DNA of 60,031 bases from an uncultured Erysipelotrichaceae bacterium. Lineage in GTDB: Bacteria > Bacillota_I > Bacilli_A > RF39 > UBA660. This document shows, in pieces, positions 1-60,031 of the stretch. Where the stretch lies: the NCBI GenBank assembly GCA_902783895.1, contig CACZST010000025.1:1-60031 (forward strand), written 5' to 3'. Positions within the stretch are counted from its first letter, which is position 1, and every line of letters starts with the position of its first letter. The notes beneath the pieces are model-generated. The model had not been told where the DNA came from, searched no databases, and saw nothing but the letters and a program-made list of their open reading frames with translations. A program made the translations under genes and the position numbers.

Positions 1-46
1 AGCTTACAAAGGACAAATACCTGGATTTACAAAATCAAGTTGGTAA
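1..46 (+). CDS. rpsN: 30S ribosomal protein S14, C-terminal fragment (gene runs off left edge)
   Basis: Frame 2 reads ...[14 protein letters not shown] with TAA at 44-46, a typical S14 C-terminus. It sits directly upstream of rpsH, as in spc operons. Confidence 0.7.
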
Positions 47-62
47 GAAGGGAGGATATATT

Positions 63-461
63 ATGGTAGTATCAGATCCAATTGCTGATATGCTTACGAG
101 AATCCGTAATGCAAATCAATTGCGTTATAAAGAAGTAGAAATACCTACTTCAAAAATGAAAAAAGAAATTGCCAGAATTTTAAAAGAAGAAGGATATATC
201 TCTGGTTATAAAATGAAAGAAGAAAAAACTGGTGATCTTATCGTTTTAGATTTAAAATATGGTGATAAAAAAGAACGCGTTATTACTGGTCTTAAAAGAA
301 TATCAAAACCAGGATTACGTGTATATGCAAAATCAGATGAAATTCCAAGAGTTTTAAATGGTCTAGGAATTGCAATCGTTTCAACATCTAAGGGTGTTAT
401 GACAGGAAGAGATGCTAAAGCTCAAGGCCTTGGTGGCGAAGTATTAGCATTCGTATGGTAG
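63..461 (+). CDS. rpsH: 30S ribosomal protein S8
   Basis: 132 aa. The N-terminus '[13 protein letters not shown]' and C-terminus 'GGEVLAFVW' are S8 hallmarks. A GGAGG-like SD lies upstream. Confidence 0.97.
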
Positions 462-477
462 AAAGTGAGGAAAGTAA

Positions 478-1008
478 ATGAGTCGTATAGGAAACAGAAT
501 ACTTTCAATACCTGAAAATGTTACTGTAACAGTTGATGGTAATAAGGTAACCGTTAAAGGTCCTAAAGGTGAACTTTCTACTGAAGTTAACAAAAATATT
601 ACTGTTAAAGCAGAAGATGGAAAAGTTGAAGTTACAAGAAAAAATGATAATTTCAAAAACTTCCATGGTACTGCTAATGCCAACATTGAAAATATGATTG
701 TTGGAGTAACAAAAGGTTTTGAAAAGAAATTAGAAATGGTTGGTGTCGGATATCGTTTTAAAGTATCTGGCAACAAAATCGATGTTAGTGCAGGATTTTC
801 TCATCCAATTTTAGTTGACGTTCCAGAAGGTATTACAATTGAATGTCCAAGTAATACTGAATTATTTATTAGAGGAATTGATAAACAATTAGTTGGTGAA
901 TTTGCTGCAAATATAAGAAAAATAAGAAAACCAGAACCTTATAAAGGTAAAGGTATTCGTTATGCTGATGAGCACGTTAATCGCAAAGTCGGTAAAAAAG
1001 CTGCTTAG
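478..1008 (+). CDS. rplF: 50S ribosomal protein L6
   Basis: 176 aa starting 'MSRIGNRILSIPENVTV', with 'KGKGIRY' near the C-terminus. Operon position is after rpsH. Confidence 0.97.
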   Translation: MSRIGNRILSIPENVTVTVDGNKVTVKGPKGELSTEVNKNITVKAEDGKVEVTRKNDNFKNFHGTANANIENMIVGVTKGFEKKLEMVGVGYRFKVSGNKIDVSAGFSHPILVDVPEGITIECPSNTELFIRGIDKQLVGEFAANIRKIRKPEPYKGKGIRYADEHVNRKVGKKAA

Positions 1009-1030
1009 TTAAAGTAAAGGAGAAGAGATT

Positions 1031-1393
1031 ATGATAAAAAAGGTTAATCGTAATGAAGTTCGTAAAGCTAGACATGAAAGAGTTAGAAATAAAGTTTCTG
1101 GAACTAGTGAAACTCCAAGACTTGATGTGTTTAGATCTAACAGCAATATCTTCGCCCAAATCATTGACGATGTTAAAGGTGTGACTTTGGTAAGTGCTTC
1201 TTCAATTGATAAAGAATTGAAATTAGAAAATGGTGGAAATACCGAAGCCGCAGTTAAGGTCGGAGAATTGCTTGCAAAAAGAGCAAAAGATGCAAAAATT
1301 ACAGATGTAGTATTCGATAGAGGTGGATACTTATATCATGGACGTGTTAAAGCTTTAGCAGAAGCTGCACGTGAAAATGGATTAAAATTCTAG
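1031..1393 (+). CDS. rplR: 50S ribosomal protein L18
   Basis: 120 aa. '[18 protein letters not shown]' and '[27 protein letters not shown]' are conserved L18 blocks. Confidence 0.97.
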
Positions 1394-1406
1394 AGGAGGA
1401 AAAGAC

Positions 1407-1910
1407 GTGGAAAATAAAAGAAGAGAAGCTCGTCCTAAAATTTTCGATGAAGAAGTTATCAATATTGCCCGCGTTACTAAAGTAACTAAAGGGGGACGTC
1501 AATTACGTTTCGCTGCTACTGCTGTAGTAGGTGACCGCAAGGGTAGAGTCGGAATTGGTTCTGGAAAAGCAGCTGAAGTTCCTGCAGCAATTAAAAAAGC
1601 TGTTGCTGCTGCAACTAAAAATGTTGTTAGAGTAGCAATCGTAAATGAAAGTACTATTCCACACGAAGCTATCGGAACTAGAGGCGCTAGTAAAATTTTA
1701 TTAAAACCTGCTCCTAAAGGTACAGGAGTTAAAGCAGGTGGTCCAGTTCGTTCTGTATTAGAGCTTGCTGGAATTAAAGATATTTTATCTAAATCATTAG
1801 GTTCAAGTACTAAAATTAATATGGCATATGCAACTTTAAATGCACTTACAGAACAAAGAACTGCTGAACATATCGCAAAATTACGTGGTAAAAAGGTGGA
1901 GGAATTATAA
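1407..1910 (+). CDS. rpsE: 30S ribosomal protein S5
   Basis: 167 aa with a GTG start after a GGAGGA SD. '[22 protein letters not shown]' is the S5 dsRBD signature. Confidence 0.97.
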
Positions 1911-1911
1911 T

Positions 1912-2355
1912 ATGAAATTACATACTTTAAAACCAAATGAAGGTTCTGTAAAAAATGCTAAAAGAGTTGGCCGTGGACAAGGAACTGGCTGGGGTAAAAC
2001 TTCAGGCCGTGGAGAAAAAGGTCAAAACGCACGTAGTGGTGGAGGAGTTAGAGTAGGATTCGAAGGTGGACAAACTCCATTATTCAGAAGACTTCCTAAA
2101 AGAGGTTTCTCTAATGCTATGTTTAAAAAAGAATATGCTATTATTAATTTAGATGATTTAAATAAATTTGAAGATGGTTCTGAAGTAACTTTAGAAATTT
2201 TAAGAGATATGGGTATTATTAAAAATGCTAAAGATGGACTTAAAGTTCTAGGTCAAGGTACTTTAGAAAAGAAATTAGTTGTTAAAGCTAATAAATTCTC
2301 TGCAACAGCTAAAGAACAAATAGAAAAATTAGGTGGAAAAGCAGAGGTGATCTAA
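1912..2355 (+). CDS. rplO: 50S ribosomal protein L15
   Basis: The track ORF 1840..2355 has a spurious N-terminal extension overlapping rpsE. The true start is ATG 1912 ('[12 protein letters not shown]...[17 protein letters not shown]'), preceded by GGTGGAGG. Confidence 0.95.
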
Positions 2356-2356
2356 T

Positions 2357-3610
2357 TTGTTTGCAAAAATTAAGCAAATATTTGATCCAGAAAATAAAGA
2401 TTTGCGTAAAAAGATATGGTTTACTTTATTCGCATTATTTATATTTAAACTTGGAACAGCTATAGTTGTACCAGGGGTTAGTCAAAATCTTAATATGGGA
2501 TTTTTGGAACTACTTAATATAATGGGTGGAGGAGCTATGCAGAACTTCTCAATCTTCGCGCTAGGAGTTATGCCATATATTACTGCGCAAATAGTGGTTC
2601 AATTATTACAAATGGATATAGTTCCCTACTTTACTGAGCTTTCTAAACAAGGTCAGACTGGTAGGAATCAATTAAATAAAATTACACGTATTTTAGGAAT
2701 TGCTATGGCGTTTATTCAAGGATATATGTTCTCGTTTGCATTTATTCAAAATGGAACAGTTACTGAATATTTAACTGCTTCACTTGTTATGACTGCTGGA
2801 ACATCATTCTTACTTTGGATTGGTGATCAAATCACTAAAAAAGGTTTGGGTAATGGTATATCAATGATTATTATGGCGGGTATTTTAGCTAGTATTCCAA
2901 GTATGTTTGTTCAAGCATGGAATGGACTAGTTGGAAGTTCAATTACATTCTTAGGTGTTTTAACTTATGCATTCTTTGTTTTAATGTATTTACTTATTGC
3001 ATTTGGTATTTTATATTTTAATCTTGCAGAAAGAAGAATACCTGTACAATATGCGAATAAAACAAATAACGTATATGGTAGTAAGAAAAGTTATTTACCA
3101 TTTAAGTTAAATCCTGCAGGTGTTGCCCCTGTTATCTTTGCTTCTGCTTTGATTTCAGTTCCAGCACTTATCGCACAATTTTCAAAAAATGAAAGTATGA
3201 TGTTATTTGTTAATAAATGGTTAAGTTTAAATTCATTAACTGGAATGATTTTATTCTTAGTATTTATTATTGGATTTACTTATTTCTATATGTATGTAGT
3301 TATAAAACCAAAAGAGATGGCCGAAGATTTACAAAAATCTGGAGGTTATATTCCAGGTATTAGACCTGGAGAGGAAACAATTACTTATGTAAGAAGAGTT
3401 CTTAATAGAATTACAGTAGTTGGTTCATTATTCTTAGCTGTTATATCAGCGTTACCTTACGTATTTAAGATGTTCTTTACTAATTTACCAACATCAGTAT
3501 CATTAGGTGGAACAGGTCTTATAATCGTTGTAGGTGTTGTACTTGAAAGTTATAAACAACTTGAAAGTAATTTAATTAGTCGTAGTTACCGTCTAAGGGG
3601 GAGAAAATAG
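2357..3610 (+). CDS. secY: Preprotein translocase subunit SecY
   Basis: 417 aa polytopic membrane protein with a TTG start. 'GVMPYITAQIVVQLL' and 'GGYIPGIRPG' are conserved SecY motifs. Position after rplO fits. Confidence 0.97.
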   Translation: MFAKIKQIFDPENKDLRKKIWFTLFALFIFKLGTAIVVPGVSQNLNMGFLELLNIMGGGAMQNFSIFALGVMPYITAQIVVQLLQMDIVPYFTELSKQGQTGRNQLNKITRILGIAMAFIQGYMFSFAFIQNGTVTEYLTASLVMTAGTSFLLWIGDQITKKGLGNGISMIIMAGILASIPSMFVQAWNGLVGSSITFLGVLTYAFFVLMYLLIAFGILYFNLAERRIPVQYANKTNNVYGSKKSYLPFKLNPAGVAPVIFASALISVPALIAQFSKNESMMLFVNKWLSLNSLTGMILFLVFIIGFTYFYMYVVIKPKEMAEDLQKSGGYIPGIRPGEETITYVRRVLNRITVVGSLFLAVISALPYVFKMFFTNLPTSVSLGGTGLIIVVGVVLESYKQLESNLISRSYRLRGRK

Positions 3611-4252
3611 ATGAATATTGTATTTATTGCCCCTCCGGCTGCCGGTAAAGGCGCACAATCAGGAATGATCAGTAAAAAATATGATATACCTCATGTTTCA
3701 ATAGGTGATTTACTTCGTAATATTGATGATGAGGAGATAAAAAAGCAATTAGATGCAGGTGCATTTGTTGATAATAATATTATTGAAAAATTACTGGTAA
3801 ATAGACTTTTAAAGGATGACTGTAAAAATGGATATATTTTAGATGGTTTTCCAAGAAATAAAAGTCAAATAGAAATATATGAAAGAATTAAGAATATTTC
3901 TAATGATAAAAAGAATATTGTTATTGTGCTTGATGTTTTAAAAGAACTTGGCGAAAAAAGAATTATCGGAAGATCTGTTTGCTCAAATTGTGGTTTAGTT
4001 TTTAATGATTTATTTGAGGAAAGTAAACCAAAGGTAGATGGAATTTGTGATAACTGTGGATCTAAATTAAATAAACGTAAAGATGATAATAAGGAAACTT
4101 ATGATCATAGATATGATGTTTATATGAATGAGACTAAGCCTATTATTGATTATTTTAAGGATCATGCGGATGTTTATCATGTTGATAGTTCTAAAAGTAT
4201 CGATGAAGTATTTAGCGATATAACCAATATTATAGGAGGATTTAATGATTAG
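3611..4252 (+). CDS. adk: Adenylate kinase (Cys4 zinc-lid type) with an atypical P-loop
   Basis: 213 aa. 'GDLLRN', 'LDGFPRN' and the lid 'CSNCG...CDNCGSKL...RKDD' match Adk. The P-loop reads APPAAGKGA instead of GxPGxGKGT. Confidence 0.9.
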   Translation: MNIVFIAPPAAGKGAQSGMISKKYDIPHVSIGDLLRNIDDEEIKKQLDAGAFVDNNIIEKLLVNRLLKDDCKNGYILDGFPRNKSQIEIYERIKNISNDKKNIVIVLDVLKELGEKRIIGRSVCSNCGLVFNDLFEESKPKVDGICDNCGSKLNKRKDDNKETYDHRYDVYMNETKPIIDYFKDHADVYHVDSSKSIDEVFSDITNIIGGFND

Positions 4253-4991
4253 TATTAAAAGTCCTAGAGAAATCGAGTTAATGAGACATGCAGGGGAAAT
4301 TACGGCTAAAACATTTGATTATTTAATACCGTTTGTTAAACCTGGTGTTACAACAAAAGAACTTGATAAATTAGCTGAAGATTATATTATAAAGCAAGGT
4401 GGAACCCCATCATTTAAAGGTTATGAAGGTTTTCCAGCTACGATGTGTACATCAATTAATGATGAAGTTGTTCACGGTATTCCAAGTAATAGGAAACTAA
4501 AAGAGGGAGATATTGTCAAACTTGATTTAGGAGCTTGTTATAAGGGTTATCAAAGTGATTCAGCAATCACACTTCCAGTTGGGAAAATCGATGAAAAGAA
4601 ACAATATGTTATGGAGCATACTGAAAAATCTTTGTATAAGGGTTTAGCTGCTATTCATGATGGAGCTCATGTTGGTGATATCGGGTATGCGGTTCAAAAG
4701 TATGCAGAGGAACATAACTTAGGTGTTGTTCGAGAACTTGTGGGTCATGGGATTGGAACTGAAGTTCATGAAGATCCTGATGTACCAAATTATGGTGCTC
4801 GTCATACGGGTCCTGTTTTAAAAGAAGGTATGGTTATATGTGTTGAACCTATGCTTAATGTAGGAACTAGAAGAGTTTATATGTTAGATGACGGTTGGAC
4901 AATTATAACTGCAGATGGTAAACCTTCTGCTCACTTCGAACATACTGTGTTAGTTACTAAAGATGGGTATGAAATTTTAACTAGGAGGTGA
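4245..4991 (+). CDS. map: Type I methionine aminopeptidase
   Basis: 248 aa. 'VHGIP', 'DLGA...GYQSD', 'VGHGIG' and 'EPM...FEHTVLVT' are the M24A metal-ligand blocks. It overlaps adk by 8 nt. Confidence 0.95.
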
Positions 4992-4995
4992 TAAA

Positions 4996-5217
4996 ATGGC
5001 AAAAGAAGATGTCATTGAAGTAGAAGGCCAAGTTATTGAAATTCTCCCAGGTAGAGAGTTTAAAGTAAGGCTAGAAAACGATCACGTTATAAAAGCTCGC
5101 ATTTCTGGTAAAATGCACATTCATCACATACGTATTTTACTGGGTGACAAAGTGAAAGTAGAATTATCACCTTATGATTTAACATGCGGGCGTATAACCT
5201 ATAGAGTAACAAGGTAG
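4996..5217 (+). CDS. infA: Translation initiation factor IF-1
   Basis: 73 aa. '[11 protein letters not shown]...ISGKM...[24 protein letters not shown]' is the canonical IF-1 pattern. Confidence 0.97.
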
Positions 5218-5227
5218 GAGGAAGATT

Positions 5228-5341
5228 ATGAAAGTAAAACCATCAGTCAAAAAAATGTGTGATAAATGTAAAATTATTAGACGTAATGGGAAAGTGTTAG
5301 TGATTTGTGAGAATCCTAAACACAAACAAAGACAAGGTTAA
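5228..5341 (+). CDS. rpmJ: 50S ribosomal protein L36 (absent from supplied ORF track, too short)
   Basis: My own translation gives [37 protein letters not shown] (37 aa). A GGAGGA SD lies upstream. Position between infA and rpsM is canonical. Confidence 0.95.
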
Positions 5342-5354
5342 TAGGAGGCGAAAT

Positions 5355-5720
5355 ATGGCACGTATTAAAGGTGTAGATATACCTAATAATAAAAGAATTG
5401 AGATAGCTTTAACATATATTTATGGTATTGGTAGAAGTTTATCAAATCAAATTTTAGCTGCGGCTAATGTTAATGTTAATAAAAAAGCTGGCGATTTAGA
5501 TAGTGATGAACTTGTAAGAATCCGTGATGAAGTTAATAAACATTTAACTGAAGGTGACTTACGTCGTGAAGTTAATATGAATATTAAAAGAAAAATGGAA
5601 ATTAACTGCTATCAAGGTCTTCGTCATAAGAGAGGATTACCTGTAAGAGGTCAAAGAACTAACAGAAATGCTAGAACTCGTAAAGGTAAACCTAAGACAA
5701 TAGCTAATAAGAAGAAATAG
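5355..5720 (+). CDS. rpsM: 30S ribosomal protein S13
   Basis: The true start is ATG 5355 ('[14 protein letters not shown]'), after a TAGGAGG SD. The track ORF's start at 5307 overlaps rpmJ. Confidence 0.96.
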
Positions 5721-5739
5721 TAATTAAAAGGAGGATATT

Positions 5740-6123
5740 ATGGCTTATAAAGCAAGAAAACGTAAGGTTAAAAAGAATGTCCCTGAGGGTAAAGCTTTTG
5801 TTCACTCAACTTTCAATAATACCATCGTAACATTAACTGATAAAGATGGTAATGCAGTTAGTTGGGCATCAGCTGGTACACTTGGATTTAAAGGTAGTAA
5901 AAAATCAACTCCATTTGCTGCTGGTATGGCTGCTGAAGCTGCAGGAAAAGCTGCTGCTGAAATGGGCATGAAGAAAGTTGAAGTTTATGCTAAAGGTCTT
6001 GGATCTGGTAGAGAAACTGCAATTCGTTCATTACAAACAGCTGGTTTAGAGATTACTTCAATTTCTGATATAACACCTATGCCACATAATGGATGTCGTC
6101 CACCAAAACGACCTCGTGGATAA
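5740..6123 (+). CDS. rpsK: 30S ribosomal protein S11
   Basis: 127 aa. '[23 protein letters not shown]+KSTPFAA' and the C-terminal '[11 protein letters not shown]' are S11 signatures. Confidence 0.97.
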
Positions 6124-6140
6124 GAGAAGGGAGTCTATAT

Positions 6141-7088
6141 ATGAATTTTGAAAAACCAGATTACAAAATAACTGAATATGTTGAAAATAGTCATTTTGGG
6201 AAGTTTGAATTAGAACCTTTAGAAAGAGGCTTTGGTATTACAATTGGTAATGCTTTAAGAAGAGTAATGCTTTCTTCAATGCCTGGAAGTGCGATTGTTG
6301 CTGTTAAAATTGATGGTGTAATGCATGAATTCCAAACAATGGAAGGTGTTATTGAAGATGTAACTTCTATAGTCCTTAACTTAAAAGGTGTTGTTGTTAA
6401 AAACCATAGTGATGAAGTTAAGACAGCTCATTTATCAGTTAGTGATGAAAGAGTAGTTACAGCAGCTGATATTGTTTGTGATTCTGATGTTGAAATTATC
6501 AATAAAGATCAAGTTATTGCGACTTTAGCAAAAGGTGGAAAACTTACTATGGATTTCATTATTGCTAATGGACGTGGGGCTGCACTTTCAACTGAAAACA
6601 AAAAATATATTGAAGATACAACTTTAGGATATATTCCTATTGATGCTCTTTTCTCACCAATTGAGAAAATTAGTTATTATGTTGATAATGCCAGAGTTGG
6701 ACAAGATGCTTCTTATGATAAACTTGTTATGGAAGTACAAACTAATGGTTCAATTAGACCAGAAGAGGCAATGGCTTTAGGTGCAAAAATATTAATTGAG
6801 CATTTAAATATCTTAACTAATTTAAGTGAAATTGCTGATGCAACTGGTATTATGAATGCTAAACAAGAAGATAGCAAACTTAAGAAATTAGAAACATCAA
6901 TTGATGATTTAGATTTCTCTGTAAGAGCTTATAATTGTTTAAAGAGAGCTAATATTAATACATTAGGTGATTTAACTGAAAAATCAGAAACTGAAATGAT
7001 GAAAATTCGTAATTTAGGTAAAAAGTCTTTAAAAGAAGTTATAGATAAAATTAAAGATATGGGACTTAAATTCCGTGATGAAGATTAG
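6141..7088 (+). CDS. rpoA: DNA-directed RNA polymerase alpha subunit
   Basis: The true start is ATG 6141 ('MNFEKPDYKI') after a GAAGGGAG SD. 'GNALRRVMLSS' is in the NTD. The C-terminal 'LDFSVRAYNCLKRANI..LGDL' is the alpha-CTD HhH. Confidence 0.96.
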   Translation: MNFEKPDYKITEYVENSHFGKFELEPLERGFGITIGNALRRVMLSSMPGSAIVAVKIDGVMHEFQTMEGVIEDVTSIVLNLKGVVVKNHSDEVKTAHLSVSDERVVTAADIVCDSDVEIINKDQVIATLAKGGKLTMDFIIANGRGAALSTENKKYIEDTTLGYIPIDALFSPIEKISYYVDNARVGQDASYDKLVMEVQTNGSIRPEEAMALGAKILIEHLNILTNLSEIADATGIMNAKQEDSKLKKLETSIDDLDFSVRAYNCLKRANINTLGDLTEKSETEMMKIRNLGKKSLKEVIDKIKDMGLKFRDED

Positions 7089-7104
7089 TAGTTAGGAGGA
7101 TATT

Positions 7105-7464
7105 ATGGCTTATAGAAAATTAGGACGTGACAACAAACATAGAAGAAGTATGCTTGCCAATCTAACTAAAGATGTCATCAACAATGAAAGAATCGTTACA
7201 ACAGAGACAAGAGCTAAAGAAGTTCGTAAATTTGTTGATAAAATGGTTACATATGGTAAAGATGGCTCATTAGTCGCAAGAAGAAAAGCTTTAGCTTTCC
7301 TTCATAATGATAAAGCAACTGTTAGTAAAGTGTTTGATGAACTTGCGCCAAGATATGCCACTAGAAATGGTGGATATACAAGAATTTTAAAATTAGAAGA
7401 GCGTAGAGGCGACGATGCTTTAAGAGTTATTCTTGAATTAGTAAAGGAAGATGCTGCTAAATAG
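7105..7464 (+). CDS. rplQ: 50S ribosomal protein L17
   Basis: 119 aa. '[15 protein letters not shown]', '[16 protein letters not shown]' and '[13 protein letters not shown]' match L17. Confidence 0.96.
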
Positions 7465-7519
7465 TGTCTTTTTTTTTGACTTTTTTAATATGATGTGTTA
7501 ATTTATATTTGGTGGTAAT

Positions 7520-7747
7520 ATGACTTATGAGGATTTACAATATATAAGGATTAATTGTTTTAATTTTAAAAATATTTCTGAATTTAATAATTATTATGAT
7601 AATTTAGATATTAAAAAGGAAGATGCTTTAAAAGTAATAAAATTACTTAATGATGATATTAATGTTTTATCTATGATTGATTATAATTATTTTTTTGATA
7701 AGATTAAATTAATAATTGATGAAATTAATATATTAGAAAATTATTAA
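7520..7747 (+). CDS. Hypothetical small acidic protein (75 aa), first gene of AT-rich cassette
   Basis: Open frame with a GGTGG SD 5 nt upstream of the ATG. I recognise no motif. The coding sequence is extremely AT-rich. Confidence 0.4.
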   Translation: MTYEDLQYIRINCFNFKNISEFNNYYDNLDIKKEDALKVIKLLNDDINVLSMIDYNYFFDKIKLIIDEINILENY

Positions 7748-7761
7748 TTTCGTTTATTTTG

Positions 7762-7770
7762 TGTTATAAT
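7762..7770 (+). promoter_or_regulatory. Extended -10 promoter element (TGtTATAAT) immediately upstream of ORF 7778
   Basis: TGTTATAAT lies at 7762-7770. The ATG at 7778 is 7 nt past the hexamer, so the transcript may be leaderless or use an internal start. Confidence 0.35.
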
Positions 7771-7777
7771 ACTTTAA

Positions 7778-8755
7778 ATGGAGATGATTTATGTGTATGA
7801 AAGAATAATGACAGATAAAGTGTTTAAAGATTTTTCTGATTATATAGCTGATTGTGATTTTAATGAGTTTATTGAAAAAATTGGGAAACATGATGTTAGT
7901 GACGAAGACGTTTTTAGATTAATTGATAATCTTGATAATCTTCTTTCTGAATTTGGTGATGCATTGGATGAGCCAGAGAAAGAACTTATGAGTAAGAAAA
8001 TCGAATTACTTAAGGGATATTTTGTGGATGTAGTTGAAGTTCCGGAGGAAGAAAAACATATTTTCTTTTCTGAGTCATTTGAAGGTGATTTAGGTAAATT
8101 ATTAGATGAGAAATCAGTTGATGATATAATTGACTGTCTAAATAATTTAAAAAATGTAGATGGTAATAGTAATGATGTTGAAAAGAAAGTATTTAGTAGA
8201 AATAATAAGAGTTTTAAATATATTATAGAGCTTAAGCCAACCAAAGGTAATCATCAAATTAGAATATATTATTTAAATGTTTCACCTGATGTTTATTATG
8301 TTTTCGATATAGAAAAAAAGAAAGATAATATGCCTAAAAGCATTAAAAAAACAATTACTGATAAGGCTGGTAATATAAAAAATTCTAATACATATAAATC
8401 TATTAAAAATTCATTTGAGAATAATGATAATTTAAAAAAAGAATATATTGCGGAAGGTGATTCCAGATATAAAAATATTGATTCCCTTTTAAATATATAT
8501 AAGAAAACTGGCAAGAAGCAGTTTGCCCTTAATGTGTATAAGAATCAAAAATTACTTGATTTTTGTATGATTTTAACTAAGGATAATATTACTATTAATG
8601 ATTATTGCGAGCTTAGTGATTTATTAGAGAATATGACTACCGAAGAAATTGAGATAATTAAGAGTATTTCTAAGATTATTTCTGATCCTTTTGTTCAAGA
8701 TTTTATAGAAGAAAAAATAAATAATGAACAATGTAGTGTTTCTAAAGTAATTTAA
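7778..8755 (+). CDS. Hypothetical 325-aa protein with central HigB/Gp49 (RelE/ParE-fold)-like core
   Basis: Residues ~94-197 read 'IFFSESFEGDLGKLL...KYIIELKPTKGNHQIRIYYLNVSPDVYYVFDIEKKKDNMPKSIKKTITDKA'. This parallels the toxin pattern ELR..yRI.Y...v.l.h.F.KKtqktP..eI..A. An acidic N-terminal arm and a ~125-aa C-terminal extension flank it. The start codon is uncertain. Confidence 0.5.
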   Translation: MEMIYVYERIMTDKVFKDFSDYIADCDFNEFIEKIGKHDVSDEDVFRLIDNLDNLLSEFGDALDEPEKELMSKKIELLKGYFVDVVEVPEEEKHIFFSESFEGDLGKLLDEKSVDDIIDCLNNLKNVDGNSNDVEKKVFSRNNKSFKYIIELKPTKGNHQIRIYYLNVSPDVYYVFDIEKKKDNMPKSIKKTITDKAGNIKNSNTYKSIKNSFENNDNLKKEYIAEGDSRYKNIDSLLNIYKKTGKKQFALNVYKNQKLLDFCMILTKDNITINDYCELSDLLENMTTEEIEIIKSISKIISDPFVQDFIEEKINNEQCSVSKVI

Positions 8756-8769
8756 AAGAAGGTGATTAT

Positions 8770-9360
8770 GTGGAAAAAGATATTTTATTTACAACTTCGA
8801 TAACTGAATTTCCAGATGTTATTAATGATATTGAGGAGATAGATCCTAAATATTATGATGATATAAAAAGATGTTTTAAATATATTATTAATAACTATTT
8901 ATCTCTTAGAGAATTTACTGAATTTAAGGCTGATAAAATTCGTGTTTATGTTAATAAGAATGATGATAATATTTTTATTGTAGGAATTAATTGTGTTGAT
9001 AACAAAAACAGTTTAAAAAAAGAAATAGAAATTATAAAAAGGTTTAAAAAATTTAATTTTAATAATAAGTTAGATATTAATGATGAGTTAATAATATATA
9101 ATCAGTTGGTTAAAAAATATATTTATTATTATATTAATAAAAAAAGTAATGATAATTTAAAATTACGTATGTTAATGAAAAATTTAAGTAGTTTAAATAC
9201 TAATGCAGTTTATGAAAATCTTGTAAATGCTGATGAAGTAGTTTTGAAAAAAGTAAATCGTTTGATTGAAAATTTTAACAATCAAAATATACGTGATTTA
9301 ATAGATAAAAAATATTTAAAGAAAAAAAAGAATAAAGGTCATAAAAGTAATAGTTTATAA
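8770..9360 (+). CDS. Hypothetical 196-aa protein with N-terminal HigB/Gp49-like core and basic tail
   Basis: GTG start after an AAGGTGA SD. Residues ~4-92 read 'ILFTTS..EF...EFKADKIRVYVNKNDDNIFIVGINCVDNKNSLKKEIEIIKRF', a second copy of the same pattern. The tail is 'KKYLKKKKNKGHK'. Confidence 0.5.
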   Translation: MEKDILFTTSITEFPDVINDIEEIDPKYYDDIKRCFKYIINNYLSLREFTEFKADKIRVYVNKNDDNIFIVGINCVDNKNSLKKEIEIIKRFKKFNFNNKLDINDELIIYNQLVKKYIYYYINKKSNDNLKLRMLMKNLSSLNTNAVYENLVNADEVVLKKVNRLIENFNNQNIRDLIDKKYLKKKKNKGHKSNSL

Positions 9361-9413
9361 AATTATTTACTTTTTTTTTGCGGTGATATATAATTATTTA
9401 AGAGGATGATATT

Positions 9414-10166
9414 ATGAAGGCATTAATTACAGGAGCAGGATCAGGTATAGGAGCGGATATTGCTAGAGTTTTAGTAGATGAGGGATATGAAGTTATTTTA
9501 GTATCAAAAGGTAAAGTTAAACTAGAAAAAGTAGCTAAGGAGCTTGGAGAAAAGGCAACCGCTATTCCTATGGATATTTCTAGTACTTATAATTGTATGG
9601 ATTTATATAATCAAGTTAAGAAGGAAAATATTGATATATTAATCAATTGTGCAGGATTTGGTCTTTTCGGGGAATTTACTGATACTAATATTGATAAAGA
9701 GCTTGATATGATTGATTTAAATATTAAAGCCTTACATACTTTAACTAAACTATTTTTAAAAGATTTTGTTAGAAAAGATCAAGGTTATATTTTAAATGTT
9801 GCATCTTGTGCAGGTTTTATGCCAGGACCTTTGATGGCAACTTATTATGCGACTAAAAATTATGTAGTTAGTTTAACTAAGGCAATTTCTTTTGAACTAA
9901 AGAAAAATGGTAGTAATGTTTCTATTAGTGCTTTATGTCCAGGGCCAGTTGATACTAACTTTAATAAGATAGCAAAGGTTGAATTTTCTCTTAAAGGATT
10001 AAACAGTATGGATGTAGCTAAGTATGCGGTTCAAAAGATGTTTGATGAGAAATTAATTATAATACCAGGCTTTAAAATGAAGTCACTTATTAATTTGAGT
10101 AAGTTTGTACCTACTTCAATGCTTTTAAACATTGTTTATAATGGACAAAGGAGTAAATCTAAGTGA
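9414..10166 (+). CDS. Short-chain dehydrogenase/reductase (SDR) family oxidoreductase
   Basis: 250 aa. 'TGAGSGIG' is the cofactor motif, 'NCAG' is present, and the catalytic 'YYATK' (YxxxK) follows 'NVAS'. Confidence 0.85.
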   Translation: MKALITGAGSGIGADIARVLVDEGYEVILVSKGKVKLEKVAKELGEKATAIPMDISSTYNCMDLYNQVKKENIDILINCAGFGLFGEFTDTNIDKELDMIDLNIKALHTLTKLFLKDFVRKDQGYILNVASCAGFMPGPLMATYYATKNYVVSLTKAISFELKKNGSNVSISALCPGPVDTNFNKIAKVEFSLKGLNSMDVAKYAVQKMFDEKLIIIPGFKMKSLINLSKFVPTSMLLNIVYNGQRSKSK

Positions 10167-10212
10167 TTTATTTTTTTTAATTAAATATGATATAATTAGG
10201 GTGGTGTTTTAA

Positions 10213-11397
10213 ATGAAAAAAATATTAGATTATGATGAAATGAAAGAACTTTTGGATTCACTTGATAATAATATTATAAAAAAAGAAGAACCTATCGGTT
10301 TTTCTAATTTTGGTTATCCAATTGATCATTATACATATGGTAATGGTGAATATCATATGATTATAACTTCTGGTACTCATTCATCTGAACTTATAACTAA
10401 TATCTTTGTTATTAGATTTATGGAAAAACTTTCATTAAAAGAAATATATATTGATCCTAATAAATATACAATTCATTTTATTCCTTTTGTTAATCCAGAG
10501 GGAACAATTATTGTTACTAAAGCAATAAGATCATTAATTGGAAAAAATATTTCATGGGATGCTGAACAAACATATTGTTTAACATTTTATAGGAACTGTA
10601 GAATAGAAGGTATATATTCTAATTCTTTGGAAAACCATGATGTTAAACTTGAACAGTGGATGTTTAGAAGAGCAACTCCTGATATTTTAGGTGAGGAACA
10701 TAAAGATTTAAAAATGAGTTTGAAGAAGTTATATGAAGATAATGATTTACCAATTGGATCAATGATTAATTGGTCAAGTAATGGTAGAGGTGTTGATTTA
10801 AATAGTAATTTAGAAAGTAGTACGTTTATTGACAGAATTGAAAAGGGAGAGGCTATTTATTCTAAATTACATTTAGGAAATATTAGAAGAGATAAATTAG
10901 GTCCATTAGGTTGTCCTTATTATGAAAAAAAGGGAGATATTGAACCAGAAAATAAAGCTTTATATAATTTTTATGAAAGTATTAAAAATAATCATAAATT
11001 AATTGGTTCACTTATATATCATAGCTGCGGGGATATTATTATGTATAATGATGATTTAACATTTAAAAATCCTTGGCAAGAAGATTTTGATTCTAAGGAT
11101 ACTTTTAAAAATAAAATAGTTGCGGAAAAATATGCGAGTATTACAGGGTATAAACTGGATAAAAGTGAAATTTATACAACAGTTGATGCTAAATTAAAAA
11201 CTTTATATCCAGTTAGTTTATTAATTGAACTTGGAAGTGTTACTGGAACGCCACTTTCACAATTTTTAGATTTAGATATTCCTGGTAGTGGTGTGGGATT
11301 TAAAAATGTTTATACAAATATAATAGAAAAAAATAGTAAAGCAATTTTAGAAGTTTTACCTTTAATGGCAGATATTTACGAGGTAAATTATGAGTAA
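10213..11397 (+). CDS. M14-family zinc carboxypeptidase-like protein (gamma-D-glutamyl-diamino-acid peptidase-like)
   Basis: 394 aa. 'SGTHSSE' fits the HxxE zinc motif. 'FVNPEG' is present. 'IYHSCGDIIMY' fits the third zinc-ligand His block of M14 peptidases. No signal peptide. Confidence 0.65.
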   Translation: MKKILDYDEMKELLDSLDNNIIKKEEPIGFSNFGYPIDHYTYGNGEYHMIITSGTHSSELITNIFVIRFMEKLSLKEIYIDPNKYTIHFIPFVNPEGTIIVTKAIRSLIGKNISWDAEQTYCLTFYRNCRIEGIYSNSLENHDVKLEQWMFRRATPDILGEEHKDLKMSLKKLYEDNDLPIGSMINWSSNGRGVDLNSNLESSTFIDRIEKGEAIYSKLHLGNIRRDKLGPLGCPYYEKKGDIEPENKALYNFYESIKNNHKLIGSLIYHSCGDIIMYNDDLTFKNPWQEDFDSKDTFKNKIVAEKYASITGYKLDKSEIYTTVDAKLKTLYPVSLLIELGSVTGTPLSQFLDLDIPGSGVGFKNVYTNIIEKNSKAILEVLPLMADIYEVNYE

Positions 11398-11980
11398 ACA
11401 ACTTTTTACTATTGATGTTACTAATAGGATATTAGAAATATATGAAGATGATATTTTAATAAAAAAAATAGATAATGTTTGGATAGGTAAAAATGGATAT
11501 GCTTTAGAATCTGACATGGTTGAGGGTAATGAGAAGACGCCACTGGGCTTTTATAATTTAGGTGTGGCTTTTGGAATGCATGATTTAAATATTTCTTATC
11601 CTTATTTTAAAATAGAGGATAATGATTATTGGGTAGATGATTCTAATTCAAAACATTATAATTATATGGTTAGAATTGGAAAAGAAATAGAAGATTTTGG
11701 TTATCCTTATATAATATCTTTAAATGAAAAGGATTTTACTTCAGCAGAACATTTAATTACATTTAAAAAGCAATATGAGTACGCTGTATTTATTGAGTAT
11801 AATTGTTTTAATCAAATTGAAAATGGTATTGGAAATAATAAGAGTTCAGCAATATTTCTTCATTGTCATGGGGATAAAGGTTATACTGGTGGTTGTGTTG
11901 CTGTTTCTAGAGAAGATATGAAATATATTTTGAATATTTTAGATAAAAATAAAAATCCACAAATACTTATAAAAAAATAA
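11390..11980 (+). CDS. L,D-transpeptidase/YkuD-fold catalytic domain protein
   Basis: 196 aa. 'SAIFLHCHGDKGYTGGCVAVSRED' fits the YkuD His...(S/T)xGC active-site pattern. It overlaps the M14 gene by 8 nt. Confidence 0.6.
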   Translation: MSKQLFTIDVTNRILEIYEDDILIKKIDNVWIGKNGYALESDMVEGNEKTPLGFYNLGVAFGMHDLNISYPYFKIEDNDYWVDDSNSKHYNYMVRIGKEIEDFGYPYIISLNEKDFTSAEHLITFKKQYEYAVFIEYNCFNQIENGIGNNKSSAIFLHCHGDKGYTGGCVAVSREDMKYILNILDKNKNPQILIKK

Positions 11981-11982
11981 AT

Positions 11983-12019
11983 AGAATTTATAAATTATTT
12001 TGTAAATTCTTTTATTTTT
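11983..12019 (+). terminator. Intrinsic terminator closing the accessory block
   Basis: The stem pairs AGAATTTA (11983-11990) with TAAATTCT (12003-12010), followed by a T-rich tract. Confidence 0.5.
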
Positions 12020-12051
12020 GTTATATAATAGGAGATAAAGTTGGTGGTATT

Positions 12052-12837
12052 ATGGAATCATTGAAATTTAAAAATGTTAAATACAAAAATGTTTTAAATG
12101 ATTTAAGTTTTAAGGTGGAAAAAAATGATTTTTTAACAGTAATTGGCTTAAATGGAAGTGGAAAAAGTACAATTGTTAAAATACTTATGGGACTTTTAGA
12201 ATTTCAAGGAATGATTTTGATTGATGATATTGCGCTTAATGATAACACATTAAATGTTACTGATAGAAAAATAAGTTTTGCGGTTAATGATTTGGATGAG
12301 CTTATTTTAGCGGAAACTGTGTTTGACGAATTAGCTTTTCCTTTAGAAAATTTAGGAAAAGTACCTGCACATATAAATAAATTAGTACATGAAGTTGCTG
12401 AAAGATTACAGATTGAAAATTTACTTTATAAAAAACCTTTAGAGCTTAATTTTGAAGAGAAAAAAATTGTATCTTTTGCAGCATCTATTATTTCAAAACC
12501 AGATATACTGGTACTTGATAATATAATTGAGGGACTTAGTTATAATAATAGAAAAAAAATTATTGATATATTATTAGAATATAAAGATAAAATTACAATT
12601 GTTAATTTTACTACGAATTCTGAAGAGAGTTTACTAGGTAATAAAGTTGCAATTTTAGATAAAGGAAAAATTGTTTGTTTAAAAAAATTAAACGATTTTT
12701 ATAAGGAAACAGATGAAATTTCAAAATATATAGAATTACCTTTTTCTGTTGATTTATCAAATAGATTAAAGTTTTACGATTTAACGGATAAATTATATTT
12801 TGATTTAGAAAAATTGGTGAATGATTTATGGAAGTAA
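12052..12837 (+). CDS. ecfA1: ECF transporter ATPase component A1, with degenerate catalytic motifs
   Basis: 261 aa. Walker A 'GLNGSGKST' is intact. The signature position reads 'LNFEEKK', Walker B reads 'LVLDN' (no Glu), and the H-loop position reads 'NFTTNSEE'. It lies in the conserved ecfA-ecfA'-ecfT-truA context. Confidence 0.85.
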   Translation: MESLKFKNVKYKNVLNDLSFKVEKNDFLTVIGLNGSGKSTIVKILMGLLEFQGMILIDDIALNDNTLNVTDRKISFAVNDLDELILAETVFDELAFPLENLGKVPAHINKLVHEVAERLQIENLLYKKPLELNFEEKKIVSFAASIISKPDILVLDNIIEGLSYNNRKKIIDILLEYKDKITIVNFTTNSEESLLGNKVAILDKGKIVCLKKLNDFYKETDEISKYIELPFSVDLSNRLKFYDLTDKLYFDLEKLVNDLWK

Positions 12838-13646
12838 AAAATGTAAGTTATAAAATTGGTGATAATTTAGTATTAAATAATATATCTTTAGATGCAGCTG
12901 AAGGAAAAATTATTGGAATTTTAGGAAGTGGTGGTAGTGGTAAGTCTTCTTTAATTTCAATAATGTCTGGGCTTAATTTACCAAATGATGGCGAAGTTAT
13001 TTATAATAAAAGTAAGGTTACTTCCGATAAAATTATTGGAGTTGGAAATTTAAGAAAAAATGTTGGTGTTTTATATCAAAATTTGGATGATCAATTTTTC
13101 TTAGATACTGTTAGAGAAGAATTGGAATTTGCGCTTAGGGAGTATAAAGTTGATGATATAGATAAAAGGGTAAAGGATTCTTTAAAAATGGTTGGATTAG
13201 ACGAGGAATACTTAAATAAAGATCCTATGAAATTAAGTAGTGGTGAAAAAAGATTAGTTGGTCTTTCAATGATTTTATCTTTTAATCCTAAGGTATTTTT
13301 ACTTGATGAGCCTTTATACAATTTAGATGGTTTAAATAGAAAAAAAGTTATTAAATTATTAAAATTAATGAAAAATAGATATAAAAAAACAATAGTTATT
13401 GCGACTAATGATAGTGATTTACTTTTAGAAGTTGCAAATAGAATATATGTTTTAAATAAGGGAAAAATTGTTTTAGAGGGTACTAAATATAAAGTTTTAA
13501 AAAATGATTTAACTAAGTATGATATAAATATGCCCAAAATTATTAATTTTAATAAGACTGTTAATGATTTAAAAGGTATAGATATAGGCTATAGAGATAA
13601 TATGAATGATTTAATGAAGGATATATATAGATATGTTAGAAAATAG
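12828..13646 (+). CDS. ecfA2: ECF transporter ATPase component A2
   Basis: 272 aa. Walker A is 'GSGGSGKSS', the Q-loop is 'LYQN', the signature is 'LSSGEKR', and Walker B is 'FLLDEP'. The H-loop position reads 'IATNDSD' (no His). Confidence 0.85.
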   Translation: MEVKNVSYKIGDNLVLNNISLDAAEGKIIGILGSGGSGKSSLISIMSGLNLPNDGEVIYNKSKVTSDKIIGVGNLRKNVGVLYQNLDDQFFLDTVREELEFALREYKVDDIDKRVKDSLKMVGLDEEYLNKDPMKLSSGEKRLVGLSMILSFNPKVFLLDEPLYNLDGLNRKKVIKLLKLMKNRYKKTIVIATNDSDLLLEVANRIYVLNKGKIVLEGTKYKVLKNDLTKYDINMPKIINFNKTVNDLKGIDIGYRDNMNDLMKDIYRYVRK

Positions 13647-14355
13647 AATGTATAAATTAACTCCACTTTCAAAAATAATTTCTTTAGCTTTATTTACGTT
13701 AATATTTTTAATAAATCATGATTTATTTATAAGTTTAATATTGATTATATTTGTATATTTTTTACTTAAAATTTCTAATATTTCTTTAAAAAGTGTATTT
13801 AATTATATAAAATATTATACTATTTTGATTTTAGGAATTTTTATAATTGTTTTACTTGTCAGTAATGATATATTTTTCTCTGTTTCTTTATCAATTAACT
13901 TTGCTTTACTTTTAATATATGTTATGATATTAATGCATACGACGCCTTTAAGTGAGGTTGTTTATGGGTTTAGACAAATTTTTGGGCAAGTTGATAAATT
14001 TGGAGTTAAATCAGATGATCTTTCACTTAATTTTGCTTTATTTTTAGATTATTTTTCTATATTTTCAAAGGAAAATGAAAGAATTTTGAAAGCGGAAGCA
14101 AGTCGTGGACTTGACTATCATTATTTAAATTATAAACTTAAAATTAAAGTGTTTATGTATATGTATAAACCAGCATTTAAATATACGTTTATTAAATTAA
14201 ATGATTTAAGAAAAAAATTTGTTTTAAATTATTATTGTACTTATAATGAGAAAACAAATTATAATACGAATGCTTGGTCAAAATATGATAGTTATTTACT
14301 TTTAAGTTATTTATTTATATTTATAATTATGTTTTTGAAGGGAGTAATTTTATGA
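13633..14355 (+). CDS. ecfT: ECF transporter transmembrane (T) component
   Basis: 240 aa polytopic protein. 'AEASRGLD' matches the coupling-helix xRG motif. Position after the two ecfA genes fits. Confidence 0.75.
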   Translation: MLENRMYKLTPLSKIISLALFTLIFLINHDLFISLILIIFVYFLLKISNISLKSVFNYIKYYTILILGIFIIVLLVSNDIFFSVSLSINFALLLIYVMILMHTTPLSEVVYGFRQIFGQVDKFGVKSDDLSLNFALFLDYFSIFSKENERILKAEASRGLDYHYLNYKLKIKVFMYMYKPAFKYTFIKLNDLRKKFVLNYYCTYNEKTNYNTNAWSKYDSYLLLSYLFIFIIMFLKGVIL

Positions 14356-15095
14356 GATATTTTATGACTTTTGCTTATGATGGTTCAAAATATAAGGGTT
14401 ATCAAATTCAACCTAAAGAAAAGACTGTTCAGGGTGAAATTGAGAAAGCTTTAAAAAAAATAAATGCAGGTAAAAAAGTTACAATTCATGCTTCTGGAAG
14501 AACTGATGCTGGAGTGCATGCATATAATCAAAAAGCTCATTTTGATTTAGATATGAAAAATATTACTCCAGAGAAATTGAGAGATGGTCTTAATAGTTTA
14601 CTTCCAAAAGATATATATATTAAGGAAATTGAAATTGTATCTGATGATTTTCATGCAAGATTTGATGTTAAGGCAAAAGAGTATATATATGTGATTAATA
14701 TGGGTGAATATAATCCAATTGAAAAAGATTATATATATCAATATAATAAAAAATTAGATGTTGTTGAGATGGAAAGAGCGCTTAAATATTTAGAGGGAAC
14801 TCATAATTTTAAATCATTTACAAAGACTGATGATGAGAAAGATGATTATGTAAGAACTATTGTGCAAACAAATTTATATAGAGAGCTTAAAAATGTTAAT
14901 AAAATAACTCTTAGCTTCTTAGGTACTGGTTTTTTAAGGTATCAAGTTCGTAATATGATAGGTACTTTAATTGAAATTGGTGAGGGTAAAAGAAGAAGTG
15001 AGGATATTATTGATATTTTAGCTAAGCAGGATAGAAGAAAAGCTGGTAAGACGGCGGCACCTGAGGGACTTTATTTAAAGGATGTTTTATATTAA
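14352..15095 (+). CDS. truA: tRNA pseudouridine(38-40) synthase
   Basis: 247 aa. 'Y.G..Y.GYQIQP', the catalytic 'SGRTDAGVHA' and 'FLRYQVRNMIG' match TruA. Confidence 0.95.
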   Translation: MRYFMTFAYDGSKYKGYQIQPKEKTVQGEIEKALKKINAGKKVTIHASGRTDAGVHAYNQKAHFDLDMKNITPEKLRDGLNSLLPKDIYIKEIEIVSDDFHARFDVKAKEYIYVINMGEYNPIEKDYIYQYNKKLDVVEMERALKYLEGTHNFKSFTKTDDEKDDYVRTIVQTNLYRELKNVNKITLSFLGTGFLRYQVRNMIGTLIEIGEGKRRSEDIIDILAKQDRRKAGKTAAPEGLYLKDVLY

Positions 15096-15112
15096 AAAAA
15101 AGCGTATTATTA

Positions 15113-15141
15113 TTGACTTTTTAGTAACTTTTTTATATAAT
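15113..15141 (+). promoter_or_regulatory. Sigma-A type promoter for rplM-rpsI
   Basis: TTGACT (15113-15118), a 17-nt spacer, then TATAAT (15136-15141). Confidence 0.7.
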
Positions 15142-15147
15142 TAAAAC

Positions 15148-15222
15148 TGGTACATTTAATTATCCCACATTGCGTAAGTTCTGGGAAAACTTACCTAATG
15201 TAAAGGAGAAAGGAAAATATAT
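15148..15222 (+). promoter_or_regulatory. Structured rplM 5' leader (possible L13 autoregulatory leader)
   Basis: There are two mutually exclusive helices. GTAAGTT (15174-15180) pairs with AACTTAC (15188-15194). TCCCA (15163-15167) pairs with TGGGA (15182-15186). Both lie just upstream of the AAGGAG SD. Confidence 0.35.
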
Positions 15223-15654
15223 ATGAAGACATATATGCAAAGAAAAGAAGACGTTGTTCGCAACTGGTATGTTGTTGATGCTGAAGGTCAAACTTTAGGA
15301 CGTCTAGCTACTAAAGTAGCAAGTGTTTTAAGAGGTAAAAATAAACCTACTTATACTCCTCATGTAGATGGTGGAGATTACGTTATTATTGTTAATGCTA
15401 ATAAAGTTGTATTAACAGGTAATAAATTAAATGATAAGATTTATTACAATCATAGTGGTTATCCAGGTGGATTAAGAGAGAGAACAGCTAAAGAAATGAT
15501 TGAAAAATACCCAGTTGAAATGGTTGAAAGAGCTGTTAAAGGTATGCTTCCAAAAGGAAGACTTGGTAGACAAATGTATAAAAAATTATTTGTATATGCA
15601 GAAGGAAATCATCCACATAGTGCTCAAATGCCAAAAGCACTTAAGATGGACTAG
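15223..15654 (+). CDS. rplM: 50S ribosomal protein L13
   Basis: 143 aa. '[32 protein letters not shown]' is canonical L13. Confidence 0.97.
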
Positions 15655-15665
15655 GAGGGCTAAAC

Positions 15666-16079
15666 ATGGCTGAAAGAATTTTTAAAGGTATTGGAAGAAG
15701 AAAAAGCTCTGTTGCTAGAGTATCAATGGTACCTGGTAAAGGTAGTATTACTGTTAATGGTAGAGATGTTAGAGAATTCTTCCCATATGAAACAAACGTT
15801 ATGGATTTAATGCAACCATTAGTTGCTACAAATAATGAAAATACATTTGATATTACTGCTAAAGTTAACGGTGGTGGATTTGACGGACAAACTGGTGCTA
15901 TTAGATTAGGTATTGCTAGAGCTTTACTTGAATATGATAAAGATAATGAAGGTAAAGAAGATAGCTATAGAACTATTTTAAAAAGAGCTGGTTTTGTTAC
16001 TAGAGATCCAAGAGTTAAAGAAAGAAAGAAACCTGGACTTAAAGGTGCTCGTAGAGCTCCACAATTCTCAAAGAGATAG
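15666..16079 (+). CDS. rpsI: 30S ribosomal protein S9
   Basis: 137 aa. '[12 protein letters not shown]', '[16 protein letters not shown]' and the C-terminal 'RAPQFSKR' match S9. Confidence 0.97.
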
Positions 16080-16097
16080 GATTTATACCACTTATAA

Positions 16098-16130
16098 TTC
16101 TCATAAACTTATGTTTATGGGAATTTTTTT
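16098..16130 (+). terminator. Intrinsic terminator after rpsI
   Basis: An 11-bp stem pairs TTCTCATAAAC with GTTTATGGGAA (one G-U pair), has a TTAT loop, and is followed by T7. Confidence 0.8.
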
Positions 16131-16325
16131 GTAAAATTTATTGTAAAGTGCGATTATATTTTAAAAATTACTTGTATATTTTATTTTTTATAAATATACT
16201 AATAATAGAAGGTAGGTCATTATAAAAGGGCTGGTGTGCGCTAATTCAATAGCTAACGACCTTCCTTTTTTTATACAAAATTGGAAAGTTATGGTATACT
16301 ATTAGTGATAAAAGAAGGTGATTAA

Positions 16326-17198
16326 ATGCTTAGACTTAGTGAAGGTTGGAAAGACTATGAATGCCTTGATGCGGGAAATGGTGAAAAATTAGAACGCTGG
16401 GGTAATATTATTTTAAGAAGACCTGAGCCTCAGGCAATGTGGACAAATAAACTTGATGATAAATGGAAGAATGTTGATGGTTTTTATCATAGATCAAATC
16501 AAGGTGGGGGATACTGGGATTTTAATAAAAAATTACCAGAATACTGGACTATTAGATATAAAGAATTAACATTTAAAGTAACACCGACAGGTTTTAAGCA
16601 TACTGGTTTATTTCCTGAGCAAGCGGTTAATTGGGATTTTATGATGGATAAGATAAGGAAAGCAAATAGGGAAATAAAGGTGCTTAATTTATTTGCTTAT
16701 ACAGGTGCTGCTAGTATGGCTTGTTTGAAGGCTGGAGCGTCAGTTGTTCAAGTTGATTCATCTAAAGGTATGACTGAATGGGCTAAAGAAAATAGAGATT
16801 TATGTGGTCTTTCTGATAAACCAATTAGATTTATTGTAGATGATTGTTTAAAATTTGTTGAAAGAGAGTATAGGAGAGGTCATAAATATGATGCTATTGT
16901 AATGGATCCGCCAAGTTATGGTAGAGGTCCAAATAAAGAGGTATGGAAGTTTGAGAAAAATATGACCTATTTATTAGAAGCATGTCTTAAAATATTAAGT
17001 GATAAACCTTTATTTTTACTTATTAATGCTTATACGACTGGGGTTTCTAATATTGTACTTGGTAATATGCTTAAGGAAATGATGCTTCCTATTTATCCTG
17101 ATGGTAAGGTTGATTCAGGTGAAGTTGGTCTTAAGATTACTAAAGATAATTTAATATTACCTTGTGGTATTTATGGGAGATGGGAAAGCAATGATTAA
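16326..17198 (+). CDS. Class I SAM-dependent (rRNA large-subunit type) methyltransferase
   Basis: 290 aa. 'LNLFAYTGAAS' is a motif I-like SAM pocket. 'VMDPPSYGRG' is the DPP(Y/F) catalytic motif of RlmI/RlmK-like enzymes. Confidence 0.8.
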   Translation: MLRLSEGWKDYECLDAGNGEKLERWGNIILRRPEPQAMWTNKLDDKWKNVDGFYHRSNQGGGYWDFNKKLPEYWTIRYKELTFKVTPTGFKHTGLFPEQAVNWDFMMDKIRKANREIKVLNLFAYTGAASMACLKAGASVVQVDSSKGMTEWAKENRDLCGLSDKPIRFIVDDCLKFVEREYRRGHKYDAIVMDPPSYGRGPNKEVWKFEKNMTYLLEACLKILSDKPLFLLINAYTTGVSNIVLGNMLKEMMLPIYPDGKVDSGEVGLKITKDNLILPCGIYGRWESND

Positions 17199-17844
17199 TG
17201 TTATTTATGAGGATAATCATTTGCTTGTGGTTGAAAAACCTATTAATATACCTGTACAAGCTGATGATAGTGGTGATTTAGATTTTTTAACAATTCTTAA
17301 AAATTATTTAAAAGAAAAATATGATAAGCCGGGCAATGTTTATTTAGGACTTGTTCATAGACTTGATAGACCAGTTGGTGGTGTTATGGTTTTTGCTAAA
17401 ACTTCTAAGGCGGCTAAAAGGCTTTCTAAACAAATTCAAAAAAACGAAATGAAAAAAATTTATTATGCGGTTATAGAAGGTAAAGTTCAAGATAGCGGCA
17501 GTTTTATTGATAAACTAGAAAAAGATCATAAAACTAATATGACCTTTGTTTCAGAAAATGGTAAAGAAGCAGAGCTTAGTTATACATTGTCTGGTTTTAT
17601 TAATGGTTTATCTTTGGTAAGAATTAAGCTAAAAACTGGTCGTAGTCATCAAATAAGAGTTCAGTTTTCTTCAAGAAAAATGCCTTTATATGGTGATCAA
17701 AGGTATAATAAAAAAGCAGAAAAAGCTCAAATTGCTTTATTTGCAAAATCACTTGACTTAAAGCATCCTGTTACTAAGGAAATTATGCATTTTGAATTAC
17801 CACTTCCAGAGAGATATCCATTTACATTATTTAAGTCTGAATAA
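17191..17844 (+). CDS. RluA-family pseudouridine synthase (no S4 domain)
   Basis: The start is ATG 17191 ('MINVIYEDNHLLVVEKP'), overlapping the upstream stop. The catalytic 'HRLDRPVGG' and 'TGRSHQIRVQ' match the family. Confidence 0.88.
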   Translation: MINVIYEDNHLLVVEKPINIPVQADDSGDLDFLTILKNYLKEKYDKPGNVYLGLVHRLDRPVGGVMVFAKTSKAAKRLSKQIQKNEMKKIYYAVIEGKVQDSGSFIDKLEKDHKTNMTFVSENGKEAELSYTLSGFINGLSLVRIKLKTGRSHQIRVQFSSRKMPLYGDQRYNKKAEKAQIALFAKSLDLKHPVTKEIMHFELPLPERYPFTLFKSE

Positions 17845-17872
17845 TTAATGGACAAGAGGTATTTAATAATAG

Positions 17873-17897
17873 AAAAGTTTCTTCGGAAACTTTTTTT
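17873..17897 (+). terminator. Intrinsic terminator after rluA-like gene
   Basis: AAAAGTTTC, a TTCG loop, then GAAACTTTT, followed by Ts. Confidence 0.85.
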
Positions 17898-17924
17898 GAC
17901 ATTGTTTTGAATTATAAGTATACT
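17896..17924 (+). promoter_or_regulatory. Near-consensus sigma-A promoter for PIG-L/YfhO operon
   Basis: TTGACA (17896-17901), a 17-nt spacer, then TATACT (17919-17924). Confidence 0.65.
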
Positions 17925-17941
17925 TATAATAGGTGTTTATT

Positions 17942-18619
17942 ATGAAGTCAATGAAGAAAATAATTTTTTTGATAATAATTTTAGTTTTATGTTTAATAAC
18001 AATTGTTGTTTTTTTTAGACGTCCAAATTTAAGACCTGTTAAAGCACAGTTAGATCATTTAGATTTAAGTGGTTATAATAAGCTTATGATTATATCTCAT
18101 CCTACTGATGAACTTTTATGGGGTGGTGTACATTTACAAGAAGATAATTATTTGATAGTTTGTGTTTCTTGCGGTGTTAATGAAACAAGAGATTTAAGTT
18201 TTATTAGGGGAATAAATGAGACTAATGATAAATTTTTAATGATGGGATATCCTGATAATTTTTATTTAAAGCGTGATTTAAATAAAATAAATAAGAAGTT
18301 AAAAATGATTTTGGAATATAAAAATTGGGATGAGGTTATTACTCACAATCCTGATGGTGAATATGGTAATTTGCAACATAAACTTTTAAGTAAGGAAATA
18401 AAGAGATTAGTTCCTTTAGATAATTTATATTATTTTGGTAAATATTATGATAAGAAAGATTTAAATTTACTTGATAAGGAAACCAAGTTAAATAGTAATT
18501 TGCTTAAAAATAAATATGATATACTAAAAAATTATGATGATTACCGTGATTTACAAAAGAAATATGGACATATGTATCCTTTTGAGGATTGGACAAGAGG
18601 TAGTGAATGGAAAAGTTAG
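17942..18619 (+). CDS. PIG-L/LmbE-family N-deacetylase with N-terminal membrane anchor
   Basis: 'ISHPTDELLWGG' corresponds to the (A/P)HPDDE metal motif. 'HNPDGEYGNLQH' is the second His block. An N-terminal TM helix is present. ATG 17942 is preferred over GTG 17933 on SD spacing. Confidence 0.7.
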   Translation: MKSMKKIIFLIIILVLCLITIVVFFRRPNLRPVKAQLDHLDLSGYNKLMIISHPTDELLWGGVHLQEDNYLIVCVSCGVNETRDLSFIRGINETNDKFLMMGYPDNFYLKRDLNKINKKLKMILEYKNWDEVITHNPDGEYGNLQHKLLSKEIKRLVPLDNLYYFGKYYDKKDLNLLDKETKLNSNLLKNKYDILKNYDDYRDLQKKYGHMYPFEDWTRGSEWKS

Positions 18620-21120
18620 ATAAGAAGGATTATTTTAACATATTTTGGGTAATTATTGTATATTTAGGTATTGCGCTTACTATTACTCATGGTGAATTTG
18701 TTTTTGGATCTAAAATTGATTGGGGTTTTCAACATTTTGTATTTCCTGATTATTTTAGACAGTTATTTTATCAAACTGGGAATTTGTTTCCTGATTTTGC
18801 GCCAAACATAGGCGGTGGTCAAAATATATACTATTTTGCTTATTATGGTTTATTAAGCCCAGTTATTTTAATTTCCTATTTATTTCCTTTTATTCCAATG
18901 GGAATATATATTGTTTTAAGTACTTTACTTCTTGGTATTTTATCTATAATATTACTTTATAAATTTTTAAAGAATAATGGTTTTGATAAAGATTTATGTT
19001 TAGTTTTATCTCTTTTATTTGTTTGTGCGTCACCGGTTTTATTTCATGCGCATCGTCATATTATGTTTATCGATTATATGTCATTTTTAATAATGGGATT
19101 AATCGGTGTTCAAAAGTATTTTAAGGAAAATAAAAGAATTTTATTAATCATATCTATATTTTTAATGATTATGACAAGTTATTTATATAGTGTAGGAGGG
19201 TTAGTTTGTTTAACTGTTTTCGCTATTTATGAATATTTAAAGAGGGAGAAAATATCTTTAAAATCATTTACGTTTACTGGGCTTAAATATGCTGGTTTGG
19301 TTTTTATAGGAATATGTATGAGTTTAATAATATTACTTCCTGTAATGTATGCGCTTAGTAATGGCAGGGCAGAAAGTGTGATTAAGGTTGGGCTTTCTTC
19401 GGTGTTTAAGATAAATTTAAATTTAGATTATTTGCTTTATGGTAGTTATTCACTTGGACTTACTGGTATAAGTTTGATTTCTGCTATTTATTTAATCTTT
19501 AATAAGAAAAAGCAAGTTAAATTTTTAGGTATCTGTTTAAGTTTAATGATTGTTACTCCTTTAATTGTTTATTTGTTAAATGGTGGTCTTTATTTAGATG
19601 GTAAAGCTTTAATACCTTTTTTACCTTTGTTTATTTTAGCTATTGGAATATTCCTTAGAGATTTTACTTATGGTAATGTTAATTATAAGGTACTATTTGT
19701 AGTTATTTTGATAACGATTATTTGGGCTTTGTGCTTAAAGGAAGATATTGGTTATTTATATATATTTGATATTTTTATTGTTTCAATTTGTTTAATGCTT
19801 TATGTTAAATTTAAAAAAGAATGGATTATTTATATACCACTTATGATATTTGCTGTTTTAGTTTCCCTGTCTTCTAATTTAGGTGATGAATTAATTAGTA
19901 ATGATGATTATAGTAGACAAAATGATTCAAGACTTTCTGAAATAATTGAAGATATTGCAAGAAATGATAAGGATTATTACCGGCTGGCGGTTAATTTATC
20001 TGCTTCATCACAAATGGTAAATAGAATATATAATATTAATCAAAGAGTTTCTACTATTTATTCATCAACTTATAATACTAATTATAATAAGTTTTTCTAC
20101 TATTTTAATAATAATATGGCTTCAAGAAATATGTTTATTACAAACGAAACTAAAAATACATTATTTGAAATATTAATGGGTGTTAAATATTTAGTTACAG
20201 ATAAAGCAGCACCTTTAGGGTATAAACTTTATAAGAATTATGGTGAATATCAAGTTTATATTAATAAATATACTTTACCACTTGGATATTCTTCTTCTAA
20301 TTTGATTAGTAAAAAGGATTTTAATAAGTTAGAGTTTCCTGATAATATTTATGCTTTAATTAGTAGGGTTGTTTCCGATAAGACAACTGATAAATATATT
20401 AGTCCTTTTAAGAAAATTGATTTAGATTTAATGAATAGTGAAAAAAATAATATTGACATTGCTTTAGAAGGTGATGGCTATAAGGTTAATGTTTTATCTG
20501 AAGAAGGTGGAACGTTAAGAATAAGGCTTAATGAATCTGTTAAAAATAAATTTTATTTACTCAGATTTAATATGAAGAATCCTCAATCATGTAGTAAAGG
20601 TGATACGGTTATTAAGGTAAATGGTATTAATAATAAATTAACATGTAAGCAGTGGAAATATTTTAATAATAATTATACATTTGATTATACTCTTTCATCA
20701 ACTAAGAGTTTTAGATATTTGAATATTACTTTTTCAAAGGGTACTCATTATATTGATAAAGTTTTACTTTATAGTTTAGATTATGATGATATTAAAAATA
20801 TAGTTAGTACGGTTGATAAGTTTAATATAAGTCAATATAAAGGTGATAATATAAAAGGAAATATTAATGTTACTAATGATGGATACTTTGTTTTAACTTT
20901 ACCTTATGATAAAGGATTCAAAGTTAAACTTGATAACAAAGAAATTTCATATGAAAAAATAAATGAAGGATTTATTGGTTTTAAAATTGATAAAGGAAGT
21001 CATAATATTGAAGTTTCTTTCGAAGCACCTTTTGCTTTAGCTGGTAAAATATGTAGTCTATTTGGATTTGTATTGCTTATTTTAGTTTATGTATATGAAA
21101 AGAAATATCAGAGAAATTAA
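18607..21120 (+). CDS. YfhO-family polytopic membrane glycosyltransferase-like protein
   Basis: 837 aa. There are ~13 N-terminal TM segments, a large extracytoplasmic domain and a terminal TM. 'GSKIDWGFQHFVF...GGGQNIYYFAYYGLLSP' matches the conserved YfhO N-terminal block. It overlaps the PIG-L gene by 13 nt. Confidence 0.7.
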   Translation: MEKLDKKDYFNIFWVIIVYLGIALTITHGEFVFGSKIDWGFQHFVFPDYFRQLFYQTGNLFPDFAPNIGGGQNIYYFAYYGLLSPVILISYLFPFIPMGIYIVLSTLLLGILSIILLYKFLKNNGFDKDLCLVLSLLFVCASPVLFHAHRHIMFIDYMSFLIMGLIGVQKYFKENKRILLIISIFLMIMTSYLYSVGGLVCLTVFAIYEYLKREKISLKSFTFTGLKYAGLVFIGICMSLIILLPVMYALSNGRAESVIKVGLSSVFKINLNLDYLLYGSYSLGLTGISLISAIYLIFNKKKQVKFLGICLSLMIVTPLIVYLLNGGLYLDGKALIPFLPLFILAIGIFLRDFTYGNVNYKVLFVVILITIIWALCLKEDIGYLYIFDIFIVSICLMLYVKFKKEWIIYIPLMIFAVLVSLSSNLGDELISNDDYSRQNDSRLSEIIEDIARNDKDYYRLAVNLSASSQMVNRIYNINQRVSTIYSSTYNTNYNKFFYYFNNNMASRNMFITNETKNTLFEILMGVKYLVTDKAAPLGYKLYKNYGEYQVYINKYTLPLGYSSSNLISKKDFNKLEFPDNIYALISRVVSDKTTDKYISPFKKIDLDLMNSEKNNIDIALEGDGYKVNVLSEEGGTLRIRLNESVKNKFYLLRFNMKNPQSCSKGDTVIKVNGINNKLTCKQWKYFNNNYTFDYTLSSTKSFRYLNITFSKGTHYIDKVLLYSLDYDDIKNIVSTVDKFNISQYKGDNIKGNINVTNDGYFVLTLPYDKGFKVKLDNKEISYEKINEGFIGFKIDKGSHNIEVSFEAPFALAGKICSLFGFVLLILVYVYEKKYQRN

Positions 21121-21139
21121 TCGAAAGATTAATTTTTTT
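21114..21139 (+). terminator. Intrinsic terminator after yfhO-like gene
   Basis: AAATTAATC, a GAAA loop, then GATTAATTT, followed by Ts. Confidence 0.75.
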
Positions 21140-21211
21140 GTTTAAAAAAAAGGAAATAGACAAATAACCGCGTATATATATTTATGAAGGGGCAAGGAAA
21201 GGAGAGAGAAA

Positions 21212-22102
21212 ATGAAATTAATAAAAGTATTAATGATAGCTGGTTTATTTTTCTGTGGAATGATAAATTCAAAAGCTATGGAAAGTGAAAGAATAAGTTA
21301 CATTAAATTAAATAATATTTATTATAATCAGGAGGTATCAGGAAAATTTATGTCAAATCATGTTACGGCATTTAAGTTAGGCGAAAGATATGCTTATTGT
21401 ATTGAACCTGGTGTTGATATAAATGAGAGATATTATGATGTTTATAATGATTGGTCAAATATTAATTTAAGTGATTTGGTAAAAGAAAAAATAGAGAAAA
21501 TTGGTTATTATGGCTATGAATACCCTGGTCATCAGACAGATAATTATTATATCGCAACTCAAGAGTTAATATGGAAGGAAATTGATCCAACTATTAAGGT
21601 TAACTGGACTACTGGAATTAATAATAGTGGTGATGTGATTGATGTTAGTAAAGAAAAGGAGGAAATTATTAATTTAGTAAATAAAGGCTCACTTCTTCCA
21701 AGCTTTACTAATGAAGTTATTAAGGGAAAGGTTTCAGATACAATTGTACTTGAAGATAAGAATAATGTTTTAGAAAATTATGAGATTAGTGAAAGTAAAA
21801 ATCATAAGATTGAAAAGGTTGGTAATAAGCTTTATATTACATTTAATAAGGATAAAGTAGATAATGAAGAAGTTACTTTAAAAAGAAAATATTATGACAA
21901 GGAACCTCTTTTAATTTATAGTAAAGGTAATTCACAAAAACTTGCTGCGCTTAGAATTTCATTAGATAAAGATGCTAAGTTTACTTTAGAAAATTATGAG
22001 GAAATTGATGTTCCAGATACTTTATCAGATATAAATATTAATTTATTTTTAATAGTATCATTTATATGTATGGGAATTTATGTTTATGTTAAAAAAGCTT
22101 AA
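21212..22102 (+). CDS. Thioester-domain (TQXA) surface adhesin with atypical C-terminal sorting signal
   Basis: A signal peptide is present. 'RYAYCIEPG' supplies the thioester Cys and 'YYIATQELIW' the TQxxhW Gln motif. The C-terminus is 'VPDTLS', then a hydrophobic helix, then 'KKA'. Confidence 0.7.
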   Translation: MKLIKVLMIAGLFFCGMINSKAMESERISYIKLNNIYYNQEVSGKFMSNHVTAFKLGERYAYCIEPGVDINERYYDVYNDWSNINLSDLVKEKIEKIGYYGYEYPGHQTDNYYIATQELIWKEIDPTIKVNWTTGINNSGDVIDVSKEKEEIINLVNKGSLLPSFTNEVIKGKVSDTIVLEDKNNVLENYEISESKNHKIEKVGNKLYITFNKDKVDNEEVTLKRKYYDKEPLLIYSKGNSQKLAALRISLDKDAKFTLENYEEIDVPDTLSDININLFLIVSFICMGIYVYVKKA

Positions 22103-22703
22103 AACTATATGCATTTTTGTGGTATTTATTTTACAGTGGATATTTAATTTTTATATTTTAGATGAACTTCATAAAGTTAGTGATTATAAACCTACATATG
22201 TTTATAATAAAATTGGTAATCAGAAACCAATTGAAAATGTTAATAATAATCTTAATTCTGTGGAAAAAGTATCTAATAGATATGATAAGGTAATAAAAAA
22301 AGATATAAATAAAACAAATTATTTGGCTGTTATTAAGATTGATAAAATTGGTTTAAGAACTTATTTATATGATAAGAATTCTTATATGAATAATGTTGAT
22401 AAAGGGGTAGAAATACTTAAGACATCAGATATGCCTGATAGAGATAGAGGTAATTTAATTTTAGCTGCTCATAGCGGTAGTAGTTCAATCGCATATTTTC
22501 ACCGTTTAAATGAGGTTACTTTCGGAGATGTTGTTAGGATAGATTATAATAATAAAACATATGAATATAAAATATCTAAAATTTATGATATTGAAAAGAC
22601 AGGAAAACTTATTATTGATAGGGATTATGACAAATCAACTTTAACCATGATTACTTGTAAAGGTGATGATAAGCAATTAGTTGTGATTGGATATATGATT
22701 TAA
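22080..22703 (+). CDS. Sortase-family transpeptidase
   Basis: 207 aa with an N-terminal TM. 'GNLILAAHSG' holds the catalytic His and 'TLTMITCKG' the catalytic Cys. It overlaps the adhesin gene by 23 nt. Confidence 0.8.
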   Translation: MFMLKKLKTICIFVVFILQWIFNFYILDELHKVSDYKPTYVYNKIGNQKPIENVNNNLNSVEKVSNRYDKVIKKDINKTNYLAVIKIDKIGLRTYLYDKNSYMNNVDKGVEILKTSDMPDRDRGNLILAAHSGSSSIAYFHRLNEVTFGDVVRIDYNNKTYEYKISKIYDIEKTGKLIIDRDYDKSTLTMITCKGDDKQLVVIGYMI

Positions 22704-22753
22704 TTATACTTCCATAATTTAATTTTAAAATATATAATTAAATGGGTGATTAT

Positions 22754-23323
22754 ATGGAGAGAAAGAGAATTGAAGTTGAAGCAAAATTTCCACTTATTAA
22801 TAAAAAATATACTGTGGAAAAACTTGAAGAAGTTGCTAGTAAGGTAGAAAAAACTAAACAAAAAGATATTTATTATACTCCTGCACATGAAGATTTTTTG
22901 GAAAGAGATCCAATTTGTGAATGGTTTAGATTACGGTTTACTGATAACGAAAAGGTAATAACCTATAAGAATTGGAGTAATAATGGAAAAAATAATAAAA
23001 TTTCTTGCAAGGAAATTGAAGTTGGTATAGATGATTATGATGGTATGCTTGAAATTTTAAAGTCATTAGATTTTAGAAAAATTATTGAAGTTGATAAAGC
23101 CCGCAGTTCTTTTGAATATAATGGGATTATTATTTCTATTGATAGTATTAAAGATTTAGGCGATTTTATTGAACTTGAATTTAAATCTAATTTATTTGAT
23201 AATGAAGAAGATAGTTTAAAGTATATTAATGATACAATTGACAAATTAAATATTAAAGTAGGAGAGCAAATTTTTAAAGGATATCCTCAGCTTATATTAG
23301 AAAATCAGAAAAAGGTCTTATAA
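22754..23323 (+). CDS. CYTH-domain protein (class IV adenylate cyclase / triphosphate tunnel metalloenzyme family)
   Basis: 'IEVEAKFPL' is the N-terminal ExExK signature. The ~190 aa size and 'FIELEF' acidic strands fit. ATG 22754 is preferred on SD (GGGTGA) spacing. Confidence 0.7.
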   Translation: MERKRIEVEAKFPLINKKYTVEKLEEVASKVEKTKQKDIYYTPAHEDFLERDPICEWFRLRFTDNEKVITYKNWSNNGKNNKISCKEIEVGIDDYDGMLEILKSLDFRKIIEVDKARSSFEYNGIIISIDSIKDLGDFIELEFKSNLFDNEEDSLKYINDTIDKLNIKVGEQIFKGYPQLILENQKKVL

Positions 23324-23344
23324 ATTTTATAAAGACCTTTTTAT
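23311..23344. terminator. Bidirectional terminator between convergent genes
   Basis: AAAGGTCTT (23311-23319) pairs with AAGACCTTT (23332-23340). A-runs and T-runs flank it on both sides. Confidence 0.7.
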
Positions 23345-24216
23345 TAAGCATTTATATCTACTATCCATCCTTCTAGTTTTTTAGTATCGTATATTGTTAT
23401 TTTTTCTTTTTTTAATATAAGCATTGTTCCTACAATGTTTATTATTTCACCTTCAATATCGTTAGGTTCTAAAATGTATTCATAATTTTTTTCCTTTTCT
23501 TCATCGAATAACGATAGCTGACTAGAGTCTTTTAATAATATTTTTTTATTTATATCATTTATTTTTTCACAGTAATTTATTTTTGGGTTAATTAAATATT
23601 GTTTTAAGATATCAGGTAGTAAATTTTTAATTTCATTATATTCTTTTTCTAAGATATTTTTAATTTCATATTTATCTTTTTCAATTACTAAGTTTTGTAT
23701 TTTGTAGTTAGAATTTACTTGAAGGGTAGGACCAAATGTTCCAATTTTGTGTTCAATTAGTCTTGCTAATTTACCTGTGGGAGTTTTGGCAATAAACATT
23801 GATGCAATTGCACCCTGCTCTAAGATTCTTTCATATTTGCGATATTCGGCAGTAGTTCCAACTTTAAATTTATTATTTCCAAATAAGGCAATATAAATAA
23901 CGTGTGGCTGATTACAAAATTTTAAAGCTATATCATTATTTGCTTTGCATGACATTCCATCACAGCCTAGACAATTTCCAAAACCTGATAGTTTTTTACA
24001 TTCATCACATGTTTTTTCATTTTCACATAAATTGTTACATTTTTTATATTCTCTTTTTAGTAAATCATAATATCCATTACAAATTTTTTGATTTGTTTTT
24101 TTAATACTTATATTATTATTTATGTTTTTTAGTTCCATTTGTTTTGTTTCTAAATTATATAATAGAAATCTAGGAATATTATTTATCCATTTTATACCTT
24201 TAAATTGTTTTAACAT
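23344..24216 (-). CDS. Cys-rich hypothetical protein (DUF2797-like)
   Basis: 290 aa. The cluster 'CNNLCENEKTCDECKK..GNCLGCDGMSC' is followed by 'HVIYIALFGNNKFKVGTT..R...R..EQGA'. This resembles what I recall of DUF2797. No function is known. Confidence 0.45.
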   Translation of the reverse strand: MLKQFKGIKWINNIPRFLLYNLETKQMELKNINNNISIKKTNQKICNGYYDLLKREYKKCNNLCENEKTCDECKKLSGFGNCLGCDGMSCKANNDIALKFCNQPHVIYIALFGNNKFKVGTTAEYRKYERILEQGAIASMFIAKTPTGKLARLIEHKIGTFGPTLQVNSNYKIQNLVIEKDKYEIKNILEKEYNEIKNLLPDILKQYLINPKINYCEKINDINKKILLKDSSQLSLFDEEKEKNYEYILEPNDIEGEIINIVGTMLILKKEKITIYDTKKLEGWIVDINA

Positions 24217-24307
24217 TTTATACCTCTCATTTTAATTATTATAACATTTTAATTTTATGTTTTTTCATTTTTAAGTATTAAAAACATATATTTTAATGGT
24301 GAAATAT

Positions 24308-24964
24308 ATGAGATATAAGATTGCGGCTGTGAGTATTTTGATTATTTTGATTTGTTTATTTAATTTTGTTTATGCGAAAAAAAATGATTTACCACTTCTT
24401 TCAAAAGTTATATATTTAGATCCAGGACATGGTGGGATGGATAGTGGGGCATTTTATAAGGATATAAGGGAAGCTGATTTGAATTTACGTATATCTCAGA
24501 AGATAATGGAGTTTTTGAAAGAAGAAGGGGCGGTTGTTTATTTAACTAGATATGGGGATTATGATTTATCAGTGGGTAATGCGTGGAATAGAAAAAGAAG
24601 TGATTTATCTAGAAGAGCAAATATAATTAATAAATCAAATTGTGATTTGTATTTATCTATTCATTTAAATGCGTCTGATAGTACTCAGCAAAGTGGGGCA
24701 GAAGCGTATTATGATACTATTAATCCTGAAAATAGGAAATTAGCTAAAGTATTTCAAAGAGAATTTAAGAATGTTTTAAATTCTAGAAGATCATATAAAG
24801 AAAATAGTACTAAATATTTACAAAGAAGGGTTACTAGGCCGGGTGTATTACTTGAGGTTGGATTTCTTTCAAATAGTAGTGAAAGATATTTATTAAATAG
24901 TGATGATTATCAATATAAAATTGCGCAAGCTGTAAAGAATGGTGTTAATAAATATTTTAGTTGA
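24308..24964 (+). CDS. cwlD: N-acetylmuramoyl-L-alanine amidase, CwlD-like (Amidase_3)
   Basis: An N-terminal TM is present. 'VIYLDPGHGGMDSGA', 'RKRSDLSRRANIIN' and 'LYLSIHLNA' closely parallel B. subtilis CwlD. The position downstream of rpsI is conserved. Confidence 0.8.
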   Translation: MRYKIAAVSILIILICLFNFVYAKKNDLPLLSKVIYLDPGHGGMDSGAFYKDIREADLNLRISQKIMEFLKEEGAVVYLTRYGDYDLSVGNAWNRKRSDLSRRANIINKSNCDLYLSIHLNASDSTQQSGAEAYYDTINPENRKLAKVFQREFKNVLNSRRSYKENSTKYLQRRVTRPGVLLEVGFLSNSSERYLLNSDDYQYKIAQAVKNGVNKYFS

Positions 24965-25031
24965 TTAATTTTTCATTTTTTTATCATATTTCTATATGTT
25001 ATTTATGTTATAATTATTGTAGGTGAAATAT

Positions 25032-25961
25032 ATGAAGAGTAAGATATTTAAATCTTTAGATGAACAAATTGAAATTTTAAGATCTAAAGGACTAGTTGTT
25101 TCTGATGAGAAGAGGACTCGAAATATTTTATTTAGAGAGAATTATTTTTTTATTAGTGGATATAGACAATTATTTATGAAGCCTAATGAGAAAGATCGTT
25201 TTTTCCCTGGGACAACATTTGAGGAACTTTATGCAACTTTTGTTTTTGATAGACAAATAAGAAATACATTTTTTAAAAATATTTTAATTGTTGAAAATAA
25301 TATTAAATCAATTATGAGTTATCAACTATCTAAAAAATACGGTTTTAAGGAAAAAGATTATTTGAATCCAGATAACTATACTGAAGATAATTTACAATCA
25401 AGGCAGGTAAGGGATGTTTTAGATAAAGTTAAGAGACAAATAAGAGTTAATGGACGTAAGCATTCAGCAACAATGCATTATATTAACAATTATGGTTATA
25501 TTCCTTTTTGGATATTGGTAAAGGTTTTATCTTTTGGTATTATGGCTGAATTTTATAATATTTTGAAATATGAGGATAAAAAAGATATTGCTGATTATTA
25601 TAATCTTGATGTTGAAACTATGGAGATAAATTTAAATCTACTTTCTAATTTTAGAAATGTTTGCGCTCATGAAGATATTTTATATGATCATCGTCTTCAA
25701 AGGTCTATTCCAGACTGTGAATATCATGAAATGTTAGAAATTCCTATGGAGGAAGATGAGTATATTTATGGTAAAAATGATTTATTTAGTTTGGTTATAA
25801 TTTTAAAACAAATGCTTACAAAAGAAGATTTTAAAAAGCTTATTAGAGAAATAAAAAATGAAGTTAATGAATTAGATGAAGTTGTGGATGTTGTTCCACT
25901 TGAAAAGATATTAGAGCGAATTGGTTTTCCATTTAATTGGAAAGATATCGCAAATTTATAA
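25032..25961 (+). CDS. Abi_2 (AbiD/AbiF-like) abortive-infection family protein
   Basis: 'LRSKGLVVSD...ENYFFISGY', 'FEELYATFVFDRQIRN' and 'FRNVCAHEDILYD' match the conserved Abi_2 blocks. ATG 25032 follows an AGGTGA SD. Confidence 0.75.
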   Translation: MKSKIFKSLDEQIEILRSKGLVVSDEKRTRNILFRENYFFISGYRQLFMKPNEKDRFFPGTTFEELYATFVFDRQIRNTFFKNILIVENNIKSIMSYQLSKKYGFKEKDYLNPDNYTEDNLQSRQVRDVLDKVKRQIRVNGRKHSATMHYINNYGYIPFWILVKVLSFGIMAEFYNILKYEDKKDIADYYNLDVETMEINLNLLSNFRNVCAHEDILYDHRLQRSIPDCEYHEMLEIPMEEDEYIYGKNDLFSLVIILKQMLTKEDFKKLIREIKNEVNELDEVVDVVPLEKILERIGFPFNWKDIANL

Positions 25962-25973
25962 TTGGAGGTAAAT

Positions 25974-27050
25974 ATGAGACAAAAAATTTTATATATTATA
26001 ATTACTATTTTATGTGTTATTCTTTTGGTATGTGGTGTTTTATATATTAAAGGTAATAATAAAAATGGTGAATCAATAGTTAAAGAAGATATAACAATAA
26101 CTGAAAGTGATTCTATAAATGCACCTATTAAAAAAGTATATGATTCTGTTGTAGTTGTTAATAATTATAAACGCGGACAACTTTCAGGCTATGGTTCTGG
26201 GTTTGTTTATAAGAAAGATGATAATTCTGGTTATATTATAACTAACAATCATGTTGTTGAAGGTGCTGACTCAGTTAAAGTTGTTTTAATTAATGGTACA
26301 GAGGTTGATGCTAAAGTGCTTGGAACAGATGCTTATTCAGATATTGCTGTTGTAAGTATTGATGCTAAGGATGTACTTAAAGTTGCAGAAATTGGTGATA
26401 GTTCAAAATCTAAGTTAGGTGATACAATCTTTACAGTTGGTACTCCTGTAAGTCAAGAATATCTGGGTACTGTTACTAAGGGGATTATTTCTGGTCAAAA
26501 TAGAGAGGTTACACTTCAAAATAATGGTTCAGAATATGTTATGGACGCTATTCAAGTAGATGCTTCTATTAATCCTGGAAATAGTGGTGGACCACTTGTT
26601 AATCTTAATGGGGAAGTAATTGGTGTTAATTCTGTTAAATTAGTTGAATCTTCAGTTGAGGGAATGGGATTTGCGATTCCTATTGAAGTTGCTATGTCAG
26701 AAGTTGATAAACTTGCTAAAGGTGAACAACTTGAACGACCAGTAATTGGTGTTTCTCTTTATGATGTTAATAATTTATCTGCATTATATCAAAGTGGTAT
26801 AAAACTTGATAGCAGTGTTAAAAATGGTGTTTATGTAAATGAAGTTTCTAAGAATTCAGATGCTGAAAAAGCTGGTTTGAAAGCTGGAGATGTTATTACA
26901 AAAATAGACGGTCAAGATGTTAGGGGTTCAGCTCATTTAAAATATATTTTATATAAACATAATATTGGTGATACTGTTAAATTAACTGTAGTTCGTGATG
27001 GAAAAGAACAAACACTTAATTTAAAATTAGAACATAAACTTGGAGACTAG
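25974..27050 (+). CDS. htrA: HtrA/DegP-family serine protease with PDZ domain
   Basis: A TM anchor is present. 'TNNHVV' holds His, 'DIAV' holds Asp, and 'GNSGGPLVN' holds Ser. The C-terminal PDZ contains 'AGLKAGDVITKIDG'. ATG 25974 follows a GGAGG SD. Confidence 0.9.
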   Translation: MRQKILYIIITILCVILLVCGVLYIKGNNKNGESIVKEDITITESDSINAPIKKVYDSVVVVNNYKRGQLSGYGSGFVYKKDDNSGYIITNNHVVEGADSVKVVLINGTEVDAKVLGTDAYSDIAVVSIDAKDVLKVAEIGDSSKSKLGDTIFTVGTPVSQEYLGTVTKGIISGQNREVTLQNNGSEYVMDAIQVDASINPGNSGGPLVNLNGEVIGVNSVKLVESSVEGMGFAIPIEVAMSEVDKLAKGEQLERPVIGVSLYDVNNLSALYQSGIKLDSSVKNGVYVNEVSKNSDAEKAGLKAGDVITKIDGQDVRGSAHLKYILYKHNIGDTVKLTVVRDGKEQTLNLKLEHKLGD

Positions 27051-27065
27051 AAATAGTCTTTTTTA
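27044..27065 (+). terminator. Short intrinsic terminator after htrA
   Basis: AGACTA, a GAAA loop, TAGTCT, then T6. The stem is only 6 bp. Confidence 0.5.
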
Positions 27066-27086
27066 ATGCAAAAAAAATAAGATAAT

Positions 27087-27515
27087 TTATCTTATTTCAT
27101 TACATACTCCCGGATCTGGGACATAAAAACAATGATTTTTATATCTTCCACTGTTTCTTTGATTCCACCAATAACTTTGACATGCAGAATTTCCTTGTGG
27201 TGCATAAAACCATAAAGCATGAGTTGCTGGATGATAATATTCACCTCTTATTATTCTATCAGCGAGATTTCGCTCATTTGTGGTTGGATTACTGAAAAAT
27301 AAAGGACTATTTATACCAGAAAAACCTCCTGGATTTTGATAAATAACATCAGTTATAGTTTTGGTATCTTTGAATGTTAAACAGTTAGCAATTCCTCTAT
27401 TTATTACGACATTTCCTACCATTAGCATTCCTAGATCTCCTTCACCAACTGCTTCGGCACGCATTATTCTAGCGAGTAAATCTCTTTCTGCGCTTGAATG
27501 TTTTATTATTGACAT
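27087..27515 (-). CDS. cwlJ: CwlJ/SleB-family spore cortex-lytic hydrolase (Hydrolase_2 domain only)
   Basis: 142 aa from ATG 27515 (GGTGA SD). 'LLARIMRAEAVGEG..GMLMVGNVVINR' and 'WFYAPQG' ... 'KNHCFY' parallel B. subtilis CwlJ. Confidence 0.8.
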   Translation of the reverse strand: MSIIKHSSAERDLLARIMRAEAVGEGDLGMLMVGNVVINRGIANCLTFKDTKTITDVIYQNPGGFSGINSPLFFSNPTTNERNLADRIIRGEYYHPATHALWFYAPQGNSACQSYWWNQRNSGRYKNHCFYVPDPGVCNEIR

Positions 27516-27543
27516 AATTATCACCAATTTATTATATGATATT

Positions 27544-28722
27544 TTAATCACCATGTTTAATTTTTTTCCATTTTAAATTTTTGGTTGTTAGAGCTTTTAT
27601 TAAACACCATAGGTATGATGCTAAAAAAATGGGGTTATAAAATAATACTTTTATTTTCATTTTATTTGTCATATTTAAGTTTTTTTCTTTTTTAATCATT
27701 ATATAAGTAAAGATAAGTAGTATAATATAAATAATTAATAGTGCGATTATTAATTTTAATAGGAATATATTTATTGAACTACTATTTATAATAAATAAAA
27801 TAAGTCCAAAAATAATTAATAAATATGGTTTTATACCTATTACTTCATTTGTTTTTGAAGCAAAATTTTTATCATTTTTAGTAATACTTTGTTTAATTTT
27901 TTTTACAAATTTTTTTCTTGAATCTAGATATCCTTTTACCCATCTAGTTCTTTGAATGATTGATTTTTTTAAGTTATTTGGCTGTTCATCATAAAAGATA
28001 GCCTTTTTATTATAAAAGCAAGTTAAATCGTTTAATGTACTATATAAAGTAAGTTCATAATCTTCAGTTAATTCATGAAAAGGAAAACCTTGCCATTTTT
28101 CTAATAGATAGCCACTTATATAATATCCAGTTCCGGATATAGTTAAATTATTTGTATATTTATTTTTTCTGCTGTTAAATAATGTATTTATCATAGAAAA
28201 GGTAAGAGATGATGCCGCACTTATTAAAGTATTACTATTTTCTGTGTTTCGATATCCAATGGCAGTATCATAACCTTCATTGATTGTTTTTTCCATTTCT
28301 TTAATGAAATTTTTATCAAGAATATTATCAGCATCGAAAATAAAGTAAGCATCATAATGTGTATTTTTATTTAAAATTTCTTTTACCGCATCATTTAAGG
28401 CATAACCTTTTGCTTCTTTAGATAAATCTTTTCTAAAGACTATATTCATATTATGGTTATTTACTATTTCAACAGTTTTATCATTTTTATTTTCCACAAT
28501 AATATATACATCATGTGAATTTATTTTTCTTGTTTGTTTTTCGATTGATATTAATAATCTTTCTATAACATTTGATTCATCTCTAGCAGGTATTAAAATA
28601 CAATATTTATCCCCAATATTTTTTTTGTGTGGATAATTTTTATTTTTTGGCATTATGAAATAGTTATATATTAATAATATTACTCCACTAGTTATTAGTA
28701 TATATGAAATTATATTTATCAT
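27544..28722 (-). CDS. Membrane-embedded family-2 glycosyltransferase (processive type)
   Basis: 392 aa. Motifs are 'LIPARDES', 'FDADN' (DxD) and 'QRTRWVKG' (QxxRW). There is one N-terminal TM helix and about four C-terminal ones. Confidence 0.8.
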   Translation of the reverse strand: MINIISYILITSGVILLIYNYFIMPKNKNYPHKKNIGDKYCILIPARDESNVIERLLISIEKQTRKINSHDVYIIVENKNDKTVEIVNNHNMNIVFRKDLSKEAKGYALNDAVKEILNKNTHYDAYFIFDADNILDKNFIKEMEKTINEGYDTAIGYRNTENSNTLISAASSLTFSMINTLFNSRKNKYTNNLTISGTGYYISGYLLEKWQGFPFHELTEDYELTLYSTLNDLTCFYNKKAIFYDEQPNNLKKSIIQRTRWVKGYLDSRKKFVKKIKQSITKNDKNFASKTNEVIGIKPYLLIIFGLILFIINSSSINIFLLKLIIALLIIYIILLIFTYIMIKKEKNLNMTNKMKIKVLFYNPIFLASYLWCLIKALTTKNLKWKKIKHGD

Positions 28723-29408
28723 TTTATCACCATATTAGTATAACTTTTTTTCATTCTTGCATTATTGTAATATTTATCTAGGAACTGGCCATATTCAGTC
28801 AATGGTTTATATCCTTTATCTCTTAGTCCCATTCTGATACACGCACTGAAGGATAAGAACATATCAAGTGAAATAACAATTAATAAAATATAATATATTA
28901 TGTTTCCTAGATTATATGGAATTTTTTCAATTTCTTTTGAGAAGAATGGGTATAATTTTGTTATTAGAATATAACACATTAGTCCCCAGAATAGCATAAA
29001 AGGAATTGTTGTTCTTCCACCTATGTTTAAAAAGTGATGTGAATAATTCCATGAAGTTGTTCCAGTAAACATTTGCTGAAGATAACTTACGGAGTATTCA
29101 AATGCTCCACCGAGAAGAGCACCAAGCCAAAAATATTCAGATTTTTTTCTTGGTTTTCTAAGCATAATTATAATCATTAAACATGCGCCAAATCCATAAA
29201 TAGGGGATAGTTCAAAATATAATAATCCTCTTTTGGTTACAAAGTTAAATGTTCCATCTTTGATATAGTCAACAGACATCATTAATACTTCTTCATAGAC
29301 ACAGCCAAACCAACTAAATAAAACAAAAATAAGGAACATTTTCTTAAAACATAATCCTTTAGCAAATGTTTCTTTGTTTTTAAATAAATAATTTTTAATT
29401 TTTTTCAT
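28719..29408 (-). CDS. Polytopic membrane protein (possibly PF06541 'ABC-transporter type IV'-like)
   Basis: 229 aa with ~6 TM segments. 'FGCVYEEV' is near TM1. It overlaps the GT2 gene by 4 nt. The family call is from memory only. Confidence 0.45.
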   Translation of the reverse strand: MKKIKNYLFKNKETFAKGLCFKKMFLIFVLFSWFGCVYEEVLMMSVDYIKDGTFNFVTKRGLLYFELSPIYGFGACLMIIIMLRKPRKKSEYFWLGALLGGAFEYSVSYLQQMFTGTTSWNYSHHFLNIGGRTTIPFMLFWGLMCYILITKLYPFFSKEIEKIPYNLGNIIYYILLIVISLDMFLSFSACIRMGLRDKGYKPLTEYGQFLDKYYNNARMKKSYTNMVIK

Positions 29409-29464
29409 AATACTTCACAGTTTTATTATATATAAAATTTTAGTTAAAAGCAAATAATGGGATA

Positions 29465-29494
29465 AACAAAAAACGTGAAATTAATCACGTTTTG
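29465..29494 (-). terminator. Intrinsic terminator of methylase/P-loop operon
   Basis: On the minus strand, AAACGTGA, an TTAAT loop, then TCACGTTT, followed by a T-run. Confidence 0.7.
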
Positions 29495-29531
29495 TCTTAT
29501 ATAATGTTTTGAGACTAATTAGATTTTAAAA

Positions 29532-30035
29532 TTATTTTTTAATTAAATTATAATTATTTTCTATTAGCCAATCTTCTATATTTTGATTATTTTCTAAAAT
29601 TATTTTTGGAACATTTAACTTTTTAAATAAGACAATTTTATCTTCGTATTGTTTGAGTTTCCATTTTATGTATTTTTCGCTATTTCCTCTGGATTTATAT
29701 CTTTGAATATAATTATTTAAATCATTCTTTGATGGATAACATAAGATAAATTTTATTTCGCTACTTATATATTCTTTTATAATATCTTCTCGGTCCCAGA
29801 CTAAAATGATATCATATTTTTTTTGCGCTTCTTTTATAGCGATTATATAGTTTTGAGGCCATAATGGGTTAATTTTTCTTTTTTCACCTTTACGTTTTTC
29901 AAATGGAATATTTATAATATTAGTATCATCATATGCATATTCAGCAGAATCTAAGTCTATTACATTTTTATATTTGCTTGCTAATATTGTTTTTCCTATT
30001 CCTGAAAAACCGGCAATTACTGTACCTTTATTCAT
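29532..30035 (-). CDS. Small P-loop NTPase/kinase-like protein
   Basis: 167 aa. Walker A is 'GFSGIGKT' at residues 9-16. 'IILVWDRED' is Walker-B-like. It lies 8 nt downstream of the methyltransferase gene on the same strand. Confidence 0.55.
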   Translation of the reverse strand: MNKGTVIAGFSGIGKTILASKYKNVIDLDSAEYAYDDTNIINIPFEKRKGEKRKINPLWPQNYIIAIKEAQKKYDIILVWDREDIIKEYISSEIKFILCYPSKNDLNNYIQRYKSRGNSEKYIKWKLKQYEDKIVLFKKLNVPKIILENNQNIEDWLIENNYNLIKK

Positions 30036-30043
30036 ATATTTAT

Positions 30044-31282
30044 TTATTCTTCTTCATCTATAATACTTTCGATTTCTTTACCAATTTTTTCAATAACACC
30101 AACTACTAGAGCGTTACCCATCATAAAATATCTTTTTTTATCAGTCATTCCAGTATTAGTCCAATCATCTGGAAATCCATTTATTCTTTCACATTCTATT
30201 GGAGTTAATAATCTCGGCTTTTTAGTTTTGAAATCTTCTATAACATGAGTAGTTCTACTTATACCACTTTCACTAGTTAACATTGTTCTAGCTGGAGCAT
30301 CTAGATTATCTGGGAAAGGCATGGATCCTTCACTATAAGTATAAGGAACACCATTTGGTTTTACTCTTGGAATTCTTTTACTTCCCTTTAAGTATATAAA
30401 TTTTTCTATTTGTGCATCATTTAAGAAATATTTATTATCTACTTCAATTTTTTCTCTTATATTTCTTAATGGGAAGATTAAATTATAATCAACTTTTGTT
30501 TTAACAGAATATATACCTCCATTAATCATTACACCAGTATTGTAAAATTCGCATTTAAAATTATTACTAACTTCAACTAAATCTTTATATTCTGATAAAT
30601 CATCTTTAACTATTTTTTCATAGAAATCTTTAATAGGAAATTGTTTGGCAAAAATTCCTTTTTCAAAGCAAATATCTCTTTCATTTATTTTTTGCATTTG
30701 TTTATAATAGTTAGTTGATTTATGATAAGCAAAAATATAAGTTCTTCTTCTTTTTTGTGGAAGACCATATTCACCAGCATTAATTACTCTCCATTGAACA
30801 TCATAACCATTATCATAAAAACTTCTTAATATCATTCCGAAATCTCTACCTCTTTGTTTGGCAGGGGATAATAATAGTCTATCAACATTTTCTAATAATA
30901 CAAATGGTGGTTGTTTAATTTCTAATGTTTCTTCAATGGCCCACCATAAAACACCTTTTTTTCCTTCAATACCTTTACTATTTGAAAGTGTTTGTGCTAC
31001 TGAATAATCTTGGCAAGGAAATCCACCAACTAATAAAGTATGGTCTGGAATATCATGTTTATCAACTTCAAAGATATCCACATTACTTACATTATCAAAT
31101 CCAAATCTTTTTCCATAACAGTCATAAGCATCTTGAGTTTTAGTAGATGGTTCCCATTGATTAGCCCATAAAAATTTCCAATTACCATTTTCTACTACTT
31201 CCTCATTATCAAAACTTACTTTATTTAATCCACATCTAAATCCACCAACACCAGCGAATAATTCAACACATGTCTTTTTCAT
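30044..31282 (-). CDS. DNA (cytosine-5)-methyltransferase
   Basis: 412 aa. Motifs present are motif I 'ELFAGVGGF', motif IV 'GGFPCQDYS', motif VI 'LLENV', motif VIII 'QKRRR' and motif X 'GNALVV'. Confidence 0.92.
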   Translation of the reverse strand: MKKTCVELFAGVGGFRCGLNKVSFDNEEVVENGNWKFLWANQWEPSTKTQDAYDCYGKRFGFDNVSNVDIFEVDKHDIPDHTLLVGGFPCQDYSVAQTLSNSKGIEGKKGVLWWAIEETLEIKQPPFVLLENVDRLLLSPAKQRGRDFGMILRSFYDNGYDVQWRVINAGEYGLPQKRRRTYIFAYHKSTNYYKQMQKINERDICFEKGIFAKQFPIKDFYEKIVKDDLSEYKDLVEVSNNFKCEFYNTGVMINGGIYSVKTKVDYNLIFPLRNIREKIEVDNKYFLNDAQIEKFIYLKGSKRIPRVKPNGVPYTYSEGSMPFPDNLDAPARTMLTSESGISRTTHVIEDFKTKKPRLLTPIECERINGFPDDWTNTGMTDKKRYFMMGNALVVGVIEKIGKEIESIIDEEE

Positions 31283-31454
31283 TTTTTACCTCCTGTTTAT
31301 TGTTTAAACCTGCCTATTATATTATAATATAGTTAGTCTAAAAGATCAACCTTATAAGAAATAATTATATTAAAAATTTTTGAAAATATTAACATTCCAT
31401 AATAATATTTTATATTATTTTTTTGCTAAAAACAAGATCGAAAGGAGTTTTTTT

Positions 31455-32837
31455 ATGAAAAATGGAAGACAATATAACAGACAAGAAATAGAACTTATAT
31501 CTAAATCAGCAATAGGTAAAACATTAAATGATATTTTAAACGAAGAGGTTGTTACTATTGAGGATAAAGAAACAAATAAAGGTGGTTTAGGACAACTAAT
31601 TGAAAAGTATTTATTTGGTATGGAAAATAATAGTGATTCAGAACCTGATTTTTTTAATGCAGGTATTGAATTAAAAGTAACGCCATATAAAAATATTAAA
31701 GGAAATAAACTATCAGCAAAAGAAAGATTAGTTCTAAATATAATTGATTATATGTCTGAGTATAAAAATGAATTTAGAAGTAGTCACTTTTGGTATAAAA
31801 ATAATAAAATACAATTATTGTGGTATTTATGGGAAGAAAATAAAAATAAAAGAGACTTAATAATTACACATGAAAAATTATTTGAATTAGAAAACAATGA
31901 AGATTTAAAACAAATTGAGCAAGATTGGAACTATATTATAAATAAAATTAAAGAGGGAAAGGCTCATGAAATTTCTGAAGGAGATACAATGTATCTTGGA
32001 GCGTGTTCAAAAGGTGCTAATTCATCATCAACAAGACAACAACCATTTAATGATATTCCAGCAATGCAAAGGGCATTTTGTTTTAAAACATCATATATGA
32101 CACAACTTGTTAGAAAATATATTGGAGATTATTCAAATGTTGAAAAGATACTTAAAGAAAAAAACAAAACATTTAATGATTATGTTAATAGTGTTATAGA
32201 AAAATATAAGGGTAAAACTCGAGATGAATTGATGAAGGAATTTGGATTAGAGTCAAATGCTAAAAATATAAATAATATGTTAATAAGTCGTATGTTTAAT
32301 GTTAAAAGTAAACTATCTGAAACAGATGAATTTCAAAAAGCAAAAATTATACCTAAGACAATAAGAATTGAAGAAAACGGAAGAATTAAAGAATCTATAT
32401 CATTTCCTTATTTTAAATATACAGATATTGTTAATCAATCATGGGAAACTTGTGATTTAAAAGAAGAATTAGAAACTACAAAATATATGTTCTTTGTGTT
32501 TAAAAAAGAAAATAACGAATATGTATTTAAAGGAATCAAATTATGGAATATGCCAGAAATAGATATTGAAACATCAGTAATGGAAATGTGGAAGAAAACT
32601 TATAATACAATTAAAACTGGGAATATTGTTAAATCAATACAAAATGGTATTAGAAAAACCAATTTCGTTGGTATGAAGGAAAATGAAGTATGTCATGTTA
32701 GACCACATGGATTGAATGCGAATGATGTTTGTAAATTGCCGGTTCCAGATAAGTTAACAGGAGCAACAGAATATACAAAACATTGCTTTTGGATTAATAA
32801 TACTTATATAAGGAAAATATTTAATGATTATATTTAA
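31455..32837 (+). CDS. Type II restriction endonuclease, Sau3AI/MutH family (predicted GATC)
   Basis: 460 aa from ATG 31455 (AAAGGAG SD). 'NKGGLGQLIEKYLFG...SEPDFFNAGIELKVTP' matches the MutH/Sau3AI catalytic block D-x(n)-E-x-K. The length fits a two-domain Sau3AI-type enzyme. Confidence 0.8.
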   Translation: MKNGRQYNRQEIELISKSAIGKTLNDILNEEVVTIEDKETNKGGLGQLIEKYLFGMENNSDSEPDFFNAGIELKVTPYKNIKGNKLSAKERLVLNIIDYMSEYKNEFRSSHFWYKNNKIQLLWYLWEENKNKRDLIITHEKLFELENNEDLKQIEQDWNYIINKIKEGKAHEISEGDTMYLGACSKGANSSSTRQQPFNDIPAMQRAFCFKTSYMTQLVRKYIGDYSNVEKILKEKNKTFNDYVNSVIEKYKGKTRDELMKEFGLESNAKNINNMLISRMFNVKSKLSETDEFQKAKIIPKTIRIEENGRIKESISFPYFKYTDIVNQSWETCDLKEELETTKYMFFVFKKENNEYVFKGIKLWNMPEIDIETSVMEMWKKTYNTIKTGNIVKSIQNGIRKTNFVGMKENEVCHVRPHGLNANDVCKLPVPDKLTGATEYTKHCFWINNTYIRKIFNDYI

Positions 32838-32969
32838 AAAAATGGAGTGCTCTGTATGAATTTTTTATTGAATTCGTTAATTCATTAATTTTAATAATTT
32901 GATTTTCTTTGCAATTAGTTTCAACAGTTTGATTTCCATTAATGTGATTAATAGATTAATTTGTAGCAT

Positions 32970-33006
32970 AAAAAATCCATTGCTTTTCGACAAATGGATT
33001 TTTTTA
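32970..33006. terminator. Bidirectional terminator (restriction gene on + strand, tRNA-Trp on - strand)
   Basis: AAATCCATT (32973-32981) pairs with AATGGATTT (32993-33001). An A-run precedes and a T-run follows. Confidence 0.75.
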
Positions 33007-33062
33007 TAAAATATATGTTAATTTCGATACTTTTTAATATAAGCTCGAAAGTGAATGCATAA

Positions 33063-33138
33063 TGGCAGGAGTGGCAGGATTTGAACCCACGACATTCGGT
33101 TTTGGAGACCGACGTTCTACCAACTGAACTACACTCCT
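33063..33138 (-). tRNA. trnW: tRNA-Trp (anticodon CCA)
   Basis: I folded the reverse complement AGGAGTG-TA-GTTC..GAAC-G-TCGGT-CTCCAAA-ACCGA-ATGTC-GTGGG-TTCAAAT-CCTGC-CACTCCT-G-CCA by hand. It gives a 76-nt cloverleaf with an encoded CCA end. Confidence 0.93.
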
Positions 33139-33154
33139 AACAAAGAACAAGTAA

Positions 33155-33183
33155 ATTATAACATAATATTTACTTTTGTTCAA
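33155..33183 (-). promoter_or_regulatory. Promoter for tRNA-Trp
   Basis: On the minus strand, TTGAAC, a 17-nt spacer, then TATAAT. The hexamer ends 16 nt upstream of the tRNA 5' end. Confidence 0.65.
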
Positions 33184-34068
33184 TTATTTATTTTCATCTT
33201 CAATTAATTTTTTGATTTTATTAATTGATTTTAAAAGTTTTTCATTTTCATTTTCATTTAGGTTTAAGTTCTTGTGTCCGATTACTCCATTTTTATTTAT
33301 ATATGCAGGATAACTATAATATATGTTTTCTTTTTCATCAAAACATGATATTGGTATCAAAGTTGCACTTTCTCTTGTTAGGGCTTTTGTGATAAAAGCT
33401 AGTGAAGTTCCAATTCCATATGAAGTGTTTTGTTTTCTTTTAATTATATCAAATGCAGCACTAATAACTTTGCTTTCAATTAATTTTTTATCATTTTCAT
33501 CTATATTATTTTCGTTTTTACTCCATGTGATAAAACCTGTTTTACCATGCTGACCGATAAAAAATCCTTTAACATCATCTGGATTTATATTTAATTTTTG
33601 TGCGGTTATAAATTTATATCTAGCTGTATCTAATAATGTTCCAGTTCCTATTACTTTATTTGGGTCTTGATTTGTAAGTTTTTGAGTATAATATGTAATG
33701 ATGTCAACAGGATTTGTGGCTATTAAGTAAAATCCTTTAAAACTTGTTTTTTTAATATTTTTAATAATTTCTTTTAAAATTATTAAATTATTATCCAAAG
33801 ATTTATCACGGTCATTTACATGTACATCATTACCAGCGGTTATACATATTAAATCAGCGTTTTCACAATCTTTGTATGTTCCATATTTAAAATTTATAAA
33901 GCTTTCATTAATGACACTTGCATGGTTTAGGTCCATTGCTTCACCTTTTGTTTTTTCATCTCTTGGGTCAATTAATATAATTTCTTTGACATTAAATTTT
34001 TGACTTATTAAAGAATATGCATAAGCAAGTCCAACATTACCGCATCCAATTATAATGATTTTATTCAT
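33184..34068 (-). CDS. L-lactate/malate dehydrogenase family protein (divergent)
   Basis: 294 aa from ATG 34068 (AGGAGG SD). 'IIIIGCGNVG' is the Rossmann motif. 'ITAGN', 'ATNPVD', 'GTLLDTAR' and 'GQHG' (catalytic His) are present. Confidence 0.75.
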   Translation of the reverse strand: MNKIIIIGCGNVGLAYAYSLISQKFNVKEIILIDPRDEKTKGEAMDLNHASVINESFINFKYGTYKDCENADLICITAGNDVHVNDRDKSLDNNLIILKEIIKNIKKTSFKGFYLIATNPVDIITYYTQKLTNQDPNKVIGTGTLLDTARYKFITAQKLNINPDDVKGFFIGQHGKTGFITWSKNENNIDENDKKLIESKVISAAFDIIKRKQNTSYGIGTSLAFITKALTRESATLIPISCFDEKENIYYSYPAYINKNGVIGHKNLNLNENENEKLLKSINKIKKLIEDENK

Positions 34069-34165
34069 TTTTATCATCCTCCTATTATATAATAACACAT
34101 TTTTATTTGAACTTTATAAAAAATTATAAATGATGTATAATATTTATGATGAAAGGGATGGTTAA

Positions 34166-35008
34166 ATGAAATATTGTCCAGAATGTGGTAATGAGAATGA
34201 AGAAGATGCGATTTTTTGTAAAATATGTGGATTTAGATTTATTGAAATAGATGAAAATAGAAAACAACCGACTAATACTAAAACAAAAGTGAAAACTAAA
34301 GGTGGAAGAACAAAGGTTAAAAGGGTAGGCTCTAAAAATAAAACAAAAGTTAAATATGAAAAGAGTAAACCTGAAAGAAGAATGAGTTTCTTCCAGAAAA
34401 TAATGATGTTTTTCTTTATTGTTTTATGTATAGGTTTATTAGGTGTTTGCGGATATATGGGATATTATATATATAATACTAATAATATTGAAGTGCCTTC
34501 GGTTGTGGGGTATGATTATGATGATGCATCTAGGACACTTAAAGATGCGAGTTTAAATGTTTTAAAAGTTGAAACTCCTGTTACTTCTAAAGATGAAGTT
34601 GGTATTGTTTTAAAACAAAGTAAGAAAAGTGGTAGTAAGGTTTCTGAAAGAACGGTTATTAAGTTAACTGTTGGTGTTTTAGATAATCATGTTACTGTAC
34701 CAAAGGTTGAAGGAATGAGTTTATCTGAAGGTCTTTCACTTATGAATGAAAATCATGTTAAATATAAAATTATATATGAGACTAGTGATAAAGATGGTAT
34801 TATTTTAAAACAAAGTATTGCTGGTGGTAAAAAGATTTTAAATACTGATTTAGTTACTTTAACAGTTTCTAAAAAGGATAGTGATCAGAAAAAGGATGAA
34901 ACTCCTTCAAAAGATGAAAATACTCAAGGTAACACAAAAGATGATACAAATTTAGATAATAAAGATAATAAAGATACAAATGATACTGATAGTACGTTAA
35001 ATAGTTAA
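34166..35008 (+). CDS. Zinc-ribbon / TM / double-PASTA domain protein
   Basis: 'YCPECGNENEEDAIFCKICG' is a zinc ribbon. A basic linker and one TM helix follow. Two PASTA-like repeats begin 'VPSVVGYDYDDASRTL' and 'VPKVEGMSLSEGLSLM'. The tail is D/N/K-rich. Confidence 0.65.
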   Translation: MKYCPECGNENEEDAIFCKICGFRFIEIDENRKQPTNTKTKVKTKGGRTKVKRVGSKNKTKVKYEKSKPERRMSFFQKIMMFFFIVLCIGLLGVCGYMGYYIYNTNNIEVPSVVGYDYDDASRTLKDASLNVLKVETPVTSKDEVGIVLKQSKKSGSKVSERTVIKLTVGVLDNHVTVPKVEGMSLSEGLSLMNENHVKYKIIYETSDKDGIILKQSIAGGKKILNTDLVTLTVSKKDSDQKKDETPSKDENTQGNTKDDTNLDNKDNKDTNDTDSTLNS

Positions 35009-35027
35009 AAGCCTTTGGGCTTTTTTT
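35007..35027 (+). terminator. Intrinsic terminator
   Basis: AAAGCC, a TTTG loop, GGCTTT, then a T-run. Confidence 0.7.
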
Positions 35028-35101
35028 AATAAATAATTATTTATATTATTGTTTGTTTTTGTTAAAGATGTTATATTTATATTATAGTAAGGAGAGATAT
35101 T

Positions 35102-36250
35102 TTGAGTATGGAAAATAAAAAAAATATATTTTGGCCAATAATGATTTTGAGTTTATTTGTACTTTCTTATATAGCAATTACACCAATTGTTTCAAATATT
35201 TATGCATCTTACCCAGATGTTTCTCTTGATAATATACAGCTTGTTGTTACTTTAATACCACTTTTTTCGGTTATAACAATGTTTAGCTGCAATAGTTTAT
35301 GTCTTCATTTTAGTATGAAAAATGTTAGTATAATGGGGATGATATTAATAATTATGGGGGCTATTTTACCTATAGTTAATGAGTCGATTTTTTTCTTATA
35401 TTTATCGAGTATTTTAATTGGACTCGGGATTGGGGTAGTTAATGTAGTTAGCTCAACTATGATATCTTTTTATTTTAAAGGTAAGAGTAAGGTAAAGGTT
35501 ATGGGATATCAGTCTTTATTTATGTGTTTGGGTGGTGCCTTGTTTTCGCTACTTAGTGGTTTTATTTCAAGTTATAACTGGAGATTTTCTTATTTATCTT
35601 TTTTAATTGGAATTATAGTTATTATTATGCTTTTAAAATTACCAAATGATAAGCTCGAAAAAAATAGGGAAAATAGTAAGTGTAAATTATCAAAAAGGGT
35701 ATATATATTAGGTTTTATAACATTTTTATTTTATGTAGCTGCTAATGTTTTTAATACAAGTATTTCTCTTTTAATTGATAGTCTTGGTTTTAGTAGTAAT
35801 ATTAGTGGCCTTGTGACAACATGTTATATGCTTATTGGGATTATTGCGGGTCTTTCATTAAATAAGATTGTTAAATATTTTAAGAATCAAACATTATTTT
35901 TTACTTGTTTAATGGCTGCTACTAGTTTTATGATGATTGGTATGTCAACTGATATTCTTCCAATATTTGTGGGAACTTTATTTTTAGGTTTTGCTTATGC
36001 TACTAGAAATCCAGCAGGTATGACTTTTGTTTCTAATATGATAGATGTTTCAAAAAGTGCACTTGCTTTAGCTATTTTTAATGGGTGTGCGCATTTAGGT
36101 GCATTTGCTTCTCCATATATTATTAATTTAATAAGTAATTTATATGGTGGTAGTATTTCTACAATTTTTGTTATTGCCGGTATACTTATGTTTATTATTT
36201 CAATATTACATATTTCTTTAAATCCAGTTAAAGAAAAAGATATTATATAA
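35102..36250 (+). CDS. MFS-type transporter
   Basis: 382 aa with ~12 TM segments in two halves separated by a basic loop ('KLPNDKLEKNRENSK'). The TTG start lies 7 nt after GGAG. Confidence 0.65.
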   Translation: MSMENKKNIFWPIMILSLFVLSYIAITPIVSNIYASYPDVSLDNIQLVVTLIPLFSVITMFSCNSLCLHFSMKNVSIMGMILIIMGAILPIVNESIFFLYLSSILIGLGIGVVNVVSSTMISFYFKGKSKVKVMGYQSLFMCLGGALFSLLSGFISSYNWRFSYLSFLIGIIVIIMLLKLPNDKLEKNRENSKCKLSKRVYILGFITFLFYVAANVFNTSISLLIDSLGFSSNISGLVTTCYMLIGIIAGLSLNKIVKYFKNQTLFFTCLMAATSFMMIGMSTDILPIFVGTLFLGFAYATRNPAGMTFVSNMIDVSKSALALAIFNGCAHLGAFASPYIINLISNLYGGSISTIFVIAGILMFIISILHISLNPVKEKDII

Positions 36251-36336
36251 GGTTCAACTGACAGTTTAGTAAATTCAACCTTTAATTTATTGTTTTATTT
36301 ATATAATTTATGTATGATAAATTTGGAGGTGATTTT

Positions 36337-36951
36337 ATGTTTAAAAAAATATTTACAATTTCTTTATTAACAATTTTATTGACAGGGTGCGGAAGTAATT
36401 CTTTTAAAAGTGATTATGAAAGTTTAAATGGTAAAAAAAATGAATCTGGTAAAATAAATAGAACTATTACTATTAATAGTGATAATCCTTATAAAGAGAT
36501 TTCCGCGTTAGAGCTTATTAATATGATAAACAGTAAAAAAACATTTTATGTTTATTTTGGTTTTCCAACTTGTCCTTGGTGCCGTAGTGTGATTGAAAAA
36601 TCAATTGAAGTTTCAAAAGAAAAGGGTATTAAGACAATATATTATGTTAATGTATTAAATATTAGGGATGAATTAAAAGAGGAAAATGGTAAGGCTGTAG
36701 TTAGTAAAAAGGGAAGTAAGGAGTATTATAAGTTACTTAAGCTTTTAGCTCCTGTTTTGGATGATTACAAATTAGAAAATGTTAAAACCAATGAAAAAAG
36801 AATTTATGCACCTAACTTTGTTTATGTTAAAGATGGCAAACCAATAAAATTAATTACTGGTATTTCTTCAAAACAAAAAGATCCGAGAGAAAAACTTAGT
36901 AAAGAAATACTTGATGATGAAGAAAAACAATTTGATGAGTTTTTTAAGTAG
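36337..36951 (+). CDS. Thioredoxin-fold lipoprotein (CPWC)
   Basis: The lipobox is 'LLTGCGS'. 'FGFPTCPWCRS' is the CxxC active site. ATG 36337 follows a GGAGGTGA SD. Confidence 0.7.
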   Translation: MFKKIFTISLLTILLTGCGSNSFKSDYESLNGKKNESGKINRTITINSDNPYKEISALELINMINSKKTFYVYFGFPTCPWCRSVIEKSIEVSKEKGIKTIYYVNVLNIRDELKEENGKAVVSKKGSKEYYKLLKLLAPVLDDYKLENVKTNEKRIYAPNFVYVKDGKPIKLITGISSKQKDPREKLSKEILDDEEKQFDEFFK

Positions 36952-36970
36952 AAATTATTCTACTTTTTTT
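36948..36970 (+). terminator. Intrinsic terminator
   Basis: GTAGAA, an ATTA loop, TTCTAC, then T7. Confidence 0.65.
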
Positions 36971-36971
36971 A

Positions 36972-36998
36972 TAAAAATAATAACCCGTTTGGGTTATT
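36972..36998 (-). terminator. Intrinsic terminator of glmS
   Basis: AATAACCC, a GTTT loop, then GGGTTATT. A T-rich tract follows on the minus strand. Confidence 0.65.
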
Positions 36999-38769
36999 AT
37001 TCGACAGTTACGGATTTAGCTAAATTTTTTGGTTTATCTATATCACAATTTCTTAATTTAGCAACTTCATATGCAATAAGCTGAAGTACTGGAACTATTT
37101 CTAAGCTGATAGTGAAGTCTGATGTGTTTGGAACTGTTATGTCAGTTTCTTTTTCTTTTAAGTTGTCTTTGCATATAACGAATGTTTTTGCACCTCTTGC
37201 TTCCACTTCTCTTAGGTTTGCGATTGTTTTATCTTTTAGATTATCATCAGTAATTATAGCGATGATTGGCATTCCTTCATGTACTAGTGATATGGTACCA
37301 TGTTTTAATTCACCGGCTTGGTATGCTTCAGAGTGTATGTAAGATATTTCTTTTAATTTTAAACTTCCTTCTAAACTTATTGCGTAATCTAAGCCTCTTC
37401 CAATAAAGAACAAATTTTCATTTTGATAAATTTGTTTAGCAATATTTAAATATGTTTCTTTTTTATCTAAGATATTTTTTATTATTTTTGGAGTTTTACT
37501 AAATTCATCAATTATTTTTTTAGGATCTTTTAATTTAGGTTTAGCTAATTTGAAGGCTAGAAGAGAAATCATTGCGACTTGAAGAATATAAGCTTTAGTT
37601 GTTGCGACGGCAATTTCTGGTCCTGCTTCAATGAATAATTTGATATCTGCTTCTCTTGCAATTGTTGATGTTTTAACGTTAACAATGGCTAGTGTATCAA
37701 TATTTTCTTTTTTTGCTTGTCTCATTGCGGCAATTGTGTCTGCTGTTTCTCCTGATTGAGAAATTAGGATAACTAGTGTTTTTTGGTCATATATATTTTT
37801 TTTATATCTATATTCACTTGCTACTTCACATGTACATGAAATATTTGCATATTTTTCAAATAGGAATTTACCAATCATACCTGCATATAATGCTGAACCA
37901 CAGGCTACTATGTGAATTTGTTTATATTTAGAAAGGTCTGGTAATTTATCTATATTTTCTAAATATGATTTTAATGTTTTTTCAAGAACGATAGGTTCTT
38001 CCATTATTTCTTTAAGCATATAATGGTCATATCCTAATTTGCTATTTGAGTTTTTATCTATGCTTATTTTTTGAATATTTTGTGTGATTTCTTTTAGGTT
38101 ATCATTGTATATTTTTATATCTTTTTCTGTTAAAACTGCAATTTCTTTTTCGTCTAACAATATAAATTTATTTGTATATTTGTTTATTGCAGTGATATCA
38201 CTTGCAAAGAAATTTTCTTCATTTCCTTTACCTAATAATAAAGGTGAATCTTTTCTTGTGGCATATAAGCAATCTTTGTCTAGTTCACTAATTATTCCTA
38301 AGGCATAACTTCCAATTATTTCTTTTGTAGCTTCATTAATTGCTTTAAGGGTATTATCTGATAAGTGACTATCGATTAGGGCAGCAATAATTTCTGAGTC
38401 CGTTTGACTTTTGAATTTATAACCTTGTTTTTCTAATTTTGTTTTTAAATAATCCATATTTTCTATTATTCCATTGTGAACAAGGGTTATTTTTCCAACT
38501 TTATGAGGGTGAGCATTTATTTCATTTGCACCACCATGGGTTGCCCATCTCGTATGAGCTATGCCTTTATAAGCGTTAATTAATTTTTCATTATTAATTT
38601 TGTCTTCTAAGTTTTTAATTCTTCCGATACTTTTTATTATTTGAATGTTTTTTCCATCACTTAAAGCAATACCTGATGAATCATACCCCCTATATTCTAG
38701 TGATTTTAATCCGTTTATTAAAACGTCTTTTACATTGTTTTTACCAATGTATCCAACTATTCCACACAT
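36997..38769 (-). CDS. glmS: Glutamine--fructose-6-phosphate aminotransferase
   Basis: 590 aa. The N-terminal nucleophile is in 'MCGIVGYIG'. Two SIS domains contain 'SQSGETADT'. The C-terminus is 'KSVTVE'. Confidence 0.97.
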   Translation of the reverse strand: MCGIVGYIGKNNVKDVLINGLKSLEYRGYDSSGIALSDGKNIQIIKSIGRIKNLEDKINNEKLINAYKGIAHTRWATHGGANEINAHPHKVGKITLVHNGIIENMDYLKTKLEKQGYKFKSQTDSEIIAALIDSHLSDNTLKAINEATKEIIGSYALGIISELDKDCLYATRKDSPLLLGKGNEENFFASDITAINKYTNKFILLDEKEIAVLTEKDIKIYNDNLKEITQNIQKISIDKNSNSKLGYDHYMLKEIMEEPIVLEKTLKSYLENIDKLPDLSKYKQIHIVACGSALYAGMIGKFLFEKYANISCTCEVASEYRYKKNIYDQKTLVILISQSGETADTIAAMRQAKKENIDTLAIVNVKTSTIAREADIKLFIEAGPEIAVATTKAYILQVAMISLLAFKLAKPKLKDPKKIIDEFSKTPKIIKNILDKKETYLNIAKQIYQNENLFFIGRGLDYAISLEGSLKLKEISYIHSEAYQAGELKHGTISLVHEGMPIIAIITDDNLKDKTIANLREVEARGAKTFVICKDNLKEKETDITVPNTSDFTISLEIVPVLQLIAYEVAKLRNCDIDKPKNLAKSVTVE

Positions 38770-38770
38770 A

Positions 38771-39388
38771 TTAAACCTCCTGTTTTCTTTTCTTTTTATA
38801 AAAGGTAATTATAAATATTACAAATATTATAATTAAAAGTCCCATGACTATGTGAGAGTATTGGTCGAAAAATCCAAGGACTTTTTCCCAGTTTTTACTT
38901 GCGATACTACCAGCTATAGTTAGAACTACGTTCCATATAGCGGAACCTAGAGTAGTATATATTAGAAATTTTTTAAGGTTCATTTCACTCATTCCGGCAG
39001 GAATGGAAATTAAACTTCTAACAATTGGGATAAATCTACAGAAAAATACAGTTTTTTGACCTTTAGTATCAAACCATGCATCAGCTTTATCTATGTCGGT
39101 TTCTTTTAATCTAAGTATTTTTCCTATTTTTCCACGTACTATTTTTTTAAGTCTATCTTTATTTAATATTTTTCCAATGTAATATAAAACAATGGCTCCT
39201 GCAACTGAACCAAGGGTTGCGGCAATAACAACACCTACAATACTTAATTTAGTATATGTCGTCATAAATCCACCAAATAGTAATATTACTTCCGATGGGA
39301 TAGGTGGAAAAATGTTTTCCACAGCTATTAATAGGAAAATACCGAAATAGCCAAAATGATTCATGATGTCAATTATTATGTTTTGCAT
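38771..39388 (-). CDS. DedA-family membrane protein
   Basis: 'AVENIFPPIPSEVILLFGG' and 'FFCRFIPIVRSLISIPAGM' are DedA signatures. ATG 39388 is preferred because of its AGGTGA SD; ATG 39409 lies only 2 nt downstream of the predicted -10. The stop is 1 nt before the glmS ATG. Confidence 0.85.
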   Translation of the reverse strand: MQNIIIDIMNHFGYFGIFLLIAVENIFPPIPSEVILLFGGFMTTYTKLSIVGVVIAATLGSVAGAIVLYYIGKILNKDRLKKIVRGKIGKILRLKETDIDKADAWFDTKGQKTVFFCRFIPIVRSLISIPAGMSEMNLKKFLIYTTLGSAIWNVVLTIAGSIASKNWEKVLGFFDQYSHIVMGLLIIIFVIFIITFYKKKRKQEV

Positions 39389-39410
39389 TAGTTCACCTAC
39401 TTTCACCATA

Positions 39411-39439
39411 AGTATAACATAAAGGTTTATTTATGTAAA
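39411..39439 (-). promoter_or_regulatory. Promoter for dedA-glmS
   Basis: On the minus strand, TTTACA, a 17-nt spacer, then TATACT. Confidence 0.55.
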
Positions 39440-39448
39440 TTTTACTTG

Positions 39449-39462
39449 TTACAATATTGTAA
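39449..39462. promoter_or_regulatory. Perfect 14-bp palindrome TTACAATATTGTAA (candidate operator)
   Basis: It is exactly self-complementary. It lies ~10 nt upstream of the -35 of the dedA-glmS promoter, in the divergent intergenic region. Confidence 0.3.
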
Positions 39463-39519
39463 GGAAAAAAAACATGACAATTACATATTAATATATTAAA
39501 ATCATTGTAGGTGATTTGT

Positions 39520-40608
39520 ATGGGGTATATTGATGCATTTAAAACTGCAATATTTATTTTTCCAATTTTAGCTTTCTTTTTTACATTCCCATTTATTTTG
39601 AATCAATATCATAAATATGGGTCAATTAGTAAAATGAGAAGTTTAATTATTTATTCTTTTATTTTGTATTTACTTATTATATATTTTTTAGTAATACTTC
39701 CACTTCCAAATATTAAAGATGTTACTAAATCAATTGGATATAATCTAGTTCCATTTAGTTTTATTTCTGATATTGTGAAGGAAAGTTCATTTGTTTTAAC
39801 CGACCCAAGTACTTATTTAAAGGTGCTTTTTGAACCTTGTATTTATACGGTAGTATTTAATATTTTAATGTTTGTGCCTTTTGGTATATATTTGAGATAT
39901 TATTTTAAATGTAGTTTTAAGAAGACAGTTTTTTGTAGTTTTTTACTTTCACTTTTCTTTGAGCTTACGCAGGCAAGTGGGCTTTATTTTATTTATCCTT
40001 ATGCCTATAGGTTATTTGATGTTGATGATTTAATTATAAATATGTTTGGTGGATTGCTTGGATATTGTATATCTGGTTTATTTATAAAATATTTGCCAAG
40101 TAGGGAAGAGATAGATTTAAAGGCAGTAGAAAATGGGAGAGAAGTGTCTGGCTTTAAAAGGTTAACTGTATTTTTCTTAGATATGTTTATATTTTTAATA
40201 TTTTATATGTTTATGAGTATGATTGATAATTCATTTTTACTTTGGTATTTTGTATATTTTGCTTTAATTCCAATTATTAATAATGGTAAAACTATTGGTA
40301 GTGGATTTTTAAAGGTAAGGCTTGTATACAAAAATAAATATAGTGGGACAATATTAAGATGTATATTTTTACCTTTATATTATTTTGTTTTACCATATCT
40401 TTTTATGGAACTTGTTTTGTTTTTAAATGATTATTTAAATTTGAAAACTTTTGAAATTATTTTATTAGATGGTGGAATGGTTATTTTAATACTTATATTT
40501 TATTTAAGTAATGTAATAACAATATTACGCAAAAAAAAGATATTTTATGATAATATCTTTAAGGTTAATTATGTAAGTTTGTTTAAGGATGATAATGTTT
40601 CGCAATAG
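39520..40608 (+). CDS. VanZ-like membrane protein with C-terminal RDD-like membrane domain
   Basis: 'N..MFVPFGIYLRYYF', 'FELTQ' and 'RLFDVDDLIINMFGGLLGY' match the VanZ family. The C-terminal half has extra TM helices after 'FKRLTVFFLD'. Confidence 0.65.
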   Translation: MGYIDAFKTAIFIFPILAFFFTFPFILNQYHKYGSISKMRSLIIYSFILYLLIIYFLVILPLPNIKDVTKSIGYNLVPFSFISDIVKESSFVLTDPSTYLKVLFEPCIYTVVFNILMFVPFGIYLRYYFKCSFKKTVFCSFLLSLFFELTQASGLYFIYPYAYRLFDVDDLIINMFGGLLGYCISGLFIKYLPSREEIDLKAVENGREVSGFKRLTVFFLDMFIFLIFYMFMSMIDNSFLLWYFVYFALIPIINNGKTIGSGFLKVRLVYKNKYSGTILRCIFLPLYYFVLPYLFMELVLFLNDYLNLKTFEIILLDGGMVILILIFYLSNVITILRKKKIFYDNIFKVNYVSLFKDDNVSQ

Positions 40609-42148
40609 CTTCAGCAACCTTTATTCCATCTATGGCTGAAGTCATTATTCCTCCGGCGTATCCAGCACCTTCACCACATGGATAAATTCCATCAATATTT
40701 GAAATGAAATTATCATCTCGTGGTATTTTTATAGGTGATGATGTTCTACTTTCAACGGCGGCAATAATGGCGTCATCATTTGCGAATCCTTTAATTTTTG
40801 CATCAAAATAATTTATTCCTTCTTTTAATGAGTTTGTAATATAGTTTGGTAAGATTTCATTTATGTTTACAAAATTATATTCACCTTTAAAAACAGGATT
40901 TATACTTTTAAAAGATGTGGATATTTTATTTTCTTTAAAATCTTTAAATAATTGAACTGGTATTTTCCCATTTCCTTTTTGATAGGCTAATTTTTCTAAG
41001 TTTCTTTGAAACTTTATTCCATCTAATGGATGGTTTCCAAAATCATTTTGGTTTATTGTTACAATTATTGCGCTATTGGCGTTTTCACTATCACGACTTT
41101 GATTACTCATACCGTTGATACAAAGATGTCCTTCTTCGGATGAAGAATTAACGACATATCCTCCAGGACACATACAGAAAGAGTACACACCTCTTTTTTC
41201 TTTTGTTTGATAGGTTAATTTATAACTAGCAGGTGGTAAATCCATTCTTAGTGTCTTATATTGGTTTAAATTGATTAATGTTTGTGGATGCTGAATTCTT
41301 ATACCTACTGCGAATGGTTTAGATGTCATATTAAGTCCTTTTTCATATAACATTTCAAAGGTGTCACGGCTACTATGACCGGTTGCTAAAATTAAAGTTT
41401 CACAGTCTATCCATTCATCATTTAATTTTATTTGGGTAAGCTTACCTTCATTTGTTTTGAAGTCATTAAATAGGGTATTATAGTAAATTTGGCCACCCAT
41501 TTTAATTATTTCTTCACGCATATTTTTAATAACTTTAGTTAAAAGATTGGTTCCTATATGCGGGTTATGTAAATAAAGGATACTTTGTGGGGCACCATTT
41601 TTAATAAATGTTTCTAGTACTTTTTTGTTTCTAAAAAATTTATCTTTGTTTTGGGTATTAAGTTTGCCATCTGAGAAAGTTCCAGCACCTCCTTCACCGA
41701 ATTGAACATTAGAATTTGGATTTAATTTTCCTGTTTTCCAAAAGTTTTCTACATCTTTAATTCTTTCTTCAACTGATTTTCCTCTTTCGATGATAATTGG
41801 ATTATAACCATTTTCCGCTAATATATATGCGGCGAATAATCCAGCCGGACCTGATCCTATAATGATTGGTTTTTTATTTAATTTATTTTGACCTAGAATT
41901 TCAAATTTATATGTTTCATCTGGTGTAGTGGTTATGTCACTGTTTTTTAAATATTTTTTTTCATTTTCAAGCTTAACATCTACTTCATATACATATGTTG
42001 GTGTTTTTCTAGCGTCTAATGATAATTTGCTTATTATTAATTTTTCGATTTTATTTTCTTTTATTTTTAATTTTTGAGCTGTTTTTTTAATTAAATTTTC
42101 TTTTGAATTACTGTCTACAGGCAGTTTTATTTGTTTTATTCTAATCAT
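40583..42148 (-). CDS. FAD-dependent dehydrogenase (COG2509-like)
   Basis: 521 aa. 'IIIGSGPAGLFAAY' is a dinucleotide fold located after an N-terminal ~85-aa domain. The C-terminus contains 'GEGAGYAGGI'. Confidence 0.75.
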   Translation of the reverse strand: MIRIKQIKLPVDSNSKENLIKKTAQKLKIKENKIEKLIISKLSLDARKTPTYVYEVDVKLENEKKYLKNSDITTTPDETYKFEILGQNKLNKKPIIIGSGPAGLFAAYILAENGYNPIIIERGKSVEERIKDVENFWKTGKLNPNSNVQFGEGGAGTFSDGKLNTQNKDKFFRNKKVLETFIKNGAPQSILYLHNPHIGTNLLTKVIKNMREEIIKMGGQIYYNTLFNDFKTNEGKLTQIKLNDEWIDCETLILATGHSSRDTFEMLYEKGLNMTSKPFAVGIRIQHPQTLINLNQYKTLRMDLPPASYKLTYQTKEKRGVYSFCMCPGGYVVNSSSEEGHLCINGMSNQSRDSENANSAIIVTINQNDFGNHPLDGIKFQRNLEKLAYQKGNGKIPVQLFKDFKENKISTSFKSINPVFKGEYNFVNINEILPNYITNSLKEGINYFDAKIKGFANDDAIIAAVESRTSSPIKIPRDDNFISNIDGIYPCGEGAGYAGGIMTSAIDGIKVAEAIAKHYHP

Positions 42149-43352
42149 TATTATTTCCTTTCGTTAAACCCGCTATCATTCCTGTTGTCCAGGCGAATGT
42201 AAGATTATAACCACCACAGTCTCCATTAACATCTAATATTTCACCAGCAAAATATAAGTCTTTTATTTTTAATGATTCCATGGTTTCTGTATTTATTTCA
42301 TTTAATGGCACTCCACCACTGCATACTTGGGCTTCATTAAATGTTTTTGTGTTTGTAATATTTATTTTTAACTTAGTTAGAGTATTTATTAAATTTTCCT
42401 TTTCTTTATTATTTAATGATTTACATAGTATATTTGGTTTTATTTTAGCAATTTCAAGTAATACGTTTACTAATTTGTAATTTAGAAATCCTTCTAATAA
42501 TTCGGATATTTTTTTGTTTTTTAAAAGCTTTATTTGATTTTCAAACCAGGTCATTTTATCTTCTTTAAGCCAAGGCATGAAATTAATTATAATATCTTCT
42601 TTTTTATTTTTAGATAATCCTTTTGCGACATATTGGCTTAAATTAAATATACATATTCCACTTAATCCATAATCAGTTAATTGCAGTTGTCCTTCTTCTT
42701 CTTTTACAAATTTGTCATTTTCATAAAGTTTAACTATAGAATCAACTCTTATTCCTGTCCATTTCTTAAAGTATGGTTTATTTCCAATTAGTTGAACTAA
42801 AGCTGGTAATGGTTTAATTATATGATGGCCAAAATTTTTAGCAATTTCATATCCAATACCATCAGAACCTGTTTTAGGACATGCTTTTGAACCGGTTGTG
42901 ATAATAACAATATCGGCTTTTATATTATCTGTTTTGGGATTTATGATAAATTTGTCTTTTTTTATTATTTCGGTTACTAATGTATTTGTTTTAATGTTTA
43001 CGTTTTTTAGCTCGGAAAGTAATGCATCTTTAATACTTAAGGCACTTTCGGAATATGGGTAATAATATCCATTTTTTATTTTAGGTATAATACCTAAACT
43101 TTTAAAGAAAGTTAATATTTCTTCATTTGTATTTTTGTTTATAATATTTTTAATGAACTCTTCATTTTCTGAATGGTATTTAGAAATATTTTGGTTTTCA
43201 TTATAGTAATTGCATCTTCCATTACCAGTTATTAAAATTTTTTTTCCAAGACAGTTATTTCTTTCGATTATAGTTACTTTATTTTTTTTTGAGGCATAAA
43301 TTGCGGCAATTAATCCGGCCGCACCACCACCAATAATTACAACGTTTTTCAT
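42141..43352 (-). CDS. HI0933/BaiN-like NAD(FAD)-utilizing flavoprotein
   Basis: 403 aa. 'VVIIGGGAAGLIAA', 'ITGNGRCN' and the C-terminal 'GDCGGYNL..AW..G' are family hallmarks. Confidence 0.85.
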   Translation of the reverse strand: MKNVVIIGGGAAGLIAAIYASKKNKVTIIERNNCLGKKILITGNGRCNYYNENQNISKYHSENEEFIKNIINKNTNEEILTFFKSLGIIPKIKNGYYYPYSESALSIKDALLSELKNVNIKTNTLVTEIIKKDKFIINPKTDNIKADIVIITTGSKACPKTGSDGIGYEIAKNFGHHIIKPLPALVQLIGNKPYFKKWTGIRVDSIVKLYENDKFVKEEEGQLQLTDYGLSGICIFNLSQYVAKGLSKNKKEDIIINFMPWLKEDKMTWFENQIKLLKNKKISELLEGFLNYKLVNVLLEIAKIKPNILCKSLNNKEKENLINTLTKLKINITNTKTFNEAQVCSGGVPLNEINTETMESLKIKDLYFAGEILDVNGDCGGYNLTFAWTTGMIAGLTKGNNND

Positions 43353-43442
43353 AAAAAATCACCTAATTAATATTATATCATAGGTTTGACTAGGTATGGG
43401 TAATTTGTTATACTTTAAATAAGATTTAAGGAGGGATATGTT

Positions 43443-44324
43443 GTGAAGATTTTTCGATCTGTTTTAAGTATTTTCCTTATATTTAGTTTAATTTTAACGA
43501 TTTTTATCTTTAATATAAGTTCTTTTTCAAGAACAGATAATATGGAGAAGACTTTGAAAAAATCTGATTTACTTACTGAAGTTAAAAAGATTAAAAATAG
43601 TGGTAAAGTTGGTAATCAAAGTTCAATGACAGCTGTTATAAATGATGTTTATGCGACGGCAGAAGAATACGGTATTGATAGTAAACTTGTGGATACTGTT
43701 ATTGATTCTGATGCGATGAAAGAGGCTTTAGGGTATGCGGCTGGTAATGTAACTGATTATGTGATTAATGGTAAGAAAACACCAATACTTACTAAAGATG
43801 ATTTATATAATGTTGCAGAAAATAATATTGATGATTGGATAAAACAGAGTGGAATTTCTGTTACTGATAATCAGAAAAAGAAAATTTTAGAAGGTTCAAA
43901 AGAATTTATACCGATTGTTGTTCGTAATTTACCAAGTTCTTCTGATATTGCCAGTGGGTATAAATTTCAAGTAGAAGTAGTTCAGTTTTTATTTAGTAAT
44001 ACTGTTAAAGTTGGACTAGTTATTATTGATGTATTACTGATTTTATTAATTATTATTTTAGGTAGAAAACAATTTAAGTGGTTATTTGATTTTGGGATGG
44101 TTTTCGGAATTTGTGGAATTGCTTTAAGTGTTTTAGCAATTATTTTACCTGATTTAATTTTAATGGTTCCAAATTCTGCAGATATATCTTTAATAACAAC
44201 TACTTTTACGGATTATTTATTTAAACCTGTATTAATTATTGGTTTTGCGTTTATTATTTTAAGTATTTTATTATTTATAATTTATAAAACTATTTTAAAT
44301 AAGAAATTAAGGGTAGAGTCTTAA
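43443..44324 (+). CDS. Hypothetical membrane protein
   Basis: 293 aa with a GTG start after GGAGGG. There is an N-terminal TM and three C-terminal TM helices. I recognise no motif. Confidence 0.5.
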   Translation: MKIFRSVLSIFLIFSLILTIFIFNISSFSRTDNMEKTLKKSDLLTEVKKIKNSGKVGNQSSMTAVINDVYATAEEYGIDSKLVDTVIDSDAMKEALGYAAGNVTDYVINGKKTPILTKDDLYNVAENNIDDWIKQSGISVTDNQKKKILEGSKEFIPIVVRNLPSSSDIASGYKFQVEVVQFLFSNTVKVGLVIIDVLLILLIIILGRKQFKWLFDFGMVFGICGIALSVLAIILPDLILMVPNSADISLITTTFTDYLFKPVLIIGFAFIILSILLFIIYKTILNKKLRVES

Positions 44325-44390
44325 TTTCTTTTATTATATATTGACTTTTTTTGCTTTCGTGTTATTCTATATATTGGAAAGGGTGGTATT

Positions 44391-44849
44391 ATGGTAGATT
44401 ACGAAAAAATGAAAAAAAGAATCATAAAGAATATTAAAAGTGGTTATATTGAGGGTGCACCTGTAGAAAAGTATTTCTCAGAGGATAGGGATATAGCTTT
44501 AAATCTAGCAGAAAATGACGGAATATTTTGTGTTGAAAATTATATGGATTCTATGTTTCTTGATGATTTTGAAGTAATGTATTTAGCATATTTACATGAT
44601 GGTATTTCAATGTTGACTTTTGTTAGTCAAAGACTTAGGGATGACTATGACTTTATGTTGATGGCTGTTTCAAGAAATGGTAATGCTTTAAGATATGCTA
44701 GTAAGGAATTACAAAATAATGAAAAATTAATTCGCATTGCTGAGGAGTATACTATATATGATGAATATGCTGAGAAATATGATGAGGATAGTCCTTTTTC
44801 AGCATTTGAAATTATTAAACCAAAAATTAAAGGGTTAAATAAGAGATAA
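44391..44849 (+). CDS. DUF4116-repeat protein
   Basis: 'DYDFMLMAVSRNGNALRYASKELQNNEKLIRIA' fits the DUF4116 repeat (A..NG.AL.YAS.EL..D). Confidence 0.6.
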   Translation: MVDYEKMKKRIIKNIKSGYIEGAPVEKYFSEDRDIALNLAENDGIFCVENYMDSMFLDDFEVMYLAYLHDGISMLTFVSQRLRDDYDFMLMAVSRNGNALRYASKELQNNEKLIRIAEEYTIYDEYAEKYDEDSPFSAFEIIKPKIKGLNKR

Positions 44850-44870
44850 AAACATAAAAAATACATCGAT

Positions 44871-45515
44871 TTATTTTGATGTATTTTTATTTTTATCTAA
44901 TTTAGTTTTAATAGCAGCAATTATTATTGGAATTAATGATAAGAATATAATTGCTAGAATAATTAAGGTGAAATGGGATTTTACAGCTGGAATATTACCG
45001 AATAGATATCCAATTGTTAAGAATAGGGTTACCCAAATAACTCCACCGATAGCATTAAATTTTATAAATTTTGGATAATGAAGATTTCCCATACCAACAA
45101 CAAATGGGACGATTGTTCTTACGATAGGCATAAATCTTGCTATAAAGACAGCAGCTCCACCATATTTTTTGATTAAATCTTCAGCTTTGTTTAAATTTTC
45201 TTCTTTAATAATAGTGAATTTTTTGTTATTTAGTATTTTTTTACCAAAATGTTTTCCTATTTCGTAGTTTAATGTATCACCTAATATTGCGGCAAGAATA
45301 ATAAGTATTAATAGGAACCAGAAATTCATTTGGCCGATAGCAGCGAATGCTCCTGCGGCAAATATTAAAGAATCACCTGGTAAAAATGGTAAAAATACTA
45401 ATCCTGTTTCGCAAAAAATGATTAAGAAAAGTATTGCATAAACAAAGTTTCCATAGTTTTGAATGAATGTTCCAATATATTCATTACAATGCAAAATAAA
45501 ATCAACTAACTGCAT
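44871..45515 (-). CDS. DedA-family membrane protein (second paralog)
   Basis: 'FLPFLPGDSLIFAAGAFAA' and 'FIARFMPIVRTIVPFVVGM' match DedA. Confidence 0.85.
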   Translation of the reverse strand: MQLVDFILHCNEYIGTFIQNYGNFVYAILFLIIFCETGLVFLPFLPGDSLIFAAGAFAAIGQMNFWFLLILIILAAILGDTLNYEIGKHFGKKILNNKKFTIIKEENLNKAEDLIKKYGGAAVFIARFMPIVRTIVPFVVGMGNLHYPKFIKFNAIGGVIWVTLFLTIGYLFGNIPAVKSHFTLIILAIIFLSLIPIIIAAIKTKLDKNKNTSK

Positions 45516-45559
45516 ATGTTCCTCCTAACCTTAATAATTATATCATACTTTTTAAAATA

Positions 45560-46258
45560 TTAAATAATTTGATAAGGTGTTTCTATTGTTCCTTTTCCTT
45601 TTAAAGAAATATTTCCTTTTAAATATAGGACGGGAAAAACAGCAAAATCATTATATGATGGCATGCTATCACCAAAATACATATTTCCAAAGTGATAAAT
45701 ATTATTTACATCTTTTGATATAGTCCATGCATAATTATTTTTATTGTTAAAATTTAGACTATTTAAATAATTGTCTTCTTTACATTTGTTAAAGTTTTCC
45801 CAGTTACTATAAATTGTTTGGCATAAACTATTATTATTTGACTTTATATAATCAGAGATACTAATTAATCCAATATAATATAAATTATTTGTTTCTTCCC
45901 ATTTATGTTTTTGAATGAGATTCCGACTTTTTTGATTAATTTTGTAATAATAAATGTTATTTAAATAATTGTTTAAGGAACTTTTTTCCCAGTTATTAGA
46001 ATTTTCTATATCAAATGGAAAATTTCCGATAGAATCATTTTTAATTATCTTTATTTTTCCATCTTTTTCAAATGATATTATTCTATATATTTCATTATTA
46101 AAGATAATATAATTATTGGGGTTTTTACCCTTGTATATATAATTTTCATCTTTATATAAATTATTTTCTTTAAGGTTTATAGAAATATCATTTGTGACAT
46201 ATGTATTTTGATTTGTTAGAAATGACAAAAACGCGCTTATTAATGTTATTATTTTCAT
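45560..46258 (-). CDS. Secreted hypothetical protein
   Basis: 232 aa with a signal-like N-terminus. 'NNWEKSSLNNYLNN' recalls DUF6273-type proteins, but this is a weak call. Confidence 0.45.
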   Translation of the reverse strand: MKIITLISAFLSFLTNQNTYVTNDISINLKENNLYKDENYIYKGKNPNNYIIFNNEIYRIISFEKDGKIKIIKNDSIGNFPFDIENSNNWEKSSLNNYLNNIYYYKINQKSRNLIQKHKWEETNNLYYIGLISISDYIKSNNNSLCQTIYSNWENFNKCKEDNYLNSLNFNNKNNYAWTISKDVNNIYHFGNMYFGDSMPSYNDFAVFPVLYLKGNISLKGKGTIETPYQII

Positions 46259-46476
46259 AATTTTCCTTCTTTCTTTTTAGTATCTTAGATGATAAAAAGA
46301 GTAATGTCAAAGCGGTATTTTATATATTTTGTAGGAAAAATTATTATCAAAAGATATGATTTGTCTTAGAAGAAAAATCCCTTTTCTGGTATTTTTAAAG
46401 TTTAATATGGGGTAAAAAGTAGTTTGCATCAAAAATATAAAAAATGTATAATTTTCTTATAACAGTGGAGGTGTTT

Positions 46477-47082
46477 ATGAAAAAGATTATTTATATATTT
46501 ATGATTATTATGCTGTTTACTGGATGCTCGAGTAAACCTATTACTGTGGAAAAATCTAATGGTGATTCAAAGGCCTATTTATTTTTAAAGGATAAATATA
46601 GTCCTGATAAATATTATTTTGAATTTTATGATCGTAATATTTCGGCTAATGATAAAGCAAAAATAATAATGGCAAGGGATAATAATAAATATTATTATAG
46701 TATTAGTGGTGACAATGATATAGCTATTATTCAAAAGGATGGATTTAAATATACGGTTGACTTTAAATTGAAAAGTTATTCGGAGGTATCAGAAAAAAAT
46801 ATTATGGATAATAGTTTTGGTATTTTACCTAGAAATATGGAGGAGTTTAAAACACTTGGTTATATTAAAGGAAAGGAGAGAATATTTAATCAGTCTCTTG
46901 AGTATGAGAAATATGATTATGGTAATATTGAAACAACTTATTTTTTTAAAGGTAAGAATCTTGTGTATATTAAATGCAAACAGCCTACTAAGACTATTAC
47001 TTTAAAGTATATTAATTATAAGAAAAAAGTATCTGATAAATTATTTGATGTTCCAAAAAAATATGTGGAAATGACATATTAA
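46477..47082 (+). CDS. Hypothetical lipoprotein
   Basis: ATG 46477 follows a GGAGGTG SD. The lipobox is 'MLFTGCSS'. Confidence 0.6.
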   Translation: MKKIIYIFMIIMLFTGCSSKPITVEKSNGDSKAYLFLKDKYSPDKYYFEFYDRNISANDKAKIIMARDNNKYYYSISGDNDIAIIQKDGFKYTVDFKLKSYSEVSEKNIMDNSFGILPRNMEEFKTLGYIKGKERIFNQSLEYEKYDYGNIETTYFFKGKNLVYIKCKQPTKTITLKYINYKKKVSDKLFDVPKKYVEMTY

Positions 47083-47113
47083 ATATGATAGAATATCTTT
47101 AGGAGGTATATGT

Positions 47114-48187
47114 ATGAAAAAATGTTTTGCAGTTTTAATGTTATCGATTTTATGTTTAGTTCCAAATGCTGAAGCTAAAACAATTGACCATTTTTATAGT
47201 TCAGCTTCAGATAATGTTGAACTTAATGGTAATGTTAATGGTTCTTCAGCTTTAGCGGGAGATAATGTGGTAATTAAAAGTAAGGTCGCTGGTATTGCTT
47301 TTGGTGCCGGAGATGATGTTACTTTAGATGGTCAAAGTGATTATGCAGCTTTAGCCGGTAGAGAGGTTACAATTAATGGAAAGGTTAATAATGATGCTTT
47401 TTTAGCAGGAGATACCATTAAAATCAATAAGGATGCAATTATTGAAAGAGATACAGTTATCGCTGGTAATGAAGTTGTTATTGCTGGTAAGATTAACCGT
47501 AATATTAGTATTTATGCATCAAGTGTGGTTATTCAAAATGGTGCAGAAATTAATGGAAATGTTAAACTTGAAGTTGGCAGTGTAACTGTTGCAGATGATG
47601 TTAAGATTAAAGGTGAATTATTATATCCAGCTGATGCCGAAAATGAAATAAGTAAAAAAGCAACTATTGGTAGTTTAGTTAAAACAGAAAGTTTAGATGA
47701 AGGGTATAGTTGGACTAACGTATTTTTTGAAGGTTTAATGTCTTTATTAATGTTATTAGTTGTATTTGCTGTATTAACTTTAGTTTGTCCTAAGGTATTT
47801 ACAAAGATGCAAAAGAAATATGACAAGTTTAATTTTGATAAAGGATTTGAACTTACAACAAAAGGATTACTCACTTTAATTTTTGTTCCTATTATTTGTG
47901 TATTAGGCTTTAGTTTAGCAATCGGTGCTTCACTTTCACTTATTTTACTTGCGCTTTATGTTATTGCTATTTACTTATCAACAATATTTGTTGGATATTT
48001 AATTGGATATAAAATTTGGCAAAAATATTCTAAGAAAGATGTTAATATTTTAGTTATTGGTTTACTTGGAATGATGATTATAACAATTCTTAAGTTTATC
48101 CCTGGTGTTAATATTTTAGTTACAATTCTTACAGTATTAATTGGTATGGGAATTATTGTTGATGTATTTAAACCAGAAAAGGATTAA
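47114..48187 (+). CDS. Signal-peptide protein with bactofilin-like beta-helical repeats and polytopic C-terminal membrane domain
   Basis: The signal peptide is 'LVPNAEA'. Iterated ~17-20-aa units read 'GD.V.I.GKV....F.AGD.V.I'. About five C-terminal TM helices follow. Confidence 0.55.
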   Translation: MKKCFAVLMLSILCLVPNAEAKTIDHFYSSASDNVELNGNVNGSSALAGDNVVIKSKVAGIAFGAGDDVTLDGQSDYAALAGREVTINGKVNNDAFLAGDTIKINKDAIIERDTVIAGNEVVIAGKINRNISIYASSVVIQNGAEINGNVKLEVGSVTVADDVKIKGELLYPADAENEISKKATIGSLVKTESLDEGYSWTNVFFEGLMSLLMLLVVFAVLTLVCPKVFTKMQKKYDKFNFDKGFELTTKGLLTLIFVPIICVLGFSLAIGASLSLILLALYVIAIYLSTIFVGYLIGYKIWQKYSKKDVNILVIGLLGMMIITILKFIPGVNILVTILTVLIGMGIIVDVFKPEKD

Positions 48188-48235
48188 GTTCCTTTTTTTT
48201 ATTATTTTCATATATTATATTGAGGTGAAGATTCT

Positions 48236-48688
48236 ATGTATAAAGTTTATCAAGTTAAAAGTGGTGATACTTTAGGAGCTTTAGCAAGTTTACTTGGGAT
48301 AAATGTTAATGAACTTGCGGGTCTTAATGGGCTTATGGTAAGTGCGCCTTTAGTAGCTGGACAATATATAATTATTCCAAATAAGAATGAGAATAAATAT
48401 TTTACAGAGTATACGATTAAAAAAGGTGATACAATTTATGAAATTGCCCGAAGGTTAAATGTTGATCCTTCGTCTCTTTTAAGATTAAATGGAATATCTA
48501 AAAATGATTTGATTTATCCTGATGAACAGATTATAATACCAAGGGAAAATGTTACTTTTTATGTAACTGGTCAGGATGATACATTAGCTGATGTTTCAAA
48601 GAAACTTAATGCAAGTATTGCTGATATTGGTATGCAAAATGGGACAATTTATTTAACAAATGATCAATTAATTGTTTATAAAAAATGA
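48236..48688 (+). CDS. Triple-LysM domain protein without signal peptide
   Basis: The three LysM repeats are 'YQVKSGDTLGALAS', 'YTIKKGDTIYEIAR' and 'YVTGQDDTLADVSK'. Confidence 0.8.
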   Translation: MYKVYQVKSGDTLGALASLLGINVNELAGLNGLMVSAPLVAGQYIIIPNKNENKYFTEYTIKKGDTIYEIARRLNVDPSSLLRLNGISKNDLIYPDEQIIIPRENVTFYVTGQDDTLADVSKKLNASIADIGMQNGTIYLTNDQLIVYKK

Positions 48689-48717
48689 CGTTTTCCTTGA
48701 AAAATAACGTCTTTTTT
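48688..48717 (+). terminator. Intrinsic terminator
   Basis: GACGTT pairs with AACGTC across a 12-nt loop, followed by T6. Confidence 0.5.
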
Positions 48718-48922
48718 ATTGTTTACATTTTATTTATATATCTTGGTAAAATGTTACCTGTGTTTATCAATTAAATTACTTTTTATATTTTAATTTATTA
48801 TATATTTTGCTTTATTTGTCAATACAAGTTTTATTTTTTTTAAATACTTAATAAAATTTTATTTATAAGATGATTTTCTTTTTTTTTACACAAATTTAGT
48901 ATATAATGTTATTGGTGGTAGT

Positions 48923-49333
48923 ATGAAAAAAATATTTTTAATACTTAGTGTTTTAGTTATGACAGTTTTATTTACTGGATGCGGAAAAAATGGATATGAT
49001 AAGATAAGTTATGATGAATATAAAAAACTTATTGATGATAAATCTAGTTTTCCTTTAGTTATTGGAAGAGAAACTTGCTCCGCATGTGAAGCTTATAAAA
49101 CTACTATGGAGAAGTTTATTAAGAAATATGGTGTTGATGTTAAATATATTGATTTGGATGATTTAACTGATTCACAGGAAAATGAGATTATTAATGATTA
49201 TCCTATTTCTGGTACTCCAACTACTATTTTTGTTAAAAATGGGGAAGAAGAGGATAAATATAATAGAATTGTTGGAAATGCAAAATATAGTAAGACTGAA
49301 GATATGTATAGACAAAATGGATATATAAAATAA
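48923..49333 (+). CDS. Thioredoxin-fold lipoprotein (CSAC)
   Basis: The lipobox is 'LFTGCGK'. 'RETCSACEAY' is the CxxC site. 'GTPTTIF' is the cis-Pro loop. Confidence 0.7.
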   Translation: MKKIFLILSVLVMTVLFTGCGKNGYDKISYDEYKKLIDDKSSFPLVIGRETCSACEAYKTTMEKFIKKYGVDVKYIDLDDLTDSQENEIINDYPISGTPTTIFVKNGEEEDKYNRIVGNAKYSKTEDMYRQNGYIK

Positions 49334-49343
49334 GGAGGGACTT

Positions 49344-50540
49344 ATGAATAATGAAAATGCAAATGTAGCGAGGGTAACACCAATTAATTTTCCACAGCAA
49401 AATTTATCTAATGGTCAAGGAACTTCTGTTAGTAATGTAAGAGCAACTCAGGTTCCTAATATGCAAAATAATAATGGACAGGGTCAAGTTTTTAATCCAA
49501 ATTTAAATCAAAGAGTCAATCAAAATTTTAATCAGGGAATTAACACTAATATTCAGGCAAATATGACATTTAAAATTGATAGACTTGATCCAAATGAGTT
49601 TCCGATGCTTTGTAATTACTGTGAGGATTTGACTGCTAAACATTATGTTACAAATCCAGCAATTGATAGGGAAGAAGAAATTAAAAGAACAATGCTTGTT
49701 TTACTTACTCCAGATAAATCTGCTTTATTAATAGGTAAAGCTGGTATTGGTAAAACAGCGATTGTTGAGGGAATTGCTTATAAGATACAAAGAAATATGG
49801 TTCCTAATGCTTTAAGTGGTTATAAGATTTTAAAAATAAATTCATCTTCAATGGTTGGAAAGATTAATGTTAATGGTAGACAGGAATCAATAATTAATTT
49901 GGTTGTTAATGAGCTTAAAAAGGCTCCTAAGACTATTTTATTTATCGATGAGGTTCATACATTAATTGGTGGTTCAAAAGATGGACCTATGGATTTGGCT
50001 AATATTTTAAAGCCAGCGTTAGACCGTGGTGATATTAAAGCAATAGGTGCGACAACTACAATGGAATATGAGACATATATTGTTAGAGATAGAGCGTTTT
50101 TAAGACGTTTTGATAGGATTGAAGTGTTGGAACCTTCTAGAAGTGCTACTATTGATATTTTAATGGGAACTATTCCAAAAATAGAACATAGTACTGGTAT
50201 TAAAATGATAAATAATCATTATATAGCTACCTTACTTGTAGAATCGATTGTTGATGCGACTAGTGAATTTAAACGTGTATATGGTCTTTCTGCTATGTAC
50301 CCGGATGTGGCTCTTTCAGTACTTTCAGCTTCTTTTTCAAATGCTTTATTTGAAAATAAACCTGAGGTTGGAATAATTGATGTTTATAATGCGATTAAAG
50401 ATAGTAAAAGAATATATCCAGATAGTAGATTAAAAGAATGTGAATCTTTTAGAGAAAAGTTTAAGAGAATTTGTGATGATCGTGGTATTGTTTTACCTGT
50501 ATTTAAATTAGAGGATATTGATACTGGAGAAGATTTATAA
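49344..50540 (+). CDS. Stand-alone ClpA/B-D1-like AAA+ ATPase with Q/N-rich N-terminal region
   Basis: 398 aa. 'EDLTAKHYVTNPAIDREEEIKRTMLVLLTPDKSALLIGKAGIGKTAIVEGIA', 'ILFIDEVHTLIGG', 'LKPALDRGDIKAIGATT' and 'DRAFLRRFDRIEV' match the Clp/Hsp100 D1 module. The first ~75 aa are N/Q-rich. Confidence 0.8.
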   Translation: MNNENANVARVTPINFPQQNLSNGQGTSVSNVRATQVPNMQNNNGQGQVFNPNLNQRVNQNFNQGINTNIQANMTFKIDRLDPNEFPMLCNYCEDLTAKHYVTNPAIDREEEIKRTMLVLLTPDKSALLIGKAGIGKTAIVEGIAYKIQRNMVPNALSGYKILKINSSSMVGKINVNGRQESIINLVVNELKKAPKTILFIDEVHTLIGGSKDGPMDLANILKPALDRGDIKAIGATTTMEYETYIVRDRAFLRRFDRIEVLEPSRSATIDILMGTIPKIEHSTGIKMINNHYIATLLVESIVDATSEFKRVYGLSAMYPDVALSVLSASFSNALFENKPEVGIIDVYNAIKDSKRIYPDSRLKECESFREKFKRICDDRGIVLPVFKLEDIDTGEDL

Positions 50541-50600
50541 ATTCGATAAAAAATGCATAAAATTAAATATATATTATAAATAGTAGTAAGGAGGAAAAAT

Positions 50601-51122
50601 ATGGAACGAAAAATACCAAGAAAGAATTATATTATATTAGCAGTTACAATTATTTTAACTGTATTACTTGTCTTTTATTTAAGAGGCTGGTATATAACAA
50701 CTAAAGATTATTATGCTCAAAACTCGGTTATTAAAGATGTAGTTAGAGAAATTAAGGAAGATGAAATTAGTAATTATACATTAGAAAGTGGTAAGTTTGC
50801 TTTATATGTATCTTCAGGTCAAAATACTTCGGTAAAAGATTTTGAAAATGAATTTAAAAAATTAATAGCAAAAAGTAATTGTCAAAATAATGTTTTATAT
50901 TTAAATACTGATGGAATTGATGTTAAAAATTTAAATGATAGTTTAAGAGATAATTTTGCTAAAAATGATAGAGTTAAAAATAGTATTTCAGATAATTCTA
51001 TGGCCACATTATATTTATTTGAGGAGGGTAAAATTTCTTCTGTTATTAATAATGTTGATAATTATAGTGTAAAATCAATTAATAAAATTATAAAGAAGTG
51101 GGGTCTTTCAGATAATGCTTAA
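50601..51122 (+). CDS. Membrane-anchored hypothetical protein (thioredoxin-fold-like, no CxxC)
   Basis: 173 aa with an N-terminal TM. The layout 'FALYVSSGQNTS...ATLYLFEEGK' resembles a Trx fold lacking cysteines. This is inference only. Confidence 0.45.
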   Translation: MERKIPRKNYIILAVTIILTVLLVFYLRGWYITTKDYYAQNSVIKDVVREIKEDEISNYTLESGKFALYVSSGQNTSVKDFENEFKKLIAKSNCQNNVLYLNTDGIDVKNLNDSLRDNFAKNDRVKNSISDNSMATLYLFEEGKISSVINNVDNYSVKSINKIIKKWGLSDNA

Positions 51123-51621
51123 TGTTGTACTTTATGAACCTGAAATTCCGCAAAATACTGGTAATATAATGAGGACTTGTGTGGCAACTAATACGAAATT
51201 ACATTTAATAAAACCTCTTGGATTTAGTTTAGATGAGAAGGTTGTTAGGAGAAGTGGAGCTAATTATATTGATGATTGTGATTATACTGTATATGAAAAT
51301 TGGGATGATTTTTTAAGTAAAAATGAAGGTAAATTTTATTTTTTAACAAGATATGGTAGAAAGCCACATACTTCATTTGATTATAGTGATAGTAAGGAAA
51401 ATATATATTTAGTTTTTGGAAAAGAAAGTACAGGGATTCCTAAGGAAATATTAAAGGATAGATTAGATACTTGTTTAAGGATTCCTATGACGGATAAGGT
51501 AAGGGCTTTAAATTTATCTAATTGTGTGGCAATTATGGTATATGAAGTTTTAAGGCAGCAAAATTATAATAATTTACTTACTGAAGAACCATTTAAAGGT
51601 GCTGACTATTTAGAAAAATAA
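51115..51621 (+). CDS. trmL: tRNA (cytidine/uridine-2'-O-)-methyltransferase TrmL (SpoU/TrmH family)
   Basis: 168 aa. 'LYEPEIPQNTGNIMRTC', 'VFGKESTGIP' and 'RALNLSN.VAI..YE' match TrmL. Confidence 0.88.
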   Translation: MLNVVLYEPEIPQNTGNIMRTCVATNTKLHLIKPLGFSLDEKVVRRSGANYIDDCDYTVYENWDDFLSKNEGKFYFLTRYGRKPHTSFDYSDSKENIYLVFGKESTGIPKEILKDRLDTCLRIPMTDKVRALNLSNCVAIMVYEVLRQQNYNNLLTEEPFKGADYLEK

Positions 51622-51719
51622 TTTATGAAAGTTTGATACTTTCTTTTTATTTTTACTTGTACTTGAATTTTATTTTAATTCATGTTAATATGATTATATT
51701 AATGATAGGAGGAATATGT

Positions 51720-52340
51720 ATGGGGACTTTTTTAACTAGTTGGGTATTTTGGGTCGTAGTTGCTGCTATTGTAGCTATTATTGCTGTTATAGTTTTAATT
51801 ATTGATGCTATGAAAAATAAGAAAAATAAAAAAGAGGTAAATAATGAAAGTGTAAATAATGCTTCTACCCCTGAGGCTCCTTTAGTAGAGGAACCTGTGA
51901 CTGTTGAACAAGGTAGTATTATTGATGAAAATGAGCCATTAAATACACCTGTATTTAATGATATAAATGTTGTAAAACCAACTGCAGTTATTTCACCTGA
52001 GGTAACAAATGTTTCAGAGGTATCTATGAGTGATGCTTTAAAACCAACTGCTGTTATTACACCAGAAGTACCAGGTGTGGATAAAAGTGAGACAGATATT
52101 TTTAGTGAACCTATATCTGTAAATACTCCAAGTATGGTAGAAGAAAATTTAACTGCTGAGGTTTTAGAACCTGCTTCACCTACATCATTTATTGATGAAG
52201 GCTGGGATAAATTACCTGAGACACTTGAAGAAGTTAAAGTTGAAACACTTGACGATGGTTTACAGTCTACGGATTTAAACAATGATGATTTAAATAAATC
52301 TGTTCAAGCTCCAAGTGATAACATGGATATTTGGAAATAA
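51720..52340 (+). CDS. N-terminally anchored acidic, low-complexity protein
   Basis: ATG 51720 follows an AGGAGG SD. There is one TM helix, then a P/E/V/T-rich region with the duplicated 'KPTAVI(S/T)PEV'. Confidence 0.55.
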   Translation: MGTFLTSWVFWVVVAAIVAIIAVIVLIIDAMKNKKNKKEVNNESVNNASTPEAPLVEEPVTVEQGSIIDENEPLNTPVFNDINVVKPTAVISPEVTNVSEVSMSDALKPTAVITPEVPGVDKSETDIFSEPISVNTPSMVEENLTAEVLEPASPTSFIDEGWDKLPETLEEVKVETLDDGLQSTDLNNDDLNKSVQAPSDNMDIWK

Positions 52341-52441
52341 AAATGATGCTTTAGCATCTTTTTTATTTTTTATTTGTGTCAAGTTGTTTAACATAAACTG
52401 TAAAATATGGTATAATTGAAATACTGTAGAAGGAGGCTATT

Positions 52442-53251
52442 ATGACAGTTGATACAATAGTACAAATACTTCGAAAAGTTATAGATATTTGTTTAGTTTG
52501 GGGTCTTTTGTACATCATATTAAAAAATTTAAGAAAAAATGTAAAAATGATTATGCTTTTTAAAGGTATATTAATAATTGTTGTTACAAAAATACTTTCA
52601 GATTGGCTTGATTTAGTGACAATTGGTTATTTAATTGATTATGTAATTGAATGGGCGCCACTGGCACTTATTGTTATTTTCCAACCTGAGATTAGGGATA
52701 CACTTGAAAATTTAGGGAGAACAAAATTGCTTGGTAAACATAAAACTTTATCAATGAATGAACTTGAAAATACTGTTCATGAAATTACTAATGCGGTTGA
52801 TTATATGTGCCGTATGCGTATAGGTGCGTTAATAGTTATTGAAAGAGATAATAGTTTAGCAGATTATATTGATAAAGCTCAAAAGATTTATGCCGATGTT
52901 TCAGGGCCATTAATTTCTTCTATTTTCTATACTAATAATCCACTTCACGATGGTGGTGTAATTATTAGAGGAGATAGAATAATGTGTGCTGGGGCAGTAT
53001 TTCCAACTAGTGACAGTTTGACTATTAGCAAAAGACTTGGAACTAGACATAGGGCTGCTTTAGGTATTTCTGAGCAAACAGATTGTATATCTTTAATTGT
53101 TTCTGAGGAAACTGGTAGAATTTCACTTGCTATTGGTGGTGAGCTTATATACAATTTATCTTTAGATGAGCTTAGAATTAGATTATTAGAAGCTTTAGCA
53201 CCTTCACAAAAAATATTAAGTGAAGCAAGAGGAGGTGCTCAAAGTGAATAA
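52442..53251 (+). CDS. cdaA: Diadenylate cyclase CdaA
   Basis: 269 aa with three N-terminal TM helices. The DAC domain shows 'GALIVIERD', 'PLHDGGVIIRG' and 'GTRHRAALGISEQTD...VSEETG'. Confidence 0.93.
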   Translation: MTVDTIVQILRKVIDICLVWGLLYIILKNLRKNVKMIMLFKGILIIVVTKILSDWLDLVTIGYLIDYVIEWAPLALIVIFQPEIRDTLENLGRTKLLGKHKTLSMNELENTVHEITNAVDYMCRMRIGALIVIERDNSLADYIDKAQKIYADVSGPLISSIFYTNNPLHDGGVIIRGDRIMCAGAVFPTSDSLTISKRLGTRHRAALGISEQTDCISLIVSEETGRISLAIGGELIYNLSLDELRIRLLEALAPSQKILSEARGGAQSE

Positions 53252-54602
53252 AAAGAAAAGTATTTTTAAAAGAATTGGTAAATTTTTAGATAAAAAAATA
53301 GTTATGCCAATTACTAGATTTGTTTATAATATTGGAAATAAATTAGGTATTTCAAATAAATCAATTGAAAGATGGCTTTCTAAATCAAATACACTTTTAT
53401 TTGTGTCACTTGTTTTAGCAATTTTGATTTTCATTGTTATTGATCAGCAATTAGCACAGTTTAATAATAAGACAGCGGAAGTTTTAAAAAATCAGAAGGT
53501 TGAGGCTATTTATAATTCAGAGGCTTATGTGGTAGAAGGTTTACCTAAAACAGTTGATATTACTTTAATGGGAAGTAGATCTGATTTGTTTATTGCTAAA
53601 CAATCAACATCTTCAAAGGTAACAGTTGATTTAACTGGTTTAAAACCGGGTGTTCATAAGGTAAATATTGAGTATACACAGCCAGTTGGGTCTATTACTT
53701 ATAGTGTAAATCCATCTGTAGCAACTGTTAATATTTATCCAAAGATTTCTGAATCTAAAACTTTAACAGTTGATTTATTAAATCAAGATAGTTTAGATCC
53801 AAAACTTGTTATAGATAGTGTAACACCTGAAGTTGATAGTGTTGTTGTTAAGGGTACTGATGATCCTAAGGCTATTAATAACTTAAATAAGGTAGCTACT
53901 GTTAAGGCATTAGTTAATGTATCTGATTTAACTTTAACTGATGAGGGAAAGGTTACATTAAAAGATGTTCCTTTGAAAGCTTATGATAAAGATGGTAATG
54001 GACTCGATGTTGAGATTGTACCTTCAAAGATTAAAGTGGATGTTAAAGTATCTTCTCCAAGTAAAGAGGTACCAATTAAAGTGGTTCCATCAGGTGAAGT
54101 CGGCTTTGGTAAAGCTATTAGTTTAATTTCTACTAATGTGTCAAAGGTTACTGTGTATGGAAAACAAAGTACATTAGATAAATTACAATATGTTCCTTTG
54201 AAAGTAGATGTTAATGGTTTAAAAAATGATAAAGAATTTAAACTTGAACTTACTAAACCTCGTGGTATTAATTCAATGAGTGTTAAAAATGTAACTGTTA
54301 ATGTTTCTTTAGGTGATTCTGTAGATAAGAATATTGATAATGTTAATATTGATGTTAGAAATTTAGATGATAAATATAGCGTTCAAGGTCTTAGTGCTGA
54401 TGATATTAAAGTAACTGTAAATGCTCAAGGAGTTGAATCTGTTTTAAATGGTTTAACTAGTGAGGATGTAGTTGCATATGTTGATCTTAAAGGGTATAAA
54501 CCTGGTGAATATGAAGTTCCTGTTAAGGTTGAAGGAAATGATCCAAGAGTTCAGTTTGTTTCAAAAACTAAAAAGGTAAAAATTAGAGTCGTTGAAAAGT
54601 AA
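53244..54602 (+). CDS. cdaR: CdaA regulatory protein CdaR (YbbR-domain repeats)
   Basis: The GTG start at 53244 follows a GAGGAGG SD and overlaps cdaA by 8 nt. An N-terminal TM is followed by four YbbR-like beta-rich repeats. Confidence 0.85.
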   Translation: MNKKKSIFKRIGKFLDKKIVMPITRFVYNIGNKLGISNKSIERWLSKSNTLLFVSLVLAILIFIVIDQQLAQFNNKTAEVLKNQKVEAIYNSEAYVVEGLPKTVDITLMGSRSDLFIAKQSTSSKVTVDLTGLKPGVHKVNIEYTQPVGSITYSVNPSVATVNIYPKISESKTLTVDLLNQDSLDPKLVIDSVTPEVDSVVVKGTDDPKAINNLNKVATVKALVNVSDLTLTDEGKVTLKDVPLKAYDKDGNGLDVEIVPSKIKVDVKVSSPSKEVPIKVVPSGEVGFGKAISLISTNVSKVTVYGKQSTLDKLQYVPLKVDVNGLKNDKEFKLELTKPRGINSMSVKNVTVNVSLGDSVDKNIDNVNIDVRNLDDKYSVQGLSADDIKVTVNAQGVESVLNGLTSEDVVAYVDLKGYKPGEYEVPVKVEGNDPRVQFVSKTKKVKIRVVEK

Positions 54603-54617
54603 CTTCGGTTACTTTTT
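54595..54617 (+). terminator. Intrinsic terminator after cdaR
   Basis: AAAAGTAAC, a TTCG loop, then GTTACTTTT, followed by T. Confidence 0.8.
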
Positions 54618-54671
54618 AATTTGACTTTGTGTATAAAAAAGACTATTATTATTTTATAGGAAGGTGTTTAT

Positions 54672-55223
54672 ATGTTTAAAAGAATGCGTAATACTTTAAT
54701 AATGATATCTATATTATGTTTGTTGATTGGAATAATAATGCTTTTATATCCAGCGCGAGTTAGTGATTTAATATGTTACTTTGTTGGAATTATGTTCCTA
54801 TTTATTGGAATAGCTGGAATCGTTATGTATGTTAAAGATGAGGTAAAGACTCCATTTAGTAGTGCTTCGCTTATTATTTCAGTAATTTTTGGAGCTTTAG
54901 GAATTTATATAATTTTAAATCCTCAAAAATTTGCTTCATTCATTCCTTTAATAATAGGTATATTCTTGATTTTTGATTCAGTAAGTAAGTTATCTTCAGC
55001 ATTTGATTTAAAGAAATTTGGATATAGTAATTGGTGGGGTATGCTTGTAGTAGCGTTTATTGTTTTAGTTTGTGGACTTGTACTTATTATGAATCCTTTT
55101 GGAGCTATTCAAGTAACTATTATGATTATTGGTTCAATGCTTATATTTGATGCTATTAGTAATATATTTACTATTTATAGTTATTCTAAGATTAATACTG
55201 ATACTGATGCTTTAATAAAATAA
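54672..55223 (+). CDS. DUF308/HdeD-like six-TM membrane protein
   Basis: 183 aa with paired-helix repeats ('GI..I..G...I..P'), typical of the HdeD family. Confidence 0.55.
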   Translation: MFKRMRNTLIMISILCLLIGIIMLLYPARVSDLICYFVGIMFLFIGIAGIVMYVKDEVKTPFSSASLIISVIFGALGIYIILNPQKFASFIPLIIGIFLIFDSVSKLSSAFDLKKFGYSNWWGMLVVAFIVLVCGLVLIMNPFGAIQVTIMIIGSMLIFDAISNIFTIYSYSKINTDTDALIK

Positions 55224-55249
55224 ATCTTCAAATTTGAAGATTTATTTTT
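55222..55249. terminator. Bidirectional terminator (perfect 22-nt palindrome)
   Basis: AAATCTTCAAA pairs with TTTGAAGATTT between convergent genes. A T-run follows. Confidence 0.7.
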
Positions 55250-55439
55250 CTATATGGTTAAAAAGTAAACCAATATTGATTAATCCGGCAATACCAACTA
55301 ATATATAAATAAGATTTGTAAGCATTGTTTTAACACCGAATATATTATTTACAATATTTATGTCAAAAAGTCCAACTAATCCCCAGTTAATCGCACCGAT
55401 AATGGTAAAAACTAGGCATATTTTTTGTAATGTTTCCAT
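55242..55439 (-). CDS. DUF378 small membrane protein
   Basis: 65 aa from ATG 55439. 'IIGAINWGLVGLF' is the DUF378 signature. Confidence 0.7.
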   Translation of the reverse strand: METLQKICLVFTIIGAINWGLVGLFDINIVNNIFGVKTMLTNLIYILVGIAGLINIGLLFNHIEK

Positions 55440-55547
55440 ATTTTTCACCCTTTCTTTTCTAATTGTTATTTTGAACAAAAAAATTAAAATTATTCATCAT
55501 ATTTTTTTAATTATTTGGGTATAATTAACCAGAAAGATGGTGATAGT

Positions 55548-56540
55548 ATGAAAAAACTATTTTTAGTTTTGAGCATGTGTTTATTATTTACTGGATGTGG
55601 AAAATATTCTAGTGGTGATGCACAAAAAGATTTAGAAAAGAAATTAGAAAATACTTCAAATTATCAATTAGTTGGTGAAATGGAGATTGTAAATAATGAT
55701 GATGTATATAAATATGATGTGGATGTTTCATATAGTAAAACTGATAAGTTTAGAGTTTCACTTAAAAATAAAACAAATAATCATGAGCAAATTATTTTAA
55801 AAAATGAAGATGGTGTTTATGTTTTAACTCCGGCTTTAAATAAGAGTTTTAAGTTCCAAAGTGATTGGCCATATAATAATTCTCAAGTTTATTTACTTCA
55901 AACATTGCTTGCAGATATTCAAAATGATAATAAAAAGGAATTTAAAGAGACTACTAATAATTATATTTTCACAACTACAGTAAATTATCCTAATAATAGT
56001 GATTTAACTCATCAAAAAATTTATTTTGATAAAAAGATGAATCCTAGTAAGGTAGAAGTTTTAAATAAAGATAACGATGTTTTAATCAAAATGACATTTA
56101 AAAAATGTGATATGAAAGCTAAATTTAATAATAAATATTTTACTTTAGATAATAATATGAAAGTTTCTAAAGATGATACCATAATAGAAGATGTTAGTAA
56201 ATTAGATTCTGATATTTATCCTATGTATGTTCCTGAAAATACAAAGCTTGCAGATAAACAGACAATAAATTTGGATAATGGTCAAAGAGTTATAATGACT
56301 TTTGAGGGTGATAATCCATTTATGCTGGCATATCAAACTGCGGGTGTGAGTGATGATTCTGCTACTGTATCTATGTATGGTGATCCTTATCAAATGGCTA
56401 TGGGAGTTGCTGCTGTTTCGGATAATATGGTTTCATGGGTTAGTAATGGAATAGAGTATTATGTCGTTGCTGATAATATGAGTGAGAGTGAACTTGTTAA
56501 TGTAGCCTCTTCGGTTTCGGTAATTCCTGTTGGAAAATAG
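55548..56540 (+). CDS. Lipoprotein, LolA-fold/DUF4367-like
   Basis: ATG 55548. The lipobox is 'LLFTGCGK'. The C-terminal 'VSWVSNGIEYYVVADNMSESELVNVASS' resembles DUF4367. Confidence 0.55.
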   Translation: MKKLFLVLSMCLLFTGCGKYSSGDAQKDLEKKLENTSNYQLVGEMEIVNNDDVYKYDVDVSYSKTDKFRVSLKNKTNNHEQIILKNEDGVYVLTPALNKSFKFQSDWPYNNSQVYLLQTLLADIQNDNKKEFKETTNNYIFTTTVNYPNNSDLTHQKIYFDKKMNPSKVEVLNKDNDVLIKMTFKKCDMKAKFNNKYFTLDNNMKVSKDDTIIEDVSKLDSDIYPMYVPENTKLADKQTINLDNGQRVIMTFEGDNPFMLAYQTAGVSDDSATVSMYGDPYQMAMGVAAVSDNMVSWVSNGIEYYVVADNMSESELVNVASSVSVIPVGK

Positions 56541-56588
56541 TTTGAATTTTGCCCTAAATGTGCTATAATTATGCACAGGTGATATGAA

Positions 56589-57248
56589 ATGGAAGAAAAA
56601 AAGAAATCCAATAAAAAAAGTAATTCTGAGAAAATAGAAAACAAAGTCAAAAAAGAAGAAAAAGAATTAAAAAAAGACATTAAGAAAGTAAAAAAAGAAG
56701 TTTCAGAAGCTAAAGAAAAGAGAGTAAAAGATAAAACTATTAAGGAAGCAAGAAGAGAAATGCATTATGCTTCTAATAATGAGGATGATGAATTTAAAAA
56801 GTTAATTAGAATTATTCTAATTGTTACAGCAGTGATGATTGTTTTTTATGGTATAACTGTTTTAGTTACTCAAAAATCAAATAAATCTTCAGCAAATAAA
56901 AATGAAAATACAGTAAAGATTCAATATGATAATATTGTGATTGGTTCAATGCTTAATATTGATGGTAATTTTTATGTTTTAATAGAAGATGCTAAGGATA
57001 GTCATTTAAATGAATATAATACTTTACTTCAATCTATTAAAGCAAATGATGACGCACCAAAAGTATATATTGCTGATTTATCAGATTCATTTAATAAAAA
57101 ATATTTATCAGATGAAAGTGACTATACATCAGAAATTAGTAACTTTAAAGTTAAAGGAACTACTTTAGTTAAAATTGAAGATCATAAGATTGTTGATACT
57201 TACGATGATTATGATGCAATATATTCTAAACTTAGTGATTTAGAGTAG
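56589..57248 (+). CDS. Hypothetical protein with K/E-rich N-terminus and single TM
   Basis: 219 aa. A highly charged ~60-aa head is followed by the TM 'IILIVTAVMIVFYGITVLV' and then a globular tail. Confidence 0.5.
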   Translation: MEEKKKSNKKSNSEKIENKVKKEEKELKKDIKKVKKEVSEAKEKRVKDKTIKEARREMHYASNNEDDEFKKLIRIILIVTAVMIVFYGITVLVTQKSNKSSANKNENTVKIQYDNIVIGSMLNIDGNFYVLIEDAKDSHLNEYNTLLQSIKANDDAPKVYIADLSDSFNKKYLSDESDYTSEISNFKVKGTTLVKIEDHKIVDTYDDYDAIYSKLSDLE

Positions 57249-57258
57249 TGTAAATAAG

Positions 57259-57279
57259 AGATACTTTGGTATCTTTTTT
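57259..57279 (+). terminator. Intrinsic terminator
   Basis: AGATAC, a TTTG loop, GTATCT, then T5. Confidence 0.6.
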
Positions 57280-57331
57280 GTTTGGTTTTTATTTGTTTAT
57301 GGTATACTAAAAATAGACTTTGGGTGATATG

Positions 57332-58558
57332 ATGAAAAGGGAAATTAAAAAAACAAATGACAAACTTAAAGAACTTTCTTCAGTACTTGGAAATATTGAT
57401 GTTAAGAAAAGTGTTGATAAGAGAGCTTTTAAAACTAGTGAAGTAGTTATTTTGGTTATTTTAACGGCTATTATTGGTATTTTAATAGGAAGTTTGGTAA
57501 CTTATAACTTATCTAAAACTAGTGGTGAAAGGCTGGATAGTGGGTTAGAGGAGTTTATTGAAAATTATGAATATATAGTTAATAATTATTATGGTGATAT
57601 TGATGAGGATAAACTTTTATCTGGAGCGCTTGCTGGTATGATGTCAACTTTGGATAAAAATTCTACTTATATGGGCGATGAAAGTAATAATTTTAATGTA
57701 ACTCTTGAAGGAAGTTATAAAGGAATTGGTGTTGAAGTAATAGAAAAAGATGGAACTTTAGTTATTTCTAAGGTTATGGATAATAGTCCAGCTAAAGATG
57801 CGGGATTAAAATCTGGTGATATTTTGCTTAAATTAAATGGTAAAAGTATGAGCGGAAAATCATCAGCGGAGTTTGCTTCTATTATTAATGAAAACAATAA
57901 GGTAAAACTTGTATATGAGCGTGATGGAAAAAATTATACTGCTGTTTTAAAACCAAAACTTATAAATTTGAAATCTGTTACTTCTAAATTAATAGATAAT
58001 AAGGTTGGTTATATTGATGTTTCAATATTTGCTAATAATACATATGAACAATTTAAGAATGAACTTTCAAAATTACAGAAGGATAATATATCAGGGTTAA
58101 TTATTGATTTAAGAGGAAATGTAGGTGGTCATTTGGTGACTGCTGAAAAAATATTATCATTATTTTTAGATTCCTCTCATCCTATATATAAGATAAAGGA
58201 TAAAAATAATATTGAAACTTTTTACTCAGAAGGTAAGATGAATACAAAATACAAAATAGTTATTTTAGTTGATGAAAACAGTGCATCAGCATCTGAGGTT
58301 GTTGCTTCAGCTTTAAAAGAACAATATGGCGCGACTATTATAGGAATAAAAACTTATGGTAAAGGTACAGTTCAAGAACTTCAAACTTTACCAAATGGTC
58401 AGCAGTATAAATTAACGACTAAGGAATGGTTAACTTCAAAAGGTAATTCTATTGATGGAGTTGGTATAACTCCAGATATTATTATGGATGAAAGTGATAA
58501 AAATATAAATTTTGATGATGACCCATATATAAGGAAAGCACTCGAACAGTTAGGATAA
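57332..58558 (+). CDS. S41-family C-terminal processing peptidase with PDZ domain
   Basis: 'YKGIGVEV' and the PDZ 'AGLKSGDILLKLNG' are present. 'DLRGNVGG', 'NSASASEV' (Ser) and 'TYGKGTVQ' (Lys) match S41. The start is ambiguous between 57320, 57329 and 57332. Confidence 0.88.
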   Translation: MKREIKKTNDKLKELSSVLGNIDVKKSVDKRAFKTSEVVILVILTAIIGILIGSLVTYNLSKTSGERLDSGLEEFIENYEYIVNNYYGDIDEDKLLSGALAGMMSTLDKNSTYMGDESNNFNVTLEGSYKGIGVEVIEKDGTLVISKVMDNSPAKDAGLKSGDILLKLNGKSMSGKSSAEFASIINENNKVKLVYERDGKNYTAVLKPKLINLKSVTSKLIDNKVGYIDVSIFANNTYEQFKNELSKLQKDNISGLIIDLRGNVGGHLVTAEKILSLFLDSSHPIYKIKDKNNIETFYSEGKMNTKYKIVILVDENSASASEVVASALKEQYGATIIGIKTYGKGTVQELQTLPNGQQYKLTTKEWLTSKGNSIDGVGITPDIIMDESDKNINFDDDPYIRKALEQLG

Positions 58559-58615
58559 TATATATCCTTTTCTTTTGCTTAAAAAAAGTTTATAATTAGA
58601 TAAGGAGGCGGGATA

Positions 58616-59149
58616 ATGGAAAAGCTTAAAGTAGGTGATAAGTTACAAATTCAATGTTATAAGCACGATGGTAAAGTTCATAGATCCTGGGATGAGGCTA
58701 TAGTATTAGATGTTAAAGATGATTATATTGTTTTTGGTAATGAGAAGACTTTAGTTACTGAGGCACAGGGTAATACTTGGAGAACAAAAGAACCAGCGGT
58801 TATGTATTTTTTTAAAGATGAGTGGTATAACATTATTGTTCAATTAAAAAAAGATGGTGTAACATATTACTGTAATATTGCATCACCATTTATAATAGAG
58901 GATAGGACTATTAAATATATAGATTATGATTTAGATTTAAGAATTTTTCCTAATGGAAGTTTTAAAATATTAGATAAACAAGAGTATAAATATCATAAGA
59001 AAAAGATGAATTATTCAGCTGATTTAGATATTGTTGTTAATAATGCTTTATCTGAACTTATTACAAGTTATCAAAAAAATAATATAATGTTTAATTTAGA
59101 ACATAACTTGATGTATGGTAAATTATATGATGAACTTAAGAAAAAATAG
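58616..59149 (+). CDS. DUF402 nucleoside tri/diphosphate phosphatase (Ntdp/YgaC-like)
   Basis: 177 aa. 'YKHDGKVHRSW', 'YYCNIASP' and 'IDYDLDL' match the family. Confidence 0.8.
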   Translation: MEKLKVGDKLQIQCYKHDGKVHRSWDEAIVLDVKDDYIVFGNEKTLVTEAQGNTWRTKEPAVMYFFKDEWYNIIVQLKKDGVTYYCNIASPFIIEDRTIKYIDYDLDLRIFPNGSFKILDKQEYKYHKKKMNYSADLDIVVNNALSELITSYQKNNIMFNLEHNLMYGKLYDELKKK

Positions 59150-59169
59150 TCATTTTTGACTACTTTTTT
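59147..59169 (+). terminator. Intrinsic terminator
   Basis: TAGTCA, a TTTT loop, TGACTA, then CT6. Confidence 0.6.
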
Positions 59170-59208
59170 CATATATTATAAAGAATTCAAAAAAATTCAA
59201 AAAAGTTG

Positions 59209-59237
59209 TTGACATGGGTATATTTATTTGATATATT
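59209..59237 (+). promoter_or_regulatory. rRNA operon promoter P1
   Basis: TTGACA, a 17-nt spacer, then TATATT. An A-tract UP-like element (ATTCAAAAAAATTCAAAAAAG) precedes it. Confidence 0.65.
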
Positions 59238-59310
59238 ATTTGTGCATTTGAGAGAGAAAAACTTAAATTTCATGTAAATTTCAAAAAATGAAATTTTTCT
59301 GAAAAAAGTA

Positions 59311-59339
59311 TTGACACAACCATTAAATGCGTGTATATT
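59311..59339 (+). promoter_or_regulatory. rRNA operon promoter P2
   Basis: TTGACA, a 17-nt spacer, then TATATT. GAAAAAAG lies upstream. Confidence 0.65.
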
Positions 59340-59422
59340 ATTGAATGTTGCGTGAGAGAAATCAAGCAAAACACTTTGCAGATATTACTCAATAAAAAAG
59401 TCAAAAAAATTCAAAAAAACAC

Positions 59423-59451
59423 TTGACTTAATGAGTTATATCCTGTATACT
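59423..59451 (+). promoter_or_regulatory. rRNA operon promoter P3
   Basis: TTGACT, a 17-nt spacer, then TATACT. AAAAAGTCAAAAAAATTCAAAAAAAC lies upstream. Confidence 0.65.
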
Positions 59452-59534
59452 AAAGAAAGTGTTTAGTGAGAGGGACTTACAAAACATGTTTCAAAATTAG
59501 ATGTCGAAAAAAGTCAAAAAAATTCAAAAAACAC

Positions 59535-59563
59535 TTGACTTAATCATCTAAGTTTGATATACT
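59535..59563 (+). promoter_or_regulatory. rRNA operon promoter P4
   Basis: TTGACT, a 17-nt spacer, then TATACT. The upstream unit is nearly identical to that of P3. Confidence 0.65.
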
Positions 59564-59588
59564 TAATTTGTTGCATTTGCAACTGAAT

Positions 59589-59605
59589 GATCTTTGAAAA
59601 CTGAG
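59589..59605 (+). promoter_or_regulatory. boxA-like antitermination element in rRNA leader
   Basis: GATCTTTGAAAACTGAG resembles the Firmicute rrn leader boxA (TTCTTTGAAAACT). Confidence 0.4.
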
Positions 59606-59658
59606 CAAAATGTCAATTCACTTTAAATTAGTCAGAATTTAATTTTTAAATATATATT

Positions 59659-60031
<373 letters not shown>

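Follow-up and report, generated by a model that had tools for sequence, protein, structure and literature searches.

The locus considered in this study raises the question of whether three AT-rich open reading frames (ORFs) directly 3' of rplQ, in a 60,031-nucleotide stretch of DNA (the window) from an uncultured Erysipelotrichaceae bacterium, constitute an incoming toxin-antitoxin (TA)-like or phage-defence module, as an earlier note on this DNA had proposed, or a product of the resident chromosome. All three ORFs were found on the + strand at the positions given in that note, and no 1841-bp stretch of the 60-kb window is lower in GC than the one they form (21.1% GC; 0.09% of such stretches are equally low), in agreement with the remark that this is the most AT-rich coding DNA in the window. 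The genes, domains and signals of the cassette are as follows.

7438-7479, + strand: terminator-like hairpin and T-run, overlapping the rplQ stop codon TAG at 7462-7464 (RNA fold -11.2 kcal/mol)
7476-7504, + strand: promoter-like site, with -35 TTGACT at 7476-7481, a 17-nt spacer, and TGt plus a weak -10 TAATTT at 7499-7504
7520-7747, + strand: orf75, 75 aa, acidic and helical, pI 4.3, 13.6% GC; RBS GGTGG before 7520
7778-8755, + strand: orf325, longest ORF 325 aa, 24.8% GC; multidomain: N-arm acidic and of four helices, core resembling HigB/Gp49, tail helical
8048-8380, + strand: core of orf325 (aa 91-201), predicted RelE/ParE (BECR) fold, bounded by the secondary structure of the AF2 model
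8770-9360, + strand: orf196, 196 aa, basic, pI 9.3, 17.9% GC; GTG start 14 nt past the orf325 stop, RBS AAGGTGA
8776-9039, + strand: core copy in orf196 (aa 3-90); the tail beyond it is basic and helical and ends in poly-Lys
9343-9379, + strand: AT-rich terminator-like hairpin and T9, overlapping the orf196 stop (fold of 9331-9400, whole structure, -7.9 kcal/mol)
9366-9394, + strand: SDR promoter-like site, TTTACT, 17 nt, TATAAT, following the orf196 terminator-like hairpin

Several observations indicate that the three ORFs are real genes. Both orf75 and orf196 are unbroken in the same-species contigs L001-L004, whose gene order stands for all 24 contigs read, Shine-Dalgarno sites are present, and within-species pN/pS is about 0.1-0.3 (0.11-0.32 for orf325 and approximately 0.29 for orf196, the latter from 12 differences in total). 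Public gene calls place the start of orf325 at GTG 7793, which is preceded by a GGAG site and gives a protein of 320 aa, and this is the probable true start. The cassette also appears to be its own small transcription unit with its own promoter and terminators, since a hairpin and T-run flank it at either end and its -35 element is conserved. In alignments, TTGACT and its spacing are kept before the homologous gene in relatives L007, L022, L087 and L088, which have TATAAA as the -10; the -10 of the window (TAATTT) is degenerate, and the site at 7476-7504 would act as the cassette promoter. The hairpin and T-run at 7438-7479 recur in relatives L005, L007 and L087, and a scan for G+C-rich consensus terminators did not flag this hairpin.

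Database scans gave the cassette proteins no established identity. None of the three matched PADLOC-DB 2.0 at E-values up to 1, NCBIfam and PHROGs returned nothing significant, and Pfam produced a sub-threshold match to SPO1_gp41 (E 0.0065) that lent itself to no interpretation. The earlier observation that no HTH antitoxin gene is adjacent holds for all three proteins: neither HTH nor any other antitoxin domain was detected in orf75, orf325 or orf196 with Pfam and NCBIfam, and Pfam found neither RHH nor HTH in orf75, orf196 or the arms of orf325. The cassette does not show the bicistronic make-up of a type II system, in which a toxin of ~90-130 aa is paired with a DNA-binding antitoxin. The small upstream ORF is indeed acidic (pI 4.3), as is the N-arm of orf325 (pI 4.2).

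The earlier note claimed that orf325 contains a RelE/ParE core of the Gp49/HigB type, and the motifs quoted in its favor are present. An AF2 model built from a 30-sequence family alignment (pLDDT 71.9, pTM 0.58) has the topology beta1-alpha1-alpha2-beta2-beta3-beta4-alpha3 with a long alpha3, a RelE/ParE arrangement; orf325 was the cassette protein covered by this modeling. The elements lie at aa 94-97 (beta1), 99-108 (alpha1), 114-126 (alpha2), 150-152 (beta2), 160-169 (beta3), 172-181 (beta4) and 189-201 (alpha3), so that the core occupies aa 91-201 of 325 and is embedded in a larger protein, as had been described. When the model was compared to the PDB with Foldseek, 10 of the 11 best matches were RelE-superfamily toxins, the top matches including YoeB, Streptococcus pneumoniae HigB, HigB2, RelE, Cami1 and Mycobacterium tuberculosis HigB1; TM-scores normalized by target length were 0.58-0.67 and probabilities 0.95-0.99 for YoeB, S. 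pneumoniae HigB, RelE and HigB1, and the Foldseek E-values were no better than 0.05-0.2. The profile and structure searches proposed in the earlier note were divided in outcome, with the RelE fold recovered from the orf325 model and Foldseek, and the Pfam profile PF05973 (Gp49) falling below its cutoff at aa 132-193 (13.9 bits against a gathering cutoff of 23.9, E 0.056). Any Gp49 match was seen in only one of eight family members scanned, no significant Pfam, PADLOC or NCBIfam match was obtained for orf325, and family (N-arm included), core and tail profiles found nothing significant among PDB sequences. Alignment of the core profile to M. tuberculosis HigB1 with hhalign gave an E-value of 0.0016, in register over beta1-alpha1-alpha2, which is the first half of the domain only. 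Taken together, the sub-threshold Gp49 match, the RelE-fold model with its top matches and the HigB1 alignment indicate that the resemblance of the modeled core to Gp49/HigB is more than chance, and they support assigning to orf325 a RelE/ParE-fold core of this type.

Residue conservation is consistent with this assignment. In the 30 family sequences, no variation is seen at K153, Q160, R162, I163, K181 or K182, and next to none at E151 or K187; the model places E151 and K153 on beta2, R162 on beta3, K181-K182 at the end of beta4 and K187 in the beta4-alpha3 loop. The putative HigB-TAC counterparts are E66/R68, R77, K95 and K99, and alanine at R68, R77, K95 or K99 inhibits toxicity (PMC9098466). 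In the second half of the domain, this mapping follows motif and secondary-structure register and is not a residue-level superposition.

A second core had been claimed for orf196, and the comparison upheld it, albeit in diverged form. Residues 3-73 of orf196 align to the orf325-family core with an hhalign E-value of 2.2e-4, and a core HMM built without the window species scores orf196 at 15.7 bits, a value equalled by one of 3000 shuffles; orf196 was also the best scorer among about 50 other AT-rich gap proteins tested. In the core alignment, F, D, E-F-K and R are retained in orf196, but V-D replaces KK and about 15 aa are missing. Its tail scores 7.3 bits against the family tail, which is weak given that 14 of 3000 shuffles score as high, and Pfam reports no Gp49 match. 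These comparisons support the view that orf196 is paralogous to the family core but has diverged from it, with loss of the invariant Lys-Lys.

In alignments with relatives, the start codon of orf75 and the DNA upstream of it match the beginning of the full-length family gene. Its collinear semi-global similarity to the N-arms has a z of about 4, with two of 1000 shuffles as high and one of 35 unrelated control proteins scoring higher, and local Smith-Waterman, HMM and hhalign (E 0.056) comparisons to the N-arm were not significant. Because the sequence statistics are weak, the link leans mainly on positional orthology, which makes orf75 a probable stand-alone copy of the family's acidic N-arm.

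The history of the locus bears directly on whether the cassette was inserted. The orf325 family, which comes from uncultured low-GC Bacilli of the gut, comprises about 87 protein clusters, none of them annotated, and the architecture of a core within a larger protein is conserved across it; the extra domains of relatives carry strongly conserved motifs such as LFPSDEEL and RGLGKKTIARN. Single-sequence searches with orf325 and orf196 (5.8 billion clusters, 1.8 billion representatives) returned same-species proteins only. The earlier note had placed the cassette where ecfA normally follows rplQ; this was incorrect, as the usual order in relatives is rplQ, SDR and then ecfA, and in the window SDR, M14 peptidase and YkuD genes separate the cassette from ecfA (12052). 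Comparison of the junction in related genomes, which the note had suggested, gave a divided answer. The family gene occupies the rplQ-SDR interval at every family-bearing locus except L013, within one subclade, and is absent from many close relatives, in which either SDR comes straight after rplQ, across a gap of about 90-330 bp, or unrelated genes follow rplQ. ORFs that fill this gap in other relatives show no detectable kinship with the orf325 family, and those scanned include DUF1292, TPR and YfhO proteins; on this basis the junction is variable but not a defence island. The usual partner of the family gene in relatives is a convergent gene for a two-repeat protein of ~170 aa. That gene and a 185-aa ORF of L005 were considered as kin of orf196 and orf75 and rejected, both being unrelated by comparison.

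No flanking direct or inverted repeats or mobility genes suggesting insertion were found around the cassette, and no relatives were found in phage (queries orf325 and its relative P0040), plasmid or IMG/VR (single protein P0040) collections; the family does not have the mobile, patchy distribution of type II TA systems. DNA upstream of orf75 is orthologous, where aligned, to the region before the family gene in relatives. As far as sequence comparison can tell, an ancestral gene resides at the rplQ-SDR junction in one subclade and has been inherited vertically, and since the family is fixed there, with orthologous upstream DNA and no relatives in mobile collections, the cassette is best described as a resident gene that was duplicated and split on the spot (N / N-core-tail / core-tail) and not as an incoming module. 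The suggestion of an insertion was accordingly not sustained.

The explanation favored here, held tentatively and at somewhat less than an even chance, is that the cassette is one transcription unit whose three ORFs all derive from one clade-specific gene, and that the core of orf325 is a HigB-like nuclease that inhibits itself. The ancestral gene would have coded for a helical, acidic N-arm leading into a RelE-fold (BECR) domain of the Gp49/HigB type, with a helical tail behind it; duplication and splitting in the window species would then have left orf75 with the N-arm alone, orf325 at full length and orf196 with core and tail. Gene structure, family membership, the fold, residue conservation, paralogy and the fixed place on the chromosome are shown by the data, whereas nuclease activity, self-inhibition and biological role are inferences. 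The common origin is suggested by the similarity of orf196 to the core and by the position of orf75 at the orthologous family start, together with its collinear similarity to the N-arm. The core of orf325 may act as a ribosome-dependent mRNA endonuclease that, like HigB, binds the ribosomal A site and cuts mRNA through Glu-x-Lys on beta2, Arg on beta3 and Lys-Lys at the end of beta4. Restraint in cis would come from the acidic N-arm and/or the tail of orf325 itself, in the manner of toxin-antitoxin fusions, while orf75 could provide the same acidic arm in trans and orf196, without Lys-Lys, could be impaired or inactive yet still able to bind the same partner. A possible role is translation shutdown triggered by stress or phage. 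This explanation draws on the RelE-like fold, on the conserved residues of catalytic type and on the signs that the ORFs are real genes in a unit of their own; it is also favored by an antitoxin/toxin-type charge pattern (pI 4.2 for the N-arm, 4.3 for orf75 and 9.3 for orf196), and multidomain or fused BECR toxins are documented, including 69 gp49-HTH fusions (PMC11980606). It is weakened by the lack of any match at a curated threshold, the half-domain alignment to HigB1, the weak statistics of the orf75-N-arm link and the absence of a PADLOC match, and also by the absence of an antitoxin domain from the N-arm or tail (family members and tails searched singly against Pfam gave none, and the tail profile against Pfam gave noise only). 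In addition, vertical inheritance at one locus, off phages, plasmids and viral contigs, is unlike most TA and defence modules, and non-toxic Gp49-like proteins exist, HigB2 and HigB3 of M. tuberculosis being Gp49-like yet not toxic (PMC9098466). A more elaborate version, which is speculative and improbable, envisages a hitherto unrecognized system, fixed in the chromosomes of uncultured gut Bacilli, that joins an inhibitory acidic arm, a HigB-like ribosome-dependent nuclease and a sensor or anchor tail in one protein under its own promoter directly behind the ribosomal-protein/rpoA operon. Duplication and fission in the window species would have left orf75 as an arm acting in trans, orf325 as the enzyme inhibited in cis and orf196 as a competitor for the A site without catalytic activity, amounting to a natural un-fusing of a fused toxin-antitoxin with an antidote by paralogue competition.

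There are several potential alternatives to this explanation. The orf325 family may be a domesticated, non-toxic RelE-fold protein serving as a clade-specific ribosome- or RNA-binding factor, such as a translation regulator or quality-control adaptor, retained beside the ribosomal genes and using its fold for binding alone, with orf75 and orf196 accessory or redundant; this is doubtful, though it deserves serious consideration. Such a factor would fit the site after rplQ (fixed at all family loci but L013), vertical inheritance with absence from mobile-element collections, the lack of an antitoxin or defence-database match, the conserved motifs in the extra domains of relatives and the precedent of non-toxic Gp49-like proteins. 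However, the absence of the family from many close relatives implies that it is dispensable, its sequence diverges very rapidly (identity of about 25%, as against 94% for L17 and 73% for SDR), the within-species divergence of orf325 is 3-10 times that of its neighbors, and the invariant positions are, on the register-based mapping, exactly those that are catalytic in HigB. It is also conceivable, though unlikely, that only orf325 is functional and that orf75 and orf196 are decaying by-products of the duplication, open but under no selection for function. Their extreme AT content (13.6% and 17.9% GC, compared to 24.8% for orf325), their lack of homologues outside the species, the loss from orf196 of Lys-Lys and ~15 core residues and the absence of an orf196 or orf75 counterpart in the closest sister species, L005, would all be expected of such remnants. 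Set against this are the intact frames of both ORFs in L001-L004, the good Shine-Dalgarno sites before both, the improbability of 75 and 196 stop-free codons without selection at such AT content, and the pN/pS of orf196, for what 12 differences can indicate.

A classical, horizontally acquired type II HigBA-like TA or defence cassette inserted at the rplQ-ecfA junction would account for the RelE-fold cores, the small acidic ORF upstream, the lowest GC of the window and the variability of the junction among relatives. It is nevertheless highly improbable, given that the upstream DNA and gene position are orthologous in relatives, that flanking repeats, mobility genes, phage, plasmid or viral relatives, a DNA-binding antitoxin and a PADLOC match are all lacking, and that the proteins exceed classical toxins in size by a factor of 2-3.

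Few bacterial toxins have been studied as thoroughly as the RelE/HigB-fold nucleases, and the cataloguing of their multidomain forms is only now under way. The orf325 family, which is restricted to poorly known, uncultured, small-genome gut Bacilli, has been missed by all profile databases, none of its approximately 87 clusters carrying a Pfam domain or a source name. It is built around a HigB/RelE-type fold, and any toxin or defence role is putative. If the nuclease reading is true, the combination of acidic arm, HigB core and helical tail would be a new architecture and a rare vertically inherited case at a fixed site beside a ribosomal operon, and the window species would offer a natural domain dissection into separate genes in which cis and trans neutralization could be tested directly. 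If the family is non-toxic, a toxin fold would have been recruited for another ribosome- or RNA-related task.

Among known systems, the closest comparison is with the Gp49-like HigB proteins (PF05973; S. pneumoniae HigB, 6AF3/6AF4; M. tuberculosis HigB1/HigB-TAC, 7AWK and 7NBU), which have the same fold with a long C-terminal alpha3. The N-terminal motif F-x-x-S/T...G-x-P...D/E-L...P aligns between HigB1 and the orf325 family, and E66/R68, R77 and K95 of HigB-TAC are matched, by register, to the E-x-K, R and K-K of the family. In contrast to these proteins, the orf325 core lies between an acidic arm of ~90 aa and a tail of 125-200 aa, the family has an insert of ~20 residues between alpha2 and beta2, its Pfam score is sub-threshold, the locus has no higA-type HTH gene or SecB-like chaperone, and the family is confined to one chromosomal locus in one clade. 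Fused BECR toxins such as gp49-HTH (PMC11980606) resemble orf325 in carrying the RelE-fold domain within a larger polypeptide, where flanks may neutralize in cis, although the flanks of orf325 match no known antitoxin (HTH, RHH, YefM/Phd or MqsA); since the Gerdes 2025 survey (PMC11980606) began from Pfam families and Pfam misses the orf325 family, the family would have escaped it. Cami1 (8PHJ), a CARF-RelE CRISPR ancillary ribosome-dependent RNase, likewise has a RelE-like domain in a protein of >300 aa governed by another domain; it ranked eighth in Foldseek with a probability of 0.66, and only its RelE part aligns with orf325, which has no CARF match in Pfam and has rplQ, SDR, M14 peptidase, YkuD and ecfA, but no CRISPR, as neighbors. 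Defence proteins of the CapRel(SJ46) type have an unrelated (RelA/SpoT-like) toxin fold and share with the favored explanation for orf325 the concept only, that of a toxin domain auto-inhibited by an adjoining, possibly trigger-sensing domain.

The three co-directional ORFs described in the earlier note were borne out, each with a Shine-Dalgarno-like site; they form the cassette 3' of rplQ.

7105-7464, rplQ (protein L17), 5' of the cassette
7520-7747 (+), orf75, 75 aa
7778-8755 (+), orf325, 325 aa (320 aa in public gene calls, from GTG 7793)
8770-9360 (+), orf196, 196 aa
9414-10166, short-chain dehydrogenase gene (SDR), 3' of the cassette
10213-11980, M14 zinc carboxypeptidase, then YkuD L,D-transpeptidase
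12052, ecfA

At 21.1% GC (orf75 13.6%, orf325 24.8%, orf196 17.9%), the cassette is the lowest-GC segment of its length in the window, which confirms that it is the most AT-rich. The SDR, M14 peptidase and YkuD genes lie between it and ecfA, and thus ecfA, previously taken as the normal neighbor of rplQ, is not its immediate ancestral neighbor here. The predicted M14 and YkuD products imply peptidoglycan remodelling in an organism whose kin commonly appear under 'Tenericutes' in public databases. Hairpin-plus-T-run elements bound the cassette (about 7438-7479 and about 9343-9379) and the -35 element is conserved, so that it seems to be a transcription unit of its own. The initiation regions of orf75 (7504-7522, TATATTTGGTGGTAATATG) and ecfA (12036-12054, TAAAGTTGGTGGTATTATG) show 84% identity across 19 nt, which may merely reflect a common strong ribosome-binding context. 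An antisense ORF of 134 codons inside orf325 (7840-8244, minus strand), with a Ser/Leu/Phe-rich product, is kept in same-species contigs only through overlap with the sense gene, and most likely just mirrors the Glu/Lys/Asp-rich sense frame instead of being a gene.

Elsewhere in the window, a candidate phage-defence gene distinct from the cassette (25023-25961, plus strand) encodes a 312-aa protein with a strong match to Abi_2 (PF07751, AbiD/AbiF-like abortive infection; E 8.6e-42). The N-terminus of this protein stood out in one of the controls. A lone tRNA-Trp (CCA) lies at 33063-33138 (minus strand), and the window ends within a 16S rRNA gene, of which it contains the 5' part (59659-60031, plus strand).

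All Pfam matches of orf325 were sub-threshold (SPO1_gp41, E 0.0065; Gp49, E 0.056), and membership of PF05973 is not demonstrated. The AF2 model from the single sequence was poor, while that from a 30-sequence alignment reached pLDDT 71.9 and pTM 0.58, with the following parts.

aa 13-82, N-arm, four helices
core, beta1 (94-97), alpha1, alpha2, beta2 (150-152), beta3 (160-169), beta4 (172-181), alpha3 (189-201)
after the core, helical tail

Foldseek matches of the orf325 model (TM on target; probability)
YoeB, 7v6w: 0.67; 0.99
T. thermophilus RelE, 2khe: 0.65; 0.95
S. pneumoniae HigB, 6af3/6af4: 0.60; up to 0.99
M. tuberculosis HigB1, 7nbu: 0.58; 0.95
V. cholerae HigB2, 5jaa: 0.46; 0.80
Cami1, 8phj: 0.19; 0.66

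RelE-superfamily toxins made up 10 of the 11 best PDB matches. The E-values were weak (0.05-0.2), as expected when the match is one domain of a 325-residue query. A core profile aligned to HigB1 (sequence from PDB 7AWK) with hhalign E 0.0016, in register across beta1-alpha1-alpha2. The model and these comparisons give good support to a RelE/ParE fold of Gp49/HigB flavor for the core, much as had been guessed from the sequence.

Single-sequence searches with orf325 matched its own species only, but a profile built from the eight sequences found at the loci retrieved 87 protein clusters (250-432 aa), none with a Pfam domain or name. The window's orf325 is the most divergent member of this family, with 21-26% identity to its homologues; in the genomes that encode them, L17 shares 87-94% and SDR about 73% identity. 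Among strains of the species, the cassette differs by 1.6-2.0% of nucleotides for two of three strains compared (orf325 versus L003, 0.6%) and flanking genes by 0.1-0.5%; pS is 0.023-0.050 for orf325 and orf196 versus 0-0.013 for flanking genes (7520-9360 against L001 and L003, same-species contigs). This several-fold excess, synonymous and non-synonymous alike, suggests, on small counts, that the cassette is a hot spot of recombination or diversity. No relatives of orf325 or P0040, a typical family member, were found in the phage collection, nor of P0040 in the plasmid and IMG/VR collections. In most family tails (alignments A2 and A5), an acidic 'VE.LFPSDEEL' and a basic patch, 'KKVKRRTRGLGKKTIARN', are strongly conserved, along with a helical domain at the end, none with a Pfam or PDB match; both motifs are absent from the window's orf325 (8380-8755) and the L005 protein. 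In most relatives, a conserved convergent gene of about 152-171 aa lies 3' of the family gene.

Convergent gene (locus, coordinates; minus strand of each locus)
L006, 3062-3574
L007, 11622-12134
L009, 7595-8071
L010, 11809-12267
L013, 9234-9743
L022, 11572-12087
L085, 6186-6689
L088, 3393-3908
L089, 4311-4820

The convergent gene contains a two-fold internal repeat (...ILNNP..L..LP...YD.DFIE.YYIIL.DEI.PYIP...) and matches nothing in Pfam. It is missing from the window, has no relationship to orf75 or orf196, and might be the usual partner of the HigB-like family.

Compared with uncultured 'Bacilli/Tenericutes' gut MAGs, among them Candidatus Coprosoma, L17 shows 74-94% identity, and gene order is identical in same-species contigs. 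Across 80 species-level loci, the interval from rplQ to SDR (or ecfA) is highly variable: just about 90-330 bp in about 18, and occupied in others by unrelated genes (YfhO, TPR, DUF1292 or an agr-like locus). Some close relatives (L011 10422-17020; also L008 and L021) carry, 3' of rplQ, the genes of an agr-like quorum-sensing system (LytTR response regulator, GHKL kinase and AgrB), with those of the hibernation factor HPF and SecA next in order; synteny in the clade thus breaks where the rplQ operon ends. Seven of the 80 loci hold an orf325 homologue (L005, L006, L007, L009, L010, L013, L022), six of them between rplQ and SDR, where additional metagenome family members looked up also lie.

The DNA 3' of rplQ can be aligned with its counterpart in L007, L010, L022, L087 and L088 (hairpin and T-run spanning the stop codon of rplQ, TTGACT, RBS GGTGG, start ATGAC), and in these loci the full-length family gene starts at the ATG equivalent to that of orf75 (M-T-Y-E-D-L-Q-Y in orf75, M-T-D/E-E-E-I/V-K-A-Y in relatives). 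Local similarity tests between orf75 and the N-arm were not significant; a collinear semi-global test gave z of about 4; 2 of 1000 shuffles scored as high, and 1 of 35 unrelated window proteins did better. With moderate confidence, orf75 is probably a detached N-arm. The second core proposed for orf196 found moderate support: its first ~90 residues are collinear with the family core (hhalign E 2.2e-4), and an HMM made without the window species scored it 15.7 bits (shuffles 1.2 ± 1.9; 1 of 3000 reaches it), top among about 50 AT-rich 'gap' proteins of related genomes. Of the family's invariant residues it retains F, D, E-F-K and R; K-K is replaced by V-D, and about 15 residues are missing between alpha2 and beta2. 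Its basic tail weakly resembles the family tail (score reached by 14 of 3000 shuffles), and database searches found no homologues outside its own species. Judged from these alignments, the layout N, N-core-tail, core-tail arose when a resident gene was duplicated and split. The earlier note's insertion is not supported, since the family gene resides in this interval, the post-rplQ DNA aligns with relatives, and a search of the flanks found no repeats.

The charge pattern (pI 4.2 for the N-arm, 4.3 for orf75, 9.3 for orf196) resembles that of antitoxin/toxin pairs. The flanking domains of orf325 matched no known antitoxins and the cassette proteins no defence models; the phage-defence role that the earlier note suggested is putative, and a classical acquired toxin-antitoxin or defence cassette is very improbable. 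It is doubtful that orf325 alone is functional, with orf75 and orf196 decaying duplicates; the altered orf196 core is compatible with this, while pN/pS of the cassette within the species is about 0.1-0.3, on small counts. Slightly less doubtful, though still unlikely, is a factor, domesticated and non-toxic, that binds the ribosome or RNA; this reading would share the fold and has to be set against the conserved residues below. The leading reading, held tentatively and at a little under even chances, is that the orf325 core would act as a HigB-like ribosome-dependent mRNA endonuclease held inactive by its own arms, with orf75 an arm supplied in trans and orf196 an attenuated copy. The fold, the family, its paralogy and its synteny are demonstrated; nuclease activity, inhibition by the arms and the biological role are inferred. 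No unexpected mechanism is yet indicated.

In the 30-sequence alignment, K153, Q160, R162, I163, K181 and K182 are invariant and E151 and K187 nearly so; in the model, conserved residues lie in beta2 (E-x-K), beta3 (R), the end of beta4 (K-K) and the beta4-alpha3 loop. The proposed catalytic pocket of HigB-TAC comprises K58, E66, R68, N73, R77, K95, Q98 and K99, alanine at K58, R68, R77, K95 or K99 inhibits its toxicity, and a long alpha3 is characteristic of the Gp49-like group (PMC9098466). From motif and secondary-structure register, not superposition, we infer that E151/K153 correspond to E66/R68, R162 to R77 and K181 to K95. BECR toxins of multidomain and of fused build already form a recognised class (PMC11980606), within which the orf325 family, unannotated, restricted to uncultured gut Bacilli and oddly located, would be a new architecture; in the window species its domains are naturally split among genes.
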